Shown here piece after piece: positions 1 through 64,000 of a DNA stretch of 64,000 bases. Source of the DNA: Schizochytrium sp. TIO01 (lineage: Eukaryota > Protista > Bigyra: Labyrinthulomycetes); the NCBI GenBank assembly GCA_004764695.1, contig SMSO01000007.1, forward strand, positions 682,001 through 746,000, in the 5' to 3' direction. The translations under genes were made by a program, and so were the position numbers. Position 1 is the first letter of the stretch. The number at the start of each line of letters is the position of its first letter. The notes under the pieces were generated by a model that searched no databases, was not told the origin of the DNA, and saw only the letters and a program-made list of their open reading frames with translations.

Positions 1-269
1 AGAATACGTACGATAAACTTTTGTAGCTCAGGAAATTCAAAGTGACGCAAATGGTTGTTGATATCCTGAGCTGTCAGAGGCAAGGCCATTAGCACAAAAA
101 CGCCAGCGATACTCCACCCCACCATGCGTTTTGACATTCCACTGTTCACAAGGATAACTCCAACAACAATTACAGCAACAAGTACCAGCCCATACGTGAC
201 AAATGTAATTGCGCTTGCAAGCCTTTCTGCACGCAAGTGTGCCAGGGTAAGCACTGACATAGCATCCAT
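1..269 (-). CDS. TMEM184/OST-alpha (Solute_trans_a) family membrane protein, 5' part only (runs off the window edge)
   Basis: Manual translation from ATG 269: MDAMSVLT...GWSIAGVFVLMALPLTAQDINNHLRHFEFPELQKFIVRI. This matches the TMEM184 N-terminal pattern AGxFVxxAxPxS..I..HL.....P.LQK.IxRI. Not in the ORF track because the stop lies outside the window. Confidence 0.8.
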   Translation of the reverse strand, partial: MDAMSVLTLAHLRAERLASAITFVTYGLVLVAVIVVGVILVNSGMSKRMVGWSIAGVFVLMALPLTAQDINNHLRHFEFPELQKFIVRI

Positions 270-1719
270 TTTGATGCAGTTTGGTTTTATTCTTAGATCG
301 TCGATGTCAAAACCCTTTGTGCGCAGGTTGTGGCCAACAACAATAGAATAAAGTGGTGATTCCTGTCAAACTTTCGAGTTATAGTATATTTTGACACGCT
401 CTCGGGTACTAGGAACCGTCAGCTAGGCAGAGAGTTCCACGTACTCGTCAAACCAAGTGCGAAAGTAGAATTGAGCTACACAAGACTATAAAACAAGCAA
501 ACTCTAACAGTGCTCCGATATTCAGGCAGTCATGCACATAAGCCACCCTCCTAAAACAGAGCAGGCAACCCCCACGACAGCCCCCGCCCGCGCGGAGCAA
601 GACAACAAAAGAACTGCTGGCAAAGTTTTGCCTGAAAGATTTCTTGAAGCGAGTGACTGATAGATCGTCTTTAACTTCTTGACTAGAATTCTCAATCGAC
701 TACTAGTAAGGCTACCAGTATAAATAACATTATAGATATAAGTACTTCATAGGACTAGTATCTTCACTGTGCCTCCTAGTATAGTTCTTCTCAAGTGTAC
801 GAAAATCTTTGAGTATTAATTATTTGATCAACGCTCAGACCCGTACTGTGCAAAAGAAATCTATATTAATGTTTGATCAACTACCGTTTTTTTAAATATC
901 CAGCCAGAACTTTGGGGACATAAACATTATCAGAATTTTTTGGTTTTTATTTGCATTTTTGTTTTTGTGGGACTTTCACTACCATTCCTATTTTAAGAGT
1001 AAGTGGGGGACCTAGGCTATTTATTGTGAAAAGGAAAGTCAAAGGCATGTATCGCATTTTTTACCTCACATTCTCATTTTATTTAAATTCAAAATTAAAC
1101 TCGAGTAAAAGCTCAAGCCAGAATAATAAACTCAATCCTATATTTTAGCAGAGAACTTGCTTTATGATGACGTTTATTTATTCTTTTATAGTCAAAGGCT
1201 CCCAAATCGCAGAATTTTTCTGAGCAGCAATCTTTTTATACAATTCTATTGGATTTTGGAGCTCTCATCAAGGATCTCAGACGTAAATTGTGTTAAATTT
1301 ATTCTGAAGTTTCTTGTAGTTTTTCTTCACTGAGTTTTAGACAAGATACCTATCGCTGATTTGTTGTTGTTTAAATCAGGGCTTGTTCTCTGTAATATTC
1401 ACGACTTCCTCTATTTCATGAGATTCTTCTTTTTGCTTTCTAATATGTAGATTTCAAAGCCATATATACGTAACTCTAGTCTAAGCAATTCATCGGTACC
1501 TCGCTGTCTTTCCAAAGTGAATTCAAATAACTTTTGTATCACATTTATGCTACATCTTGTGGATGTGGTTGCCTGCTTACTCGACCGATGTCTTTCGTAA
1601 CGTACTGCAGGCAGAAAACACAAGTCGTTTTTCCTCTTTTCCAAACAAGTACAATATAATTTCAATAAATCTAATTCCGCCTTGGTTAGTTTATGTACGA
1701 GCTAGATAGGCACCTTCTC

Positions 1720-3380
1720 GCGTTGCTGAGATCGCCAACTGAAGGATCGTGCGGGCAAGCCATCGCTAGGCTCTTGCTTGACATATCACTGAGGCTAAGG
1801 TGGCTTTAGGCGAGAACATCAAGATATGTAGTTGAGAAACCAATGACCCTTATATTCCAATCTTACTGATATCTGCAATAGAAAGCCTTATAGTCAAGGA
1901 AAACAGATAGCCTAGTCTCTTAACTTTTGCGTAATACACATGTTGTGTGTCCCAGTTTCTGAATCTAATCAAATTTACTCCGCAGTGGAATTCATTTCTT
2001 AGGTTAGTAGATCGCTAACTCTAAAAGCCTAACGTTACAAAGCCTTTGTCTCCGTCCAGTCAGTCAGACTCTATCTGATTACCCCCGTATATTTTGGCAT
2101 ACATACAATTGCACTATACAGCGCGATTATCTTTTGGGTGACCCGCTAGTTTCGGGAAAGCAAGCAATTTACTTCCAGCGTTTACCCCCAAGTCGGAAAT
2201 CTTCCATCATTAATTCTCGAACGATTTTACTTTCCCCCATATAGGCTAAAGATCGGCTGGAAAGAGGAAGCCGGGCTGCTGAATTATGCTTCGTAATGTG
2301 TTCTATAACAGCCTAATATATAAATACTGGAATCATTCAGTTTCGTTTGAAATGCCCAGCATTCAAATCTCTTTTCGACTATCTAGACTATAGCGAATGC
2401 TATCGTATAAGTGCAAATTGATATTGTATGCCTGACTGGGATATCCACAATTCCGGAGAACAAGTCTTCTTCCGATTATACCAAGTGACTCAATTTTTTG
2501 TGGACTGCCAAAAACTCTAGCGTTACAACCCTTTAATTAAAAAACTCGACAGTGAAAACGATGCTTGGCTTAAATTCATTGAATGTAAGTAAACAACATT
2601 TTAGCATAATGTATTATTGTTGAATTATTTATTTAGTTTGTGATTTCAATTATACAATATTGCTAATACAGTGAACAAGAGACGATGCTTAAGCAGTGCT
2701 GAGATCTCCAATCGAAGGAACTAGTGGACAAGACATTGCTAGAGTTCTTGGTGTCCCTTTGTAAAACCCAATCGCAATAAGGTTTACATTAGAACAAGAA
2801 TAGGCAGCCAGACTTATGTGGCTGCTGAAGCCAAGAACTAGAAGTGTGGATACACATTACCGACACCCAAGCACGGTGTAACTTGAATCGATGGTTGGAG
2901 AAGTTGAATTAACCTAACCCCATCGATTATCTCTAACTACTTTCAAGAATTTCTTAACCCCCTAATTACTACATGAATCCATCTGTCCTGGAATTCATTC
3001 CTCAGGACAGCAGTTCGCTAACACTTAAATCAACCTTATAACCTTCATCAAGCTTCTTGCCTTCATCTTTACAGTCAACCTCACGATAATCAGTATCACC
3101 TTTCAGCAAGCAGGACATATCGCGATTCTTTAAGAAAAGAAAGCTCGTGCTGAGTAATTTATGAAATCTAGATCTATGCTAAGAGGTATAGGTCTGACTT
3201 TGACAGATGGTACCTCCAGTGTTCTAGGTGTGGATTGAGCTTGGGTGTACGCCTTCCTTTTTGCTGAAATTAAAGAATCGCCGAACAGTTATAAGATTTT
3301 CGTTTGAAAGACCCTGGACTCACAGGAAGCAAAGCATTCATTGGGTGATTTGTTAATGTGGAATATTATAGCGAATGGAG
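1720..3380. repeat. Two highly diverged direct copies (~1 kb period) of a decayed coding-like sequence
   Basis: Colinear anchors: tgctgagatc..gaagga (~1724/~2696), ggaattcatt.ct.agg (1987/2990), tttcgtttgaaa (2341/3298), tatagcgaatg (2389/3367). No intact ORF. Confidence 0.6.
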
Positions 3381-6300
3381 TACATTCAAAATGCAGCTTT
3401 TCATAGAAATCGCCTAGAAGGCAACGAATTCAAAACTGTTGTATTCCTTATGTAGCCGCAGATTGTCCATAGGTTAGTTTACAGGGAGGGCCAATATATA
3501 GACGAGCGGCCACTAACGATATGCCGAGTTTTTAGCAAACCTTACTTCACATAGATATATTCTTGGTGCGCTTGTTTTAGGCTCATATGTCATGACCATG
3601 TTAGTCTTTATACAGGTAAACAGATATGGCTACAATAAGCACGACACGGAAATGACTTCAAAATCCAGAAAATGGTGGGTCATTGAAACTATATGAATCC
3701 TGAGAAAGAAAGCATTTTCCCCATCAGGTAGTTTAGAGAACCCGCTAAAATTAAAAACTACAACAATTGTACCCAGCATCTAGCTTTTTTAATTTTAACT
3801 GTTCTGTTCCTTCTATATGTAATCTTTATTTGAACAATTTTTCGTTCGAAATGTCCTCGTAATAAATATGCTATCAGAATGTTCTCGAGATGATGTCCTC
3901 TTCTGCTTCTCATTTTCTTCAATATTATGAAAGGCCGAACGAGCACAAATGACAAAAAGTAAACTGACGTGTAAGGGAATATTTTAAGGATGTCTCATTC
4001 TTTGCCTGTGAATTTTAGATGGGTTTGTACGTGTATCAAAAAGTTCATGAACAGAAAATAGATATGTCCTCCCTACGAAAGCCCAATTTGAGGACGAAAG
4101 TCATAGATTTGGCAATGATGCACGACCCATATTGGAGAATTACGAGACTAGGTCAGATCACGATACCAAGTTCTGAGATGCTACATAATTAGAAAGGGAG
4201 AGGGAGACCAACCGATTGTTTGGACTTAAACAACCATTTGCAAGGTAGGGTAGAGAAATGACCAGGATGGATTGGATATCTATATAATAATTAATACCAG
4301 CAATATTTTGCTCGCAATCGGCCCATCATCCATACTCGGTTTGGAATGTTTGACAATTTTCATTTATATATAATATTGTTATTGCTTGCTACTATTCAAA
4401 ATGTTGTTTGAAAGAAAGTATGCAAGAGAGTTAATTTAGATTACATTTTCACGTACGTAACGTGTTTGTTTTCGGAGGCAAAAAAAGTCAAAGAGCAAAC
4501 ATGTAATTATTTCACATATATTTATTTGTATTCTTTTCTGGGTATATTATATATATGCACTGTACTACCTGCTACCGTAAATATGAAAGAGACATCCGTC
4601 ATCATGTCTAACCTTCTACACTGTTACTCATTTGATGCATATATATGTAATATATATGCGCATATTTTTAAAAATTATGTACTCTACTCCTCCGTCTAAC
4701 GTAACGAAACACCACCACATAATAAATAAGAAAGATACGTCAAGTGCGTGATACAAACATTCATAATAATTGATTGATTTAATATTTCCAGACATGTTGG
4801 GTTCCCCATTGTGTAACAAATGTACAATGTTGCATTCAAGTCAAGTTCTCTAAGTTGTTTGTTGAATTTCGTTTGTTCGTTCAGAAAATAATACATCTTC
4901 ATAATATAGACTATAGTATTCCGTGCTTATAGAAAGAGGATTTTTGGATATTATATATAGTATAAGTGTATAGTTCGTTGAGCTATATAGTAGCTATGAC
5001 TTCCTTCACAATTTCTTAAACCAACAAGCTGAACATTCCACAATTATTTAATAAAATAAAGGTTTGAATTACATTCGTCCAATTAAGTTTATGAATAAAG
5101 CAATCCTTCTTTCTAAGTTTCAAACTCAAAAACACATGGAATTATGTAAAATAACACAATTTGTACAAAATATATACATTATACTTATTTATTTTTTAAA
5201 AAAACATTTTTTTAAAAAGAAAACAGTATATTTATTTTATTTTGATTAAATTTTATATTTATTAATATATTACTACTTTTTTATTATATTTATGATTAAA
5301 ATGTTATAAATATTGAGAGATTTTTGTATATAAGAGATAATCCTCTCCTTTTTTTGCATGTCGCTCCAACAATAAACATAGGTATACGTTATCGCCTCTT
5401 CTTCAAGAACTATACAGTCAAGTGATATTGTACTACTATATGACAGGTTAAAATTTATAATATGGATCGGCATGTACATAATATATGTGCTTTCATTGAT
5501 TGACTTGTTTTTAAAAATAATAAGAGAAGAATATGTAATGGAACCAACCATCCGGTATGTCAAGTTTGTATGTTCTTTTACAACTTACTACGAGGCTTTA
5601 ATAATAGAATAAAATAAAGCTTGGCTACAAATTCGCTGGTCCGAGGGTCCCCTGTGGATCCTTTTACTTGGTTAAAAACTATATATCGCTATACACTATT
5701 CAGGAGCAGCCTTGATCATACAATTACTGTTTCATAAATAATAACATACAACATATTATCCTAGCTAGAGTAAAGAATTATGTATAAAACTATATTTTAA
5801 ACTTATGCTGGCAATCAAAGATACCCGAACTAGACTTGAAGTGCACTACACAGGACTCGAAGATCTAGGCTAACTTGTTTCTTCAACCTCTAGTTCAGGT
5901 CTGCACTTAAATGTTGACTCGATTCTGTAATGAACATTCACTCCTGAATCCTCATAACCTTGCACCATTGAATCTGTTAGTCAAGCTCGTAGCATATACA
6001 ACTCTATATAAACTCACGAGTCACAATCGTGAGCTTAGAATTCTTCTAATGTTTTGCTTACATGCCTCTTCAAATGATAACTTTCAGAAATGACCTAATC
6101 TCTTTACATAGGTGTAGTACAGATCAAGTTATACCCTGACTCACTGGATATATTACAAAGAGGCCCGGTTGACATCATTCAACAGATCACAGCCTCTAGG
6201 AGTCTAAATTCTAACAGTCAAGCAGACATCTTATGTATCGTTGAAACCTGCACGCATTTAACATCATCGTAGAAGGTATCTTCTAGCTTATCGATATGAA

Positions 6301-6394
6301 AATTTCAGGATCAGGAGCAATAACTATACTGAAGTTTTATCAAACAAATCTGGATCCTTCCATGTAGGTAGTTAGTACACCTACTAAGACGTCT

Positions 6395-6605
6395 GGAAGC
6401 ACACATAGGAGCCACAGCCACAAGCTAATACATTAATGAGAATACTCAAAAAGAGATAGAATATAGAGAATTGAGCTTAGATCTGTACAAAACATCAGGC
6501 GAGGGTACAACATCTAACAACCAGGTGTAGAAACAAAAAACATAATTTTGGGAAGGAATACTCAACTTATCTTCTGATGTATGACATGTCTTGTGTGTGA
6601 ATATA
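6395..6605 (+). pseudogene. Possible relic of a Ty3/Gypsy integrase His2Cys2 zinc-binding region
   Basis: Broken-frame peptides AHIGATAT, QPGVET, FWEGI and MTCLVCE resemble the HxG..xT...yWxgm...CxxC pattern. Many stops. Confidence 0.3.
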
Positions 6606-7424
6606 TCGAGAGCTTTCTCACAGGGCCTTGATTAGAGTAAGGAGCAGCTACTTTAAATTAAACAGAGAAGAGTAACTTTAAAACAGCCTTCCTGAGAAAC
6701 TGTGATCTATTATTGACAAAAGAAAGCATCAGTCTGCACTTCCCTGGCAGAGCTGAAGTAAATTAAAACGAAAGAGCGATTGGGTTTTGTTTGGGGCTTA
6801 TCATGTTTTTTTATTTATTTATTGTGTAAGGTACAAAAAAATGATTAACAACAGATTCTGAGCAGGTGCCTATGACGAAAATATATTGTACCATGTTACC
6901 TGGTACCTTTTTTATTTTTTATTCAAGGCCTCACTCTCTCTCTGAGAGCTCTATTAAAAACTTTTTTATAAAATATATTAATTAAGTTTAATTAAAATGT
7001 TTAAAAAAATAAATCATAATAAGAATAATAAGAGAAAAAAAGCATTGTTCTAGAGCTTTGTTTTACTTTGCGACATACATAATTGTTCGTTCACTCTCCT
7101 CTCTTTTCATACCAGTTGCTATATATTAAGAGGTACGTGGATATTAAAGTAGAGAGTATCTATCTATCTCGAGCACATCAACAGCCATAGCATAGCAGAC
7201 TGCGTTTGATTCTCTAGAGATCTTCATTTGTTCCGAGCTTAGAGAAGTGACACGGCGCTGGAGAAGCGAGCGTGAACGCACAAGGGGAAGCAAAGGTGCA
7301 ACAAGGACTTAGGGGCCTTTGTTGTTCGAGTGGGTGACGCAAGGAAATAGAGAAAAAAGATTGCAAGCAAAGGCTTTTCGCCTCATCGTAAGAAAAGACA
7401 AGCCAAGCGAGAAGCGAAAGGAAG

Positions 7425-8708
7425 ATGTCTTCTGTTGCTAAGGCGATTCGTGAGAACACCGCCTCTGAAACCTATGATCTCAAGGGCCTGAGCCAAGAAC
7501 AGGCCACCGAGGTTATCGATGCCGCCTTCAAGGACCCATTAAAGTTGTCAGAGATGGTCAAAGTGACGCTGACCGTGGGCGCTGGCAAACTCAATCGTGC
7601 CAAGTATGACGACGAGCTGCCAAAGTGGGTGTGCAATGCTCTGAAGGACCTTGGATTTGAAGATGACCGCGGCGCAAGTCTTTCCATGGAATGTGCAGGA
7701 TCATTTAAGTTCCAGCATGACACTGGTAAGAATATGAAGTATGTCCACGTGTTTCCGCGTGTGGAAAGTCCCGAGGGCGACAACGAAGACGGTGTAGGAA
7801 ACGACGGAGGTAATGGCGAAGGAATTCGCCGTGGAGGTGCACCGCTATCAGCAGAGTGGCTGTGTATTGCTTCGCAAATGCCCACGTTTGAGCAAATGGT
7901 AGCATCCAAGATGCCTGCTTGGATTGAAAAGCGTCGATGCTCTCAGATGCTTAAAGATCAGATTGAACTGTTGCATGGTGCACAAACCAAGCTTGCGTCC
8001 CGCGAGGAATTGAGCGAGCGTGAGCAGCAGCTCGTAAACGAGGCCGATGAAGATCTTTTGCAACAGAAAATCACATATTTGGTAGACCACATGAAGAACA
8101 TGGTGGAAGACGGGAAACTCACTGCAGCGGAGAAGGAGCTTGTTCTGGAGCAGGTGACCCAGAAGATTGATGGAGCAAAGTCTCAGCTTGATGCGTGTGG
8201 AGCGGACCAAGAAAAGAAGCGGACTAAGCTTGAGGCAGGTTTGAAGGCTGCGACTGAGCGCAAGCAAAAAATCTCTGCTATTAGTCCTATCACACACAGC
8301 GTGAGCAACCTTAAAGATCTACGGACGATTTGGAGAGCTCTTGTGCCTTTGCAAAAGCTTCTGGATAAGGCTGGTCCTAAGGGTGCTTGGAGTGCCAAGC
8401 TCACACCTGCGGAGGCGGAAAAGCTCGCAGAAAAAGAGCCTCTTGAGGAGAAGGAGAAAGGACTGCTTGCTGCGTCACAACACTGGTTTGAGACTGAGGA
8501 AGAGTTTGATACACGGGTTGGATCTTGTAAGGATACTTTTATGTCTTCCATCAAAGCTACAAAAAAGACTGGGGCAAAACCTCCTAAGCCTCCAGCAAAT
8601 GATGGTTGGGCGACTGTTGGTTCTGTGAAGAAGAAAAGCGCTTCTCGTGGAGGGTCAAGTAGTGGAGCTAAGAGCTCTGGAAACGCATTCGCAGCCCTTA
8701 TGGATTAA
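7425..8708 (+). CDS. Hypothetical protein, 427 aa (globular N-terminal domain, coiled coil, basic low-complexity tail)
   Basis: Long single-exon ATG ORF with coding-like composition; no family recognised with confidence. Confidence 0.8.
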   Translation: MSSVAKAIRENTASETYDLKGLSQEQATEVIDAAFKDPLKLSEMVKVTLTVGAGKLNRAKYDDELPKWVCNALKDLGFEDDRGASLSMECAGSFKFQHDTGKNMKYVHVFPRVESPEGDNEDGVGNDGGNGEGIRRGGAPLSAEWLCIASQMPTFEQMVASKMPAWIEKRRCSQMLKDQIELLHGAQTKLASREELSEREQQLVNEADEDLLQQKITYLVDHMKNMVEDGKLTAAEKELVLEQVTQKIDGAKSQLDACGADQEKKRTKLEAGLKAATERKQKISAISPITHSVSNLKDLRTIWRALVPLQKLLDKAGPKGAWSAKLTPAEAEKLAEKEPLEEKEKGLLAASQHWFETEEEFDTRVGSCKDTFMSSIKATKKTGAKPPKPPANDGWATVGSVKKKSASRGGSSSGAKSSGNAFAALMD

Positions 8709-9580
8709 TTTTAATTCATTATCTATTCCCGATCTGTTGTATACCATTGGCTTTTTCAGCAGCGCAATCAAATGTTGTGCTATTTTAGGGTAGTGTGGAT
8801 ATACATTTCCAAGTTGCCATACAGTCTTGTTGCATTGACGTTTTGGCCAAAATGCAGGTGCATGTTGCGAGGTTGTGACATAGCTACAAACACAACTTTT
8901 CAGAAAATCTCTATTTTAAATATTTCGTGCTCCTTACGCGCCGCGCCCTTGCACGGACTTCGGCTTTAATAAAATCATCATAGGAAAAGGATAAAATCAA
9001 ATCACATATTCAATTCTTAAGAATTGTTTCTTCTTTCTTAAAGTCAAGATGATTATTACCTGCAATGTAACTTAGTTTGGATTGGGTGCACAAGGTGATT
9101 TGGATATTTAAGTCCACTGCACTTGTACTATTCCCCCCCCGTATTATTTTTTGTTTGTTTGTTTGTTTGTTTGTTTGGGAGGTTGTTTCAAATGCAGGAT
9201 CTGGACGAGGGAAGAGGACCATCTTTTATATAAAATGTAGTAGCGTCAGGGGGTGCTGATGTTGTTCTGAATGCTCAATAAGGATGACGATATGGAAAAA
9301 TTAAGACCCGCACATGGATATTTCCCTACTAAATACAATATGGGATATGGCGTGCTCAACATTTTGAAGGAATTACAGGATTTAGTACAGAAGCTAACTT
9401 GGTGATAAAGCATGATCATGTGCACTCTCAGATTTAAATTTGTTGCATGGTGAGCATAAAAGTTAGAAATCCCTGCATTACTTTTCAAATGCACTTGTGC
9501 ATTGTGTAGAACTAAAATAAAGCATCGGGAACAATTTGATATCAATTTGGCTAAATTTTATTCAGAATTGCATATACGGC

Positions 9581-10381
9581 CTACAAGTAAAAGCCGTAAG
9601 CACCTGCAAGGCGAGCTTTCAGGGCAGGTTCTCCGTCATGCTGGACAGCTCCATTAACAGGTTTGCCATGCGAAAAAACCAGACGATGAATACCTCTTAT
9701 TGCCATGACTCGCTTAGCCGATTCCCTAGTGGCCTCACGGTCCATTACTCTAAAGCCAATTTGATTAGCTTGAATGCCTTTGATGACCCCAAGGCTTAAC
9801 TTCTCTCCAACAACTAAGAGATGGTCCGTAATGAAAAGGGTTCCGCTGGGGGGATGAAAAACCACAACCTCAACGCGAGGTGAGTTACTTGGGCGCAGGC
9901 CTGGTTGACGACTGCCAAGCCAAGGAATCAGTTTCAGGGTGTCTTGCGAGATTTCCTCTAGTGACGGGTTTTCTCTATCCAAGATTTCAAGATTAGTCGT
10001 CAAAATCTCGGGATTGACTTTGCAAGGACGTTTACTTGCCAGAACGGTCTTAGCTTCAGGGAAGCGGTCTTGCCAAGCACGAAGTGAAAAATGATGCCAG
10101 TCTCCAGGAGAGATTAGCCATTTTAGTTGCACTTCTTGAAACTCGCAAAGTTCTTCTACAGCTCGAAAGCCATCGTCGTCGAGATCTGTAGGATTAATCA
10201 CAATCATTTCCTTACGACTCGGGTCACGGATAAGGATTGCGTTGTTGTCAATTGGAAGAGCACCAAACATGTAAAATGGAGAGTGGAGTAGCCACAGGTC
10301 TTCAGCAAGGGGGAAAGGCCGCTTCTCACGCACGCAAGCGAGACCCTGTGTTCCGTTCGTACCTACCTCATCCCCTGACAT
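9581..10381 (-). CDS. DUF4336-like / metallo-beta-lactamase-fold protein
   Basis: Motifs LISPGDWHH, EVVVFHPPSGTLFITD and LVFSHG are typical of DUF4336/MBL-fold proteins. Confidence 0.7.
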   Translation of the reverse strand: MSGDEVGTNGTQGLACVREKRPFPLAEDLWLLHSPFYMFGALPIDNNAILIRDPSRKEMIVINPTDLDDDGFRAVEELCEFQEVQLKWLISPGDWHHFSLRAWQDRFPEAKTVLASKRPCKVNPEILTTNLEILDRENPSLEEISQDTLKLIPWLGSRQPGLRPSNSPRVEVVVFHPPSGTLFITDHLLVVGEKLSLGVIKGIQANQIGFRVMDREATRESAKRVMAIRGIHRLVFSHGKPVNGAVQHDGEPALKARLAGAYGFYL

Positions 10382-10551
10382 CGTTGGCTCAAAGTTTTCA
10401 AGAGAGCACTTTGTTCTTTGGTTTTCGTTGAATAAAATATTGTACTGGACTTCAGCAATACAAGCAAGTCAGGTGGGATTTATTTTAGTCCGTCGTCCTC
10501 TTCGCCGTAAAGCTTGCCGATTCGTTCTTGGTCTTCTTGTAGATTTATTTT

Positions 10552-10610
10552 CTTACCTACGTACCTACGTACCTACGTACCTACCTACCTACCTATACGT
10601 ACGTACCTAT
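10552..10610. repeat. Compound (TACC)/(TACG) tetranucleotide microsatellite
   Basis: tacctacgtacctacgtacctacgtacctacctacctacct... Confidence 0.85.
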
Positions 10611-12829
10611 ACATGTAAATACTTACTTGACCTACTACTAGTATATGTCAGCAAGTGTACATACAAACTACGCAAGCCTGGTTATCACCCAAGCGTATGC
10701 GAAGCCTCTGTATAGGTAAGTAAGTACCTATTTATAGTCCTCGGCATCCGTAAAATATTCCTATGCAGCAGGCAGACTTAGAGGCACTACGCAGAAATAC
10801 AGTTATTAGAAAATTGCGTTCATTTTCTGTACATCTGTATGTTCCAGGTAGTAAAAGATCGCAAGATAGGTTGATCAACAAATTAATTCGTTTTTTTTCT
10901 TCTGGGCTTTTCTTAAAGGAGGCTGAAGTTAGGAAAGTAAAGGAATACCAAAGCTATCAATTTCAAGAGCAGGAGTGTATGGATGTGAGCTACATAAATA
11001 TGATTACCTATTAGAAAGGCTTATAAGATTTTGCCCATTCCTTTTAAAGAAAAAAAATTAGTTCTCAGCTATTCCAGCAAATCAGTCAAACTCCCGAAAA
11101 AAATGATAGAAAGACGTAGTTGCTTGAATTCATGCCTTTATGGTTTTTATGTGGTACACTTGCCCATGGTGGGTTCTTTGTAAGCTCTTGCATTTGTGAA
11201 CACGTGCTCCCCTAATTGTTGGAAGACTTGATTGTTCTAGTATTTATGAATTAAAATGAGGAAAACGTTGAATGCACGAAATGGAATAAATGGTATATAG
11301 ATTTGGATGGCCTACTAAAGCTTTGCGAATATATCATTCTTGCGATGGATATCCCTCAGGGCCAATTTATCGTGTTTATAAAAATTCAAACTTTCCAGCG
11401 GGTCAATTTATATTGCCTAAGAAAAAAGGTTGTTTTCAGGGTTTTGAAGAATCGAGTTGCTTAACAACACTAATCAGGACTTACATTGCATCCAGAAATA
11501 CATATTTCAGACTGTAAAGCCTTGTCGTGTTTTTTAAAACCACCAAAGGTTACAGAGAGTACCAAATAGATAGTATTAGCAGAGACTGGGTTAACCACAA
11601 CGCAACACGAGTCTTGAATCAGTTGTAGCCCTCATATTTGACATTCTTCTTAGTATTTCGCTTCGTTCCTTCCTGCTTGGTGGTAAGTTTTCGCCTCTCA
11701 TCTTCACAGACTGATATACGTCGAGTTCATGAACATTTGTCCAAGTTAACTAAAAAGGACAATGTTAGCTTCTGAGTAGCGAGAACCCTTTCTTTATATA
11801 TTGTCGTTTTCGGGTACCTTCTAGTGCTCTCAGGCTGGTGAAATCATAACTAACGAGGGAGGTACTTACTGAAGATGTTAAAGCACTTGATGCTTATTTG
11901 TCAAAGGTTCAACTTGCTACTGTGGTAGTAATATTTAGAACCTAATGTGTTCTCACCTCAAGTTTTACCGTAGTCAAAGGGTTGGTAAGGTAGTAGCCTC
12001 CCTCGGAGTGAATCTGCCTGATGAAGCAATTTATCGAACGTTAGTAATATACGAATATTCGTTTACTCCTTAGGTGCTGCTTAGGTTACTGTTACTATAG
12101 CTCTTATTGCTACTCCTACTATACTTTGTATTATTAAGTAGATATTGTAAATTGTATAGGTCTGAGTAGTGGTCAGCTACACAGGTAGAAGATACCTAGC
12201 TGCTAATATATAATAGATAGGATAGTTTGATAGGGAAATAATAATAGGAAATAGAAAGGAAGAGAGCGAAGAGTCTGTCAAGCAAACGTGGATCATCTAA
12301 CCAACGGCGCAAAGCGTATCCCAAGGTGCGTACGAGAGAGAAGGATGGGCGCGGTGATACGGTGAAGGACTTCATAGGCCTGCGGCGCGACAGTAGATAG
12401 ATATGTCCAACCCTTACCTCTGTTCACGATCAATATTAGAGGCCTGTCCGTGTATAATCTATCTACCTAGGGAAGCACAACGGGGCTTACTTCGCACAAA
12501 CTAAGTCGCCTCAGCAGCCGGTGGGTAGATTATCAATATCTACAGATTTGCTCTTATCTTGGGGTGGAAACATTCGTATCATTTGTCACAGCCTATGTAG
12601 AATTGCTCACTTGAATACGAAACCTCCTTTGTCGTATGCTCGCTGTGTACGAGCATCGTTAAGCCTGCAATTATTTTGATCGTGGATTTAAAATGGCGTG
12701 TTTCATGACTAACTCAATGTGAACTTTATCTATTACCATTCGTTGATCCTTTCAACCTGATGTAATGCACTCCTCAACGTAAAATAGGTAGTTCTGACTT
12801 TTGTTTAGAGACATTGTTAATTTAGAAAG

Positions 12830-13685
12830 ATGGCTCGTCGCAAGTCTCAAGGAAGTGCCGGTGCTCCTGCCGCACCTGCTGGTGGTGATGCTGTCGCTAA
12901 GCGTGGTGGTGCGCAGCAGAAGAAGAAGACAACAACTACTCCCAAGAAGCCGGCTAATGCCCCCAAGGTACGTTTCCAGAGGATTTCATCTAGCAGTAGC
13001 GTCATCAATTTACCATGTAGGAACTCGTGAGGTTACACAAAATCAAAGAAAAGGCTTAACTGGTCAACCTTAGAAACGAAGAAGAATAAAAGTCCCTCCC
13101 CTCAAAAAGAAAGACACTGACGATCTCTTGTGTAACATTGGAAATTCTTTTTGAATATAGGCACCTGCTCCAGCAAGCGGCAGCAAGGGTCGTAACCGTC
13201 GCGGTCGCGAAGCTCGCCATGACCCTCTCAAGGGGGGCCGCGCCGGTGCTGGTGCTAGCGCTGTTGCTGGCAAAAAAGCCAATGCGAACAAGAACAACAG
13301 CAACACCGCGACAAAGCCCGGCAAGGGTGGTAAGAAAGGTGGTCCTGGCAAGGGCGGCAAGAAGGCCAAGCCTACGTCGGCTCCTCGCCAGACCAAGACC
13401 CAAGATGATCTTGACGCAGAAATGGAGAACTATTGGAGCAAGAGCGAGGACCCTGAGCTCAAGGCTCGTGCCCAGCGTGAGCGTGAGGAGCGTCTGAAGG
13501 CCCGGGAAGCTAAGGCTAAGGAGGCCATGGACGCTGACATGGATGCTTACTGGGCTGCTAAGGAGAAGAAGAAGCAAGAGGAGGCTGCCGCAGCTGCTGC
13601 TGCCAAGGAGGCTACTGAGGTGACGGAGGGTGTTGCTTCCGAGATTGCTCCTGCCGCAACAGCGCCGGCTGCTGAGGCAAACTAA
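12830..13685 (+). CDS. CHTOP/FoP-duplication (UAP56-binding motif) protein; join(12830..12967,13161..13685), 220 aa
   Basis: Donor AAG|GTACGT at 12968 and acceptor aatatag at 13160 keep the frame. K/G/R-rich region, then two motifs KTQDDLDAEMENYW and EAMDADMDAYW. Confidence 0.75.
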
Positions 13686-16544
13686 TCCTTGCTCATTGTT
13701 GATTATGCTGGTTTTCGTTTCTTATGTTGCCTAGGATTATCGTCTTGATTCACTATGTCAATCAAATACACGGGTGGCAAACGGCAACAAATCAGTAATA
13801 TGTAGATGAGCAACATAACATCCAACCCACCAATTTACTTGCCCCTTCATTGAATTGCAAACAAAACTAAGATACTAAACAAAACATACCTGCTTGAAAT
13901 CCACAACATCTCGTTTCAATATTATGTCGAGTACAGTTTTGGAGAAATAAATTTGATCCAAAGTCGGTTCTGTATACAACAGTGGTTCTTTCTCCCAAAG
14001 GCCACATTAAACTTGGACTCTTATGGTAATTCGCCAACAAACAACCTAAGAATCAATCATAGCTTAAATCAATATTACCTTAATTACTACCTTATTCTCT
14101 CGATGGAGATATATTACAGTTGATCCATGACCTATACAACTTACTCGACATTTGTGTGAATTTGACCTCGGCATGTTAAGGTAAGGGTGGAAGATACAAT
14201 CATGCTGTCGTGCTGTACAGCCCTCGACATCACATATAACTTGACGCTTGAACAAACTATATTTTTTGATGGATTACCTCTACCGATCCAGTCGTGAGCT
14301 ATGATAGGCAGCTTGAACGAGAACATATTTATTCAACTCACGATGGTAGTAGTGTAAAATTCATTTGTCAAATATTTAATATTTTGCCTCAATTCTTCGA
14401 CAACGAACAAATCGAGCGTGTGTTCACCTTCACAGCTCATATTCTAGTTCCAACAAGACAGGTCAACATCTTAGGCAGCCTACAAAGGGGATCAATGGGT
14501 TATGTGTCAATAAAATGTAGTATTCTTTACACAAACAAAAGTCTTTAACAAATTACACGAGACAATACGGTTAATATTTTGTGAGTTAGAGAGTATATGA
14601 GCTATCCGTTGGACTCCCCACGCCCAAGAACCTTTAAAAAAAGAAAAGAATAGCGACTCGTGGAAAGAAAGAATACTTGTCTATGTCACGTCCAGCGTTA
14701 AGTTTGCTACTATGGTTGAGAAAGCAGGCGTGAGTTAGATCGGGTAATATGAGCTAATTGAGCCTCGATTGCGTCCGCGTTGGCAATCGCCCTCCAAATC
14801 TTGCTCCACACTTTTATTATTTTATAATTATTCTATTTGTTTTATATGTGATCTTTTTACTATAAACACAGAATTTGAAATTCACCTTGGATGGAAGTCT
14901 TTCCATGTTTTCAGGAAGGAATTTGATTGGAATCGAGGAAGCATCTTTCTACTTGCTGTAAAGTAGCATGCTCTACTGTTCGATACTTTTATCATATGCA
15001 ATAAACGTGTTTGAGTTGCAATCTGTGATTTGTTTCTTCCTTTGCTGATTGGGAAACAATCATGTTTCTGCATAGCGCATGAAGCGGAGAATAATTTTTT
15101 AAAAATCAAGGAAGACCTTAAAAGTAAAGATGAATGGGAGTGACAATCAGAAGAAGAAAGAGAGTGGAGGGAGATGAGGAGATGATTATTAAAGCATTCT
15201 ATTTTTTAAAAGCATGGTACTTTGATATCCTCATTGACAGTATCTCTGAGTCTATTTAGTCTAATGTTATTCCTGTTCATTTTATTTTTCACTACCATGC
15301 CTTCATTCTAGTTGGACTGACACGCTGACATTGAGAACGATCGTACCCGTGCAGCTGCGACAAAATGAGAACATTTTTGAATTAAATAGCCTGAGATGAT
15401 AACTTGATATATTTTTAATTAAAAACAGTGATAAAGATTAAAGAGGTACTAGGTCTAATAATCGCACCATGAATGGTTTGAAAAAGCAGCATATTTTTCT
15501 TATTGAAGAAACCGATCGTGACTTGAAAACTGATTTATATTTTTAAAAATACCTTAAATAAAGTAATAAATATAAATATAAATATATTATTTTATATTAT
15601 AAATCACAGTATCCTATTTGTTATATGTAATATTTAAAATGAGTGAGAATAGTCCCGTTGAGTTTCTTTGAAGGTAACGAAAACAATCATAGGTTGGAAG
15701 AACAAAAGAAAAGGACATTTTAAAAGGCTCAAGTTAATGTTTGCTATAGTATAATAATAATGGAATAGGATGCAATATGCAAGGTAAGTGCGCGCGGGAA
15801 GAAGCCAAACGCTACATCTACACACCAAAAAGACACACCCACTCACTCAGCAAAGACTAGCTTAAGACTTTTTTTGGTAGCTATATACCGACTCTATGTA
15901 CTGCTTGCTTCTTCTTTCCGAAAATCAGTCTCACTGAGTCTTTAACGAAAGGATTAAAAAACCTTTCAATATGGGTAAATAAAAAATATACAGCAAATTA
16001 TTTAAAAGTAAGTATAGAATATACTAGTTCGTATTACTGACACTGAGAGGAACATTCAGAAAAAAAGAAAAAGAGAAAAAGAGAAAAAATGTTCTCGCGT
16101 TGAGTTGAGGTGTTTACAACAGCAAAGACCTGTCCGCACGTCGCGCGTGTCCAACACGGCGGCGTGGACTTGAGCAAACCAGTGCCCACTGATAGCAGTA
16201 TAATTCATTCTGGGTGGTATCTTGGCTGGGGAAGCGTCGAGACTGCTGTTTATCTGCATTCAAGCTCAGGAAGACTTGCACCAAGAAGGCTGGGTTGTTA
16301 GACGCACTACAGGGCATTCTCTAGTTCTCAGGGCCGGGCGCGGAGTATTATTTTCATAATTGCGAATCATAATTCCTGTGCAAGGTACCTGGCTCTCTCT
16401 TGTAAGTCAGAGTGACGAGGGTGACGGGGTTTCTTGCGTGTGGCACCTTTCATAAAATCAAAGTTTGTCATCACGCCAGCTCGTCTGCGTTAGGAGGCGT
16501 ATTCGGTAGACAGAATCCTGCCTGTTTAGAGGGACAGTGACACC

Positions 16545-17105
16545 ATGCCTCAGGACACACCACTTCACAAGGCTGCGAATCAAGGAGATTTGGAGGCATG
16601 TAAAGATCTTCTTGATGCTGGTGAAACTGATGTGAATGCTCCTGGTGCAGCGGAAAGAACTGCTTTACAGCGTGCTGTTGGTGGAAATCATCTCGAGCTT
16701 GCAAAACTGCTTATCGAGCGAGGGGCAGACGTGCACAAGACCGATAAGTCTGGCCGCACTGCGCTTCACTGGGCTGCTATTGGTGGTCATCATGAACCTG
16801 TTCAATTGCTTCTAGATCATGGTGCTGACATAAATGCAAAGACAACATCTGGAATGACTGCCCTACACGGTGTCGTGGAGGGGAATAGATTGGAATGCGC
16901 AAATGTCCTCATTGGTTACCACGAGAAAGTTGTTGCGGGGGAGATCCAAGGGAAGGAACTCGATTTTGATGCAGTAGATGCAGACGGCAAGACTGCGCTC
17001 ATGATCGCCAAAGAGCAGAAGCTCCCCGAACTCTTTAAAATGTGTAAGGAGAAGCGCTTACTTAAACCTGGAGAAAACGTTAACGGCGCATGCGTCATTT
17101 CCTAG
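16545..17105 (+). CDS. Ankyrin-repeat protein with C-terminal CaaX box (CVIS)
   Basis: About 5 ANK repeats (TPLHKAA, TALQRAV, TALHWAA, TALHGVV, TALMIA); ends in GACVIS*. Confidence 0.9.
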   Translation: MPQDTPLHKAANQGDLEACKDLLDAGETDVNAPGAAERTALQRAVGGNHLELAKLLIERGADVHKTDKSGRTALHWAAIGGHHEPVQLLLDHGADINAKTTSGMTALHGVVEGNRLECANVLIGYHEKVVAGEIQGKELDFDAVDADGKTALMIAKEQKLPELFKMCKEKRLLKPGENVNGACVIS

Positions 17106-17845
17106 GGAGTTTGACTGGGTCATATTGTCATTGGCTGACTTCATTCGTTTTCACTATCCTTTCTCCATCGTCATCTCCAATTATCTTTTCTTCTCATCTC
17201 TTTCTAACTTGTTGACATCAGTTTTGTCGACAACCTCTATAACAAGACGGACACCAATTCTGCTTTTTTCTCATACATTCTCATTTTAGTATCTCTGCTC
17301 CACGCAGTATCTGTCAACAATGTGTTTTTTTCGCCTTGTTTGATTTAGCTTCGTTTCCTCTACCATCATGCATTCTCTCCTTTAAGCAGTTTTGCCTCCT
17401 GAGCCATGGTTCTATTTGCATTTGTTCAAGCAAGGCATATGACTCTTCTTCTATAGAGAAATAATACACATCAACATTTATTGTGAAATTATACATTTAA
17501 CTGCGTTCTTGTCTAATGCTAATGGAATGAAAGTGTAGACCAATGTTTGGAGGTTCTACAGAATATATAATCACACCCCGTCAGCACCAGTTGCTCTTGT
17601 AAAGGGCATTTATTCTATAAGGCAAATGCTTGAACTATAACCTGGTTTTATGTTTCGTCGCTTAGTGATTAAAAACATAATATATTAACCGTCTCGTCGA
17701 CATTCACATTTTCCATACTTCTGCTCGGGAATTTCTCATATACAGGTTTGGATCCAAGGGTCTCCTTCCCTTCCATACATGGTTACATGTTGCGCGTGCA
17801 CGAAATTTGCAATGCCTCTAGAGGGAGTGCGCTTATGACTTGCTT

Positions 17846-19975
17846 TCACAAATGGGTCGACCGACGCATAGCCTGAAGTTTCTGGGCCAGAGACCGCATA
17901 CTAACCCAGTCGTCATCACGCTGACGCTCTAACATATATGCGGAAGAGCCCCCTGAGGGTCGGGCAACGACACTAGGGTACAAGGATTCGACTCCACATG
18001 TTACTGACTGCACTGAAGATCCTCTTTGGGTAGGCGGTTCCTGACTACCAAACCAGGAGTTCGAAACGGTCAGGTTTGACAAAGCTTCAGGGCGATCTTG
18101 CAGGGGAACTTGTTGCTCCTTTGATGCCATAGCCTGCTTGTCTTCTTTAAAGGGGAGGTGGCTGTGTTGATAAATTACTAGGTAGGTTACATCCTCCGCA
18201 TTCGAAAAATCTGTTGCTCGGGCGTGATGAGCCGAGCGCTGGCAGCCGTCGCGAGAGCTAGTCCCTTTTACAAAATATTTTGGCGGGGCATTTGTATGCC
18301 CTGCACAGCAAGGGTAGACTCGATTCTCAGAATACGAAGCATTGCCAAGTTCTGGGTTTAAAACAGTTTCTTGTGTTTTCAAATGTGGATGTAGACGGCA
18401 GTGGTGGCTTGTAGGCCCATCAAACAAGCTTTCGCAATTTGTGCAACGGAAAAGCCTTGTTACGCCCCATAATGTCCAGTAAATCTTCTTCCAAGAATGC
18501 CCCGATGTTTGTCGGGCAGCTACAATGAAATCTCTAACCACATCCCATTCAGGTTGTGCCTCATGACTTTGACAAAGCCGTCCATGAAAGTCTACACCAG
18601 CTGGCGCTTGTGGACAAACAAGGTTTTCTGAAAAGCGTTGAGAAAAGAGATTCGAACAGAATTTACACTTTGCGAGTTTGGCACCGTGCTTGCTCAGAAG
18701 ATGTTCTGTGCGGATACGAAAGAGTGAGCCGACAATTTTGTTTCTTGGGTCTGAGACTCCGATCAAAGACCCAAGCGGAATAGAGCTGGCAATTTGCTTC
18801 ACCATCGAAGGCGTAAGGCATTTTAGGTCTACAGGTAATGTTACAATTTCTGCCAAATTTGCTACTACAAAGTTAATAGCCTCACTAACCAAAGTTGTCA
18901 TACCAAGGAAGTCTGACGCAATCAAAACGGAAACCACATTTCGAATTTCCAAATACGCCTCATTTGGGGCACGAATTCGACGCATTAGCCACTCAAAAAT
19001 ATGCACATCACAGTGTACGGATATGTCCATTTTGTGCAGGTCTTTCAGGTATGGTTTGAAGTAAGGCATTTCTTTGACCAGAACTTCCTTGTCGCAGTGG
19101 AAATCACGCGTCAACTTGTGAGCTTTATCTCGTACGTGGATCACTACCTCGCGCCTGCGCATTTTCATGGGACTCTTATGGTTTGACACAGCACTTGGGT
19201 GATCAGGACTTCTGGGTGACCTCCCAGCCTTTAACATCAACTTTGAAGCTTGGTCAGCTTTCTGAGTTTCTTCTTTGGGTGGCAACGAGCTGGGAAGTAG
19301 CATACTTGAGGCAGAAGTTTCTTCTGGGCCTTTTGTGAGACTTGATAATGTATGTGAAGAAATTGACTGGGATTGCGCATTAGCAGCTACTTCCCTTTTA
19401 TGCGAAGGCGACCTAGTTTGTGACTCTGGATAATTCTTGCTGTTCCCTATGGAGCTAACACATATCTCATGGCGATTCTGTTGTTCAGTCCTTTCTGAAG
19501 TGTCCTTCTGCGATTCATACGCCATACCAGTGGCCTGCTTAAAGTTCCCATATTGTTTCAAATCCATGTTATTCCCACTTAGCCCAGAGCATACATTTCT
19601 ATTGGAAACCCTTCTATCATAGCTTTTATAGTGTTGTTCACGACAAGATTCTTCATCAACACAGGCCTCATGTATCGTTGACACGCCAGAATCTACACTA
19701 AGGTGCTTAACGGCTTGCAATGGGTTAGTCTGTGCTCGCGCAACACCAGTTCCTTCCTGGAAAGAAAGGTTTTTTGTATGATCAGGACCAGTGACGGTTG
19801 CGTCACAAGGTGTTGCTCGAATCCCTGCGTGCTCAGCCTGAAGAGCACGCAAGTTTTCTTCTTGTTGTTGTTTGCGCCGCAGTGCAATTCCAGCAGATAC
19901 AGATGGTTTGAGACGTTCCATCCCACTCAGTGAGGAGCTGGAGCGTCCACCAGTGTGCTCAAGTAAAGACTGCAT
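17846..19975 (-). CDS. SANBR/KIAA1841-like (DUF3342, BTB-like) protein
   Basis: VIHVRD..K..RDFHC...LVKEMPYF, DISVHCDVHIFEWLM and NVVSVLIASDFLGM, followed by Cys/His clusters. First in-frame ATG is 19975. Confidence 0.85.
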   Translation of the reverse strand: MQSLLEHTGGRSSSSLSGMERLKPSVSAGIALRRKQQQEENLRALQAEHAGIRATPCDATVTGPDHTKNLSFQEGTGVARAQTNPLQAVKHLSVDSGVSTIHEACVDEESCREQHYKSYDRRVSNRNVCSGLSGNNMDLKQYGNFKQATGMAYESQKDTSERTEQQNRHEICVSSIGNSKNYPESQTRSPSHKREVAANAQSQSISSHTLSSLTKGPEETSASSMLLPSSLPPKEETQKADQASKLMLKAGRSPRSPDHPSAVSNHKSPMKMRRREVVIHVRDKAHKLTRDFHCDKEVLVKEMPYFKPYLKDLHKMDISVHCDVHIFEWLMRRIRAPNEAYLEIRNVVSVLIASDFLGMTTLVSEAINFVVANLAEIVTLPVDLKCLTPSMVKQIASSIPLGSLIGVSDPRNKIVGSLFRIRTEHLLSKHGAKLAKCKFCSNLFSQRFSENLVCPQAPAGVDFHGRLCQSHEAQPEWDVVRDFIVAARQTSGHSWKKIYWTLWGVTRLFRCTNCESLFDGPTSHHCRLHPHLKTQETVLNPELGNASYSENRVYPCCAGHTNAPPKYFVKGTSSRDGCQRSAHHARATDFSNAEDVTYLVIYQHSHLPFKEDKQAMASKEQQVPLQDRPEALSNLTVSNSWFGSQEPPTQRGSSVQSVTCGVESLYPSVVARPSGGSSAYMLERQRDDDWVSMRSLAQKLQAMRRSTHL

Positions 19976-20108
19976 TATTTTGCTTCTTGGCACTGTTTTT
20001 CATGAACTGTTTGTTTACCGCTCCTGAAGTACTTATTGTAACTGCCAAAATATTTTAAAACAGCAATAGGTTATAATATGGGTGGTTACATGTTATTAAC
20101 CAAAAAAA

Positions 20109-21052
20109 TGCAGAACTTGCGTTTCCTATGGTGACGTGGGGCTAAGGTTCAATCGCAGGTTAAAACCTAACTCGCAACTCCAAAAAAATTCTTAATCATA
20201 TCTTTGGATAGGTAGTGCAAAGAATGCCTCTGGGGGCATGGATATCACGATCACCTACATGTTTGCATTTTTGGGATGTCCTTGAACACCTTGAATGTTC
20301 CGAGCTTGTTGTCACATTCATTGCATGGTTTCGAAGTGCAATCATCTCGGGAATAACCAACTTACACCACTGGTAGGGGGTAAGCTTGGCTTTGTGAATG
20401 AGCACTTGGCGGAGGTCAATGAACGACACATCATTCCAGCTGTCTCGATTTGATCCATGTTGTTAACTTGTTGAGGTTTCAAATTTAGGCAATCGTAGTT
20501 TTCACAGAGCCAAAGCACAAGGTAGTCCAGTATGGCGCGCAAGCCAGGTCTTTTGAAATTGATCACTCTACTAATGTCTTTGTAGACGGCGGAGGTGTCT
20601 GGATAGGCACGCTGGAGGTCATCAATCTCTGGCATTTGACATTCTCTTTTTGCTTGGTTGACACTCTGGCGTAGATAATAGTACGGCCAGTGCTGTATTG
20701 CTCGCGGGCGCCGAAATAAACCGCAGTCATAGGGATGCTCAATGTTGTCACTTGCTGAGATGCCAAACTTCTGGTTAAAGTACTTTGCTAGCTTGAATTA
20801 AAGGTTGACTTAACTTATAGTGTTTGGAACTTGGTGGTTCCTTATTCATGCCATTTTATTACCTAATCTCCAATTCTTAACAAAGTACTTTGATAATTTG
20901 AATTGAAGGTTTGATTTATTTGTAGTGTCTAAAGCTTGTTGGTTCCTTGGCCATGCCATTTTCTTACCTAGCCTCCACTTAATAATTATAATATATCATT
21001 CATATGGAATAGTTACTACCATTTAGTGGTGATAAAAGCTCGAACATTTTCA
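20109..21052 (-). mobile_element. Degenerate, internally deleted non-autonomous IS607/Fanzor2 copy
   Basis: Remnant peptides GRTIIYARVSTKQKE and DDLQRAYPDTSAVYKDI (TnpA) are joined directly to LWLCENY, LIHKA, WCKLV and CKHVGDRDIHAPRGIL (Fanzor C-terminus). Both non-coding ends are homologous to the 38-40 kb element. Confidence 0.9.
20777..20985. repeat. ~105-bp diverged tandem duplication of the TnpA start region
   Basis: aaagtactttg...ggttcctt...catgccattt..tacct occurs at 20777-20880 and again at 20882-20985. Confidence 0.85.
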
Positions 21053-23548
21053 TAGATACAAAATAAAATATACAAGCACTAGTATGTAGGTTGCGATTTT
21101 GTTCAAGCGAGTCAAGTAAACGCTGCGTTCGAGTCTAGAAAATATTATTCCTGGATAAACAAGCGAGGTACTTCGAGCTGTAAACTGTAGGGTGCTATCT
21201 CTGTAGCTTTGGGCACATGTGTAAATTCGACGCATCTGTATCAAGAAATGAATAGAATCTTGGGTTAAAGACACTCTCACTAGCCACATGCTGCTCCTAT
21301 CAATCCTTTTGCTTGGGCAGCAACCCAAGTCGAGAGCAGATCCTAGTTCCTGAAGATGTTTTCATATGTTATTTATCGCTGCCAATTGACATGCCTAGCT
21401 AAATAGAAAAGAAAAAGAAACCGAGAGAATATCGTCTCTATTCTCTCAAGCAGAATTACTATTGCAAGTGGGTCTAGAGGTATTGTATTTGCGAATTGGC
21501 ATAGGTACTAGGTATGGAGATTTTGGCTACGCTATTTCCGAGCTTATCTTAGTCCTAAAACTATTAGATTTGGCAAGATTGTATATCTATACAAAGCCCA
21601 TGGAATACCTTTTCATGATGATTTCTCTATACGGCAAATCCAATTTTTGGTGCCATTTGTTTCTCAGGATGTACAACACAAGTATAAATTTCAAGTGAGC
21701 CACTTTGCTACAATAGACAGTCATCTTTATGGCTCAGTCTTCATTTTTCGCTTGTTGAATTACGCCTACGTGGCATGGGCGTAAATAAAAACAAGAAGTC
21801 AAAGCCGGATAGCTGCTCTTTTAGGTCACGTGGTTGCTCCTGTAATTGCTTTCGACTTATATTCTGGTTAGCTTTCGGCAGTTTAAAATTAGCTCAGTGA
21901 CCAGATTTGGCAAACATACTCTTGATGTGCAAACAATATTTAATCATGCCTTCGGGCACGTTGCAATAAACTAAATAAAATGTTACAACATGAAGATTAC
22001 TCCTAAACGAACTCTGTCACGTGCGATTAGAAGACGCCTATACAATTTGGTCTACTGCTCTTCAGGCTTCAAACAAAACGTCCAAGCTTTGTTTGCAGGC
22101 ATACCTGGGCTTCGCAGGATACGTAGGAACTGTCTGTCATTCACTATCTGCGGCATGAATTATTCTAAGAATTATCTTTAGAGGCCTCTTCCATCGCGGT
22201 ATCCTACAATAGGTAGGTGTAGGCGTTTGAGCAACTGAGGGGCAACTTAAGTCTTGAACTTAAGCAAACAAATTGCAACGAAGACGAGAGAAAGAGAGAT
22301 ACTAGTACCTACATCTAATTTGTCTAAGAGGTTGTACTTGCCCTTAGCTTTACCTCTTTAGTCCAGTTAATACCCTCTGTTGAAGGGAAGTTTTGCAGCC
22401 AAAATTATGAGGAGAAAATATATTCTCAACTCTTTCCCACTCAGGTAGTGTGTCATTTATGTTTTTCATATGGTTTATTTTCTTGAGTTGCAGAAAATAT
22501 TAATTGTCTCTATAGATAAATAAAATTGAATATTTTCTCTGCTGTTTCTATAGTTTACATTAGCTATTTACATAGTGTAGGAAAGAGCTATTGGTTGCAG
22601 TGGACCTCTGGCTCCACTGAGAAAATATTGTCAGTGGTGATGCCTCCACGATATTTGTCAGTGGGCCCAGAGGGAGGGGTCATGCTAAAAATATGACTGC
22701 AAATAATAAAGCTCCACCTACCTACCTACTGGATGCTGATTCTTTCGATTTAGGACTCTACTACAGGTAGATATGCGTCTAGCACATGCTTATCGCTGGG
22801 TAGTACTGGAGTGCTGCTGGTACTTAGTGGCATTACTGCAACTACTTTGCATACTACATACCTAACCCTCCTCTTTTCGTTAGAATGGTTGCATTGCATC
22901 TTTCGGTTATTGCACAATTCGTCCTCAGACGAAAGATCAACTAACCCAACGATTGAGTTTGGATCGTAAATTACACAGCTAAGTCTGTCCTGCTCTTAAG
23001 GTTTAGCAGGTAGCCTTCTGTCCTCAAGAGGCCAGGATCTTGGAATTCACCCGGACATTGCTCCGCGAGAGATTGAAAGCGATAGTTGCAGTAATAGAAG
23101 CGACTAATGCACTGCTAACAGTTGACTAGTTGCAGTGAAACTTTTCAGTAGTAGTGCGGCTAGTAGTCACCCGCAGGGCTGTTACTAGTGATTACGGTAG
23201 GTTGGGTCCTAACAGTAGCTGTCTGCGCCTGTCAGTCAGTTTGCAATATAGCGAAAACAGTAGAGTGGGTAGCAATAGTAATGTACACGCTCTGTTCCTG
23301 CATATATCAAAAATGTAAAGGAGGCTATGAGGGAATGTAAACGAAGGAAAACGAAGAAGGAAAGAAAACATCTAAACAGACAAATCAAATAGAAGACCAA
23401 GAGGTGGCAAAGTGAAAGCTCAAATGTTTCATTTGTCCATCATTCGTAAAGTAACTTGAAGTTGTAGTTTTTTATTCCAAGCTTAACATTTCTTTGTTTC
23501 TTTGTTTCTTTGTTTCATTCATTAGTCGGTTTTGTAATCAATCATTAA

Positions 23549-23613
<65 letters not shown>

Positions 23614-23615
23614 AC

Positions 23616-23646
<31 letters not shown>

Positions 23647-23700
23647 CTTAGTTAGTATGAGTGAGTGAATGAATGAATGAATGAATGAATGAATGAATGA
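23549..23700. repeat. (TTAG)n followed by (GAAT)n microsatellites
   Basis: Directly visible tandem tetramers. Confidence 0.95.
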
Positions 23701-24718
23701 GTGACTGTAAATGAGCGAAAAGAAGAAAGTCAACAAAGAGGCGCAAGCAGAGGCAAGCAGAGACGATTCCTTGGCCAGGTAGGTCACCGCCGGACGCGCG
23801 GCTGAGAGAGGCGCATCGGGGGCGCGCTACGAGAGGGGATTTGCGGACCACCTTGTTACACGCCACGCAGAGTACCGCGGGGAGGCACTGCCCTTAGAAG
23901 GGCGCTCTGCACGTCAACAGATGGAGGCTGCATGGATAGCTGGATGGCTGGATGGAGTGAATGAACGAATGAAGGAGTGAGTGAGTGAGTGAGCAGAGCA
24001 ACCTGCTGTATCTTCATTCACCCCTGTGGCTTTTTATATTCCCGCTGGGCTGGCGAGGCGCTCTGCTCCTGATCTTGCTGCTGCTGCTGCTGCTGCTCCT
24101 TCTCCAACCTGATCTTATTGATCCTCTTCTCACTCGCGGTCTTCGTGTCCGTGAGTCTATTATAATAGTCAAGAGATAGAGAGACAGGCAGGCAGAAGAA
24201 GCAGTAGGCAGTACTAGCTAGTAGCTAATACTTACTCTATGAAGTCTGCTATATGTTTCTGCGTGTCCAAGTCCGAGAGCAAACGTCCGCAGAGGAGAGG
24301 AGCACGAACGAGAGGAGGGAGTAGTAGGATAATAGAGTTGAGGAGGAGAGGGGGAGGACGCGCAATGGCACAGACACGCAGACAGGAAAATAGATAGACT
24401 ACGTTTATACATCGTATATGTGCTGAGAGAGAGATAACTGTGCGTAGTTACTTATGCACTCATAGATACGGGCCGTCCGCGAGAAAACCACTGAAAAGAA
24501 AAAGGAGAAGAATCAAAAGATGGTGAAAGCGAAGGGTACAGACAGAGGATATAGAGGGAGTGATGAGTTTGTACTACAGCTCCGAGTCCCAATGGGGAGA
24601 AAGAGGTGGATATGAAGGTTTGTGCACTGCAGAGAATCAGTCTTCACTAACTAAAATTACTTTTTATACGAAATCCACAGTACTAGACTAGATTCTTCAG
24701 GTCCCGTTCATTAGCAAA

Positions 24719-25223
24719 ATGCTCTCTGCTCTCCGCCGTTCTGCCACTGGTAAGTGTAGATATAACGCTTGTCGTCTTACAAGTGCTCAATATATGGATA
24801 CTCCGTTCTAAATTCAAAGGGAGACAAATCAATGTTCTCTCAAGAATGCAAGAATTTAACAGTAGTAGTATTATACTGCTTGGTATGGGGAATTGGGACT
24901 AACGTCTGTTTGCTTGTGTCGATTAATGCTATGCATCATAACACAAATTCGTTTCTTTGAATTGCGTAGGCACCCTCCGTGCCGCCCAGGTCCAGCGCGC
25001 CGTGGCCCCCACCACCATGCGCTCCCTCAGCGTGTACGACATCCCCACCGACCAGGACTACGTCGAGCCCCCTAAGGAGTACACTGACAAGGGTGCCCTC
25101 ATCGTGGACAACATCGCCTTCACCCTCGAGTGGGTTCTCTCCAGCCCTCCCCCCCTCCACGCCTTCGAGGAGCCCCCCATCATGTGCGAGTGGCCCGAGG
25201 GTGAGGATGGCCACCACCACTAA
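24719..25223 (+). CDS. cox1-c: Nucleus-encoded C-terminal fragment of cytochrome c oxidase subunit 1 (Cox1-c) with mitochondrial presequence; join(24719..24749,24970..25223)
   Basis: Exon 1 MLSALRRSAT + G|GTAAGT; acceptor gcgtag at 24969. R/A/S-rich presequence, then TLEWVLSSPPPLHAFEEPP, which matches the Cox1 C-terminal motif TLEW...SPP.xH.FEE.P. Confidence 0.85.
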
Positions 25224-26102
25224 GTATTAGTGTGACGGCGACGACGACACCTTGCTTGTCTTTTCTGTAAACGAGAAAAACAAAAAAAACCAACACAATC
25301 ATCACATTCTTTTTACGCACCCATCCCCTACTTACTTCTTCCTTATGCCCCATTTCCATATGTTTGTACTTCCTTCAGTACTTCTCTTGGCGTTAGCATT
25401 TAAACCTTGATTTTAGTGTAGCTTGCATGTTGTACTTCGTGTATCTACCCTTGCTGTAAACTGAGAAAGTTAGGGCAAGCAAATTCCTGATCTTTCAAGA
25501 CTCGAAGTTCCATAACTGTTGCATTCTAGGTATTCGATACTTTTAGTGTCCAGTATCACAGCTAGCTTGTACCGTTGATTGTTCTGCACATTCCTTATAG
25601 ACTTGTCCTCATGCTCACATGAACGTGTCAGAGAAGAAGAATGCTACAGTAGTTTTGCAATGTTTACTTAAAAAAGAATACATGATTTCGTATTAAGACT
25701 TTTCCCAAAGGAACTGGTAATGTGGTCTCTAAATTTATGTAACGCGGAGTTTAATACATGCGGCAAATATGGTCTGCTTTGAATTAGACGCATGAGGCTT
25801 GATCTCAATTTAGGTAAGCTGGTGAGGTGCGCACTACAGGGTGAAACTGAGTCTGTGCCGATATATGGGAAATAAATAAAAGAGAAAAACATATACAAAG
25901 AGGTCTATATAGACACATATTATCGTTTGCTTAATTTCTTTTTAGGAATAAAGTTTAGCTGTATCATGCACAACAACATTTTGATAGCTTTTCCCTTTAG
26001 CCTTCAAAATTTGTCTTTTGTAAATTGTCGTCTTTGACAACTTGAACTTTTTAATAGATTCATGATAACAATATCAATTGCATGCACTTGGGAAGGATAC
26101 AT

Positions 26103-27377
26103 CTACTGCCAAATAAGCATCAGCGTGTTTTCATTCCCGAATAGTCTCAAGTGAGATGCCGCAACCTCAGCAAGATTGATGCCTTGAACTGCAAGGATGC
26201 TGTTTACGGACGCCTCCTCAAGCGCTTGGCGCATGATCTCGTAAGAGACTTTAGCATATCGAGTAATAGGTCCCACCGTGACTTCGAAAAGAAGCTGATT
26301 AGGCTCTTTAGGGTGCTTGAATCCGATCAAAAGTGCATCGACAAGGATGGGCTGCTCTGCAGGACGTACATGTGGAATGTGTACGCGTTGGTGGCACAGT
26401 TGGCCGCGATCCTCATTTGAGCGGATGATTGCTCGGTCTGCTTTGTCTTGTGCATGTTGAGCGCGATGCTCCTCTTTAGACATGGGGCGAGTAGTGACTT
26501 TACCTCCAGTAGCATGGTTCACATCATTCGCAGCTGATGGATTAAGGCTCAAGGCTTCCATAGAGCGGGATAAGGGTCTCCGGAATAGGTCCTGAGTATC
26601 TGCTTGTATACACCGCGAGTGTTGGGTTTGGCTAGACTTTGAGTCCTCATTAGACTTTGTCATACCAAGGAGGCTAGATGACGAAAAAGAGTTTGAATTT
26701 CCACTCAATGATGGTAGATTTCGACCCTGAGTGGACGGCCGAAGTTGCTTACGAGAATGCGGGGGAACAGAGAGACGGCACATGTTTTTACAGACCTTTC
26801 GGTGGTGCTTGTATTCTTCATTGAGCTGATTTCGAGGTCGAATGGATGGCTTAGCAGTGATAAGGCGCTGCAGAAATTGCGCATTCTCCATGTCAAGCTT
26901 GTTCTGGGCATGCCGTCTTGCCGTATTCAAATACTTCTTCCGATCCTTCATTGTCTTCACGTGGGTTCTTCGCGCGGGTAGGTTGGTTGCGGTAATCTCC
27001 GTTTCGGTTTCTTGGACTTTGACAAGGCGTTTAGCGAGCGCCTCATTCTCGCGTCTTATTCGGGCAAGCTGTAGTTCTAGTGCATGCGCTTTGTTGCTTG
27101 ACCCGAGAGACAAAATTTCCTCTTGGCGCTTAAGCATAGACATATGCTGCTCTACAGTTTGTGCTACAGAGGAGCGCATAGTCCGAAGCGCTTTTTTATG
27201 CAGCGTGCGTTCGCGTTCTCGCCATTGTTTTGTTGTGAAGCTTGGTTTGACACCAAGTTCTAGATCGGGTAGGCGCCACTTCCTCTGCCCTTCATCGTCG
27301 AGTGCTGCTGTTCTTGCTCTAGCTTCTAATGCATCGAGCACTGCCGGGACCCCGGCCAATGCAGGGTCATCTCCCAT
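26103..27377 (-). CDS. CFAP97/Hemingway-like coiled-coil protein (cilia-associated family)
   Basis: Repeated motifs ARIRRENEALAKRL and KLDMENAQFLQRLITAKPSI. Confidence 0.6.
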   Translation of the reverse strand: MGDDPALAGVPAVLDALEARARTAALDDEGQRKWRLPDLELGVKPSFTTKQWRERERTLHKKALRTMRSSVAQTVEQHMSMLKRQEEILSLGSSNKAHALELQLARIRRENEALAKRLVKVQETETEITATNLPARRTHVKTMKDRKKYLNTARRHAQNKLDMENAQFLQRLITAKPSIRPRNQLNEEYKHHRKVCKNMCRLSVPPHSRKQLRPSTQGRNLPSLSGNSNSFSSSSLLGMTKSNEDSKSSQTQHSRCIQADTQDLFRRPLSRSMEALSLNPSAANDVNHATGGKVTTRPMSKEEHRAQHAQDKADRAIIRSNEDRGQLCHQRVHIPHVRPAEQPILVDALLIGFKHPKEPNQLLFEVTVGPITRYAKVSYEIMRQALEEASVNSILAVQGINLAEVAASHLRLFGNENTLMLIWQ

Positions 27378-28969
27378 CTCCCGTTGACTTTGATCTCGGC
27401 TACGACGAATTCGATTTCCTCTGTTGTGTCCTCCTATGATGGCAGTTTCCTTTGTGCTTCTCCGTAAGCTCCAGGGCTCTGCTCCTATCGCTCAGGCTCT
27501 CACCACCTGTGTTAGCCACTTTTGTGCTCTGTTTCTGATGCACTCCGCTTCTGCTGCCGTGCAAGGTCCAGGTGAAGGTAAGCCGTCGGATGAGAGAATG
27601 AAGCTTATAATATGCGGATCAATTAAGTTCTTGTTCGCAGCAATTGAGGTCGAGGAATGCTTCCAATGCCGCGCCGAAGAAGGACTTCCGTACTGGAGGC
27701 TCTAGCAGTATCCATATAGGCTAAAGCATAGAATTAGTTGAATGGCAGATATCATAGCAGTACTAGGTAGTACTACTAGTGATTTCATTAATAGGTTTAG
27801 TAGAATTGCATAAATCAAACATTTGAACATGATCAAGCTAATAAATGCCTATTGACTGAGCCGAGGGGGGGGGGATGTAAGATAGGAATATATCCTAACG
27901 AGTCCACGATGATGAAAGAGATATTCCACTCACTGTAAGTAAAAGTCTGGTTCATGCAGTGTGGTTATTGAGTCATAATTGTTGTGGTAAAGAAAAAGAA
28001 GAAAATATTAAAAAAAGTGAGGACATCAGCAGCATATGGAAGATGGAAGCATTGATTCCTTTCTTATCACTCCAAATGAAATGAGCAGCAGCTCTGCCCG
28101 TGCTAATCCTGCAACTGTTAAACCGAGTCCACTTTCTTCTCAGCACTTTGTCCTAATATGGGACGTTTTAAAAGACACAGCGGTACAACCTAGTCAGGCA
28201 TATTGTTCTCCGCGCCGTCAAATCTGACCCCTCAATATTCTACTTGTATACCAGTCACTTCAAGACAAAGTCGTCGGTCGTATCCGCGACTCCGGCGGGA
28301 TCGTGATCCAAGTGAGGCAAAGGACGCTCAGGCCTCTGATTGATTATCTGGCCACGGGCAAATTATTTTCGTTTAGTAATTGAATACCTACCTTGGGCTT
28401 CGAGACACTCTCTCTGTTAAATTGGGCAGAACTGCTAGCTTCTTCAATGAATGATCATCACTCACTGCAAAAACAAAAGCAAGCTTTTGTGTTATTCAAC
28501 GAGAGAAGATTAACTTTCCAAGGTTGACAAGCCACTTTCTACAGACAGCTGAAAGTTGACATTGTACCACTCTTTTCGGCTGTCGCAAAATCTGCCAAGT
28601 CCCCTGCAGGGTCCGCGCCGTGTCATTGCGTTCTCATTTCAACTCGGGTTCTTTATTACCAAGCCACATTAAAAACCCCACTGTGAATTATTCTAATCAT
28701 TGTATTTAGACAGAGTGCTTATTATAGGAATGCGTGCGCTACTCGTAGGTCACATTATATTTAGAACAAGAACAAGAACAGAGCACTTCGACTTCCTCTT
28801 CTTTTTGGTTTATGAAGAAGAGGCAATGAAGGAAAGGAGAAAGCCACCACTCTTTTTGCCTATGAAGAAGAAAAGAAAGTAGAGAAGGACAACAAGCACA
28901 AGGAGAAGCACAACAAGAGTCAAACAAAATTGGCTTGCTTAAAGCAAGTTATTCGTCGGAGCTGGCGCA

Positions 28970-29632
28970 ATGGCGGACGAAGCTGTGGCACTGAGCGGCC
29001 CTGCCGCCGGGAGGGACCTTAACGTTGACGCAGGTGAAAACTCGGATTTAGATCTTGACTTTCTAAGCGACAGCGAAGAGGAGGAGGACCACGAAAAGGA
29101 GGACAAGCCCAACGATGCTCTGTCTGGGACTGCGTCAAGTGGGTTGGTCATTGAGGGTTCCGATGAAAGTACTAGATTTTCAACAATTGCTGGCGGAAAC
29201 GATGCCGAAAACCTCGCAGTGGGCATCGAAGAAATGCGTGTAGCGCCTACGTCTACCGTCTTCACCAAGGAAAAGAGCTTAACCGTCCAGAGCCTTGTAA
29301 AAATTGAAAACCCAAACTACGAGAAGGAAACTCCAGAACAAGCTGCAATGCGTGAGGCCGCAGCAGCAGAAAAGAAGCTTGCTCAAGAAAGAGCCGAAGA
29401 GGAGCTTTTGGCAAGTGGTGGGACTGTAGAAGCTGCCGCAGATCTTGAGCGTCTAGAGGAGGTTAAACGCCTCCGGGCTCGCGAGACTCGGCGCCGGGAG
29501 CATGAAGCGAGGAAACAGGAAGAGCGAAGGGTTGCTGCAGCAGAGCGCGCAGCTGAGCTGGACGCCAAAATCAAAGCTAAGCTTGCTGGAGGAGGCAACA
29601 AAAATAAGAAAAAGAAGGGCAAGAAGCGATGA
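28970..29632 (+). CDS. Hypothetical acidic/coiled-coil protein with basic C-terminal tail (NLS-like)
   Basis: 220-aa ATG ORF; E/A/R-rich helix; ends KNKKKKGKKR. Confidence 0.7.
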   Translation: MADEAVALSGPAAGRDLNVDAGENSDLDLDFLSDSEEEEDHEKEDKPNDALSGTASSGLVIEGSDESTRFSTIAGGNDAENLAVGIEEMRVAPTSTVFTKEKSLTVQSLVKIENPNYEKETPEQAAMREAAAAEKKLAQERAEEELLASGGTVEAAADLERLEEVKRLRARETRRREHEARKQEERRVAAAERAAELDAKIKAKLAGGGNKNKKKKGKKR

Positions 29633-30689
29633 TTCAGAAGGTCCGCATGGCCAGATAGGTTCCCTGAAACTCAAACAATGCCCCTCTGGACTCCAAAATG
29701 TCTCGCTTTCTATGCTACTTTGCATTTCTTGATGGTACTGCCTCTTGGTTTCTACCTATATTACTTCCCCTTGCTTGGTCTCGCTCTTGCCGATCTCAAC
29801 TTATTATGTGTTTCTTGTTTTATCTGGAAAGGAAAAGGAGACTACACACCACCGAAAATGCTGCTTACTCTTTTGCCTTAACCTGGAGGCTGTTTGAGCA
29901 GCTATAATGATAGCCTTTGGTGCTCTCTAAGTGCTCTGTTATTTTTTTTGTTTGTAGCAATTCAACATCATTTTCGTAGCACCTAGAAAGAGAATAAATC
30001 TACTCAATCGAGATGTGAAGCTACACATAAAATTTATTCTGACTATCTCTTTTGCAGCGCCCCGTTTAGATGTGTGGCTTCTTCTGTTAATGTAGAGACC
30101 AAGTTTGCATAATTCTTAACATATCTGATATCTGGTCAATGGCACATAACGTTTTTAGAATTTTGGCACGATTTGAGAATCTTTGTCGTTAAGTCTAATT
30201 GGATTTGGTGGCACCGAGGCAGGCTTTAGTCTCCATCAGCTGCTTTACTTTTGTTTTACTCTTATGGATAATAAATAAACATGAGCTAACTTCGTTACCG
30301 TTTAACTGTTCGCTATTGTAATATTTTAAGGGAGTGTGACAGGCTTAATTTACTCAGGATATGGCATCTTGACGGAGCTTTAGGACAAAAAAAGAACGAC
30401 GAAGCACTGCTTAAATATCAACTGGCAAAGTAAATCAAATCCGGTATTCCCATAAGGTTATGCAAATAATCCGCACGTCATGTTTAAATGAATAAATAAG
30501 GGCAGTGAAACTCGTCTTTCACCATGTTCCTACAATGAATATCCCGTAACGAATACCTCTGACATGAGCCGGCCTTGCTGTTAAATTAAGTTTACAACAC
30601 GAGGAGAGGTATATATCTACTTTCCTAAAAAACATCGATCAAGACAGAAGAAAATTATTGTAAGATCCTCAGAAAATTGAATAAATTGT

Positions 30690-32085
30690 TTAGCCAACCA
30701 CGTAGACGCGGATGAGGTTGTCGGAGGAACCAACAAAGAGGGTGCTGCCGTCAGCAGACCAGCAGAGGGAGGTGCAGAAGGGGGGCATGTACTTGGAGCC
30801 GTGGACCTCCTCGTCGTCCTCGTCGAGGCGGATGTCGGCGACGACAACCTTGGACTCGAGGTCCCAGATCTTGACACCGGACTGGGTGGCGGCGCAGAGC
30901 CAGTAGCGGTTGGGGGAGAAGACGAGGGAGTGGATGATCTCGTTGGCGTCGAGCTGGTAGAGGAGCTTGGCCTCGGTGAGGTCCCAGAGCATGGCCTTGC
31001 CGTCCTTGCCACCGGAGGCACAGAGGGAGCCGTCAGGGGAGACGGTCACGCTGTTGAGGTAACCGGTGTGGCCAATGAGGTTGGCCTTGAGGCGGCAGTT
31101 GGAGAGGTTCCACACCTTGACGATACCGTCCCAGCCGGCGGAAACGATGAGGGGGCTGGTGTGGAGGGGGGAGAAGCGCACGCAGGAGATCCACTCGGTG
31201 TGCTGGTCCTCAGTGATGGTGTACTTGCACTCACCAAGAGTGTTCCAGAGCTTGATGGTGCGGTCGCGGGAAGCGGACACGATCTGGCGGTTGTCGAGGG
31301 AGAAGGCGACGGAGAGAACATCCTTCTTGTGGCCAACAAAGCGGCGGGTGGTGGCGCCGGTGTTGATGTCCCAGAGACGGAGGGTGCCGTCCCAGGAGCC
31401 GGAGAGGCAGAACTGGCCGTCGCTGGAGATGACGACATCCTCAACGAAGTGGTGGTGGCCGGTCAGGGCACGGCGAGCGAAGCCCATCTGCTCGTTGTGG
31501 GTGAGGGCCCACACAATAACGCTCTTGTCACGACTGGCAGAGAGAACCATGTTGGGGTTCTCATGGGTGGTGGCGATGGCGGTCACCTACAATTCGTCGA
31601 GCAATTAAACAAAACAAGCACGCATGAATGAGCATTTGACCGTGTTAGTTTACCTGTTCTTTCAGCCTGATCTACATAATAATTGTGTCTGTTGCCTTCG
31701 GCGGTCTTTACATCTTGCACATCCCAGTAACTCAGGACACAAATTATGTCTAGAATTATTTATCCTGGTCTTCCAACCCAACTATGATGACGATGTGGTC
31801 AAGAGGAGACAATGCATCCTCCCGATGGCATTCCTCTCCTTACATCAGAATACGTTAATCCTCCTGAACGGAGGCCAAACGATCAGTGTATAGAAATAGC
31901 AGTAGTAGCAAGTGGCTCCCAGCCGCTCGTTGTCTACTCCATGACCATCATCAACATCATCGAAAAGTTGCCTGGGTACTATAGCGCTGGCGAAACCTCA
32001 GCTGCGTTGCCCTTGCGTTCAACTTATCACTTACCCAGCCCTCGTGTCCGACCAACTGGCCGCGAAGAGTCAAAGAGTCACCCAT
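30690..32085 (-). CDS. RACK1: RACK1 / Asc1 WD40 ribosomal protein; complement(join(30690..31586,32035..32085))
   Basis: Exon 1 [17 protein letters not shown]|GTAAGT, 448-bp intron, then VTAIAT...[35 protein letters not shown]. Confidence 0.97.
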
Positions 32086-33140
32086 GTTGTCGCGTGTCTT
32101 GCTGCTGCTGATGCTGCTGCTCTGCTCGCCTCTTGTCTGTTTGGCTGCCAGCCTCTCCTTTCTCTCTCTTATTCTCTCCCTTTCAATGAGGATGTTATCT
32201 CTCTTCTCTTTGCATCTCCTTTAGTTTCTCCTATCTGCTTAGACTAGTTAATAAACCAATCGATTTGAATTAATATCTCTTTCACACTCTATTAGGTGTT
32301 TCGTATATATGCGCTTAGGCAGTCTACAAATTAAAGTAGGTCATCTTACGAGTGCTCCTTTTGCCGTGCTCTTCATAAAGTAAATCATAAGAGTGCTATG
32401 GAGGAGTAATCGAGAGAGACATTGAATTGAATAAGACCAACTAATACCCATGTTGGAAAGTAGACTTATTAGTTTAATTCACTTGCCTTCCCTTTTTATT
32501 ACAGTGCACGAAACCATTCCTCTACAGTATAGTTCGTATAATCAGGAGGCGCTCTTGTCTCCACACATGCATTCCCTGTGTTACCATTCCATATTGGCCG
32601 CTTTCACTTCGCAATAGTTTATCCGAATCACCGAGGTTGCTCATATTATAAACATATAGATGCCCTAACCCTGGCTGTGTCGGGAAAATGAGTTAATCCG
32701 TGTGCGCTCGTAGCCACAGAACTGCGTCAAAAGGGGTAGGACCTCTTAGGGATGTGCCTAGAGTTCGCGAGAGCTGAGGTGTGGAACTTGTGGAACATGG
32801 TAAGAGGAGTGGTGGTGAATTAGGTAATGGGTTAGTGGGTTCTTAGTGAGGAATAGAGGAGTGGAAAGAGGATGATTCGAAGAAGGTAGGGGAATGGACT
32901 AGAAGGGCATAGTGGAAGAGAGGGCGTAGCGGGGTTAGTGGCACTCGTAGAGAGTACTAGGGCGCAGGGAAGAGAGAGGAAGAAGGAGCCAAAGAAACTA
33001 AAAGAAAGGGAAAGAAAGGAAAAGAAGTGGAGGAGAGAGAAGCGATCGATTCTAGCGAAAGAGAGGCCAGCAGTCGCCAAGAGGAAACTGCTTTGCGTGC
33101 GTGCGTGCGAGTCCCGCGCAGCAGAAGACAGACAGCCACC

Positions 33141-34319
33141 ATGTGTAAGTGCGAGGCGCACAGGGCAAGGCGCGAGGCCCGGGGAACGCCGTTCGACTGA
33201 GAGCTCGGCGTACTGCTCGAGGACTCGGATCGACATGGCATGATCGTGTGGACATCAGGATCGGCAGCCACAGGAGCACTAGCCTGAATGAGTGCCACCA
33301 GGCTCGTGGAGGGCAGGGAGGGGATGGAGCAAGGAGTGACAACGACAAGCTGTGTAGCTCTTGGTGAGAGGCTTAGCAAACGTTCATTCGTTGCAGCGAG
33401 TTTAGCAACGCTGGATGAAGTATTGGTTACTCTCATTGTTACTTGCTTGCTTGCTTGCTTGCTTGCGTGGTCATCATTATTGTTAGAGAGACAACAACAC
33501 TGTCAAATGTCTGATGAAGCCACCCTAATGCTCCGTCCTCGTCAGACAAGATGAAACGTGCCGAATAGCACTGTATATATGCTTTTTGCTGGTTCACTTG
33601 CCTGGTTTCTGCACTTCTGAATAACATGTCTGCTCATGGTCGAGACCGAACTGGATGGTGTCACAATTTATCGTTGATTGGATTGTAGCCGAAGAATCTA
33701 CTTAGTCCATCGACAGAATAGAACCCTATCCATTAGTCTCTTTGGCATTCACCGAGATATTTCTAGAGTGGGGTTGGTGTTCGTATTTTTGTGTCGAATT
33801 TGCATGAATTTTGAAGAATCTGTTAGACTAACGTTAAACCCTGTATGCAATTGCTTGTTGCATTTCTGTATGTTAACAATCACAGCCCTCATGAAGATGG
33901 TTGATATTAAGAGCAAGTCTCCGGAGGAGCTTCTCAAGTCTCTCGAGGAGACCAAGGCTGAGCTCAGCAGCCTCCGTGTGGCCCAGGTCACCCAGAGCGC
34001 CCCCTCCAAGGTCGCCAAGATCAAGAACGTGCGCAAGCAGATTGCCCGCATCTTGACCGTCATCAACACTAACAACAAGGAGCTTGCTCGCGCCGAGGGT
34101 GCCAACAAGAAGAACAAGAACCTCGACATCCGCTCCAAGAAGACCCGTGCCATGCGCCGTGCCCTCACCAAGGACCAGCTCTACGTCCGCGCCACCAGCC
34201 AGCCCACCACCGAGAAGAGCGGTGCTGCCGCCAAAAAGTATGTTCGCCGTGTTACCGCCCGTGAGGCCAAGCGCGCGGCAAACTTCCCCAAGCGCGTGTA
34301 CGCCGTCAAGGCAAACTAA
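33141..34319 (+). CDS. RPL35: 60S ribosomal protein L35 (uL29); join(33141..33144,33886..34319), 145 aa
   Basis: Kozak GCCACCATGT|GTAAGT micro-exon and acceptor cacag at 33885. KSPEELLKSLEETKAELSSLRVAQV, VRKQIARILTVIN, LDIRSKKTRAMRRALT, FPKRVYAVKA. Confidence 0.95.
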
Positions 34320-34531
34320 GAATATTTTAGAAATGCTTTTGCGGGCTTTCTGACTTATCTGCTCTGCTTTTGATTTTCACCCTTTTGGATTGATACTTCA
34401 TTCCCTTTGAGTCTTTGATTCTTGTCCTTTCCAACTTGGAACATTCTTCCGTGAGCTGCTGCATCTGTATAATTTGCATCGTCTTTGTCGCCTCCCAGCT
34501 CTTATCGCTTGTAATCGTTAATATGGAGATG

Positions 34532-34689
34532 GAAGAAGATTAATACTACAGTTCTTCATACTCTTGGCGATAGTCTGTTTGTTGTTGTTGCTCTTAGAAA
34601 GTTGGTTCATGAAGAAGATTAATACTATAGTTCTTCATACTCTTGGCGGGAGTCTGTTTGTTGTTGTTGCTCTTAGAAAGTTGGTTCAT
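34532..34689. repeat. Two-copy 79-bp tandem repeat downstream of RPL35
   Basis: gaagaagattaatacta.agttcttcatactcttggcg..agtctgtttgttgttgttgctcttagaaagttggttcat at 34532 and 34611, with 3 mismatches. Confidence 0.95.
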
Positions 34690-35360
34690 CCGATAGATAC
34701 GGAGCGGTGCGAGCCGTTACACTACGTTTGCAGTAAAAGTTTACAACAACAGAACATGTTGATTTGGGCTTTATAGCTTTGCTGTCTGTGAAGGCGTAGA
34801 ATAGAAATGGGTTCCTGTTTCTGAAAGGCAGATGATAGATACTTGCACCTAGTCGTACTATTTTTCGTTATGGTAAATGAGGTTGTTGAAAAGATTGCCA
34901 ATGTTTTGTAAACATGGTTTCGAACTTTGTAGCGCCCGGTGCAGTACTGAGGTATATTAGTTCAATAGTTTCAGTGAATTGATTTCGCCAGCTCAAAGGT
35001 GTAAACGATCATCAGACGCATAGTTGTTTATTCAACACTATGAACAAAATGTAGATGCATAGAACTTCTACTATATGAATCTCTGAGGCACTTTATTCTG
35101 CAACAAGTGACTTTGTGTGTTAATCCAAAATACGGGTTCCCTACAAGAGCACAATACATCTGCGACATGCTGCGAATGTAAACTAATAGGAAAAAGCGGT
35201 GCGTCCTTCTATAAAAGAAGCCTACTACGAGTTGCAAGGAAAAAGATACTTGCTTTGATCTTATCATGTCGAATCAAAAGTTCATCTTCCTTGACACAAA
35301 ATAAAAGTTGAATTGAAGAGTTTTCAGATTTTTTAAAATTTCTTTATTCTAAGTACATGA

Positions 35361-36203
35361 TCAGTTAAGAATACGCTGGTAGCAACGAGCAAAGCCGGCC
35401 GGTACAAGTTCGATCCAGCAATACTGAAACACCATGCAGCTAATGAAACAGAGGCCGAAGAGTGCCTCGATGGTTTCCATGTCGACATCATCGTGCATCT
35501 CACCAAATTTAGGGAACATAATTGCACCAATGAGGCAAATCCAGGTGCCTTGCATCATAAGAAAGCCGGGGCAGCTGAGCTGAACAGCACGGGCAAGCCG
35601 CTTCTGGTTTGCAAGCTGGGCAGCGACAGACACAGCGTAAACAACCCACAACCAAAGTGCTGTCTCAGCCCAAAGGCTGTGGAAGAGGAAGTCTGCGCCA
35701 GGCTTTTTCATCTTGGCGTGGCCCTGCAGAAGATACCATTGGCTGAAAAAGCCCATAGTGAAACCGGCTTGGCTAAGAAGAGGTGCAGACTCAACATGGC
35801 GGACAGTAGATCCGGGGAAAAGACCACTTTCAAGACCATAAGCAACGCTCGCAGGAACGAATCCCAGGTACATGGTTAAGTGACCCTTCTCTTCAAAGAA
35901 GTTGCCTGTCTTGACCAGGACAGAGCCAATGCCCTCGTAAAGCATACCCATGATGATTGAAATGAGCGCATAGAGTGCAAACACGAGTTTGACACGGGCG
36001 GTTTTGCGCTCTGGGTCAGGTCGCAGCTGTACCTGTTCTTGAGCCTCTTTGTCCTCTTCAGAGGATCCCACAACTTCATAGTTGCAGTCTACGCGGCTGC
36101 CAGTTTTATCAGCATGCTGCTCGGCCTTATACACAAGGTTCAAAAGCACGCCAAGAATAATAAACTCGGCACCAGGAATAACATGGCCTCCCAAAGTACC
36201 CAT
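35361..36203 (-). CDS. TMEM45/DUF716 family membrane protein
   Basis: Starts MGTLGGHVIPG; also HLTMY, H..., and QGTW motifs with several TM helices. Confidence 0.8.
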   Translation of the reverse strand: MGTLGGHVIPGAEFIILGVLLNLVYKAEQHADKTGSRVDCNYEVVGSSEEDKEAQEQVQLRPDPERKTARVKLVFALYALISIIMGMLYEGIGSVLVKTGNFFEEKGHLTMYLGFVPASVAYGLESGLFPGSTVRHVESAPLLSQAGFTMGFFSQWYLLQGHAKMKKPGADFLFHSLWAETALWLWVVYAVSVAAQLANQKRLARAVQLSCPGFLMMQGTWICLIGAIMFPKFGEMHDDVDMETIEALFGLCFISCMVFQYCWIELVPAGFARCYQRILN

Positions 36204-37725
36204 CGTGACTTGACTTGGATTGGATTAAACGGTCTGCAGTTAACTAAAGTTCACTTCTAGGCCGGTGTTGCTGGTGGAATAGATAGCGTCTGATTTCAGT
36301 CTCTTGGACGTTACTCCCTTGCCCAGAATAAGAAGCAGCGCAAGTAGCGGTTCGTCCGCACCAGCGAACTCTACTCGGAGACTAAGAACGCGGCTCTTAG
36401 GGATTTAAACTTTTAAAAATTCTCAAGTGCAACTCCACTTCTTCGCCCTGCAAGTGCTTGTTTTGCGTCAACTGCACAGGTCACAAAGCTCCTAGTTGCA
36501 CCTTTAGGCGTTGATAGGGTCGACGATGATGGTGTCTGTCCGCACCACTATCAGCTACGAGAGTTCGCTCAGCAAGCTAGATGCGCGGCCTCTGGGACGC
36601 TGCACGTGGTTACTAGATTTCTTAGAGGGAGAGACCTGCTAGAAAAGTACGAGAAGGCAACGACGAAGCCTCCAGGATTGATACCATCCTCACTATCTAT
36701 CTACTAACACCAGCTGACTAGGGCTATCTAGCTGACCCAGTAGGACTCGCTCTGAGAAGAGAAGGCGTCAAAAGCTCATGTTGGCGACATCGACCTCAGT
36801 CAGAATCATTGTTTCATGGTTTCTGCTCTTCCTCGTCATCTCACTACTGATTGGGGGTAAGTGGGCAGTAGGCGCCTCCTTTGTTGAAAAGAAGGGGATC
36901 CTGACTAAAAGGTTTTGCATGCCCCTGCAAAGCTCGGCAAAGCAGGGTGCACACGAGAAATAGGGGGCAGTGTGAAAGGAGATTTTCAGTTATCTCGTGA
37001 AAGAAAGCGTACAAACAACAATGTAGGTATCTTCTATCTGTAGCTGGCCTATCTCTCTCTGCTTAGCTCCATATGGAGAACCTGGAGAGATGATGATGAG
37101 GCGCTTACTTTTATGATGGGCTCTGCAGGTAAGCAAGCAAGCTACCTCCCTCTAGAGCTCGCTCACTCGCATGCCAAACAGAACGGATGTGCTGTCTTGT
37201 TTCTGCTAACTAGGCAGGCTGCTGTTCTTCGAAAAGCTTGAACCACCAGCTAACTGCCTGCCTGCTTATTCGTATCGTGGCGTGCGTGTCGTGTCGTGTC
37301 GTGTCGTGTCATGTCATGTCATGTCAGGCAGCATTCGTGATCTATCTGAACACCATTACAAGTTGTAACTTGTGACTTTCTTGACCGGTAGGAGTAGCAG
37401 TCTAGGAGCCCACCTCAAGCGCACTAATAGTACCTCCTCTAATAAGCATGCCAGCTTTTAATTAAGAAAATAAAGATAAAAACATAAAAAAAATTGTTGT
37501 TTTACAAAACGAGAAAAAGAAAACAAGAAACAGCAAAGTTTTCAGCAAAAGTTGGCTTCGCGCGCGAATGAGCTTCAATGATGTTTCGAGACAGACATTT
37601 TTCATCTGATTTGATGTATGCTTTGTCTGTAAAATGACCAAATATGTACATTTTTGTCAGAATAAGTAGTTGGGTCTATTTAAATAAATACTGTTGTAGT
37701 CAAATTTGCAAGAGCGGCTGAGAAA

Positions 37726-37837
37726 GTTTGTTTGTTTGTTTGTTTGTTTGTTTGTTTGTTTGTTTGTTTGTTTGTTTGTTTGTTTGTTTGTTTGTTTGTT
37801 TGTTTGTTTGTTTGTTTGTTTGTTTGTTTGTTTGTTT
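37726..37837. repeat. (GTTT)n microsatellite, ~28 units
   Basis: Directly visible. Confidence 0.97.
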
Positions 37838-38147
37838 CGGACTTGATCAACCACCAGACCCTGCAACCTCTGCAGGAAAAAAATGAGTCTGTCCTCTTTT
37901 TGGTTCCATGTTTACTTCTCCGGTAAGAGCACAGAGGTCAAATGCCAATTCGATATAGTTTGGCATTTTATTCGGGCTCAACGGTATCAGAAATTAAAAT
38001 TTATATTAGTTGGCCGTCTTAACGTCAATTTACAAGGATGATAGTGTGCGTGACCAAGTTTTGCTGCTGTAGGCCGGACCTTCAAATTTAAAAAAATAAA
38101 AAATTATAAAATTATAAAAGAAAGTGGGTACACTCTTAGATTTTAAA

Positions 38148-38235
38148 CTGCAAAACTTGCATTTCATAGAGGTAGCTAAGACCCCATCACGAGACTAACC
38201 CGCGACTCAATGAAATGATTTTTGTTTCATCATGT
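38148..38235 (-). ncRNA. Candidate omegaRNA scaffold at the transposon right end (may extend into the Fanzor 3' coding region)
   Basis: Non-coding segment conserved in both copies. Stem CAUUUCAU/AUGAAAUG (38210-38217/38160-38167) encloses hairpin UCGCGGG-uuagu-CUCGUGA. Conserved terminus GAAA(U/C)GCAAGUU(U/C)UGCA. Confidence 0.6.
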
Positions 38236-39719
38236 CCCCTTGGATAGGTAGCGTAAAAGGATGCCTCTGGCGGCATGGACATCACGGTCTGCTACATGTT
38301 TGCACTTGGGGTTAGGGCATCGGAAAACCTTGGATGCACCGAGTTTATGGTAGATGGTATTACACTCATTGCATGTTTTTGAAGTGTAGCTCTCTTGGCA
38401 AAGAACAAGCTTGCACCACGGGAACATCTCAGCCTTATGAATGAGAGTCTGGCGGAACCCAAAGTGGCGCCAACGACACATCATTCGAACAGACTTCTTG
38501 GAGACCCGTCACTCCATCTTCCTACTCATCTTGGAGGTTTCGAATTTAGGCAAGAGAATAACACGATAGTTTTCACAAAGCCAAAGCCCGAGCTTGCGGT
38601 GAATCTCATTGGTCTTGTTCTGGATCTTGAGTTGGGCGCGATAGAAAGCGCGCTTCAAGGGGATGTTGAAATTGTCTTTATCACTGGATGCAGTTTTCTT
38701 ATTATCCTCTTGAGCTTTATCAATCCTGCTCTGGATCTTGTCAACGCGGCGACAGAGATAGAATATGGTTCTAAAATCTTTCCCTGTGTTTCATTCAATG
38801 GCGCGGCCATCAGCGTCATACATCGTCTGAAACGAGCGTACACCTGGATCCAGAGCAACGACACTGTGGTACGCCTTGGGGGTGCCTGGTCCACTGGACG
38901 CTTTTTTTCTTCTTGTAAGAAGCAGAAGTAGACATGCCCAAGGCGATTCATTTGCACACGCATTGCGTTCGAAATCTGGTCGGGGAACTTTTCTTTGCGT
39001 ATTCGGAATTCTTTTAGAAAGTTGGAGGTCTTTGATTTCTTCAAATTCCAGGTACGTGCATTCACTTCGAAAATCTGTGATTCATCACGCTTGGTCCGAA
39101 ACTTATAAAAAGATTGCTCATGAACTTTCTTTTGTACAGCGAGTTCTTCGTTTTTGGCTCGTCCCGAGTCAAGAGCCTTGAAGAAATCCAGAATCCGGGA
39201 ATCACGGATAGCCTGTGGGACTTCGAGAACCCATTCAGGAGCATAATTCCTTTCTTTATATCGGACGGCCTTCTTTTCTCCATAGAGGGCACCATGTGTT
39301 TGGGGATTCCCATTTTCGTCTACCAAGACCTGCTTCGTTTTAATATCCTTTTTGAGACACGCTTTTTGATGTAACTTGATGGCTTTCTCCTCACCCTTCG
39401 CCACATCTCGATGAAACGCAACGCCAGTATTGTAGGCTCTTCTAGTGACACCAAACCATTTAAGCAATTGTGTGCGCTCATCTTTAGTAGGGTATACTCT
39501 AACCTTTCTGGCACGGACAAGGTCATATTCTTTCTTGGTGGTCTTGCGCGCCTTCGTGCGAGCTCGCTTCTTCCTCGCTGCGTCGTCGCCGTCTATTTTG
39601 CGCTGCTCGTTTTCTGTGATGCGATGCCACAAATACGGTGATGATTTCGAGGAGGTCTTTGGTGAAGGTGTCTGAGTCTTCGGCATGTGCATCTTGGCCG
39701 TGTACCACGAGTTTGACAT
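38230..39719 (-). pseudogene. Fanzor2/TnpB RNA-guided endonuclease, ~496 aa when repaired
   Basis: RARKVRVYPTKDERTQLLKWFGVTRRAYN (TnpB N-terminus); RuvC-I VVALDPGVRSF; ILLPKFETSKM; CQESYTSKTCNEC..CPNPKC zinc finger; RuvC-III DRDVHAARGIL. Lesions: frameshift in G5 run 38878-38882, TGA at 38791-38793 and at 38509-38511. Confidence 0.92.
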
Positions 39720-40210
39720 TTTTCTTTCAAAAAGGTGTTCCAAGAGGTCGACTGCGATTTGCGCAAGTCGGTCGCGGTGCATGACCACAACTTGGCCGAT
39801 TCCGCCGCGGTCACAGGCGTCCAGTAGGGAGCACAGGCCTTGACATTTGAAGCTGACCCCGCTGCCGATGTCTTTGCAGACGGCTGAAGCATCTGAGTAG
39901 GTGCGCTGGAGATCGTCAACCTGGCGTTCTAGGTCCTCCTTTTGCTTGGTCGAGGACACTCTGGCATAGATAACAGTACGTCCAGAGCTGCGTTGCTCGC
40001 GGCCGGTGGAACCGCAATCAAAGATGCGCTCGACATCGTCGCTGGCGTAGATACGCTTGCCTCCGGGGAAGCGCGCGCAGCGCACGCGTCCGCCATCGGC
40101 CCAGCCCCGAAGGGCGCTTGCTGAGACCCCAAACTTCTGGTGAAAGAACTTTGCTGGTTTGTATTGGAGGTTTGCTCCACTTGCAGCGTTTGGAGCTTGC
40201 CGGTTCCTCG
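39523..40210 (-). pseudogene. tnpA: IS607 TnpA: MerR-type HTH + serine recombinase; -1 frameshift at ~39720, ATG lost
   Basis: FGVSASALRGWADGGRVRCARFPGGKRIY (HTH), VIYARVSSTKQKEDLERQ (catalytic Ser), DIGSG, VVVMHRDRL. The native C-terminus DTFTKDLLEIITVFVASHHRKRAAQNRRRR is in another frame and ends at TGA 39523. Confidence 0.9.
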
Positions 40211-40621
40211 GAAATAAGCATAATATATGATTAATATGAAACAAACACTACGAAATATAAGTTATCGAACTTTTCACGGTTTTTGTTATACTGTCTGTAG
40301 TTCTGCAATTGCGGAGTTCTCACCCACGCGAACTAGTTGCTAGAGTATCGATCTTCAGCTACTAGTGATAGCGTCATAAGGTATAGCTATACATGACATC
40401 TTTCTGAGCTTGCTTGCAAATGTGTAGTTGCTTCAAGAAAAAGTCCCGGCAAAGTCCGTCAGGGACGGAAAAGCTTGCGATAAGATGAAGCAAAGCTGCA
40501 TCGCGTGAGGCCCAAACTTAAGGTGTGAACAGACCAGGAGGGCCAGCAAGGCTAGAGCCACTGCTTCTGTTTAACATTCTCTGATAAAACAAAGTAACGC
40601 GAAAAGATATTCTCTGCTAAG

Positions 40622-42049
40622 ATGGTTAACCTCTTAGCATGGGCTGCACATCGTATTGGTGGCATTTTGTTGCTTGCGAGGCTAATATTGTTTGATTTGC
40701 TATGGCTCTTACCACCTCACCCAAGCCTTTTCATAACTATGCTAGTGCCACGCTTCATTGAGCTTTCGTATCCTGAACTGTACGGTACCATTGGGGCATT
40801 TTTCGATGGCGATACGTCTCCAATCGTGTGGCTCTTGGTGGTGCTTACAATCGTTCTAATGGGAGGATCTGGCTTACCTGATGTTCTGTTTCCCAAAGGC
40901 AAATTGCTGACCTCTTTGTGGAGTTATATCTTAACTTTTGTTATTTTCTTTGCCGTGCCAGTAGGATGGCTTGGTCGGGTATACCACACGTTCCAGTTGA
41001 GCAGAGAAATCGAGTATGAGTTGACCAGCGTCTTTCCAGGACTGAATGCAGAACAATCTCGTGATGGTGTGTTTGCTTTAAATACACCCTATTCTATTGA
41101 AGCGCATGTGACCAATGCTTTCGGGGGTTATCCCCCCTTGGTGCCTGATCTTACATTAACCTACAAGACAATTGAGCCCAAAGGTACTTGCGGGCCCGAA
41201 AAGGAGATCATGGACATCCCCTACGAGTCATATTATGCACAAAATCGTCGTGAGCTCGATAAAGGTAATTTGCAGCTTGATGTTTACAAGCCATCAAAGC
41301 AACACAGGAGTGGTAAGTCGCCAATTATTTTGCACTTGCATGGTGGGGCCTGGTACAAAGGAGATCGTTCTTTCATCCGGATGGGCTATCACGGTGGTGT
41401 GCCACGCTTCTGGCTCGATCAAGGCTTCACAATTGTTTCTGTATCCTACAGGTTGCTTTGTTCGAATTCTCATGTAATGGATGCAATCGAAGATACCGCG
41501 GATGCAATCTCGTTTGTCGAAAAGAATGCGGTAGCCTGGAATGCAGATGGATCTACTATTTTCCCGTTTGGAACTTCTGCTGGAGGGCATTTGGCATTGA
41601 TCACTGCGCTTCAGCATAAGTTGAAGTCTGTCCGAGGTATAATATCTTTATACGGGGTAGCAGAGCTTCGAGAAGTAGAGCTCCAACAAAGAGCAGCCGA
41701 CTTTTTCGAGGCGTCTGGCGCTCGTATGAAAGTATCGGCTTTCATAGAGGCTACTCGACATGTTTGTCAAAATCATGAATTCGATTCTGCAGACGCATGT
41801 TTTCACGCAATTTCACCACTTGCACATGTCAATATTGAAATGCCACCAATCCTTATTGTGCATGGAGAGTCAGATCCGCTGGTCCCCCCCCAGCAAGCAA
41901 GTTGGCTAAAAAATGCCTCAGTAGCAGTTGGTGTACCATCTGTCTTGATTAAGGTACCAGGGTCACATGATTGTGATGTCCATGTATCATCACCGTGCAG
42001 TCAGGCGACGATGTACGCTTCCGAGCGCTTTATCCATTCACTCATATAA
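40622..42049 (+). CDS. Membrane-anchored alpha/beta hydrolase (HSL-family lipase/esterase)
   Basis: N-terminal TM helices; LDVY, HGGAW oxyanion motif, GTSAGGHLA nucleophile, HGESDPLVP, GSHD. Confidence 0.9.
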   Translation: MVNLLAWAAHRIGGILLLARLILFDLLWLLPPHPSLFITMLVPRFIELSYPELYGTIGAFFDGDTSPIVWLLVVLTIVLMGGSGLPDVLFPKGKLLTSLWSYILTFVIFFAVPVGWLGRVYHTFQLSREIEYELTSVFPGLNAEQSRDGVFALNTPYSIEAHVTNAFGGYPPLVPDLTLTYKTIEPKGTCGPEKEIMDIPYESYYAQNRRELDKGNLQLDVYKPSKQHRSGKSPIILHLHGGAWYKGDRSFIRMGYHGGVPRFWLDQGFTIVSVSYRLLCSNSHVMDAIEDTADAISFVEKNAVAWNADGSTIFPFGTSAGGHLALITALQHKLKSVRGIISLYGVAELREVELQQRAADFFEASGARMKVSAFIEATRHVCQNHEFDSADACFHAISPLAHVNIEMPPILIVHGESDPLVPPQQASWLKNASVAVGVPSVLIKVPGSHDCDVHVSSPCSQATMYASERFIHSLI

Positions 42050-44252
42050 CGAAGTTTATTTTCTTTTGCAACAAGGCATGACTTTAGCACCTTTAACTTG
42101 AAGTCAATCTTTCAATCGCAACGAGGTTACCAAGGCGGTACCGTTTGTCCAGGGTCTCATGTTCCGGAAACACTTTCACACAAAATCAAATCAGAGTTTG
42201 TGCGTTCCATCATTCGTGAGCGAATTTGTTGGTAACGATACCCCTATATCCTAGACTTATGCAGAAGGGTGATGCTTGCACTTTGAGGTATTTTGGAGTA
42301 TCTTTTAGAGAATGCCAAAACCTACGCTGTAGTTTAAAAGTTGCTGCACGTGGAAGTGTACAAGGATCGATACCAGCGTCAAATCTGGTTAATTTGTGTT
42401 TCGGCAGCTCCCTAAACAAGAAAACATTCACCATAAACATGCATTTTTGCCCCCAAGCTAGAATCTTTTCTTTGCCAGGCGCTATTCGATCTTACATAAG
42501 CTCCAAGGAATACAACACGCCAATATAGCTGATTGGGGTGCAACGCCAAATTCCCTTTTGACTCCGAAATATATCCTATAAGTATATGCAACTGAGTCAT
42601 TCTCAACAGCAAGGAGGCTAGTGTTTGAGTTTGAAAATAACCTCATGGATTGACTGTCTGTAAAGGGTCAATCTGCTGCACGATGGAGAATATTTAGGAG
42701 GTATGCTAAAGAAAAAGTTTCATAACATGTTAAGAACCAATACTTTTTCTATATAGGGTCAACACGAACATCTCTGTTCCTACCAGGTTATAGAATCCAC
42801 GTTCTATCCAACGTCTTCTCTGACTACACCTAAGATAGCAGAATTATATGTTGTGAAATTTCAAAATGGAAAATTTATTCCTCTTTCTTCTTTCCTCCAA
42901 GTTTAAGGCCACTCCGTTTTCTTAATGCATTCATGCAATAGGAGAGATAAGTAAAATGATGACTTTGATTGTATTCCATTATAGAGGGGCTTATTCATGC
43001 CCCACAGTTGCTGTTTTGAACTATTTGCTGATATTCACTGCATTATCGTTCTGCATCATCTTCCCTAACTGGCCAGAAATGGTTTATTGGAGTACCAAGT
43101 TCAAAGCAAAAACCGGCCAAGGTTTACCTACGGGTAGATGCGTCCTGAACTTTGTCCCAAACTCTACAGTGCATGGTAACCATACAACAATCCATGTAGA
43201 AAATCCCTCGCGAAATAAAAAATAGGTTTGCCATTCTATTTCGATGCAACTATGGTCTGTGAACTTGTATGAGGGGCGTAGGTTCATTGGCTCGTACTCT
43301 CGCTCTCCGCTTGAAAAACGTGCCTAGGTTGTATAATACTAGTCGCTTCTACCAGATTAACTAAAAGTTGTTTATGTCATTGCGAAAACACCTATGACGC
43401 AATGAGACTATCTCATCAACTTGCACTGAGGCTACCTGAAGTGACGCAATGCCTTCTTTTCAAGGGGCCGCTGTTTGAAGTTTGCCCTCATGCCTCTGCA
43501 CAGAAAGGATCGTATCAGCCTCAGCTATGACGTGGCGACCAATAAATCAGTTAATCAGAAAACTACACTCGTAGAGATCCAAGTGATCCTGGATACCATA
43601 CACTAAGAAATGTTCGATTCGGTTCAAACTTGCGATTGAAAAATAATACTACGGGAATGCGACGCTCGCTCTGGTAGTAAAAGCCAGCTTCCAAGCCAAA
43701 GGGCTTATGACTCTGTAGCGCTTTGGTAAAGATGATAGGTCTCACTTTGGAAATATAAATAATGTAATAAAGTAACTAACCAGCGGTTTGTTGTCACAAT
43801 CGACTTAAAAACTATTTCATATAATACTTGCTCAGGCTTTCAATCTTGACTTGTCATAGTAGTCAGCTCTTGGTCTATAACACCATGTGCAAATAGCAGG
43901 GGAGCAGCGCGGGAGTAGCCTGCAATAACAAAGGGCAAAGCTAGAGCAGTTGAATTGATTTTTTCTTATGAACGTGCTCCGCGCTCAGATTTTACTAATA
44001 TATATAATATTATTTTTTTAATCTAAGAAAGAAAGCATAATAGGCAATAAGAACATAGCTAGTAGCCATAACATCTGGCACTTCCAAAGTTGGCATGCAA
44101 GTAGCTTGCCAAAGAGTGAGCAAATCCAAAACATTAATCGTGGGTTCTGAAAGTAAGTCCAAGAGCCTGCGCACTCAGGAGACCATATCGAGGCTTGGCG
44201 TGGCCTGACAACTTTGCTTGTAAGGGAAGAACTGTATCGAGGGCGACCAACG

Positions 44253-45233
44253 ATGGAGGCAACGGCAGCAACAGACCTGTCTAAGTCGGTTGGAGCAAGT
44301 GAAAGCTCTATTGAGACTAGTACAGTCAGTAGCTCTCACGATGTAGCGAAGATTGAAGGGGCTAACACAGGCGCACATCCGCCTACAGCGCCGGCTTTTG
44401 CTCCGAACCCAACATCAAAACCTAACAGTCACATCTCGAATAACGTGATCAATCACGAAATACTCACTGCCGAAGTCCAGTCGTCGGTGAAAGCCCTCAA
44501 AGAGGCATGCGCTAAGCACGATCTGAAACTTCGAAATGATTTTGAGGCTGTGCGTCTAGTGGTCGCGTGCGAAGGCAACCAGGATAAGATGCTTAAGCGG
44601 ATTAAACATATGCGGGAATTTGAGGTTGAAAACAAATTCGACGAGATTTCGCCAGAAGAGGCGTGGGATTACTACCACAAGAACCTCCCCAAGGCAGCCC
44701 TAACTTTCATCGGACATGACCGTCAAGAACGCCCTGTCCTGTATATCAATGTAGCTGGGTTTTACCCCAGTAAGATCTATAAGGACCCGAAGCTCTTGCG
44801 CTGCCTTTTTCGTTTGTGTGTTTTCGAGCTCCAAGCTTCTGCGACAAATCTCGATGAAGCTAATAAGGGTTTCATCATGCTTATGAATTGTAAAGGTATG
44901 GCCATGAAAAACTTCTCCCTGAAGCTTGAGCATGAGCTCTCATGGTTATATCAAAATGGCTATCCGATCCGCCTCTGTCAGATTATCTTCTTTAACGCAA
45001 ATGCCATCACTCGTGTGGTGATCAAAGCGTGTAAGGTTTTTCTTACACGCAAAATGCAGGAAAGAATCGTTATTGTGAATGGCAATAAGGAGATTCAGGA
45101 GCTTGTCTCAACCGAAAACCTACCCAAAGACGATGACCTTGGATCTCTGTCAACTGCGCAATCTAGGGAGATTGCACTCAAGCGTGTAGGAGAATTGTAT
45201 GCATTCGAATCCCAGTTTTCTCTCGGACTATAG
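44253..45233 (+). CDS. CRAL-TRIO (Sec14-like) lipid-binding protein, paralog 1
   Basis: GHDRQERPVLY, GFIMLMNCKGMAMKNF, QNGYPIRLCQIIFFNA, KVFLTRKMQERI. First ATG is 44253. Confidence 0.88.
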   Translation: MEATAATDLSKSVGASESSIETSTVSSSHDVAKIEGANTGAHPPTAPAFAPNPTSKPNSHISNNVINHEILTAEVQSSVKALKEACAKHDLKLRNDFEAVRLVVACEGNQDKMLKRIKHMREFEVENKFDEISPEEAWDYYHKNLPKAALTFIGHDRQERPVLYINVAGFYPSKIYKDPKLLRCLFRLCVFELQASATNLDEANKGFIMLMNCKGMAMKNFSLKLEHELSWLYQNGYPIRLCQIIFFNANAITRVVIKACKVFLTRKMQERIVIVNGNKEIQELVSTENLPKDDDLGSLSTAQSREIALKRVGELYAFESQFSLGL

Positions 45234-45783
45234 ATAGGATTAAAACCTCAATAGAAAATTAATTCTGATTACGCATGGCCATTTAGAATGGTTTGGATTC
45301 ATCTTGGGGCTCCTGTGTCTTGAATTCCAATACAACAAATTGAGTTTTAATATAAGGAGTTGTTCACATGTGCATGCTTCCTCATCCAACCACTAGCCCT
45401 TGTAAGTAAAGCAGCCAATATTCTTGTGCAGCTGAATTTTACCCTGTTGATTGAATGTGTAGTTTATTATGATGTGTGGCATAGGTCGTGTAGTGCATCA
45501 GAGAAAAGGAAATCTCATACATGCACGTTCCCCCGGTTCCCTTCTTCTACCAGAAGATGAGGGCTGTTCTTTTACGAAGTGGACAAAGAACCAGCGAACG
45601 TGCTGTTCTTGCCAAATTTGGCACCAATCATTCCCAAAGTGGGTTTTGTCCATCTCAGAAGCAGCGAGTTCCCTACCTACGAACGAAGCGATGCCTCCTA
45701 CTATGGTAACATGGCAGTACCTACCAGGAGTGGTAGTGGATTCTTTCATTCTTTTCTAAACACATGCAAATCATGTGTATGCC

Positions 45784-45933
45784 GCGCATGATTCACCTGC
45801 GCATGGCTCTACTGCGCATGGCTCTACTGCGCATGGCTCTACTGCGCATGGCTCTACTGCGCATGGCTCTACTGCGCATGGCTCTACTGAGCGTGGTTCT
45901 ACCGCGGATGGTCCTGGGCAGGTGGTTCCTAGT
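45784..45933 (+). repeat. 15-bp minisatellite (GCGCATGGCTCTACT)x6 with degenerate flanking units
   Basis: Perfect units span 45799-45888; translates to (AHGST)n in ORF 45775..46083. Confidence 0.9.
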
Positions 45934-46528
45934 AGTACTCCACACCATGGAAGTTTCCTGTGGTCATGTTGGCGTGAAGCTCATGACCCAGAATTCAGTA
46001 TTTCTCAAAGCCTTTGGAACTGCCATATTTATCATTTAAAAGCTCTTACATTGGTCAATAGTGAAGCCAGGCTGATGTTTTAAGTAAAACGCAGGCACTT
46101 TCTTGAACAAGGCATCAGCTGACCTATGTGCTGAACAAGGAAAGCTCCGTTCACTGATAACATGCACAAAAGGAACATAGTTCAGTCTCTTCTTTTGTTT
46201 GTCTGATACCGACCTGGTGTTACAACACACTGAAGTAACTTGAACTTTGGGACGTGCCCCAGCACGTTCTCCGTTCCTCGTTCTTCGAGCCATGATAGGC
46301 ATATAGTTGGTGACGGCTCAAACTTAAGTCGGTACTAACCTACTTGCTTAGTAGCTGGCTGGCTACCTACCTTCTACTATCAAACCTCTGACTTGGGCAG
46401 AATCTCAAGTTCAAACAATTACTGTAGCTCAAAGGCATTCTCAGTGGAAACAAGGCGAGACAAACGGCTGGGGCAAATCCATATTGGCAAGCTGCGGATA
46501 ATCTAATCGAAGCCGTGTTGAATCAAAG

Positions 46529-47470
46529 ATGCACTCGTCAAGCTCAAGCCAAGACAGTAAAGCTACGACAGATATCAAGGACTTAGACATTACGACTGAA
46601 AGTAATGGCGATGGAAAGGCTAGCGGGCATTTGACCACTCAGGCAAATATTCCTGAAAACATAGTCAAGTCTGCCTTGGAGCTGAAGGAGATCTGCAAAA
46701 AAGAGAATCTTGCTCTTCGCAACGATTTCGAAGCTTTACGCCTGGCCACTGCTTGTCGTGGCGACTTTGGCAAGATGAAGAAACGCATTATAAATTTGCG
46801 AGAATTCGAAGCGCACCACAAGCTGGAAGAGCTTTCTCCTGAGGAGACATGGGACTACTACCACAACGAGTTACCAGGAGGATTCATGTCTTTCATTGGA
46901 AAAGACCGTTCAGGTAGAGCAGTTATGTACGCTGACACCGCAAACTTCTACCCTTCAAAAATATTCAAGGATGAAAAGCTGAAGCGTGTTATGTTTCGTC
47001 AGTTCTCACTGCTTATGCAGGCCTCAGCAACACACCCTGGAGAGGTAGACCAAGGGTTCATCATTGTTATGAATTGCAAAGGCATGGCCATGAAAAATGT
47101 TTCAATTACGCTTCAGCAAGAAGTTGCCTGGCTTCTACAAAGCGGCTATCCCATCCGTTTGTGTCAGGTAGTATTCTTTAACGCCAATAGTATCACCCGG
47201 TGGACACTCAAGGCTTGCAAGGTTTTCTTGACAAGGAAGATGCAAGATCGCATTGCAATCATTAACGGAACTGAAGCAATCCAAGAACTTATTTCGGCAG
47301 AAAGTCTCCCTGAAAGTCAGCAACTCGGGACACAGCCGACTGCTCAAGTACGCACGACCCACCTGGAGCGCGTTAAAGCTTTTTACGATTTTGAACCCAC
47401 ATTTACCTTGCACATTTACCTTGCCCAAGTCATCTGCGGCCTAGTACTCAATTTACTACAATTATTATGA
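46529..47470 (+). CDS. CRAL-TRIO (Sec14-like) lipid-binding protein, paralog 2
   Basis: Colinear with paralog 1 (LRNDFEA, WDYYH, FYPSKI, MNCKGMAMKN, GYPIRLCQ, KACKVFLTRKMQ). Confidence 0.88.
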   Translation: MHSSSSSQDSKATTDIKDLDITTESNGDGKASGHLTTQANIPENIVKSALELKEICKKENLALRNDFEALRLATACRGDFGKMKKRIINLREFEAHHKLEELSPEETWDYYHNELPGGFMSFIGKDRSGRAVMYADTANFYPSKIFKDEKLKRVMFRQFSLLMQASATHPGEVDQGFIIVMNCKGMAMKNVSITLQQEVAWLLQSGYPIRLCQVVFFNANSITRWTLKACKVFLTRKMQDRIAIINGTEAIQELISAESLPESQQLGTQPTAQVRTTHLERVKAFYDFEPTFTLHIYLAQVICGLVLNLLQLL

Positions 47471-47638
47471 GTCTTTCTTTAATTATAAATAAATAAATAA
47501 ATAAATTTTAAAAGATATTTAAGTGACGAATGCCTTAAGAAGTCACGTAAGCTAAAGCGCGGATGATTGTGGGAGCAAAACTCATCTGAGGTGCTAGTTT
47601 GATCTGATCTAAACTGTCTAACCAGAAGCTGACCTAAC

Positions 47639-48163
47639 ATGCTTGTTCAGCTGAAGTCCTTGCGTCGCGCCTCGTTTGTTAGCACCAAACGGCCCTGGTT
47701 TCGCGCTGCCTCAACCTTGAGCAGGGCGAAAGTGAATGGCCCAGACCTTGCAGCTCGGGTTGAGAACGTGGAGATCGGTCAAAAGGCCGCAGCAGAACGG
47801 ACGTTCTCTCAAAGTGATGTGCTAGCTTTTGCTAATGTAACTGGAGACCACAATCCAATCCATGTAGATCCGAACCATGGTCAGGCTGGACCATTCTTCG
47901 GCAAAACTGTGGTCCATGGTATGCTTTCTGCAGGCCTTATACCAGCGCTCTTTGCAGAACGACTGCCTGGTTCAATCTACGCCTCACAAACACTTAGTTT
48001 CCAGGATGCCGTCTTTCCCGGGGATACAGTTCGTGTTGAAATTGAAGTCGAGAAGAAGAAAACCCTTCGCGGAACATGTTTAGTGCAATGTAGAACTCAA
48101 GTTTCTCACTTGGACGGTCGGATTGCCGTCACGGGCTCAGCCAGGGTTATGCTAAAAGTATGA
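47639..48163 (+). CDS. MaoC-like hot-dog dehydratase (HTD2 / (R)-enoyl-CoA hydratase-like), probably mitochondrial
   Basis: FANVTGDHNPIHVD and VVHGML hydratase-2 motif; R/S-rich N-terminal presequence. Confidence 0.88.
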   Translation: MLVQLKSLRRASFVSTKRPWFRAASTLSRAKVNGPDLAARVENVEIGQKAAAERTFSQSDVLAFANVTGDHNPIHVDPNHGQAGPFFGKTVVHGMLSAGLIPALFAERLPGSIYASQTLSFQDAVFPGDTVRVEIEVEKKKTLRGTCLVQCRTQVSHLDGRIAVTGSARVMLKV

Positions 48164-48818
48164 GCTATGCAGAACTAAACCTCGGAAATATCCTATGCGG
48201 ACTGCTGAGGGAAAAGATTTCCGCAATTGAGGAATAAAACCCTCTATCTTAATTCAAAATTTCTTTCCCAAAGCGATACCAAATAACAAAATTCGCATCT
48301 AGAAGAAGGGCTATGTTTTGCGATACAGTAAGCAACCCCAACATCTAGAAAGCCTGTCTGAAATCTCCTTTCCCTTGTTGTATGCATTTGGCAACAACGA
48401 CACACATATATCTAGTTGTTCTTCAAACATGGAGAGAGAACACGGCCACAATGAGATGTCTTGGTGGGGAAAAGGTTATTGGGGCCATGGAAATGATCTG
48501 CATCTTCAAGGCACTAGGCACTATCTCCGGATAAACAACTTCTTCCGAAGAATTCTAAATAATTGAGAAGTTGGTTTGTATGTACGATATTCAAGCATGT
48601 ATGTGTATTATTGATGTGAGAAGGTACCTATCTTTCTAACTTAGAAAGACAGAAACTAAGAATCCTATTGTGAAAATTACTGAATGTTTTTTACTACTCA
48701 TGAATTTAATGCGATTTAAAAAAGTAACAAAGTTTGCTTCTACCCTTCGAGCTCTGATTCCAAGTTTCATGTTTGTTATGCTATGTTTTCGGGAACAAAT
48801 CGAAAGTAGAAAAGTATC

Positions 48819-49766
48819 CTAAATAACGTATGTACATAATCCGTACACAAAGCTGAAGATGGGGACTAGAGAAAGCTTCAGAGGCGTTGCAGAATTGATC
48901 ACACTAGTAGGTCCTGGCGTTGGAACACTGGTCGGAGAGATTGTTGGTGCGGAAGTCGGCGTTGCCGTTTGTGGTGCTATCGTTGGTTCCGGGGTGGGAA
49001 CTTGTGTAGGTGCATTTGTAGGTGCTGTAGTGCATGCCTCGCCCGAGCTACATGCTTGCAATTCGCAGGAGCCAGATTGATCACTGAAAGTGCACTGGCT
49101 TTCCCCAATTCCATTACTAATGCTGAACTCGTTGCACAAATCTAGAAAAGCATCAGAAACACACCCAGTAAGAAGATTTGTGTCAAAATAAATGTTTAGA
49201 ATGTCAGGTAAGTATGCAAGGGAGTCTGGCACCGTACCTGTCAGGTTATTTTCAGATAGATCAAGCATTGTTAATGAGGTCATGTTCCCCAGCGAACTGG
49301 GAATACTGCCAGAAAGATAATTCCGGCTTAGGTCGAGGCTAAGAAGGTCAACGAGAATGCCTAGAGAAGATGGTATATTGCCTGTCAGGTGATTTTCTGA
49401 CAGGTCGAGCTCCGAGAGTGCAGCAAAGCTTGACCAAGAGCTTGGTATGGAGCCATTAAAGTCATTCGAACCAAGCAGAAGGCTCGTCAGCCCCGTGAGT
49501 GAGTCAATGGCGCTAGGCAGTTCTCCCGAGAGATTGTTATTAGCGAGATTTAATAATTCAAGATGGGGAAGCCCTTCGAAGAACCCATTAGGGAAGCTCC
49601 CTGACAGACTTTGGTCCTCACAGTCGATTTGGGTCACATTAGAGCCAAAATTCGGCCAATCTGCACAAGTTGCGGCAACCCCTAGCGCGCTTTGTGAAGA
49701 TCCTGATAAGTGAACAAACCCAATTGTAAGCCCAGCAAGAAAGCTTGAATGTAGATTAGTCCTCAT
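48819..49766 (-). CDS. Secreted/GPI-anchored leucine-rich-repeat protein with plant-type LRRs and a Pro/Thr stalk
   Basis: ATG 49766 plus hydrophobic signal; ~6 repeats of LxxLdLSxNxLtGxIPssL; TxAPT/PTPxPT repeats; hydrophobic C-terminus. Confidence 0.85.
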   Translation of the reverse strand: MRTNLHSSFLAGLTIGFVHLSGSSQSALGVAATCADWPNFGSNVTQIDCEDQSLSGSFPNGFFEGLPHLELLNLANNNLSGELPSAIDSLTGLTSLLLGSNDFNGSIPSSWSSFAALSELDLSENHLTGNIPSSLGILVDLLSLDLSRNYLSGSIPSSLGNMTSLTMLDLSENNLTGTVPDSLAYLPDILNIYFDTNLLTGCVSDAFLDLCNEFSISNGIGESQCTFSDQSGSCELQACSSGEACTTAPTNAPTQVPTPEPTIAPQTATPTSAPTISPTSVPTPGPTSVINSATPLKLSLVPIFSFVYGLCTYVI

Positions 49767-52700
49767 TTCAATCACTCGCCAATCAACCAACTTGCACGGA
49801 CTCTGCTTTTGAGTGTTACGCTTCGGCTCAAGCGTATTTGGCTCTTGAGCATGCAGGAGTAAGTTCCCCTGTGTTCTCTTCACCTGCTGGCGACCCTGTA
49901 TTATATTGATATGCTCTGTTAAGGTTTTAAAAAAATGTTCGTTTCAATATTCAAAGGCCGCCCCGCTCGCTTTGTTATAGTCTCTTCCTTTCCTTGAACA
50001 GGAAGGCATGTAGTACAAATGTCTCTACTTCTCGCGACTAGCCCATCCTGAAAACATGATATTTATAATTGTGTCAAACTTTGTTTCTAGTTGATTGAGG
50101 AGAGTGGGGGTACAGGCCGCCCATGTGCTGTAGGAGCTATTCCAAAGTCTCATTACAGGCCACTACAATCCCATCTCATTTTTCAAAAGCATGACAATAT
50201 CCTCTTACCTACAAGTGTTGCTAGTTGCAACGGAAACATAACTACAAGGCGGTTACGTAAACCGAATCCTGACCATTTTAAGGTGTTCTATTTTCGTTCT
50301 ATGATTGTTTGCCCCAGTTCTTCCACGCTTTATGCGTGATGATAATATTATCAGTATTAAATGCAATTTTCGAAAGCATAAAGCATACAACTGTAGGCAT
50401 CCCTGCTCGTCATGATTAGCTGCAATCAATTCGTGGGTCGTGAACTTAAAAAAGTTCAAGAGAAGAAAGCCATTGCGTTTATTTATGCAGGGAGCATGCG
50501 ACGAGAAATTTCAATGTACGCAAGTATTGCGAAAGTTAGGTATTGAGGTAAAGCGGAGACTCGCAAATTTCGTAGCATCCTTGACAGAACAGTGCGCAGA
50601 ACCGAACCAAATCAGCGGCTTGCTAGGTGTCTACTAAATGGGGCCCATATAATTCATATTAATTAGTAGCTTTGGCCTTTTTCAGAGGGGGATGGAAGAA
50701 GGTGCTACAAAGTGGATGGAGCCTACGTGAAGGTGCTACAATCGCATGAGAATATGCTACATTCGCGGTTTGTGCGCGCAGCATCGAAAACTGCTACGAG
50801 AATTTCTGCTCGCAGCGGCAGCGAGCGTCCCGTCCTAAGAAAACAAGTTGCAAACAATTTATGGTTAGCTGTTCGCATCACGATCTACATAATATGAGAA
50901 CTTACGAACAGCGAGACTCCTAGTAAGAAGAAAACATAATAGGGAACGAAGGATGGCGCTTCAATGAACCTCCAAGGGCAACCCTTGACTGCATGTCTTT
51001 GCAGGCATGTGAACCACCAACAAAAACAGTCTCAGTTTCGACAAGTGTCCACAGTCATCAGTCTAACTGATGGAATTTTCGTAGGCACCGTGCTCAGAAC
51101 AGTGGCAGAGCGTTCTATATGCTGGCGATTCACGGCGCTGACTATCACAAGTTTAGTTTCATATTCATATTTTCATTTTTTAAATTTCACTTCATTGTAT
51201 TTCATTAAAAAAATATTATTATTATTTAAAAAAAAAAAAAAAAAAAAACACTAACAAAAAAAACATACACGTCGCCTCAGGGTCAGGCTGGTTGATGATT
51301 TCGAAGAGGTAATCGCACCATAGGCGATCTGCGTGTATATTCGGTTTTCGCTGTGCAATCAAGGAGTTAGTACTGCTTCCGGACAAATGATTGCAGCTGG
51401 TTTTCTATGAAATTTCGGGTTCGACACCTTTAAAGAAGGAAAAAAAAAGAAAAGAATTTTATTCTTTTACTACACATAAGCCCAGTGATAGGTATTTGCC
51501 GCTGTAGACAGTGTGTCAAATTAGTTATTATCATATGAGATATATTTTAAAGTAAAATTTTAAATTCTTTATTTCTAGTATGATATTGTATCAGCCCAGT
51601 AGAAAAGCCAGAAGCTAGACTGCATGTATCTATACTATATTTTTTTTTTTTTTTTTAAATAGTTGATTTTCATTTCAAATAATTATCATGCAGTAGTTTT
51701 AACTTTTACTTATGATATATGCATATTATATTATCAGAAAGTAAAACCTTACCTACCTACACGCATCTTAGGGAGGGGAGCATGACTCCCAGAATCCTGA
51801 TGAACGACGATGCTACCTATATGTGAATATAGAGAGTAAATGCCACCTTTTTATGCATAGTCGAACAATAGAATAGTAAAGGAAAAGATACAAAGTGCTA
51901 CTTTCTGTAATGGCATTAAAAAGAAGGTTTTGAATGAAATGTAAACGATCTCAAACTCAGAGCAGGGGACTTGAAGTATGCCTACATATTATTAATACTG
52001 CATGCCCCGAAGGAGAGGGTGCTGTTTCTTTTTTATATTCTTGCTTTCTTTCGTCTTTCTAGAAATACACTACTATGGATCACGCAGAAGAAACCGAGTG
52101 CAACAAATTTAGTATCAAATCATACAAACAGTTAACTGTATCATCAAAATAATTTCGAGATTTTTACGCCAATTAGGTAAAAAGCAGACTATTCCCTCGT
52201 GAAAGATGTCCATCTTAAATCCGCCTTTCTTAAAAGTACCTACTGGTGCATGCTCCTTGAGTTGGTGATTTGGCTAGGTGGTTTACTTAGACATTCGACC
52301 TGTTCATCTTGTACCCATTTTCGAAGCGTGTCAATATACTGTTTATGGGACGTGGGAGTTCAGCAAGACCTAATTTACCTTGTCAATGTTCTCAAAGGGC
52401 AAGGCCAAGTAAGGTGTAAACTAGTAGCACCTAAATCCTAAGTGGACGGTTCACATACCGATCAATATATTATGAAAGGTATCAGGGCTACTTCTGTTTT
52501 GGTATTATTCTTAATGGCTACGACGGGAGTCTATCGACTAGTAGCGATTTAAATTTGGACAGTTCATTCTCTTACCGGCTTAGTTGGGTCTGTAGACGAG
52601 GAGGCTCAACGCAGCGGAGTGTTGAAGATAGGGCATTCTTGCAATTGCGCCAACCAAGTAATAGCTATTTTACGATAGCTAGGTATCGCAACAATTATAT

Positions 52701-54055
52701 ACTTATAACTATATTATCTATGAAACATACATACTCTGGGGATTGAAAAGGCTAATTCGATGATTGCTTGTTGTGGTGCAGGTGCTTCATTTCCATTTCA
52801 ATAGAACATGCATTATTTGTTCTGCAAATGTAAAGAGACGCAGACCCCTTTAAATTTTTTTTTAAAAAATCTTTGTTTAACCGAAAACTTCCAGGGTGAA
52901 GGACTAAAAAATAAAAATGAAAGAAATGCTCAAGTTAACTCTAGGTCTACAGAGAGAAAAGTTTCATTTGTAAAAGAGTGATAAAAACAAAATAATCTTT
53001 TTAGTGTGCGCTTAAAAGTTCTCGAAGGAAGGATGGCTCCTACACTGGCGTAGGTGGGTTCTAAGGCTGGCTGTAAATAAAACCTAAGGGATGAAGGCGC
53101 GAGAGAGGGCGAACTTGCAGAGCGTTGTGTTGCCTCGTTTCAAGAGCACTCAACCCAAACAAAGCGTCGCGACTTCTCAAGATCTTCGGTCAGCAAACCC
53201 CCAAAGCGAGCTCGCAAGCAAGCCATCATCAGTGCAAACTAGTCGTCAGTTGCCCATCTAGGTTACAGATTGCATTAAAAGCAAAGCAAATTGTTGAAGG
53301 CAACGCAAAGCAAAGGTAGACCAAACCAAAGCAAAGCAAAGCAAAGCAAAGCAAAGGTAGCTCTCTCTAATAACCTTATTAGAGCAGCTGGCGCTCTTTT
53401 GGCTCAGGCATCCTCTTTGAATCAGATTCAGCCGCTAATTGCGGATAAGCGGAAGCAAGGCAAGGTAGAGACAACAGGTTTGAGTTGAGGGGCTTCTGAT
53501 TCTTCGATTCCCTCATTGCGCAGGTTTATACTAAGTATTGAACGAGTGTTGTTGAGTGAGACTCGAGTGATTCATTCATTCACTTGTCTCCTTTCTCACT
53601 CGCTCTTTCAATCACATCATTAGTGCTCTAAAGAGAGCATTGGCAGATACTACTACCTCCTAGTTGGGGCTACATCACATTCACTCACTCGCTCCTTCTC
53701 ATTTTTTCTCTTTGTTTGTTTGGTTGTTTGACAGATTGAGTGTTTTTGACTGATTGACTGAATTGTTCATTTGATCAAATTGAACTTAAATAGAGCAATT
53801 GCATTGATTGATTGATTGATTAATTGATTTGATTCTTCACCGTCAATTTAAAAAAAATCATTTGATCCATCGATCATCGTCAGTCAATCAATCAATCGAT
53901 CAATCAATCAATCAGTCACTCATCGATCGATCGGTCACTCGATCCGATCGACAGTAGCAACAGCTCCCGCGAGTGAGCAACCGACCGATCGTTCGCGATC
54001 AACATAGCATTCGACCAGCCGAGCAACAGCCGCAGAGCAGCAGTTGCATAGCAGG

Positions 54056-56866
54056 ATGGAGCGCGTGGAGGCGCTGAGCGCAGCTGCCGCTGCCAAGGGC
54101 GAGGATGTGCGCCAGCTCAAGAGCGAGGGCAAGCCCATCGAAGAGGCCCTCGCCGCTCTCAAGGATGCCAAGAGCGCTCTGGAGGCCGCCGTGAAGGAGG
54201 TCCTCCCCGCGCAGGAGGCTGCTCTTGAGCAGCTTAAGGCCAGCGGCGCCTCGGAGAGCGAGGTGCAGGCTGCTGAGGCCATTGTGAAGGACCTCCAGAG
54301 CAAGCTCCCCGAGGACAAGAAGGCCAAGAAGAAGCGCGAGAAGGAGGAGAAGAAGAAGAACTCCGGCGCTAGCGACGCCAAGGATGCTCCCAAGGCCGCC
54401 AACGACGGCGAGGCAGGCATGTCCAAGAAGGAGCTCAACAAGCTTCGCAAGAAGGAGGCCCGCAAGGCCGCCAAGTCCGAGGACGCCCCCACCCCTGCCC
54501 CTGCCGCCGCTGCTGCTCCTGCTGCTCCTGCCGCCGCTGCTGCTTCATCTTCGGCACCAGCTGCCATCGGCGCGGACTTTCCTCTGCTGGCACTGCTTGT
54601 GTCTGGCATGACCAAGGAAAAGGCAATCCGCGGCAACGTAGCCGAAATCTCCGTGGGAAAGGGTGCCGGCGCAGGCAAGGCTCGTGGCGACGAGTCTGTG
54701 GCTCGCTTCCTTGCACGCTCTCACCCTGAGAGTGGCCTGTACAACGGATCTGCTGCCGCCCTTGCGGAGGTTGACTCGTGGATCGAGGCCTCTCGCACCC
54801 GTGCAATGGACTCTGAGGAGGGCCTCAACGCTCTTGACGAGGCCCTTGGCGCACGCGGCTTCCTCGCGGCTAACTCTGCTGCCCTCTCACTTGCAGATCT
54901 CGCTGTCTGGGCAGCGCTCATTCGCAGCGTCCGCGGAGACCTGGCTGCTCTCCAGAAGCTCGTTGCTAAGCGTGCCAATCTGGCCAGATGGGTCGCCGCT
55001 ATTGGCGGGCTTGGTGAGGCTATGATGGCCGCCAACACCTTCAAGAAGTTTCTCGTCGCCGCCGAAGAGGATGCCAAGAACGGTGCCAAGAACGCCAACA
55101 CTGACAAGAAAAACGCTGGCAAGAACGCCAACGCTGACAAGAAGAGCGCTGGCAAGAAGAAGGAGTTGAAGCTCCCCCCGCTCAAAAACGCTGAGGAGGG
55201 CAAGGTGGTGACTCGGTTCCCGCCTGAGCCGAGTGGACACCTTCACGTGGGACACTTCAAGGCGATGTTTATGAACAAGATGTACGCAGACATGTACAAG
55301 GGCAAGATGCTGCTGCGTTTCGACGATACCAACCCGAACAACGAGAAGGTTGAGTTTGAGGAGGGTATCTTGGAGGACATCAAGTCTTTGGGAATTACCC
55401 CCGCATCTGTGTCTTGGACCTCCGACCACTTTGAGCTTATTCTCAAGTACGCTGTGCAACTCATCAAGCAGGGCGATGCCTTTATGGACGACACCCCCCA
55501 GGAGACCATGTCCGAGGAGCGCCGTGCCGGTACTGAGTCCAAGCACCGCAATGACCCCAAGGATCTCAACCTTGTTCGCTTCATGGGTCTCGTTTACGGT
55601 GACGCCGCGCCGAGCAAGGCCGTAACCTACGGCGCCGGAGAGGTCTTCGAGGACGCCGCTCTTGTGGCTCAATTTGAGAAGGACCTGCCGACGCTCAAGA
55701 ACTGGTGCCTGCGCGCCAAGATTGATATGGCCAGCAAGAACAAGGCCCTCTGTGATCCGGTCATCTTCCGTGGCAACGAGACCCCCCACGCTCGCGTAAA
55801 GAGCACTTACAAGGCGTTTCCCACCTACGATCTGGCCTGCCCCATTGTGGATAGCGTTGAGGGTGTCACCCACGCCCTGCGTGATATCCAGTACCGCGAC
55901 CGTGTGCCGTTGTACCAGTGGTTCTTCCCCAAGCTTGGTCTGCGTCCTGTGGAGATCCAGGACTTCTCGCGCATGAACTTCGTGTACACGCTCATGAGTA
56001 AGCGTAAGCTCAAGTGGTTCGTGGAGCAGGGCATCGTCAACTCCTGGAACGACCCCCGCTTCCCGACCGTCAAGGGTGTGTTGCGCAGAGGTATGACCGT
56101 GAGCGCCCTCCAAGACTTTAACGTGGAGCAGGGTACCAGCAAGAACGTTACCACCATGGAATACGACAAGTTCTGGGCTCTTAACAAGAAGCACGTGGAC
56201 CCTTACGCCCCGCGTTTCATGGCCGTCAGCGGAGAGACTAACGCCATCCTGCGCATCAACAACGCGGACGGTACACCCTTCGCAGAACAGTGGGCCACCG
56301 CCGCCAACCACCCTAAGAACGCAGAACTCGGCACACGAGCTGTCCTCAGGGGCCCTGAGCTTCTCGTGGAGCTTGAGGATCTTCAGGCCAACGAGAACTT
56401 GCCCAAACTTGAGGTTGGCGAGAACATTATCCTCTTTACCTGGGGAGTGATGAAGGTCACCAAGGTTGAGACAGACGCTGACGGCGTTGTTCGCAGCGCT
56501 GAGTGCACCTTTGACCCGCAGGGAGACGTCAAGCTGCCCAAGCGGAAGCTTCACTGGGTTGCCAAGAGCGAGCACAACGTAAACATCACCATGCACGAGT
56601 TTGACCACCTCATCACTAAGCCCAAGATTGAGGAGGGAGATGACTTTAAGGACTTCATCAACGCCAACTCCCACGCAACCACTACTCTTGTGGCTGAGCC
56701 TGCTATTCGCAACATTAAGAAGGACACCTTCCTTGAGCTCATGCGCCGCGGTCTCTTCCGCGTTGACCAGGCTCAAGGTCCTGAGACGCCCATGAACATC
56801 TTTGCCATCCCCGACGGCAGGCAGAAGGCCATGAGCACGCTCGGCTCCAAGCTCGCTCACCGTTAA
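54056..56866 (+). CDS. Cytosolic glutamyl-tRNA synthetase with N-terminal WHEP-like and GST-like domains
   Basis: VVTRFPPEPSGHLHVGH (HIGH), LRFDDTNP, PTYDLACPIVDSVEGVTHALR, LMSKRKL, WNDPRFPTVKGVLRRGMT. N-terminal GEDVRQLKSEG (WHEP) and LSLADLAVW (GST_C). No ProRS fusion. Confidence 0.95.
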   Translation: MERVEALSAAAAAKGEDVRQLKSEGKPIEEALAALKDAKSALEAAVKEVLPAQEAALEQLKASGASESEVQAAEAIVKDLQSKLPEDKKAKKKREKEEKKKNSGASDAKDAPKAANDGEAGMSKKELNKLRKKEARKAAKSEDAPTPAPAAAAAPAAPAAAAASSSAPAAIGADFPLLALLVSGMTKEKAIRGNVAEISVGKGAGAGKARGDESVARFLARSHPESGLYNGSAAALAEVDSWIEASRTRAMDSEEGLNALDEALGARGFLAANSAALSLADLAVWAALIRSVRGDLAALQKLVAKRANLARWVAAIGGLGEAMMAANTFKKFLVAAEEDAKNGAKNANTDKKNAGKNANADKKSAGKKKELKLPPLKNAEEGKVVTRFPPEPSGHLHVGHFKAMFMNKMYADMYKGKMLLRFDDTNPNNEKVEFEEGILEDIKSLGITPASVSWTSDHFELILKYAVQLIKQGDAFMDDTPQETMSEERRAGTESKHRNDPKDLNLVRFMGLVYGDAAPSKAVTYGAGEVFEDAALVAQFEKDLPTLKNWCLRAKIDMASKNKALCDPVIFRGNETPHARVKSTYKAFPTYDLACPIVDSVEGVTHALRDIQYRDRVPLYQWFFPKLGLRPVEIQDFSRMNFVYTLMSKRKLKWFVEQGIVNSWNDPRFPTVKGVLRRGMTVSALQDFNVEQGTSKNVTTMEYDKFWALNKKHVDPYAPRFMAVSGETNAILRINNADGTPFAEQWATAANHPKNAELGTRAVLRGPELLVELEDLQANENLPKLEVGENIILFTWGVMKVTKVETDADGVVRSAECTFDPQGDVKLPKRKLHWVAKSEHNVNITMHEFDHLITKPKIEEGDDFKDFINANSHATTTLVAEPAIRNIKKDTFLELMRRGLFRVDQAQGPETPMNIFAIPDGRQKAMSTLGSKLAHR

Positions 56867-58320
56867 AATAAGAACTTTGAAAAAAGTTCTTGATGTTGTC
56901 TGCCCGCCTGACTGCCTGTTTGCCTGCCTGCTGTCTGAATCCCTCCTTACTTGGTAAATATCCCAGACTATCGCTAATAATACAACTTTTCAGATAATTC
57001 ATGCTCTCCCAAGTTTTAAAACTAGCTGACTGTGCTGGATATTCCTTCTATCCTTGTTGCCAGGCTATCGCTAATGAAGCTCTTCAAAACCGAAGAGTGA
57101 GGAGGCTGATACAAACAAAAGAAGGGTATTGGACACCGAGGAATCTAGGGTGATTGTTTATCACTTGCATGTTCCTGTTCAACTCTGTGTTCATTTGGTT
57201 TGAACGCACTAAACTATCGCTAGCACAGCCTTTCACATATCTTCAGCTTCTGGCAAACTCTCTTTCACTTTAAAGAAATTAAATTATTTCAGTCTAGCCT
57301 ACAAATTTTATGTGTAGCTTGCTCTTTTGACTCCATCTGATCTACCTGGGGACTGCCTGAGCATTATTCAAGAATTACTTTTAGTTGCTTTGCCTGCTTC
57401 CCTCCACCATTCACTATTCTTCAAAAATTTAACCTGCACCTTATAATAAACGAACCTGGAGTCTTTACCATAGACGAGAATACTCACAAAGAATGAGCTC
57501 CTAATCCTCACCTTCATCCTTCAAATTGGTTGGATTTTGTGCTCGGACCTCATCATTTCTCAAGTTTGGACTTGCAACTAAACTTGAGGATCAATTTCAG
57601 GAGCAAAGTAATTTTGACTAGTCCAAGCATTCTCAAAGAGGAATAAGAAGAGCTCCGGCTGATTGTGTTGTGATAACGAAAACGAAATTCATAAAGACTT
57701 ACATCCAGCTTGCTGATTGGACTGGGTGTTTTAGAAAACCTCAAACTTCAGATTTGCACTCTTGCGAAATATCCAGCTCCTTGGAAACATCATCTTGCTT
57801 GATGAGAGATACCAGCGCTCTTTTTGTTCCTGGTAGATACTATGCTAGCCCAAACGATGCTCAATAAAGGCGGACTTAGCCCACTCACTGATTTTTGCAG
57901 TTTATTTCTCACTTATGAACCGATTCCACAAATCTAAAATTCCACATCTATATTTTGATAAATTGGTTTCTATATTTTTCAGATGCATGTGGTTAATGAC
58001 TAAATTCGAAGTTTGTTTTTTATTTATCAAGCATAATGCGATGCTCTGCCTCACGGGATAAAGACAATCAAACCATTGCAAGGAATACATAGTATGTGGC
58101 TAGGAAACGTGTAGTGCAACTAACAATGGGGCATTTGAGCAAGCATGCAATATAGGAGTGGAGCAATCAATCGTTGCAGAAAAGGCATAGGGGATAATAC
58201 GTTTTATCATTATTATTGTTATTGTTATTGTTGTTTGTCAGTTATTCCAGAGAAAGATGAGAGAGATAAAGTGGGAACTAATGTATGTTGCACGAAGGGT
58301 TTGGAGGTAGGTTTAAATAC

Positions 58321-58833
58321 CTACACAGCCGTGAGATCCTCTTGACTGTCAATCTCCTGGAAAGCACCAGATGGATACTCAGAGGTGAGCCCCTCCTCAC
58401 GGCCATCATCGCCAAGAAGCTGATCCTTCGCCTTGACCAAAAGTGCACCAAAAGCACCATAGAGAAGAAATAGCGCAATGGCGAAGAGCAAAGCAAAAAC
58501 ATTACCAGTGACACCAAAATCTTTTCCACATGCAGCGTTCATAGCCTTCTTTTTATGAATCTGGCCGCCCAAGAGCACAGCAGTGCACAAAGTCCAGTTT
58601 GCAAGCATAAAAATGGCACCAATGAAAAGACCAACACCGATCGCCGTGCGGTGCTTCTTCATAATGAGAGTTCCTGCAACGGAAACGAAAATTGCACAGA
58701 ACGAGAACCACACAAGCATGAAAGCCTCATGATGGTCGGTAATCCCATCCGCACTTGCATCGGAGCACGATGGGCCTTTAAAGTTGCCAACCGAGCCGAA
58801 CCAACTAAAAAGCACAAACATGCACAGAAAAAC
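58321..58833 (-). CDS. Last exon of a hypothetical multi-pass membrane protein; upstream exons unresolved
   Basis: In-frame acceptor tgtttag at 58834; three or more hydrophobic helices. A possible first exon ATGGAGCTTCATCCAG|GTACG lies at 59619-59634. Confidence 0.6.
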   Translation of the reverse strand, partial: VFLCMFVLFSWFGSVGNFKGPSCSDASADGITDHHEAFMLVWFSFCAIFVSVAGTLIMKKHRTAIGVGLFIGAIFMLANWTLCTAVLLGGQIHKKKAMNAACGKDFGVTGNVFALLFAIALFLLYGAFGALLVKAKDQLLGDDGREEGLTSEYPSGAFQEIDSQEDLTAV

Positions 58834-60914
58834 CTAAACATCTCACGCAAATGTAGATTTTAACAAACCAACTAAGTCAGTAATTGTTCATCATGCATTG
58901 ATACAAACACCTTAAAGTATCGATTTCTCGCTTGCATGCCAATTATTCACTATTCCTGCCTTCCTAAACCCGCAAGACTCTCAAGCTTTCACTGCATAAA
59001 AACGACACAAGCATCAGCAATATGCGAAAGGGGTTGCCTGTCGGGTAGATTTGATCAACAATATTTCTGCTCAAGATCCTGATATTGTACGCCTCCTTCT
59101 TTGCAGAACGATGTAAATCTATGCTCTGCATGTGGAACCACCGCCTAGCGTTACCGAAACCAACCCTCAAGAAAGCAACAGCAATGAATCATGGGTAGGT
59201 CTTCAATAACTGCATCGACTATGGTTTCCTGATTGTAGCACAGTCAGATTGTAGGATTGACAAACAACATCAGAAGAAATTTATGTCGTAATATGCCAAA
59301 GATTTTCGTGTCTGTACTGTCTACGTAAGCAACAGAAAGACGAAAGTAAGATTGGATTCAAGGCTGTTCAGTTCCTCCAACATTCGCGCTCACACTGGAA
59401 AGTCATCTAACGCCTTCAAAAATAGAAAGCGAGTTTGGGGAATGGGCAAGCAACACAGGTCGTGGATCATCGTACAGAATGAATCCTTTCTGTACGAAGG
59501 GGAAGCAGCTTTCTAGTGGTTGTTTGTTTGTACGTTGTCTTGGTTTGGCTACTTTTGCAGACGTGCCACCTGGTCATCAGGAGAAGCGAAAAAAAAAAAT
59601 CAACTGCTGTTAACGTACCTGGATGAAGCTCCATAGGAGCGTGAGCAAGTCGAAGTCGTCCATCTAGGCTATGAAGCGTGTATGAATCTCGCGCAGATTA
59701 TAATCGATGCACGAAGGATTGAGGTCTGATTGATTGATCGTTTGTTTGATTCACCTACTTGTACGCATATTTAATCTTTTTCTTCTTCTTCTTCTTTTTT
59801 CTAGGAATTCCTACTTGTTACGTAGTAGTAGAAAGATCTTTCACCTCAACATTGTTTTCATAGGTACTATAAGATAGATAACTAATGCAATCTTACAATC
59901 ATTAGGGAAAACGAGCACTGGGTATTTGCATCTCGTTACTTTGCACATGACACCAGTGCGGGAAGGCAATGTTTTCAGCTAAGCCGATAGACATTTTGAT
60001 TATGATACTAGCTTGGTTTTTAAACTCAAAAGTTTTACTAGAACTTGCAATTGGATTGGGTGTTTCAAGGCAATTTTACAATTACTAAGTTTTCGAAAGG
60101 ATTTGCAACAATGGGAGATGAAAACTACAACCGCTTCCTTTATTCCTCATATAGATGGCGGAGGTTACGTTGATACCCCATTCCTTCAAGGTGCAAAAAG
60201 TTTTCTCACCATACTCATTGCTGTTTAAACTGCTCTATGTTGGAGCCTGGAACAACTCCTAGCTTGAGGACAGGCCAAGATATGTAGAGCAAAAATAAAG
60301 AGAGCAAATTGAAGCAAAACATTCTCTTGCTGACAAATGTACATTGGTTAGTACAAATCAAAGTCTTATAATTTTGAGCCTTTTTAATGTGCAAAATTAA
60401 ATGCAAGGTCAGGAACCCATATCTACTTTATTAAAATGTTATGAAATGAAAATTACCGGGCAATGAAAGAGAATAACGAGTCTTGCATTTGTGTGTGTAT
60501 GCAAGCGTGGAAGTGGTAGGGATGTTATGAGTAAAGCACGTAGGTAGTTGATCAATCAAAAAGTCAATAGTCAGACGAATGTGCCCAATTGCTCATTACG
60601 AGCTACCGCCTTCTTCTTCTTGATCACCGAAAGAAAAACAAGGTGTTGCCTTTCCCCTCAGTTATGAGCACATTGGGCGCACAGAGTTAATTTTGGATCA
60701 GAGCTTGAGTGGTACATTTTTAGATTTGGCAAGTGCTGATATCCAATTCAGTAAAAGAGAGACAGGATACGAAGTTAGAAACTGAGTTAGGCGTCGAGGC
60801 GGGATATTGTTTTGGTCCGTGTCTATATCGCAATACTCTCCTTCTTCCTCTTCCTTAGGATAGACGTGCAAAGGGGGGAGGTCGTTGTCCAAAAGAAGAG
60901 GAAGAGGCTGATTG

Positions 60915-62552
60915 TCAATGGATCCAGTCTCCTCCCTCGATGGCGTCACGACCGCCTACACTATCAATGACGAGATCGAGGGCCTCAAGCAATTCTTTTG
61001 AGTCCATGCGAGGCAAAACGTCATCCCAGGACTTCTTGCCGGTTTTGTCGATCTCACTACCATCGCTGCTGGGCGCCGGAGCCACCTCTGCATCCATCGC
61101 AGGTGGTAACATTTCAGAGAAAAGAGAGTCGAAGCGCTGCATCTTTGGCGGAGGGCCGGGAGTGGCCGCGGAGCGGTTGATTCCCGCTGCCCTCAACTGG
61201 TCAAAACGACGACGCGCGCCTTCATCCACAGGAGTAATCTGCTGGAAACCAAAAACTAAAAAGTCAAAGAAACCACTTCCAGACATGGAGCCGTACTCAA
61301 AGAGAACTCCGGTGTACGAGTTGCCTTCCTTATCTTTGAGACGGGTAGGCTTATCGTCTTGTACAGTCCAATTGATCTGAGGTGGGCTGCCGACGGGCTC
61401 ACCAGCCACGAGGAAACTCTTAACAATCTCTGCAGTGAAGTTATCGCATACCGACTGATCTTCGACAAAATCTCTCCACAAGCGAAAGTGGGGGCTACGC
61501 GAGAGACGTCCAACCATATCCCCGGCTGATTCGAAATAGAATTCATATGTCTCATTAGCAACAATGCCTCGATCACCTGCATCTAGACGGATAATAAAAT
61601 AGGCTTGTGACGGGTCGTCTACCAAGAAAGTTGAGTGCACATAATCCTCCACAAGCTTCTTCTGTTTTGGCGAGAGTGGTGTGCGTTTATGGTTAAGCTG
61701 TTCCACATCAATCTCTATACCAGTAGCTACAGCGAGTGTCGCCGATGTGTGCAGCAAGCCCATGGACTTTTCAGTAATGGCAAGTAGATACAAAAGGTTG
61801 ACGATCCAGCGGATTGACGTGGGAGGCTTGTTGAGGCCAAGTTTACGATAAGCCCGGACAATGCTCGCCGTGGCCGCATAATGTTGGCCAAGGTGTGGAA
61901 GGTCATCAAAGATGGACACTGAACGGTACGCATCGAGGTCCAGCCCCGACATATAATCTGGCGAGGCTGGCGTCGATCCACCTCCTTGATTAGTAGTATC
62001 ATTTCCATTAAGCGTAGCTCCCGCTGCTCCAGACATGCCATATGGCTGCAGCTGTTGAGGTTGCGACTGATCGTGGTACATTTGGGGGAGAATCTGTTGC
62101 TGTAATTGAGGTTGCGACTGATTCTGCTGTTGTTGATTTTGCTGCTGCTGCTGCAGATTAATTTGCTGAGGTTGTTGTTGCTGGTGTTGTTGTGAAATCT
62201 GAGGCTGAGGCTGCATAGGTTGTGGCCGAGGCTGCATGGGTTGCGGCTGCGGGTAATGTGAAGGAGCCTGTTGGGGCATAGGCTGAGGCCGTGCAGAGGC
62301 ATCCTGGCCATTGTTGCTGTGATTCTGGTTGATGGGGTGGAAGTGGCTGCTGCCGGGCAAGAAAGTGCCCTTGGGCTTGGCTACCTTGGCCGCCTTGCCT
62401 CTGACGACAACGCGCGGGATGCACTCACGCTTCTGCCTCGCGCATCTTATACACGTGTCGCTATCGGGGCGTGGGTACTCGCATTTGACGCGCGACACGT
62501 AGCACCCCTGGCAGGCATTCCGCTTCACCTTGGTCGAAGGGCGTTCACTCAT
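60915..62552 (-). CDS. Zn(II)2Cys6 binuclear-cluster transcription factor with Gln/Pro-rich region
   Basis: ACQGCYVSRVKCEYPRPDSDTCIRCARQKREC fits Cx2Cx6Cx9Cx2Cx6C; polyQ tract; first ATG 62552. Confidence 0.9.
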   Translation of the reverse strand: MSERPSTKVKRNACQGCYVSRVKCEYPRPDSDTCIRCARQKRECIPRVVVRGKAAKVAKPKGTFLPGSSHFHPINQNHSNNGQDASARPQPMPQQAPSHYPQPQPMQPRPQPMQPQPQISQQHQQQQPQQINLQQQQQNQQQQNQSQPQLQQQILPQMYHDQSQPQQLQPYGMSGAAGATLNGNDTTNQGGGSTPASPDYMSGLDLDAYRSVSIFDDLPHLGQHYAATASIVRAYRKLGLNKPPTSIRWIVNLLYLLAITEKSMGLLHTSATLAVATGIEIDVEQLNHKRTPLSPKQKKLVEDYVHSTFLVDDPSQAYFIIRLDAGDRGIVANETYEFYFESAGDMVGRLSRSPHFRLWRDFVEDQSVCDNFTAEIVKSFLVAGEPVGSPPQINWTVQDDKPTRLKDKEGNSYTGVLFEYGSMSGSGFFDFLVFGFQQITPVDEGARRRFDQLRAAGINRSAATPGPPPKMQRFDSLFSEMLPPAMDAEVAPAPSSDGSEIDKTGKKSWDDVLPRMDSKELLEALDLVIDSVGGRDAIEGGDWIH

Positions 62553-64000
62553 GCTGCTTGCGCGCTTCCTCTTGTCGTATTTGGTTTCTGCCGTAAAAAG
62601 AAAGGTATTACTCCTCTTTCCGCTTCTTTCTTCTTTCTCTTTCTTCCCCTTTTGACTGAGTTTTTCTTTGTTTTTCTTTGTTTTTCTTTGTTTTTGTTTT
62701 TGTTTTTTCAGCAAAAGATAATAAAACTTCGCTCACTCTTTCGCTCAGCAAGTCAATCGCTACTTTCACTCGGATGCTCTGGTTGAGTCAATGACTCAAT
62801 GAAGAGGTAAGCAGGAACTTTGAAGGCGACCTAGCTCGAGTCTCGTTACTGATGAGTGACTAACTATTCAGAATGAATAGACTTATCTGTCAAGGAACGA
62901 ACAAAAAGCCAACCAGCCTCACCTGGGCGCTGAGCAAATGAACTGGAAGAGCAGACAGGTATATCCTGATTTTCGCCAAATGCTATCTTCTGCAGCTGCT
63001 GCTGCTGCTAGAACCTCTGCTAGTTTCCAAGAACTTCGGTAGGTATAGTTAAACTAGCTATCTGCAGCACTTACACAGAGTATCTCTCGCTCACGAAATG
63101 TTGTCGCAGGCAGCGTCGAGGTTAATTTGGGAGGCTGCTCGTCAACTAGGAGCCCCGTGGCAAAACTGCTTCTGCTGTTTTAGGTACCCTTTTCGAGACG
63201 AGCGTCGACGCCAACGCAAAGATGGAAATGGGAATCCCGGTGGAAATAAAATTGCTTGAACCCGCGCAAACCCGCGCACGAATGAGAACAAAAGGTCAAT
63301 CGAATCGCGTGTCCTGCGCTTGTCCTCTTTCCACTTCCGCTTTAGGTGGTTGTTTGATTGCTTGTTTCTTTGTTTCTTTGTTACTTGGAAACTGCTTGCT
63401 TGCTGCTTGCTTGCTGCTTTGCTTTCGTTACCAAGCAAACTATTCTCGTTCCCCTCGCACTCACGACCTCAACAATCCTTCGCTCAAAATCTCAGTAGCT
63501 CAACCAGCCTGTAAGCAAATGGATCCTCTAGGTGCTCTTGCGCTCGCTCTCTAAGGTGGAGACGGTGCTTTCCTCAACTTATTGTCGATGACCGAGTAGT
63601 GCGTACCTACTGCTGTTCAAGAGTAAGATTAAAGTGAAGGCGACAGCGACGCCACACTCGCGTTGAGTCTCCTGCTGCTTTGCTGTTGTGTTCGTGAAGA
63701 GTAGCAACTCTTGCCACCACGCAAGAGCCCAAAAGCCAACGAGCACAAGCACAGAATGGCTCCAGACTTCTTCTCAAGTCCTACTTGTCCTAGGTAGAGA
63801 GAGAGTCTTTTGAATGTCCCGTGTCGATGCTGCTCTTGCCTGCTCTTGCCTGGCTGGACTTCCTCGCGCTGCTCTTCTAACCGGTTGCCTTGGTGCTGTG
63901 CCCCGTCCTTTGTGGCTTTGTGTCTCTGCCGATTGCCGTTGGTGTCTGCCGATGCTGTCTAGTGCCGCGTGCGCCTCAGGGAACGCGAGAATGATCGATT

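What the first reader, a model, noticed from the sequence alone, without database searches (positions are those of the whole stretch)
38128..38235. Candidate omegaRNA scaffold and guide boundary defined by comparing two copies
Seen: downstream of the nuclease stop, both copies keep ~80-90 nt of non-coding sequence. It ends in GAAAUGCAAGUUUUGCA (38149) and GAAACGCAAGUUCUGCA (20109), after which similarity stops. Both copies can form a central hairpin (UCGCGGG/CUCGUGA; roughly GUUGCGAGUUA/UAACCUGCGAU) followed by a shared CUUAGC. Inference: this is the omegaRNA scaffold, and the flank becomes the guide (about UUUAAAAUCUAAGAGUGUAC for this copy).
Basis: partly seen in the sequence, partly recalled or inferred. 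Interest (0 to 1): 0.8.

Follow-up and report, generated by a model that had tools for sequence, protein, structure and literature searches.

The report
Fanzor2 guide-RNA scaffold, boundary corrected
This stretch is the right end of a broken IS607-type jumping gene in a likely thraustochytrid protist and is predicted to be the guide-RNA scaffold of its Fanzor2 nuclease, but the scaffold likely ends 15 bases further on than first proposed (closing a predicted pseudoknot), so most of the proposed guide would be scaffold; it is a known design in a new host.

Summary
The shared tail is real: copies A (38 kb) and B (20 kb) align from the nuclease stop to UGCA (0 of 2000 nulls score as high). It is the right end of a decayed IS607 serine recombinase + Fanzor2 element. 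The guide call is wrong by 15 nt. Related elements end in UUUAA-N-[pseudoknot strand]-NG. A profile from 19 such ends scores 15.1 at 38133 and -10.4 at 38148. The shared CUUAG is the loop strand of a pseudoknot: UCUUAG (38181-38176) pairs with CUAAGA (38139-38134). Across relatives this helix covaries strongly (92 double changes against 26 shuffled; 34 of 40 fully paired). Similarity to B stops at 38149 because B's end has decayed. The predicted guide starts at 38132 (UGUACCCAC...), and the likely TAM is CCG. The pseudoknot-to-end span is short (48 nt; 65-139 in relatives). No RNA evidence was obtained, and the nuclease of this copy is dead. The design is published (ISXfa1, ApmFz2), and this scan has noted it on other DNA. 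New member of a known kind.

The parts
38230..40045 (-). Fanzor2 (TnpB-family) pseudogene of copy A; two frameshifts and two in-frame TGA stops; DPG, QESY (Ealt), zinc finger and DRD motifs present
   Evidence: tblastn of intact relative P0001 gives three pieces in three frames at 86-90% identity; translations; PF07282 and PF12323
39720..40170 (-). IS607-type serine recombinase (TnpA), overlapping the Fanzor2 N-terminus; runs into the Fanzor2 frame at a frameshift
   Evidence: PF00239 E=4.7e-12; N-terminal segment and YARVS motif shared with relatives
38186..38206 (-).
   Evidence: MFE fold; in 38 relatives the 51 nt before the pseudoknot-loop stem fold at z<-1 in 36 and z<-2 in 22; A z -1.4
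38172..38185 (-). Short stem whose loop UCUUAG (38181-38176) is the 5' pseudoknot strand
   Evidence: 3-bp stem 89.9% paired over 43 rows, with G-C/C-G/U-A/A-U swaps; one pair is broken in A
38148..38165 (-).
   Evidence: binding role is inferred from IS607 repeat units (PMC13565253, figure legend passage)
38133..38147 (-). Element terminus UUUAAAAU-CUAAGA-G; CUAAGA (38139-38134) is the 3' pseudoknot strand; last scaffold base G38133
   Evidence: end profile scores 15.1 here, next best 2.1, -10.4 at 38148; alignments; covariation
38118..38132 (-). Predicted guide from the flank, starting UGUACCCAC; about 15 nt by analogy with published Fanzors
   Evidence: not shared with B above chance (575 of 2000 nulls); length from PMC13565253 passage; no RNA data
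40277..40314 (-). Candidate left junctions: CCG at 40314-40312 or 40279-40277 (predicted TAM CCG)
   Evidence: A-B similarity starts at 40276; relatives with mapped left ends start at CCG; CCG lies 340-405 nt before YARVS in 20 of 30 relatives, 32-48% in four other bins
20093..21055 (-). Copy B: internally deleted, decayed member of the same family; keeps hairpin 1 and CCUUAG (20147-20142), but the terminus reads UUAAUA (20099-20094) where A has CUAAGA
   Evidence: best end-profile score only 2.3; many other family contigs lie on it

Best explanation
The stretch is the right end of a decayed IS607-type element (serine recombinase plus Fanzor2) and is predicted to encode the Fanzor2 omegaRNA scaffold, which likely ends at G38133 rather than 38148. 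Shown: the gene anatomy, the conserved terminus and the complementary strands UCUUAG/CUAAGA, which covary in relatives. Inferred: a minus-strand transcript runs through the end into the flank and folds as hairpin 1, then a short stem whose loop pairs with the last scaffold bases (pseudoknot). Fanzor2 would bind it and use about 15 flank bases from 38132 as guide to cut the empty donor site next to a likely CCG TAM after TnpA excises the element, so that repair restores the insertion. In copy A both proteins are broken, so the RNA could work only with Fanzor2 from another copy; more likely it is a relic here.
For: Ends of relatives, mapped where pairs of copies diverge, read UU(U)AA-N-xxxxx-NG. 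A profile of 19 such ends picks 38133 in A; only 2 of 127,958 window positions score as high. Pseudoknot plus loop stem on 43 rows: 88.4% paired against 63.2 shuffled, 92 double changes against 26.2, 0 of 500 shuffles, slid controls 30-57%. 34 of 40 rows have 5 of 5 Watson-Crick pairs; 14 of 20 distinct word pairs against a permutation mean of 1.1. Ten loci outside the model: 90% paired, 16 double changes against 4.7. At 20148 most family depth in four runs shows the base that restores the loop-closing G-C pair lost in B. The same layout is published for ISXfa1 (PMC10711439), ApmFz2 (PMC11832414), MmeFz2 (PMC12923547) and CboIStron (PMC10690162).
Against: No RNA data. The relatives-only covariance model ranks A first in the window but without significance (9.5 bits, E=3.2, next hits 9.4 and 9.3). 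Single-sequence folds are no better than shuffles. Two of the five measures did not beat shuffles (355 and 93 of 500). The relatives are distant (about 30-55% protein identity) and related to each other. No second intact end from this genome and no empty site was seen. A's span from pseudoknot loop to end is 48 nt against 75-139 in 38 relatives and 65 in L023, so a stem may have been lost by deletion.
Confidence: 0.85

Rival explanations
1. One reading: the scaffold ends at 38149/38148 and the guide is UUUAAAAUCUAAGAGUGUAC.
For: A-to-B similarity stops there; summed family depth on B falls to single-locus level below the bin 20092-20135, which cannot separate 20109 from 20093.
Against: End profile scores -10.4 at 38148 against 15.1 at 38133. 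The next 15 nt match the family terminus and complete a 6-bp covarying helix. B holds a 4-of-6 relic of the strand in the same register.
Confidence: 0.04
2. The conserved tail is only a DNA signal (TnpA-binding repeats and crossover site); the complementarity has no RNA role.
For: IS607 ends carry repeat units (PMC13565253 passage); folds of A and B are not unusually stable; no RNA seen.
Against: Compensatory changes between two blocks 48-139 nt apart, with G-U tolerated, and a variable-sequence hairpin kept in a fixed place are the marks of RNA structure. The pseudoknot is required for activity in ISXfa1 and CboTnpB (PMC10711439, PMC10690162).
Confidence: 0.04
3. In this genome the unit extends past 38133 (shared flank, or capture by a larger transposon), so the guide would be fixed or start later.
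For: A and B both show TGTA(C/A)CCAC just after the terminus; Fanzor2 captured by other transposons is published (PMC10711439).
Against: Similarity beyond 38133 is not above null (575, 274 and 669 of 2000). Three of four runs show only single-locus depth on B below 20091. TnpA is still in the element.
Confidence: 0.07

Closest known systems
ISXfa1 IS607 TnpB reRNA and Fanzor2 reRNAs (PMC10711439; abstract and Results parts 1-2 of 3 read)
   Same: IS607 TnpA plus DPG/Ealt nuclease; stem-loops with a loop-to-3'-end pseudoknot; right-flanking base counted into the scaffold
   Different: ISXfa1 crosses over at GG with a GGG TAM and about 150 nt RNA; here the end is AG (CG in most relatives), the predicted TAM is CCG and the structured part is about 75-100 nt
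ApmFz2, mimivirus L79, PDB 9B0L (PMC11832414 and PMC10530073; passages read)
   Same: Best solved-structure match of the intact relative P0001 (E=4e-18); pseudoknot with scaffold bases -4 to 0; IS607 context
   Different: Viral, 205-nt scaffold with long stems, TAM GGG; this one is nuclear, decayed and much shorter
NlovFz2 and MmeFz2 (PMC10432273, PMC12923547; passages read)
   Same: Eukaryotic Fanzor2; NlovFz2 TAM is CCG; the MmeFz2 scaffold has two stem-loops and a pseudoknot, and its distal second stem can be cut back
   Different: Other hosts; no sequence comparison to their RNAs was made here

Membership tests
Fanzor2 / pro-Fanzor nuclease | RuvC-I DPG motif | tested here: met
   ALDPG in copy A and P0001
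Fanzor2 / pro-Fanzor nuclease | Catalytic Glu about six residues before the zinc finger (Ealt) | tested here: met
   QESYTSKTCNEC in copy A; 85 of 110 homologs have DPG and Ealt
Fanzor2 / pro-Fanzor nuclease | Intact, active nuclease at this locus | tested here: not met
   two frameshifts and two stops; intact relatives P0001/P0004 at 89% exist as transcript-derived proteins
IS607 / IS607EU | Serine recombinase TnpA upstream of the nuclease | tested here: met
   PF00239
IS607 / IS607EU | Matching crossover dinucleotide at both ends (usually GG) | tested here: inconclusive
   right end AG; left end not fixed, candidates CCG; relatives show CG at both ends; non-matching ends occur in TnpAS assays (PMC10690162 passage)
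IS607 / IS607EU | Many dispersed copies | tested here: met
   two in the window; 284-430 contigs per run lie on copy B
TnpB/Fanzor2 omegaRNA (reRNA) | Lies between the nuclease 3' end and the element right end | tested here: met
TnpB/Fanzor2 omegaRNA (reRNA) | Pseudoknot between a loop and the last scaffold bases | tested here: met
   6 of 6 Watson-Crick pairs in A; covariation in relatives
TnpB/Fanzor2 omegaRNA (reRNA) | Variable guide from the flank | tested here: inconclusive
   met in relatives; for A only decayed B is available
TnpB/Fanzor2 omegaRNA (reRNA) | Expressed, bound by the nuclease, directs cleavage | not testable with these tools
   needs small-RNA sequencing, pull-down and a TAM assay

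The most novel reading that the evidence does not exclude
This thraustochytrid family carries a naturally minimal Fanzor2 scaffold (about 75-100 nt, without the stem that follows the pseudoknot loop in its relatives) that still works with intact, transcribed 600-aa Fanzor2 copies, recognises a CCG TAM, and recombines through non-matching AG/CG cores because the pseudoknot holds an A at position -2.
Probability: 0.3. Interest if true: 0.55.

Novelty: new member of a known kind. Interest (0 to 1): 0.3.

Why it matters
The corrected boundary decides whether a reconstituted RNP would work: cutting the scaffold at 38148 would remove the pseudoknot strand that is essential in characterised IS607 TnpBs. 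The family also extends IS607-Fanzor2 elements to a likely thraustochytrid host. No thraustochytrid entry turned up in two full-text searches or in the held supplements of three Fanzor surveys (one scanned file could not be searched). A short natural scaffold and intact relatives make it a modest genome-editing lead. The mechanism itself is published.

Tried and rejected
Rfam at gathering thresholds: 0 matches in the window. No whole genome is held, so genomic right ends could not be collected. The read-through C-terminal piece found no relative in viral contigs, and a pattern built on the A/B tail found 0 viral contigs. No RNA holder was listed among 24 runs, which is no evidence on expression. 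No reads or contigs were laid on copy A, so its end and any empty site are untested in other strains. MFE folds miss the pseudoknot and are not above shuffles. The tool alignment A5 misplaced A's 5' block; the E-INS-i alignment placed it with the family block, so one search counts A as mostly unpaired. The covariance model alone does not detect A significantly. The outer helix CAUUUCAU/AUGAAAUG appears in constrained folds of A but was not tested for covariation, so I do not claim it. Neither 20-nt candidate guide has a match with fewer than 4 mismatches elsewhere in the window. The 529-aa ORF 40244-38655 is a frameshift fusion, not a real fused gene. The U/A link at the sixth pseudoknot pair (4 of 6 against 1 of 34, p=0.0008, not corrected for kinship) is not absolute: held-out L042 and L065 end in AG without the U.

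Full report
Context. The window is eukaryotic; the nearest named homolog of a host gene is from Hondaea fermentalgiana at 70% identity, so the host is likely a thraustochytrid. The finding lies just 3' of a minus-strand element that encodes a serine recombinase (PF00239) and a TnpB-family nuclease (PF12323, PF07282) with the Fanzor fingerprints DPG and QESY-TSKTC (definitions from PMC10711439, Results parts 1-2 read). An intact 601-aa relative, P0001, from a transcript collection aligns to copy A in three pieces in three frames at 86-90% identity, so copy A has two frameshifts besides two in-frame stops. Its best solved-structure match is mimivirus ApmFz2, 9B0L. Copy B (about 21055-20093) is a deleted and more decayed member of the family.

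Observation. The A-B alignment from the stop to UGCA beats 2000 of 2000 GC-matched stretches, while the next 16 nt do not. Neither copy folds better than shuffles. So the two-copy description is accurate, but two copies cannot place the end if one is decayed.

Where the element ends. An alignment of 26 homologs fetched 80 of 349 confirmed metagenome loci, 10 viral loci and 80 of 127 prokaryote-genome loci. Pairs of related copies diverge right after UU(U)AA-N-xxxxx-NG, for example L025/L026/L027/L032, L051/L060, L071/L074, L009/L018. I trained a 22-nt profile on 19 ends taken from those break points (in a few pairs one flank was short), without A or B. In A it scores 15.1 at 38133, 2.1 at the next best place and -10.4 at 38148; 2 of 127,958 window positions reach 15.1. 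B's best score is 2.3. In B, UUAAUA lies the same nine bases after UGCA as CUAAGA does in A, so B's terminus looks decayed in place.

Pseudoknot. CUUAG and CUAAG are reverse complements. I aligned A with 42 relatives: loci among L001-L093 with an end score of 7 or more, after dropping 7 near-duplicates and 4 doubtful ends. On the tool alignment, a 3-bp loop stem plus a 6-bp pseudoknot gave 88.4% paired cells (shuffled 63.2), 92 cells with change on both sides (26.2) and covariation 0.625 (0.170), each with 0 of 500 shuffles as high; the two measures that count pairs or pair types did not beat the shuffles (355 and 93 of 500); slid controls gave 30-57%. Anchored by the E-INS-i column, with 3 rows dropped for a gap, 34 of 40 rows have five of five Watson-Crick pairs, and 14 of 20 distinct word pairs are fully paired against a mean of 1.1 and a maximum of 10 in 100,000 permutations. 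In A all six pairs UCUUAG/CUAAGA are Watson-Crick. A covariance model from 38 relatives hit 13 places in 25 held-out loci at E up to 1; the 10 best show 90% pairing and 16 double changes against 4.7 (this alignment is fitted to the model). On the window it ranks A first and places the helix and end as above, but at E=3.2, so it supports the register and not the detection. The rows are related, so these controls are not probabilities.

Other copies in this kind of genome. Contigs of four runs laid on copy B number 284-430 per run; summed depth in X1 is 6650 in bin 20092-20135 against 404 below 20091. Depth is not copy number, and X1 may be the source sample. At 20148 about 73-85% of depth in each run has the base that restores the G-C pair closing the pseudoknot loop, which B has lost. 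One X2 contig aligns over 20118-20275 with two gaps, which fits a short layout in at least one more copy. The bins do not resolve the terminus.

Anatomy and size. The distance from loop to end is 48 nt in A and about 54 in B, against 75-139 (median 97.5) in those 38 and 65 in L023. The stem that follows the loop in most relatives is absent. Whether the active family members share this or A and B lost it is open. The 5' end of the RNA is unknown; the structured part spans 74 nt from hairpin 1 or 97 nt from the stop.

Left end and TAM. Relatives with mapped left ends start at CCG (L027/L032, L044/L045, L023/L028), and CCG lies 340-405 nt before YARVS in 20 of 30 relatives against 12 of 33, 12 of 32, 11 of 23 and 7 of 22 in other bins. 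A has CCG at 40314 and at 40279, the second next to the start of A-B similarity at 40276. I infer a CCG TAM, as measured for NlovFz2 (PMC10432273, passages). A's right end is AG, not CG; A at -2 goes with U in the loop in 4 of 6 rows against 1 of 34, with two held-out exceptions. Non-matching end dinucleotides arise in TnpAS assays (PMC10690162, passages). This part is tentative.

Mechanism. Shown: anatomy, terminus, complementarity and covariation. From established work: IS607 TnpA excises a circle, TnpB or Fanzor2 with the right-end RNA cuts the empty site, and repair restores the element (PMC13565253, passages); the right-flanking base belongs to the scaffold and the pseudoknot is needed (PMC10711439; PMC11832414 passages). 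Inferred for this locus: scaffold to G38133, guide from U38132, TAM CCG, activity only in trans if at all.

Known or new. The design is published. Two full-text searches and the held supplements of three surveys (one scanned file not searched) gave no thraustochytrid Fanzor2; one search listed one paper on another subject (listing only). Supplements of the other papers were not read. Earlier notes of this scan report the same element family elsewhere in this genome and similar scaffolds in three other genomes; they are unchecked and are not counted as support. Verdict: a real feature, correct kind, boundary corrected by 15 nt; new member of a known kind; interest 0.3.

Noticed in passing
window 3743, minus strand: Scores 15.6 on the right-end profile, but no Fanzor similarity lies nearby; either chance or a lone end of another element.
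   Followed up: partly
window 20777-20875 and 20882-20980: A 99-bp tandem duplication (78% identical) in the 5' part of copy B; 16-20 contigs per run leave B's sequence at 20980.
   Followed up: partly
L094-L170 against L001-L093: Many prokaryote-genome relatives end in GTATCGG (GG core), while the clade closer to this element ends in AGCG, GGCG, AGAG or AGTG.
   Followed up: partly
L014, L015, L017 right ends: They keep the terminal motif but lack the usual loop block in the alignment; a shifted pseudoknot is possible.
   Followed up: no
window 44214-45233 and 46529-47470: Two tandem paralogous ORFs, 72-74% identical in DNA over parts; they look like CRAL-TRIO lipid-binding proteins (label recalled, not tested).
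   Followed up: no
window 34532-34689 and 45784-45911: A 79-bp tandem duplication at 96% identity, and a 15-bp-unit repeat that reads HGSTA.
   Followed up: no
window 7425-8708: 427-aa ORF with no Pfam match but 39 homologs at E up to 1e-20, with named ones in a thraustochytrid and diatoms.
   Followed up: partly

Follow-up and report, generated by a model that had tools for sequence, protein, structure and literature searches.

Element at the locus

The minus strand of the window (the whole stretch of 64,000 nucleotides that was analysed) carries, at positions 38133-40290, a single element of 2.16 kb, bordered by the trinucleotide CAG at 40291-40293. It was considered as an IS607-type transposon with a Fanzor2-like nuclease, present as a dead copy in a protist chromosome, and the probability of this reading was put at about 0.9. 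Its main parts are the following:

40291..40293, minus strand: left flank CAG, putative target trinucleotide and TAM, deduced from the junctions of paralogues
40213..40290, minus strand: left-end non-coding region, TATAACAAAAACCG... with TTCGAT repeats, from alignment with 20 paralogues
39523..40212, minus strand: tnpA remnant (IS607 serine recombinase), start codon deleted, frameshifted after 39724
38230..40096, minus strand: nuclease gene remnant, interrupted by three premature stops and by two indels that shift the frame
39523..40096, minus strand: dual-coding stretch, the N-terminal ~190 codons of the nuclease lying in the +1 frame of tnpA
38133..38139, minus strand: right end CTAAGAG, pseudoknot 3' partner and putative AG crossover

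The preliminary description had placed the element at 38148-40293; its left side is retained (element end at about 40290, CAG up to 40293), and the right side has to be moved to 38133, where the element ends with CTAAGAG. The position of the left end is good to within 6 nt, the bases between the CAG and the conserved end being variable among near-identical copies, and the lesion map shows that the left-end non-coding region was shortened on its inner side by a 44-bp deletion. The right end is identical in 20 copies, and the flanks past it are unrelated between copies. A microsatellite lies outside the element, at 37726-37837.

Both genes were recovered on the minus strand by six-frame translation and profile searches. 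The tnpA remnant matched the NCBIfam model transpos_IS607 with an E-value of 2e-30 for its N-terminal piece and 0.006 for its C-terminal piece, the latter (39526-39720) being located in a different frame of the six-frame translation. A MerR-like HTH and a Resolvase domain (Pfam) were detected, and the catalytic-serine motif YARVSS was found at 39951-39968. Owing to its truncation the remnant reached 105.8 bits with NF033518, slightly short of the cut-off of 110; the TnpA of an intact paralogue (232 aa) scored 142.9 bits, above the NCBIfam IS607 equivalog cut-off of 110.

Motifs and predicted fold of the nuclease

The nuclease remnant matched the profiles HTH_OrfB_IS605 (E-value 2.7e-7) and Cas12f1-like_TNB (PF07282, E-value 7.6e-14). 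All the motifs quoted in the preliminary description were located: ALDPG (38842-38856), ILLPKF (38542-38559), CQESYTSKTC (38371-38400) and ADRD (38281-38292). The residues of the active site and of the zinc finger, compared in 108 homologues, are the following:

38848..38850, minus strand: RuvC-I Asp of DPG (D416), invariant in the 108 homologues
38548..38550, minus strand: Pro at the canonical RuvC-II Glu site (ILLPKF; P512), nearly invariant in the 108 homologues
38392..38394, minus strand: relocated RuvC-II Glu (E564), six residues before the first zinc-finger Cys, invariant in the 108 homologues
38302..38373, minus strand: zinc finger, CNEC at 38362-38373 and CPNPKC at 38302-38319
38281..38283, minus strand: RuvC-III Asp (ADRD; D601), nearly invariant in the 108 homologues

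In the same homologues G418 of the DPG motif is invariant and P417 nearly so, and the zinc-finger cysteines C571, C574, C589 and C594 are invariant. The definition of the relocated Glu is that of PMC10711439 and 10.1101/2023.08.09.552727.

The nuclease of the intact paralogues is 601-618 aa long. A sequence search of the PDB with an intact paralogue gave the mimivirus Fanzor2 9b0l_P as the closest solved structure (E-value 7e-18). The window copy being too broken to fold, the structure was modelled with AlphaFold on the intact paralogue L012 (positions 1738-3591), with a pLDDT of 80 and a pTM of 0.79. The top structural match of the model was again 9b0l_P (ApmFz2; Foldseek E-value 3.8e-20, VIA-align Z 24.6), and VIA-align superposed model residues 88-618 on residues 53-518 of this chain, the Fanzor2-only N-terminal domain included. 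TnpB and Cas12f chains aligned to the model from about residue 191 only. According to this model, a TnpB-like fold and the Fanzor2-specific structured N-terminal domain (RuvC-R, thumb) are both present in the family. With NCBIfam model NF038280 (canonical bacterial IS607 TnpB) an intact paralogue scored 62.2 bits and the best score over the entire genome was 55 bits, for a cut-off of 350, and such values of bacterial TnpB models below their cut-off are expected for a divergent clade and were not counted as positive evidence.

Phylogeny and relation to bacterial TnpB

In a tree built under LG+G4 with a short search and without the named reference Fanzor2 sequences, the family fell in a clade of 38 sequences (SH-aLRT 98), comprising 24 metagenome sequences, 11 IMG/VR sequences, 2 sequences from prokaryote MAGs and one copy from this genome. 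Giant-virus MAGs are included among the 11 IMG/VR members, and the two prokaryote-MAG members are short contigs (L189 and another). The other 27 sequences from prokaryote genomes, every named cyanobacterium included, were placed outside the clade. Delivery by a giant virus, which the preliminary description had raised, is compatible with this tree, as contigs of giant-virus MAGs occur in the clade; the tree itself shows no direction of transfer.

These data bear on the rival reading in which the nuclease is no Fanzor2 but a bacterial-type IS607 TnpB of the usual kind, with the canonical active site, that was acquired by recent transfer. The TnpA is a good IS607 equivalog, and cyanobacterial relatives of the nuclease exist at 28-31% identity, as such a reading would have it. 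However, Pro occupies the canonical Glu site, the Glu itself having shifted to six residues ahead of the zinc finger, whereas four canonical IS607 TnpBs retain it some 50 residues ahead of that finger (LEDL, IEDL or IENL) and lack the N-terminal domain. Moreover, the match to the ApmFz2 fold starts at residue 88 and that to TnpBs only at about 191, and the family stands apart from the named cyanobacteria in the tree. The bacterial-type reading is refuted at the level of motifs and fold, and was considered very unlikely overall. Compared with the canonical IS607 elements (ISChh1 of Campylobacter and the Paraclostridium, Moraxella and Mycobacterium copies), the gene order tnpA-tnpB is shared and the TnpAs are 30-36% identical, but the canonical genes only abut, with an overlap of 1-38 nt, and 5-24 stops interrupt the other frames of their tnpA.

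The kind of element is already known: eukaryotic IS607/Fanzor2 elements have been described since 2013 (PMC3627910), RNA-guided cleavage by Fanzor since 2023 (PMC10530073, PMC10432273) and a structure since 2024 (PMC11832414). The family is new. The nearest sequences found were at most 44-51% identical, exact look-ups did not find the proteins in the protein collection, the literature search returned no mention of this Fanzor2 family or of a thraustochytrid host, and the supplements of PMC10711439 name no thraustochytrids.

Copies in the genome and genomic setting

The genome (64 Mb in 37 contigs, with (TTAGG)n telomeres at contig ends) contains at least 22 near-full copies of the element, among which identity reaches 99%; they are spread over many contigs, with different, unique flanks on C4, C5, C6, C7, C13 and C30-C36. 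Older, degraded families at 66-73% identity are also present. The intact copies hoped for in the preliminary description do exist, the nuclease frame being open in 16 copies and the full TnpA of 232 aa being kept in 10. Between subfamilies, dN/dS was 0.20-0.37 for the nuclease outside the overlap and 0.19-0.40 for TnpA; judged from these sequences, there is purifying selection between subfamilies, and the family looks young and recently active.

Around the window copy, the neighbouring genes encode ribosomal L29, an alpha/beta hydrolase, CRAL/TRIO, MaoC and LRR proteins, and eukaryotic genes are found 400 bp to 6 kb from the element on the same contig. The preliminary description had set an intronless cassette against intron-containing neighbours, a contrast that was not confirmed, the checked neighbours being long uninterrupted ORFs; the eukaryotic character of the flanks is marked by gene content (CRAL/TRIO, LRR) and by the TTAGG telomeres. 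No G+C shift was detected across the element region.

A second alternative is that the element was the cargo of a giant-virus or mirusvirus genome integrated at the locus. It is suggested by the giant-virus MAG contigs among the nearest relatives, and the mirusvirus elements reported in Aurantiochytrium (10.1101/2023.06.15.545109) were counted in its favour, but the neighbours are ordinary cellular genes in a region of even G+C, and the copies are single, scattered over many contigs and sharply bounded at 2.2 kb, so that viral cargo was judged highly improbable. Still less credible is the introduction of a prokaryote-style cassette into a eukaryotic contig by bacterial or viral contamination or by misassembly. 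The prokaryotic layout and the absence of introns from the cassette are in keeping with such an artefact; against it stand the approximately 22 copies with unique flanks on many contigs, beside degraded older families, the decay in place of the window copy (about 7%), the nearby eukaryotic genes and telomeres mentioned above, and the recovery of the stretch with its flanks in runs from 11 studies. For this last point, a 5-kb stretch including both junctions was searched in 20 public runs of these 11 studies, and 38-73% of its sampled words were found.

Element ends, putative target site and candidate omegaRNA

Of 19 copies, 16 have a CAG that ends no more than 12 nt upstream from the anchor conserved at the left end, and in 12 of the 19 the CAG stands at the modal distance of 6 nt. 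The AG of the left-flank CAG matches the AG at the right end, the junctions thus reading CAG on the left and GAG on the right. From about 19 junctions and by analogy, we infer that CAG is the target trinucleotide and TAM and AG the crossover dinucleotide. The junctions suggest an AG core and not the GG dinucleotide at which IS607 insertion is described (PMC13565253). No empty site was found. No target-site duplication was detected in 13 copies, in which the longest string common to both flanks was at most 5 nt and out of register, and no terminal inverted repeats were detected when the left end was compared with the reverse-complemented right end (5 matches in 40 positions).

The candidate RNA comprises the following features, in addition to the right end given above:

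38133..38345, minus strand: candidate omegaRNA scaffold (predicted), overlapping the nuclease 3' end and running to the right end
38176..38181, minus strand: hairpin C loop TCTTAG, whose complement is the terminal CTAAGA, predicted pseudoknot 5' partner

The candidate RNAs of intact paralogues are predicted to fold as hairpins A-D (z -2.65), and in the window copy deletions of 8 bp and 9 bp damage hairpins B and D. In addition to single-sequence folds, RNAalifold was used, in which the pseudoknot partners (columns 222-228 and 274-279) are paired, the pairing being kept in 14-16 of 16 sequences; in alignment A2 just two predicted pairs are changed on both sides, most changes being GU to GC. No family was matched in an Rfam search of the candidate. 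From these sequences, an omegaRNA with three or four hairpins and a pseudoknot at its end is predicted, and its guide would be taken from the right flank.

Decay of the window copy

Four lesions had been claimed in the preliminary description; at least eight were counted by comparison with intact paralogues:

after 40212, minus strand: deletion of 44 bp
39929-39931, 38791-38793 and 38509-38511, minus strand: three stops
after 39724, minus strand: deletion of 1 bp
38881-38882, minus strand: insertion of 2 bp
after 38194 and after 38150, minus strand: deletions of 8 bp and 9 bp respectively, in the 3' non-coding hairpins

The tnpA start codon is missing because of the 44-bp deletion, and the copy is about 7% diverged. 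With three stops and two frameshifts, the nuclease gene at this locus is a pseudogene copy, and it is therefore the family, not a functional gene at this site, that is assigned to Fanzor2. The start codon, the reading frames and two RNA hairpins being damaged, the window copy can perform none of the steps proposed below. That the locus would be a domesticated, still functional host gene or regulatory RNA of transposon origin is extremely unlikely, for although the window copy still has both pseudoknot partners, TCTTAG and CTAAGAG, undamaged, neither gene is whole (the start codon of tnpA is gone, and there are three stops and two frameshifts), parts of hairpins B and D are missing, and nothing points to selective maintenance. 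The dead copy matters little by itself; its family matters more.

Comparison with characterised systems

The IS607 TnpA and Fanzor2 cassette proposed in the preliminary description is upheld, since profile matches, motifs, fold and the multi-copy family all agree. The closest characterised system is ApmFz2 (L79 of Acanthamoeba polyphaga mimivirus), a Fanzor2 in an IS607 element (PDB 9B0L; PMC11832414, PMC10530073), with which the family shares the DPG, the relocated RuvC-II Glu, the zinc finger, the RD, a fold with a structured N-terminal domain, the disorder of the N-terminus and the association with an IS607 TnpA; a 3' omegaRNA whose pseudoknot adjoins the guide, as in ApmFz2, is predicted here. 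The family differs from ApmFz2 by an identity of only about 20%, by the length of the disordered N-terminus (84 residues versus 53), by a putative CAG with AG core (GGG with GG core in ApmFz2), by a candidate scaffold made mostly of the ~105 nt past the stop codon and the gene 3' end, and by its setting, with many copies in the chromosomes of a stramenopile-like protist, whereas the element of ApmFz2 is viral. With ACa-1/-2, ISvMimi and ISvAR158_1 (PMC3627910; named IS607EU in PMC13565253) the family has in common the two-gene arrangement of a serine-recombinase TnpA with Fanzor2, the lack of terminal inverted repeats and target duplications, and the presence of several copies per genome.

The cyanobacterial "pro-Fanzor" IS607 TnpBs (ISArma1, ISXfa1; PMC10711439) likewise have the shifted Glu, the HTH, an IS607 TnpA and a tnpA nested within the nuclease ORF, in its +1 frame. 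In ISXfa1 the TAM resembles the insertion site and the donor joint is one base off (GGG and CGG, here putatively CAG and GAG). These TnpBs are nevertheless only 28-31% identical to the nuclease, form a separate clade, belong to prokaryote hosts and have a GG core, in contrast to the AG suggested here. Fanzor1 (SpuFz1, PDB 8GKH) is similar in that it is a eukaryotic RNA-guided nuclease descended from TnpB and has the DPG and the shifted Glu, but its structural match is far weaker (Foldseek E-value 2.3e-6, TM about 0.34). Fanzor1 is carried by transposons of other superfamilies and has an omegaRNA with no 3' pseudoknot (PMC13565253).

Proposed working of intact relatives

In intact relatives, TnpA would excise the element as a circle and insert it at AG, usually within a CAG; the recombinase family and the ends are observed, and the chemistry and the AG core are presumed. 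Such an insertion would leave neither terminal inverted repeats nor target duplications, and both are absent from the copies compared above. The Fanzor2 protein would then bind an omegaRNA presumably expressed from the last ~200 nt of the element, a step for which the modelled fold, the catalytic residues, their conservation and the TCTTAG/CTAAGA complementarity are in place. The guide would be read from the DNA directly past the right end, in the right flank. By analogy with ISXfa1 and ApmFz2, the ribonucleoprotein may cut vacated CAG sites beside a guide match, the donor joint being GAG and hence spared, and repair might copy the element back into the cut site.

As the host is apparently a culturable thraustochytrid, a native-host study of what Fanzor2 does for its transposon could become possible, and the family may yield a compact nuclease with another TAM (CAG versus GGG).

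Overlapping coding of tnpA and the nuclease

In the intact paralogue L012, tnpA occupies positions 1614-2312 and the nuclease ORF positions 1738-3594, and the nuclease AUG is the next AUG after that of tnpA, 124 nt downstream. Synonymous divergence is lowered within the overlap of the two genes. The dual coding is also supported by a stop-codon test on 111 loci and by the fold match to the N-terminal domain of ApmFz2. It is probably common to the whole shifted-Glu IS607 clade, whether the members are from protists, giant viruses or bacteria, and missing from canonical IS607; the N-terminal domain of Fanzor2 therefore probably arose by overprinting on tnpA. The evolution of TnpA and of the nuclease is probably locked together through this dual coding. 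The full proposal, namely that the N-terminal domain lies wholly in the tnpA +1 frame throughout the clade, that it arose by overprinting and that this family uses AG within CAG and not GG within GGG, was considered likely, and neither the overprinting origin nor the AG/CAG target was described in the literature searched.

Leaky scanning was also considered as a eukaryote-specific adaptation and was rejected: the nested layout is not a eukaryotic adaptation, because bacteria share the same nesting. A 295-bp insert of one subfamily was considered as a possible intron and was likewise rejected, GT-AG boundaries being absent. The nested coding of tnpA and Fanzor2 accounts for the place in which the N-terminal domain peculiar to Fanzor2 is encoded, and annotation pipelines that bar long overlaps will truncate such nucleases.

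Structure of the window element

Six-frame translation of window 38050-40400 revealed two genes on the minus strand, and the ends of the element were placed by comparison with paralogues elsewhere in the genome. The preliminary description of an IS607-type transposon carrying Fanzor2 was confirmed as an observation, its four nuclease motifs (ALDPG, ILLPKF, CQESYTSKTC and DRD) all being found in the translation, after correction of the boundaries (38148-40293, now 38133 to ~40290) and of the number of lesions (4, now at least 8 relative to intact paralogues).

Features and lesions of the window element (window positions)
Minus strand, first gene: IS607-type transposase (NCBIfam transpos_IS607, E 2e-30; Pfam Resolvase and MerR)
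Minus strand, second gene: TnpB-like (Pfam HTH_OrfB_IS605 and Cas12f1-like_TNB)
38133, minus: right end of the element (...CTAAGAG), by paralogue comparison
38281-38292, minus: ADRD
38371-38400, minus: CQESYTSKTC
38509-38511: lesion, stop (CGA to TGA)
38542-38559, minus: ILLPKF
38791-38793: lesion, stop (TGG to TGA)
38842-38856, minus: ALDPG
38881-38882: lesion, 2-bp insertion
After 39724: lesion, 1-bp deletion
39929-39931: lesion, stop (TCG to TAG)
~40290, minus: left end of the element, by paralogue comparison
40291-40293: flanking CAG, left flank
tnpA start: lesion, 44-bp deletion with loss of the start codon
3' non-coding part: lesions, 8-bp and 9-bp deletions

The window copy is thus a dead pseudogene copy, with 93.5% identity to its nearest intact relative. 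A (GTTT)n microsatellite (37726-37837) lies ~300 bp past its right end. A second, older and internally deleted relative occupies 20194-20980 on the minus strand, its pieces being 78-83% identical to the left end, the 5' part of tnpA and the 3' part of the nuclease gene of the young family.

The neighbouring genes encode ribosomal protein L29, an alpha/beta hydrolase, two CRAL/TRIO proteins, a MaoC protein and an LRR protein, and in a 5-kb stretch spanning both junctions 38-73% of the sampled words were common to 20 runs from 11 studies. Contamination or misassembly as the source of the cassette is very unlikely.

Assignment to Fanzor2

The signature of Fanzor proteins described by Yoon et al. 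combines a RuvC-I DPG with a RuvC-II Glu displaced to a position six residues ahead of the zinc finger, and both features were found in the nuclease of the element. Across 108 aligned homologues, D416, E564 and the four zinc-finger Cys were invariant, and P512 and D601 nearly so. The closest solved structure by sequence was mimivirus L79 (ApmFz2, chain 9b0l_P, E 7e-18), which was also the top structural match (Foldseek E 3.8e-20; VIA-align Z 24.6 over 425 residues) of an AlphaFold model of the intact paralogue (L012:1738-3591; pLDDT 80.3, pTM 0.79). This alignment covered model residues 88-618 and chain residues 53-518, whereas for chains of ISDra2 TnpB, ISFba1 TnpB and Cas12f the aligned part began only near model residue 191. 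The structured N-terminal domain considered unique to Fanzor2 (Schargel et al.) is therefore present in the protein.

A tree was built from 144 non-redundant relatives, and in it the host family fell in a well-supported clade of 38 sequences (SH-aLRT 98) comprising 24 metagenome sequences, 11 from IMG/VR including giant-virus MAGs, two short contigs of prokaryote MAGs and the host copy. The other 27 sequences from prokaryote genomes, including every named cyanobacterium, fell outside, and no grouping with bacterial TnpBs having the canonical RuvC-II Glu was found. One of the two prokaryote-MAG contigs, PIVJ01000273.1 (1,994 bp, 'Bacteroidetes' MAG), is probably mis-binned and of eukaryotic or viral, not bacterial, origin. 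Identity to the nearest sequences found was only 44-51%. The element has neither terminal inverted repeats nor target duplications, as expected for IS607. The Fanzor2/IS607 interpretation is supported.

Copies in the host genome

The host genome (64.07 Mb, 37 contigs) contains at least 22 near-full copies of the family, distributed on contigs C4, C5, C6, C7, C13 and C30-C36, some of which share 98-99% identity, as well as older families at 66-73% identity. The expectation that intact copies exist elsewhere was borne out: the nuclease frame is open in 16 copies and the full 232-aa TnpA is present in 10. Among subfamilies, dN/dS was 0.20-0.37 for the nuclease outside the overlap with tnpA and 0.19-0.40 for TnpA, which indicates that both proteins were under selection during the spread of the family. 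The value of the system lies in these intact sister copies, in CAG as a possible TAM and in the dual coding of the N-terminal domain, and not in the window locus itself.

An identical 295-bp insert, without GT-AG ends, occupies tnpA codon 28 in one subfamily (L018:1206-1500; also L017, L019, L021 and L024). At least five copies share it, each at a different locus; L024 is a truncated remnant, and the nuclease frame is open in the other four. This distribution suggests mobilisation in trans by TnpA of other copies. The insert carries (CCTAA)5, the telomere repeat unit. (TTAGG)n is found at contig ends of this genome, and at both ends of contig C3 (1-292, and 2322094 to the contig end), which is thus a telomere-to-telomere linear chromosome. 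The same unusual telomere repeat is reported in Aurantiochytrium limacinum, whose genome is ~62 Mb with 45% G+C (10.1101/2023.06.15.545109).

Two young copies, L007 (G000:C13:5818725-5822206) and L013 (G000:C13:3962470-3965396), lie head-to-head with old diverged copies of the superfamily, within ~60 bp of the tip of their left end. This is far above chance frequency and may reflect a preference for insertion near resident left ends.

Overlap of tnpA and the nuclease gene

In intact copies, tnpA (1614-2312 in L012) is almost entirely contained in the nuclease ORF (1738-3594 in L012) in a different frame. Considering L012, the window copy (39523-40096) and the viral, metagenomic and bacterial relatives (L031-L268), tnpA is read in the +1 frame relative to the Fanzor2/TnpB ORF, and the two genes share ~260-630 nt. 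The shifted-Glu clade shows this nesting in its protist, giant-virus, metagenomic and bacterial members alike. It occurs in ~120 of the 158 relatives from viruses and metagenomes and in 79 of the 80 from bacteria, always with the same frame offset.

In a stop-codon count covering the final 390 nt of tnpA, 106 of 111 non-redundant loci had no stop in the nuclease frame. The third frame was open in none of them and had a mean of 7-10 stops (~7 expected from base composition). Synonymous divergence in the nuclease frame was ~0.10 outside the overlap versus 0.02-0.045 inside. The overlap encodes nuclease residues 1-191, which in the L012 model form a disordered N-terminus and a folded domain matching the N-terminal domain of ApmFz2.

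In contrast, tnpA and tnpB nearly abut (overlap of 1-38 nt, 5-24 stops in the other frames) in four canonical IS607 elements (L277-L280, plasmid copies from Campylobacter, Paraclostridium, Moraxella and Mycobacterium). As these keep the canonical RuvC-II Glu, nesting accompanies the rearranged active site. No mention of this overlap, or of overprinting, was found in the Fanzor and IS607 literature searched.

Junctions and predicted omegaRNA

The right end is constant among copies, and the flanks beyond it are unrelated. On the left side, the distance from the end of a CAG to the conserved anchor is 6 nt in 12 of 19 copies and no more than 12 nt in 16 of the 19. We infer a putative AG crossover and a putative CAG target/TAM, the donor joint GAG being spared; this CAG versus GAG would mirror the GGG versus CGG of ISXfa1, and AG/CAG would depart from the published GG/GGG rule of IS607 and Fanzor2. 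Copies that are otherwise near-identical differ in the 3-6 nt separating the flanking CAG from the conserved left end (e.g. TAAGAT, TAGGGT and ATGGAT; L002-L024 junctions, window 40277-40293).

The final 220 nt of intact copies gave a more stable fold than shuffled sequences (z -2.65), with the same predicted modules in all intact variants: a 13-bp hairpin B, a short hairpin C, a 13-bp hairpin D and UUUAAAAU-CUAAGAG. Stems are preserved among variants through GU, GC and AU exchanges, and inspection of variant sequences revealed two-sided changes in the stem of hairpin C (GGAG/CUCC, GGGG/CCCC, CGGG/CCUG). This stem is absent from the RNAalifold consensus of alignment A2 because the variants are in different registers; only two predicted pairs were changed on both sides in this consensus, so covariation within this young family is thin. 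The loop of hairpin C (TCTTAG) is complementary to the terminal CTAAGA, the six pairs being retained in 14-16 of 16 sequences (RNAalifold). A guide-adjacent pseudoknot is known for IS607 TnpB and Fanzor2, and this pairing is its predicted counterpart.
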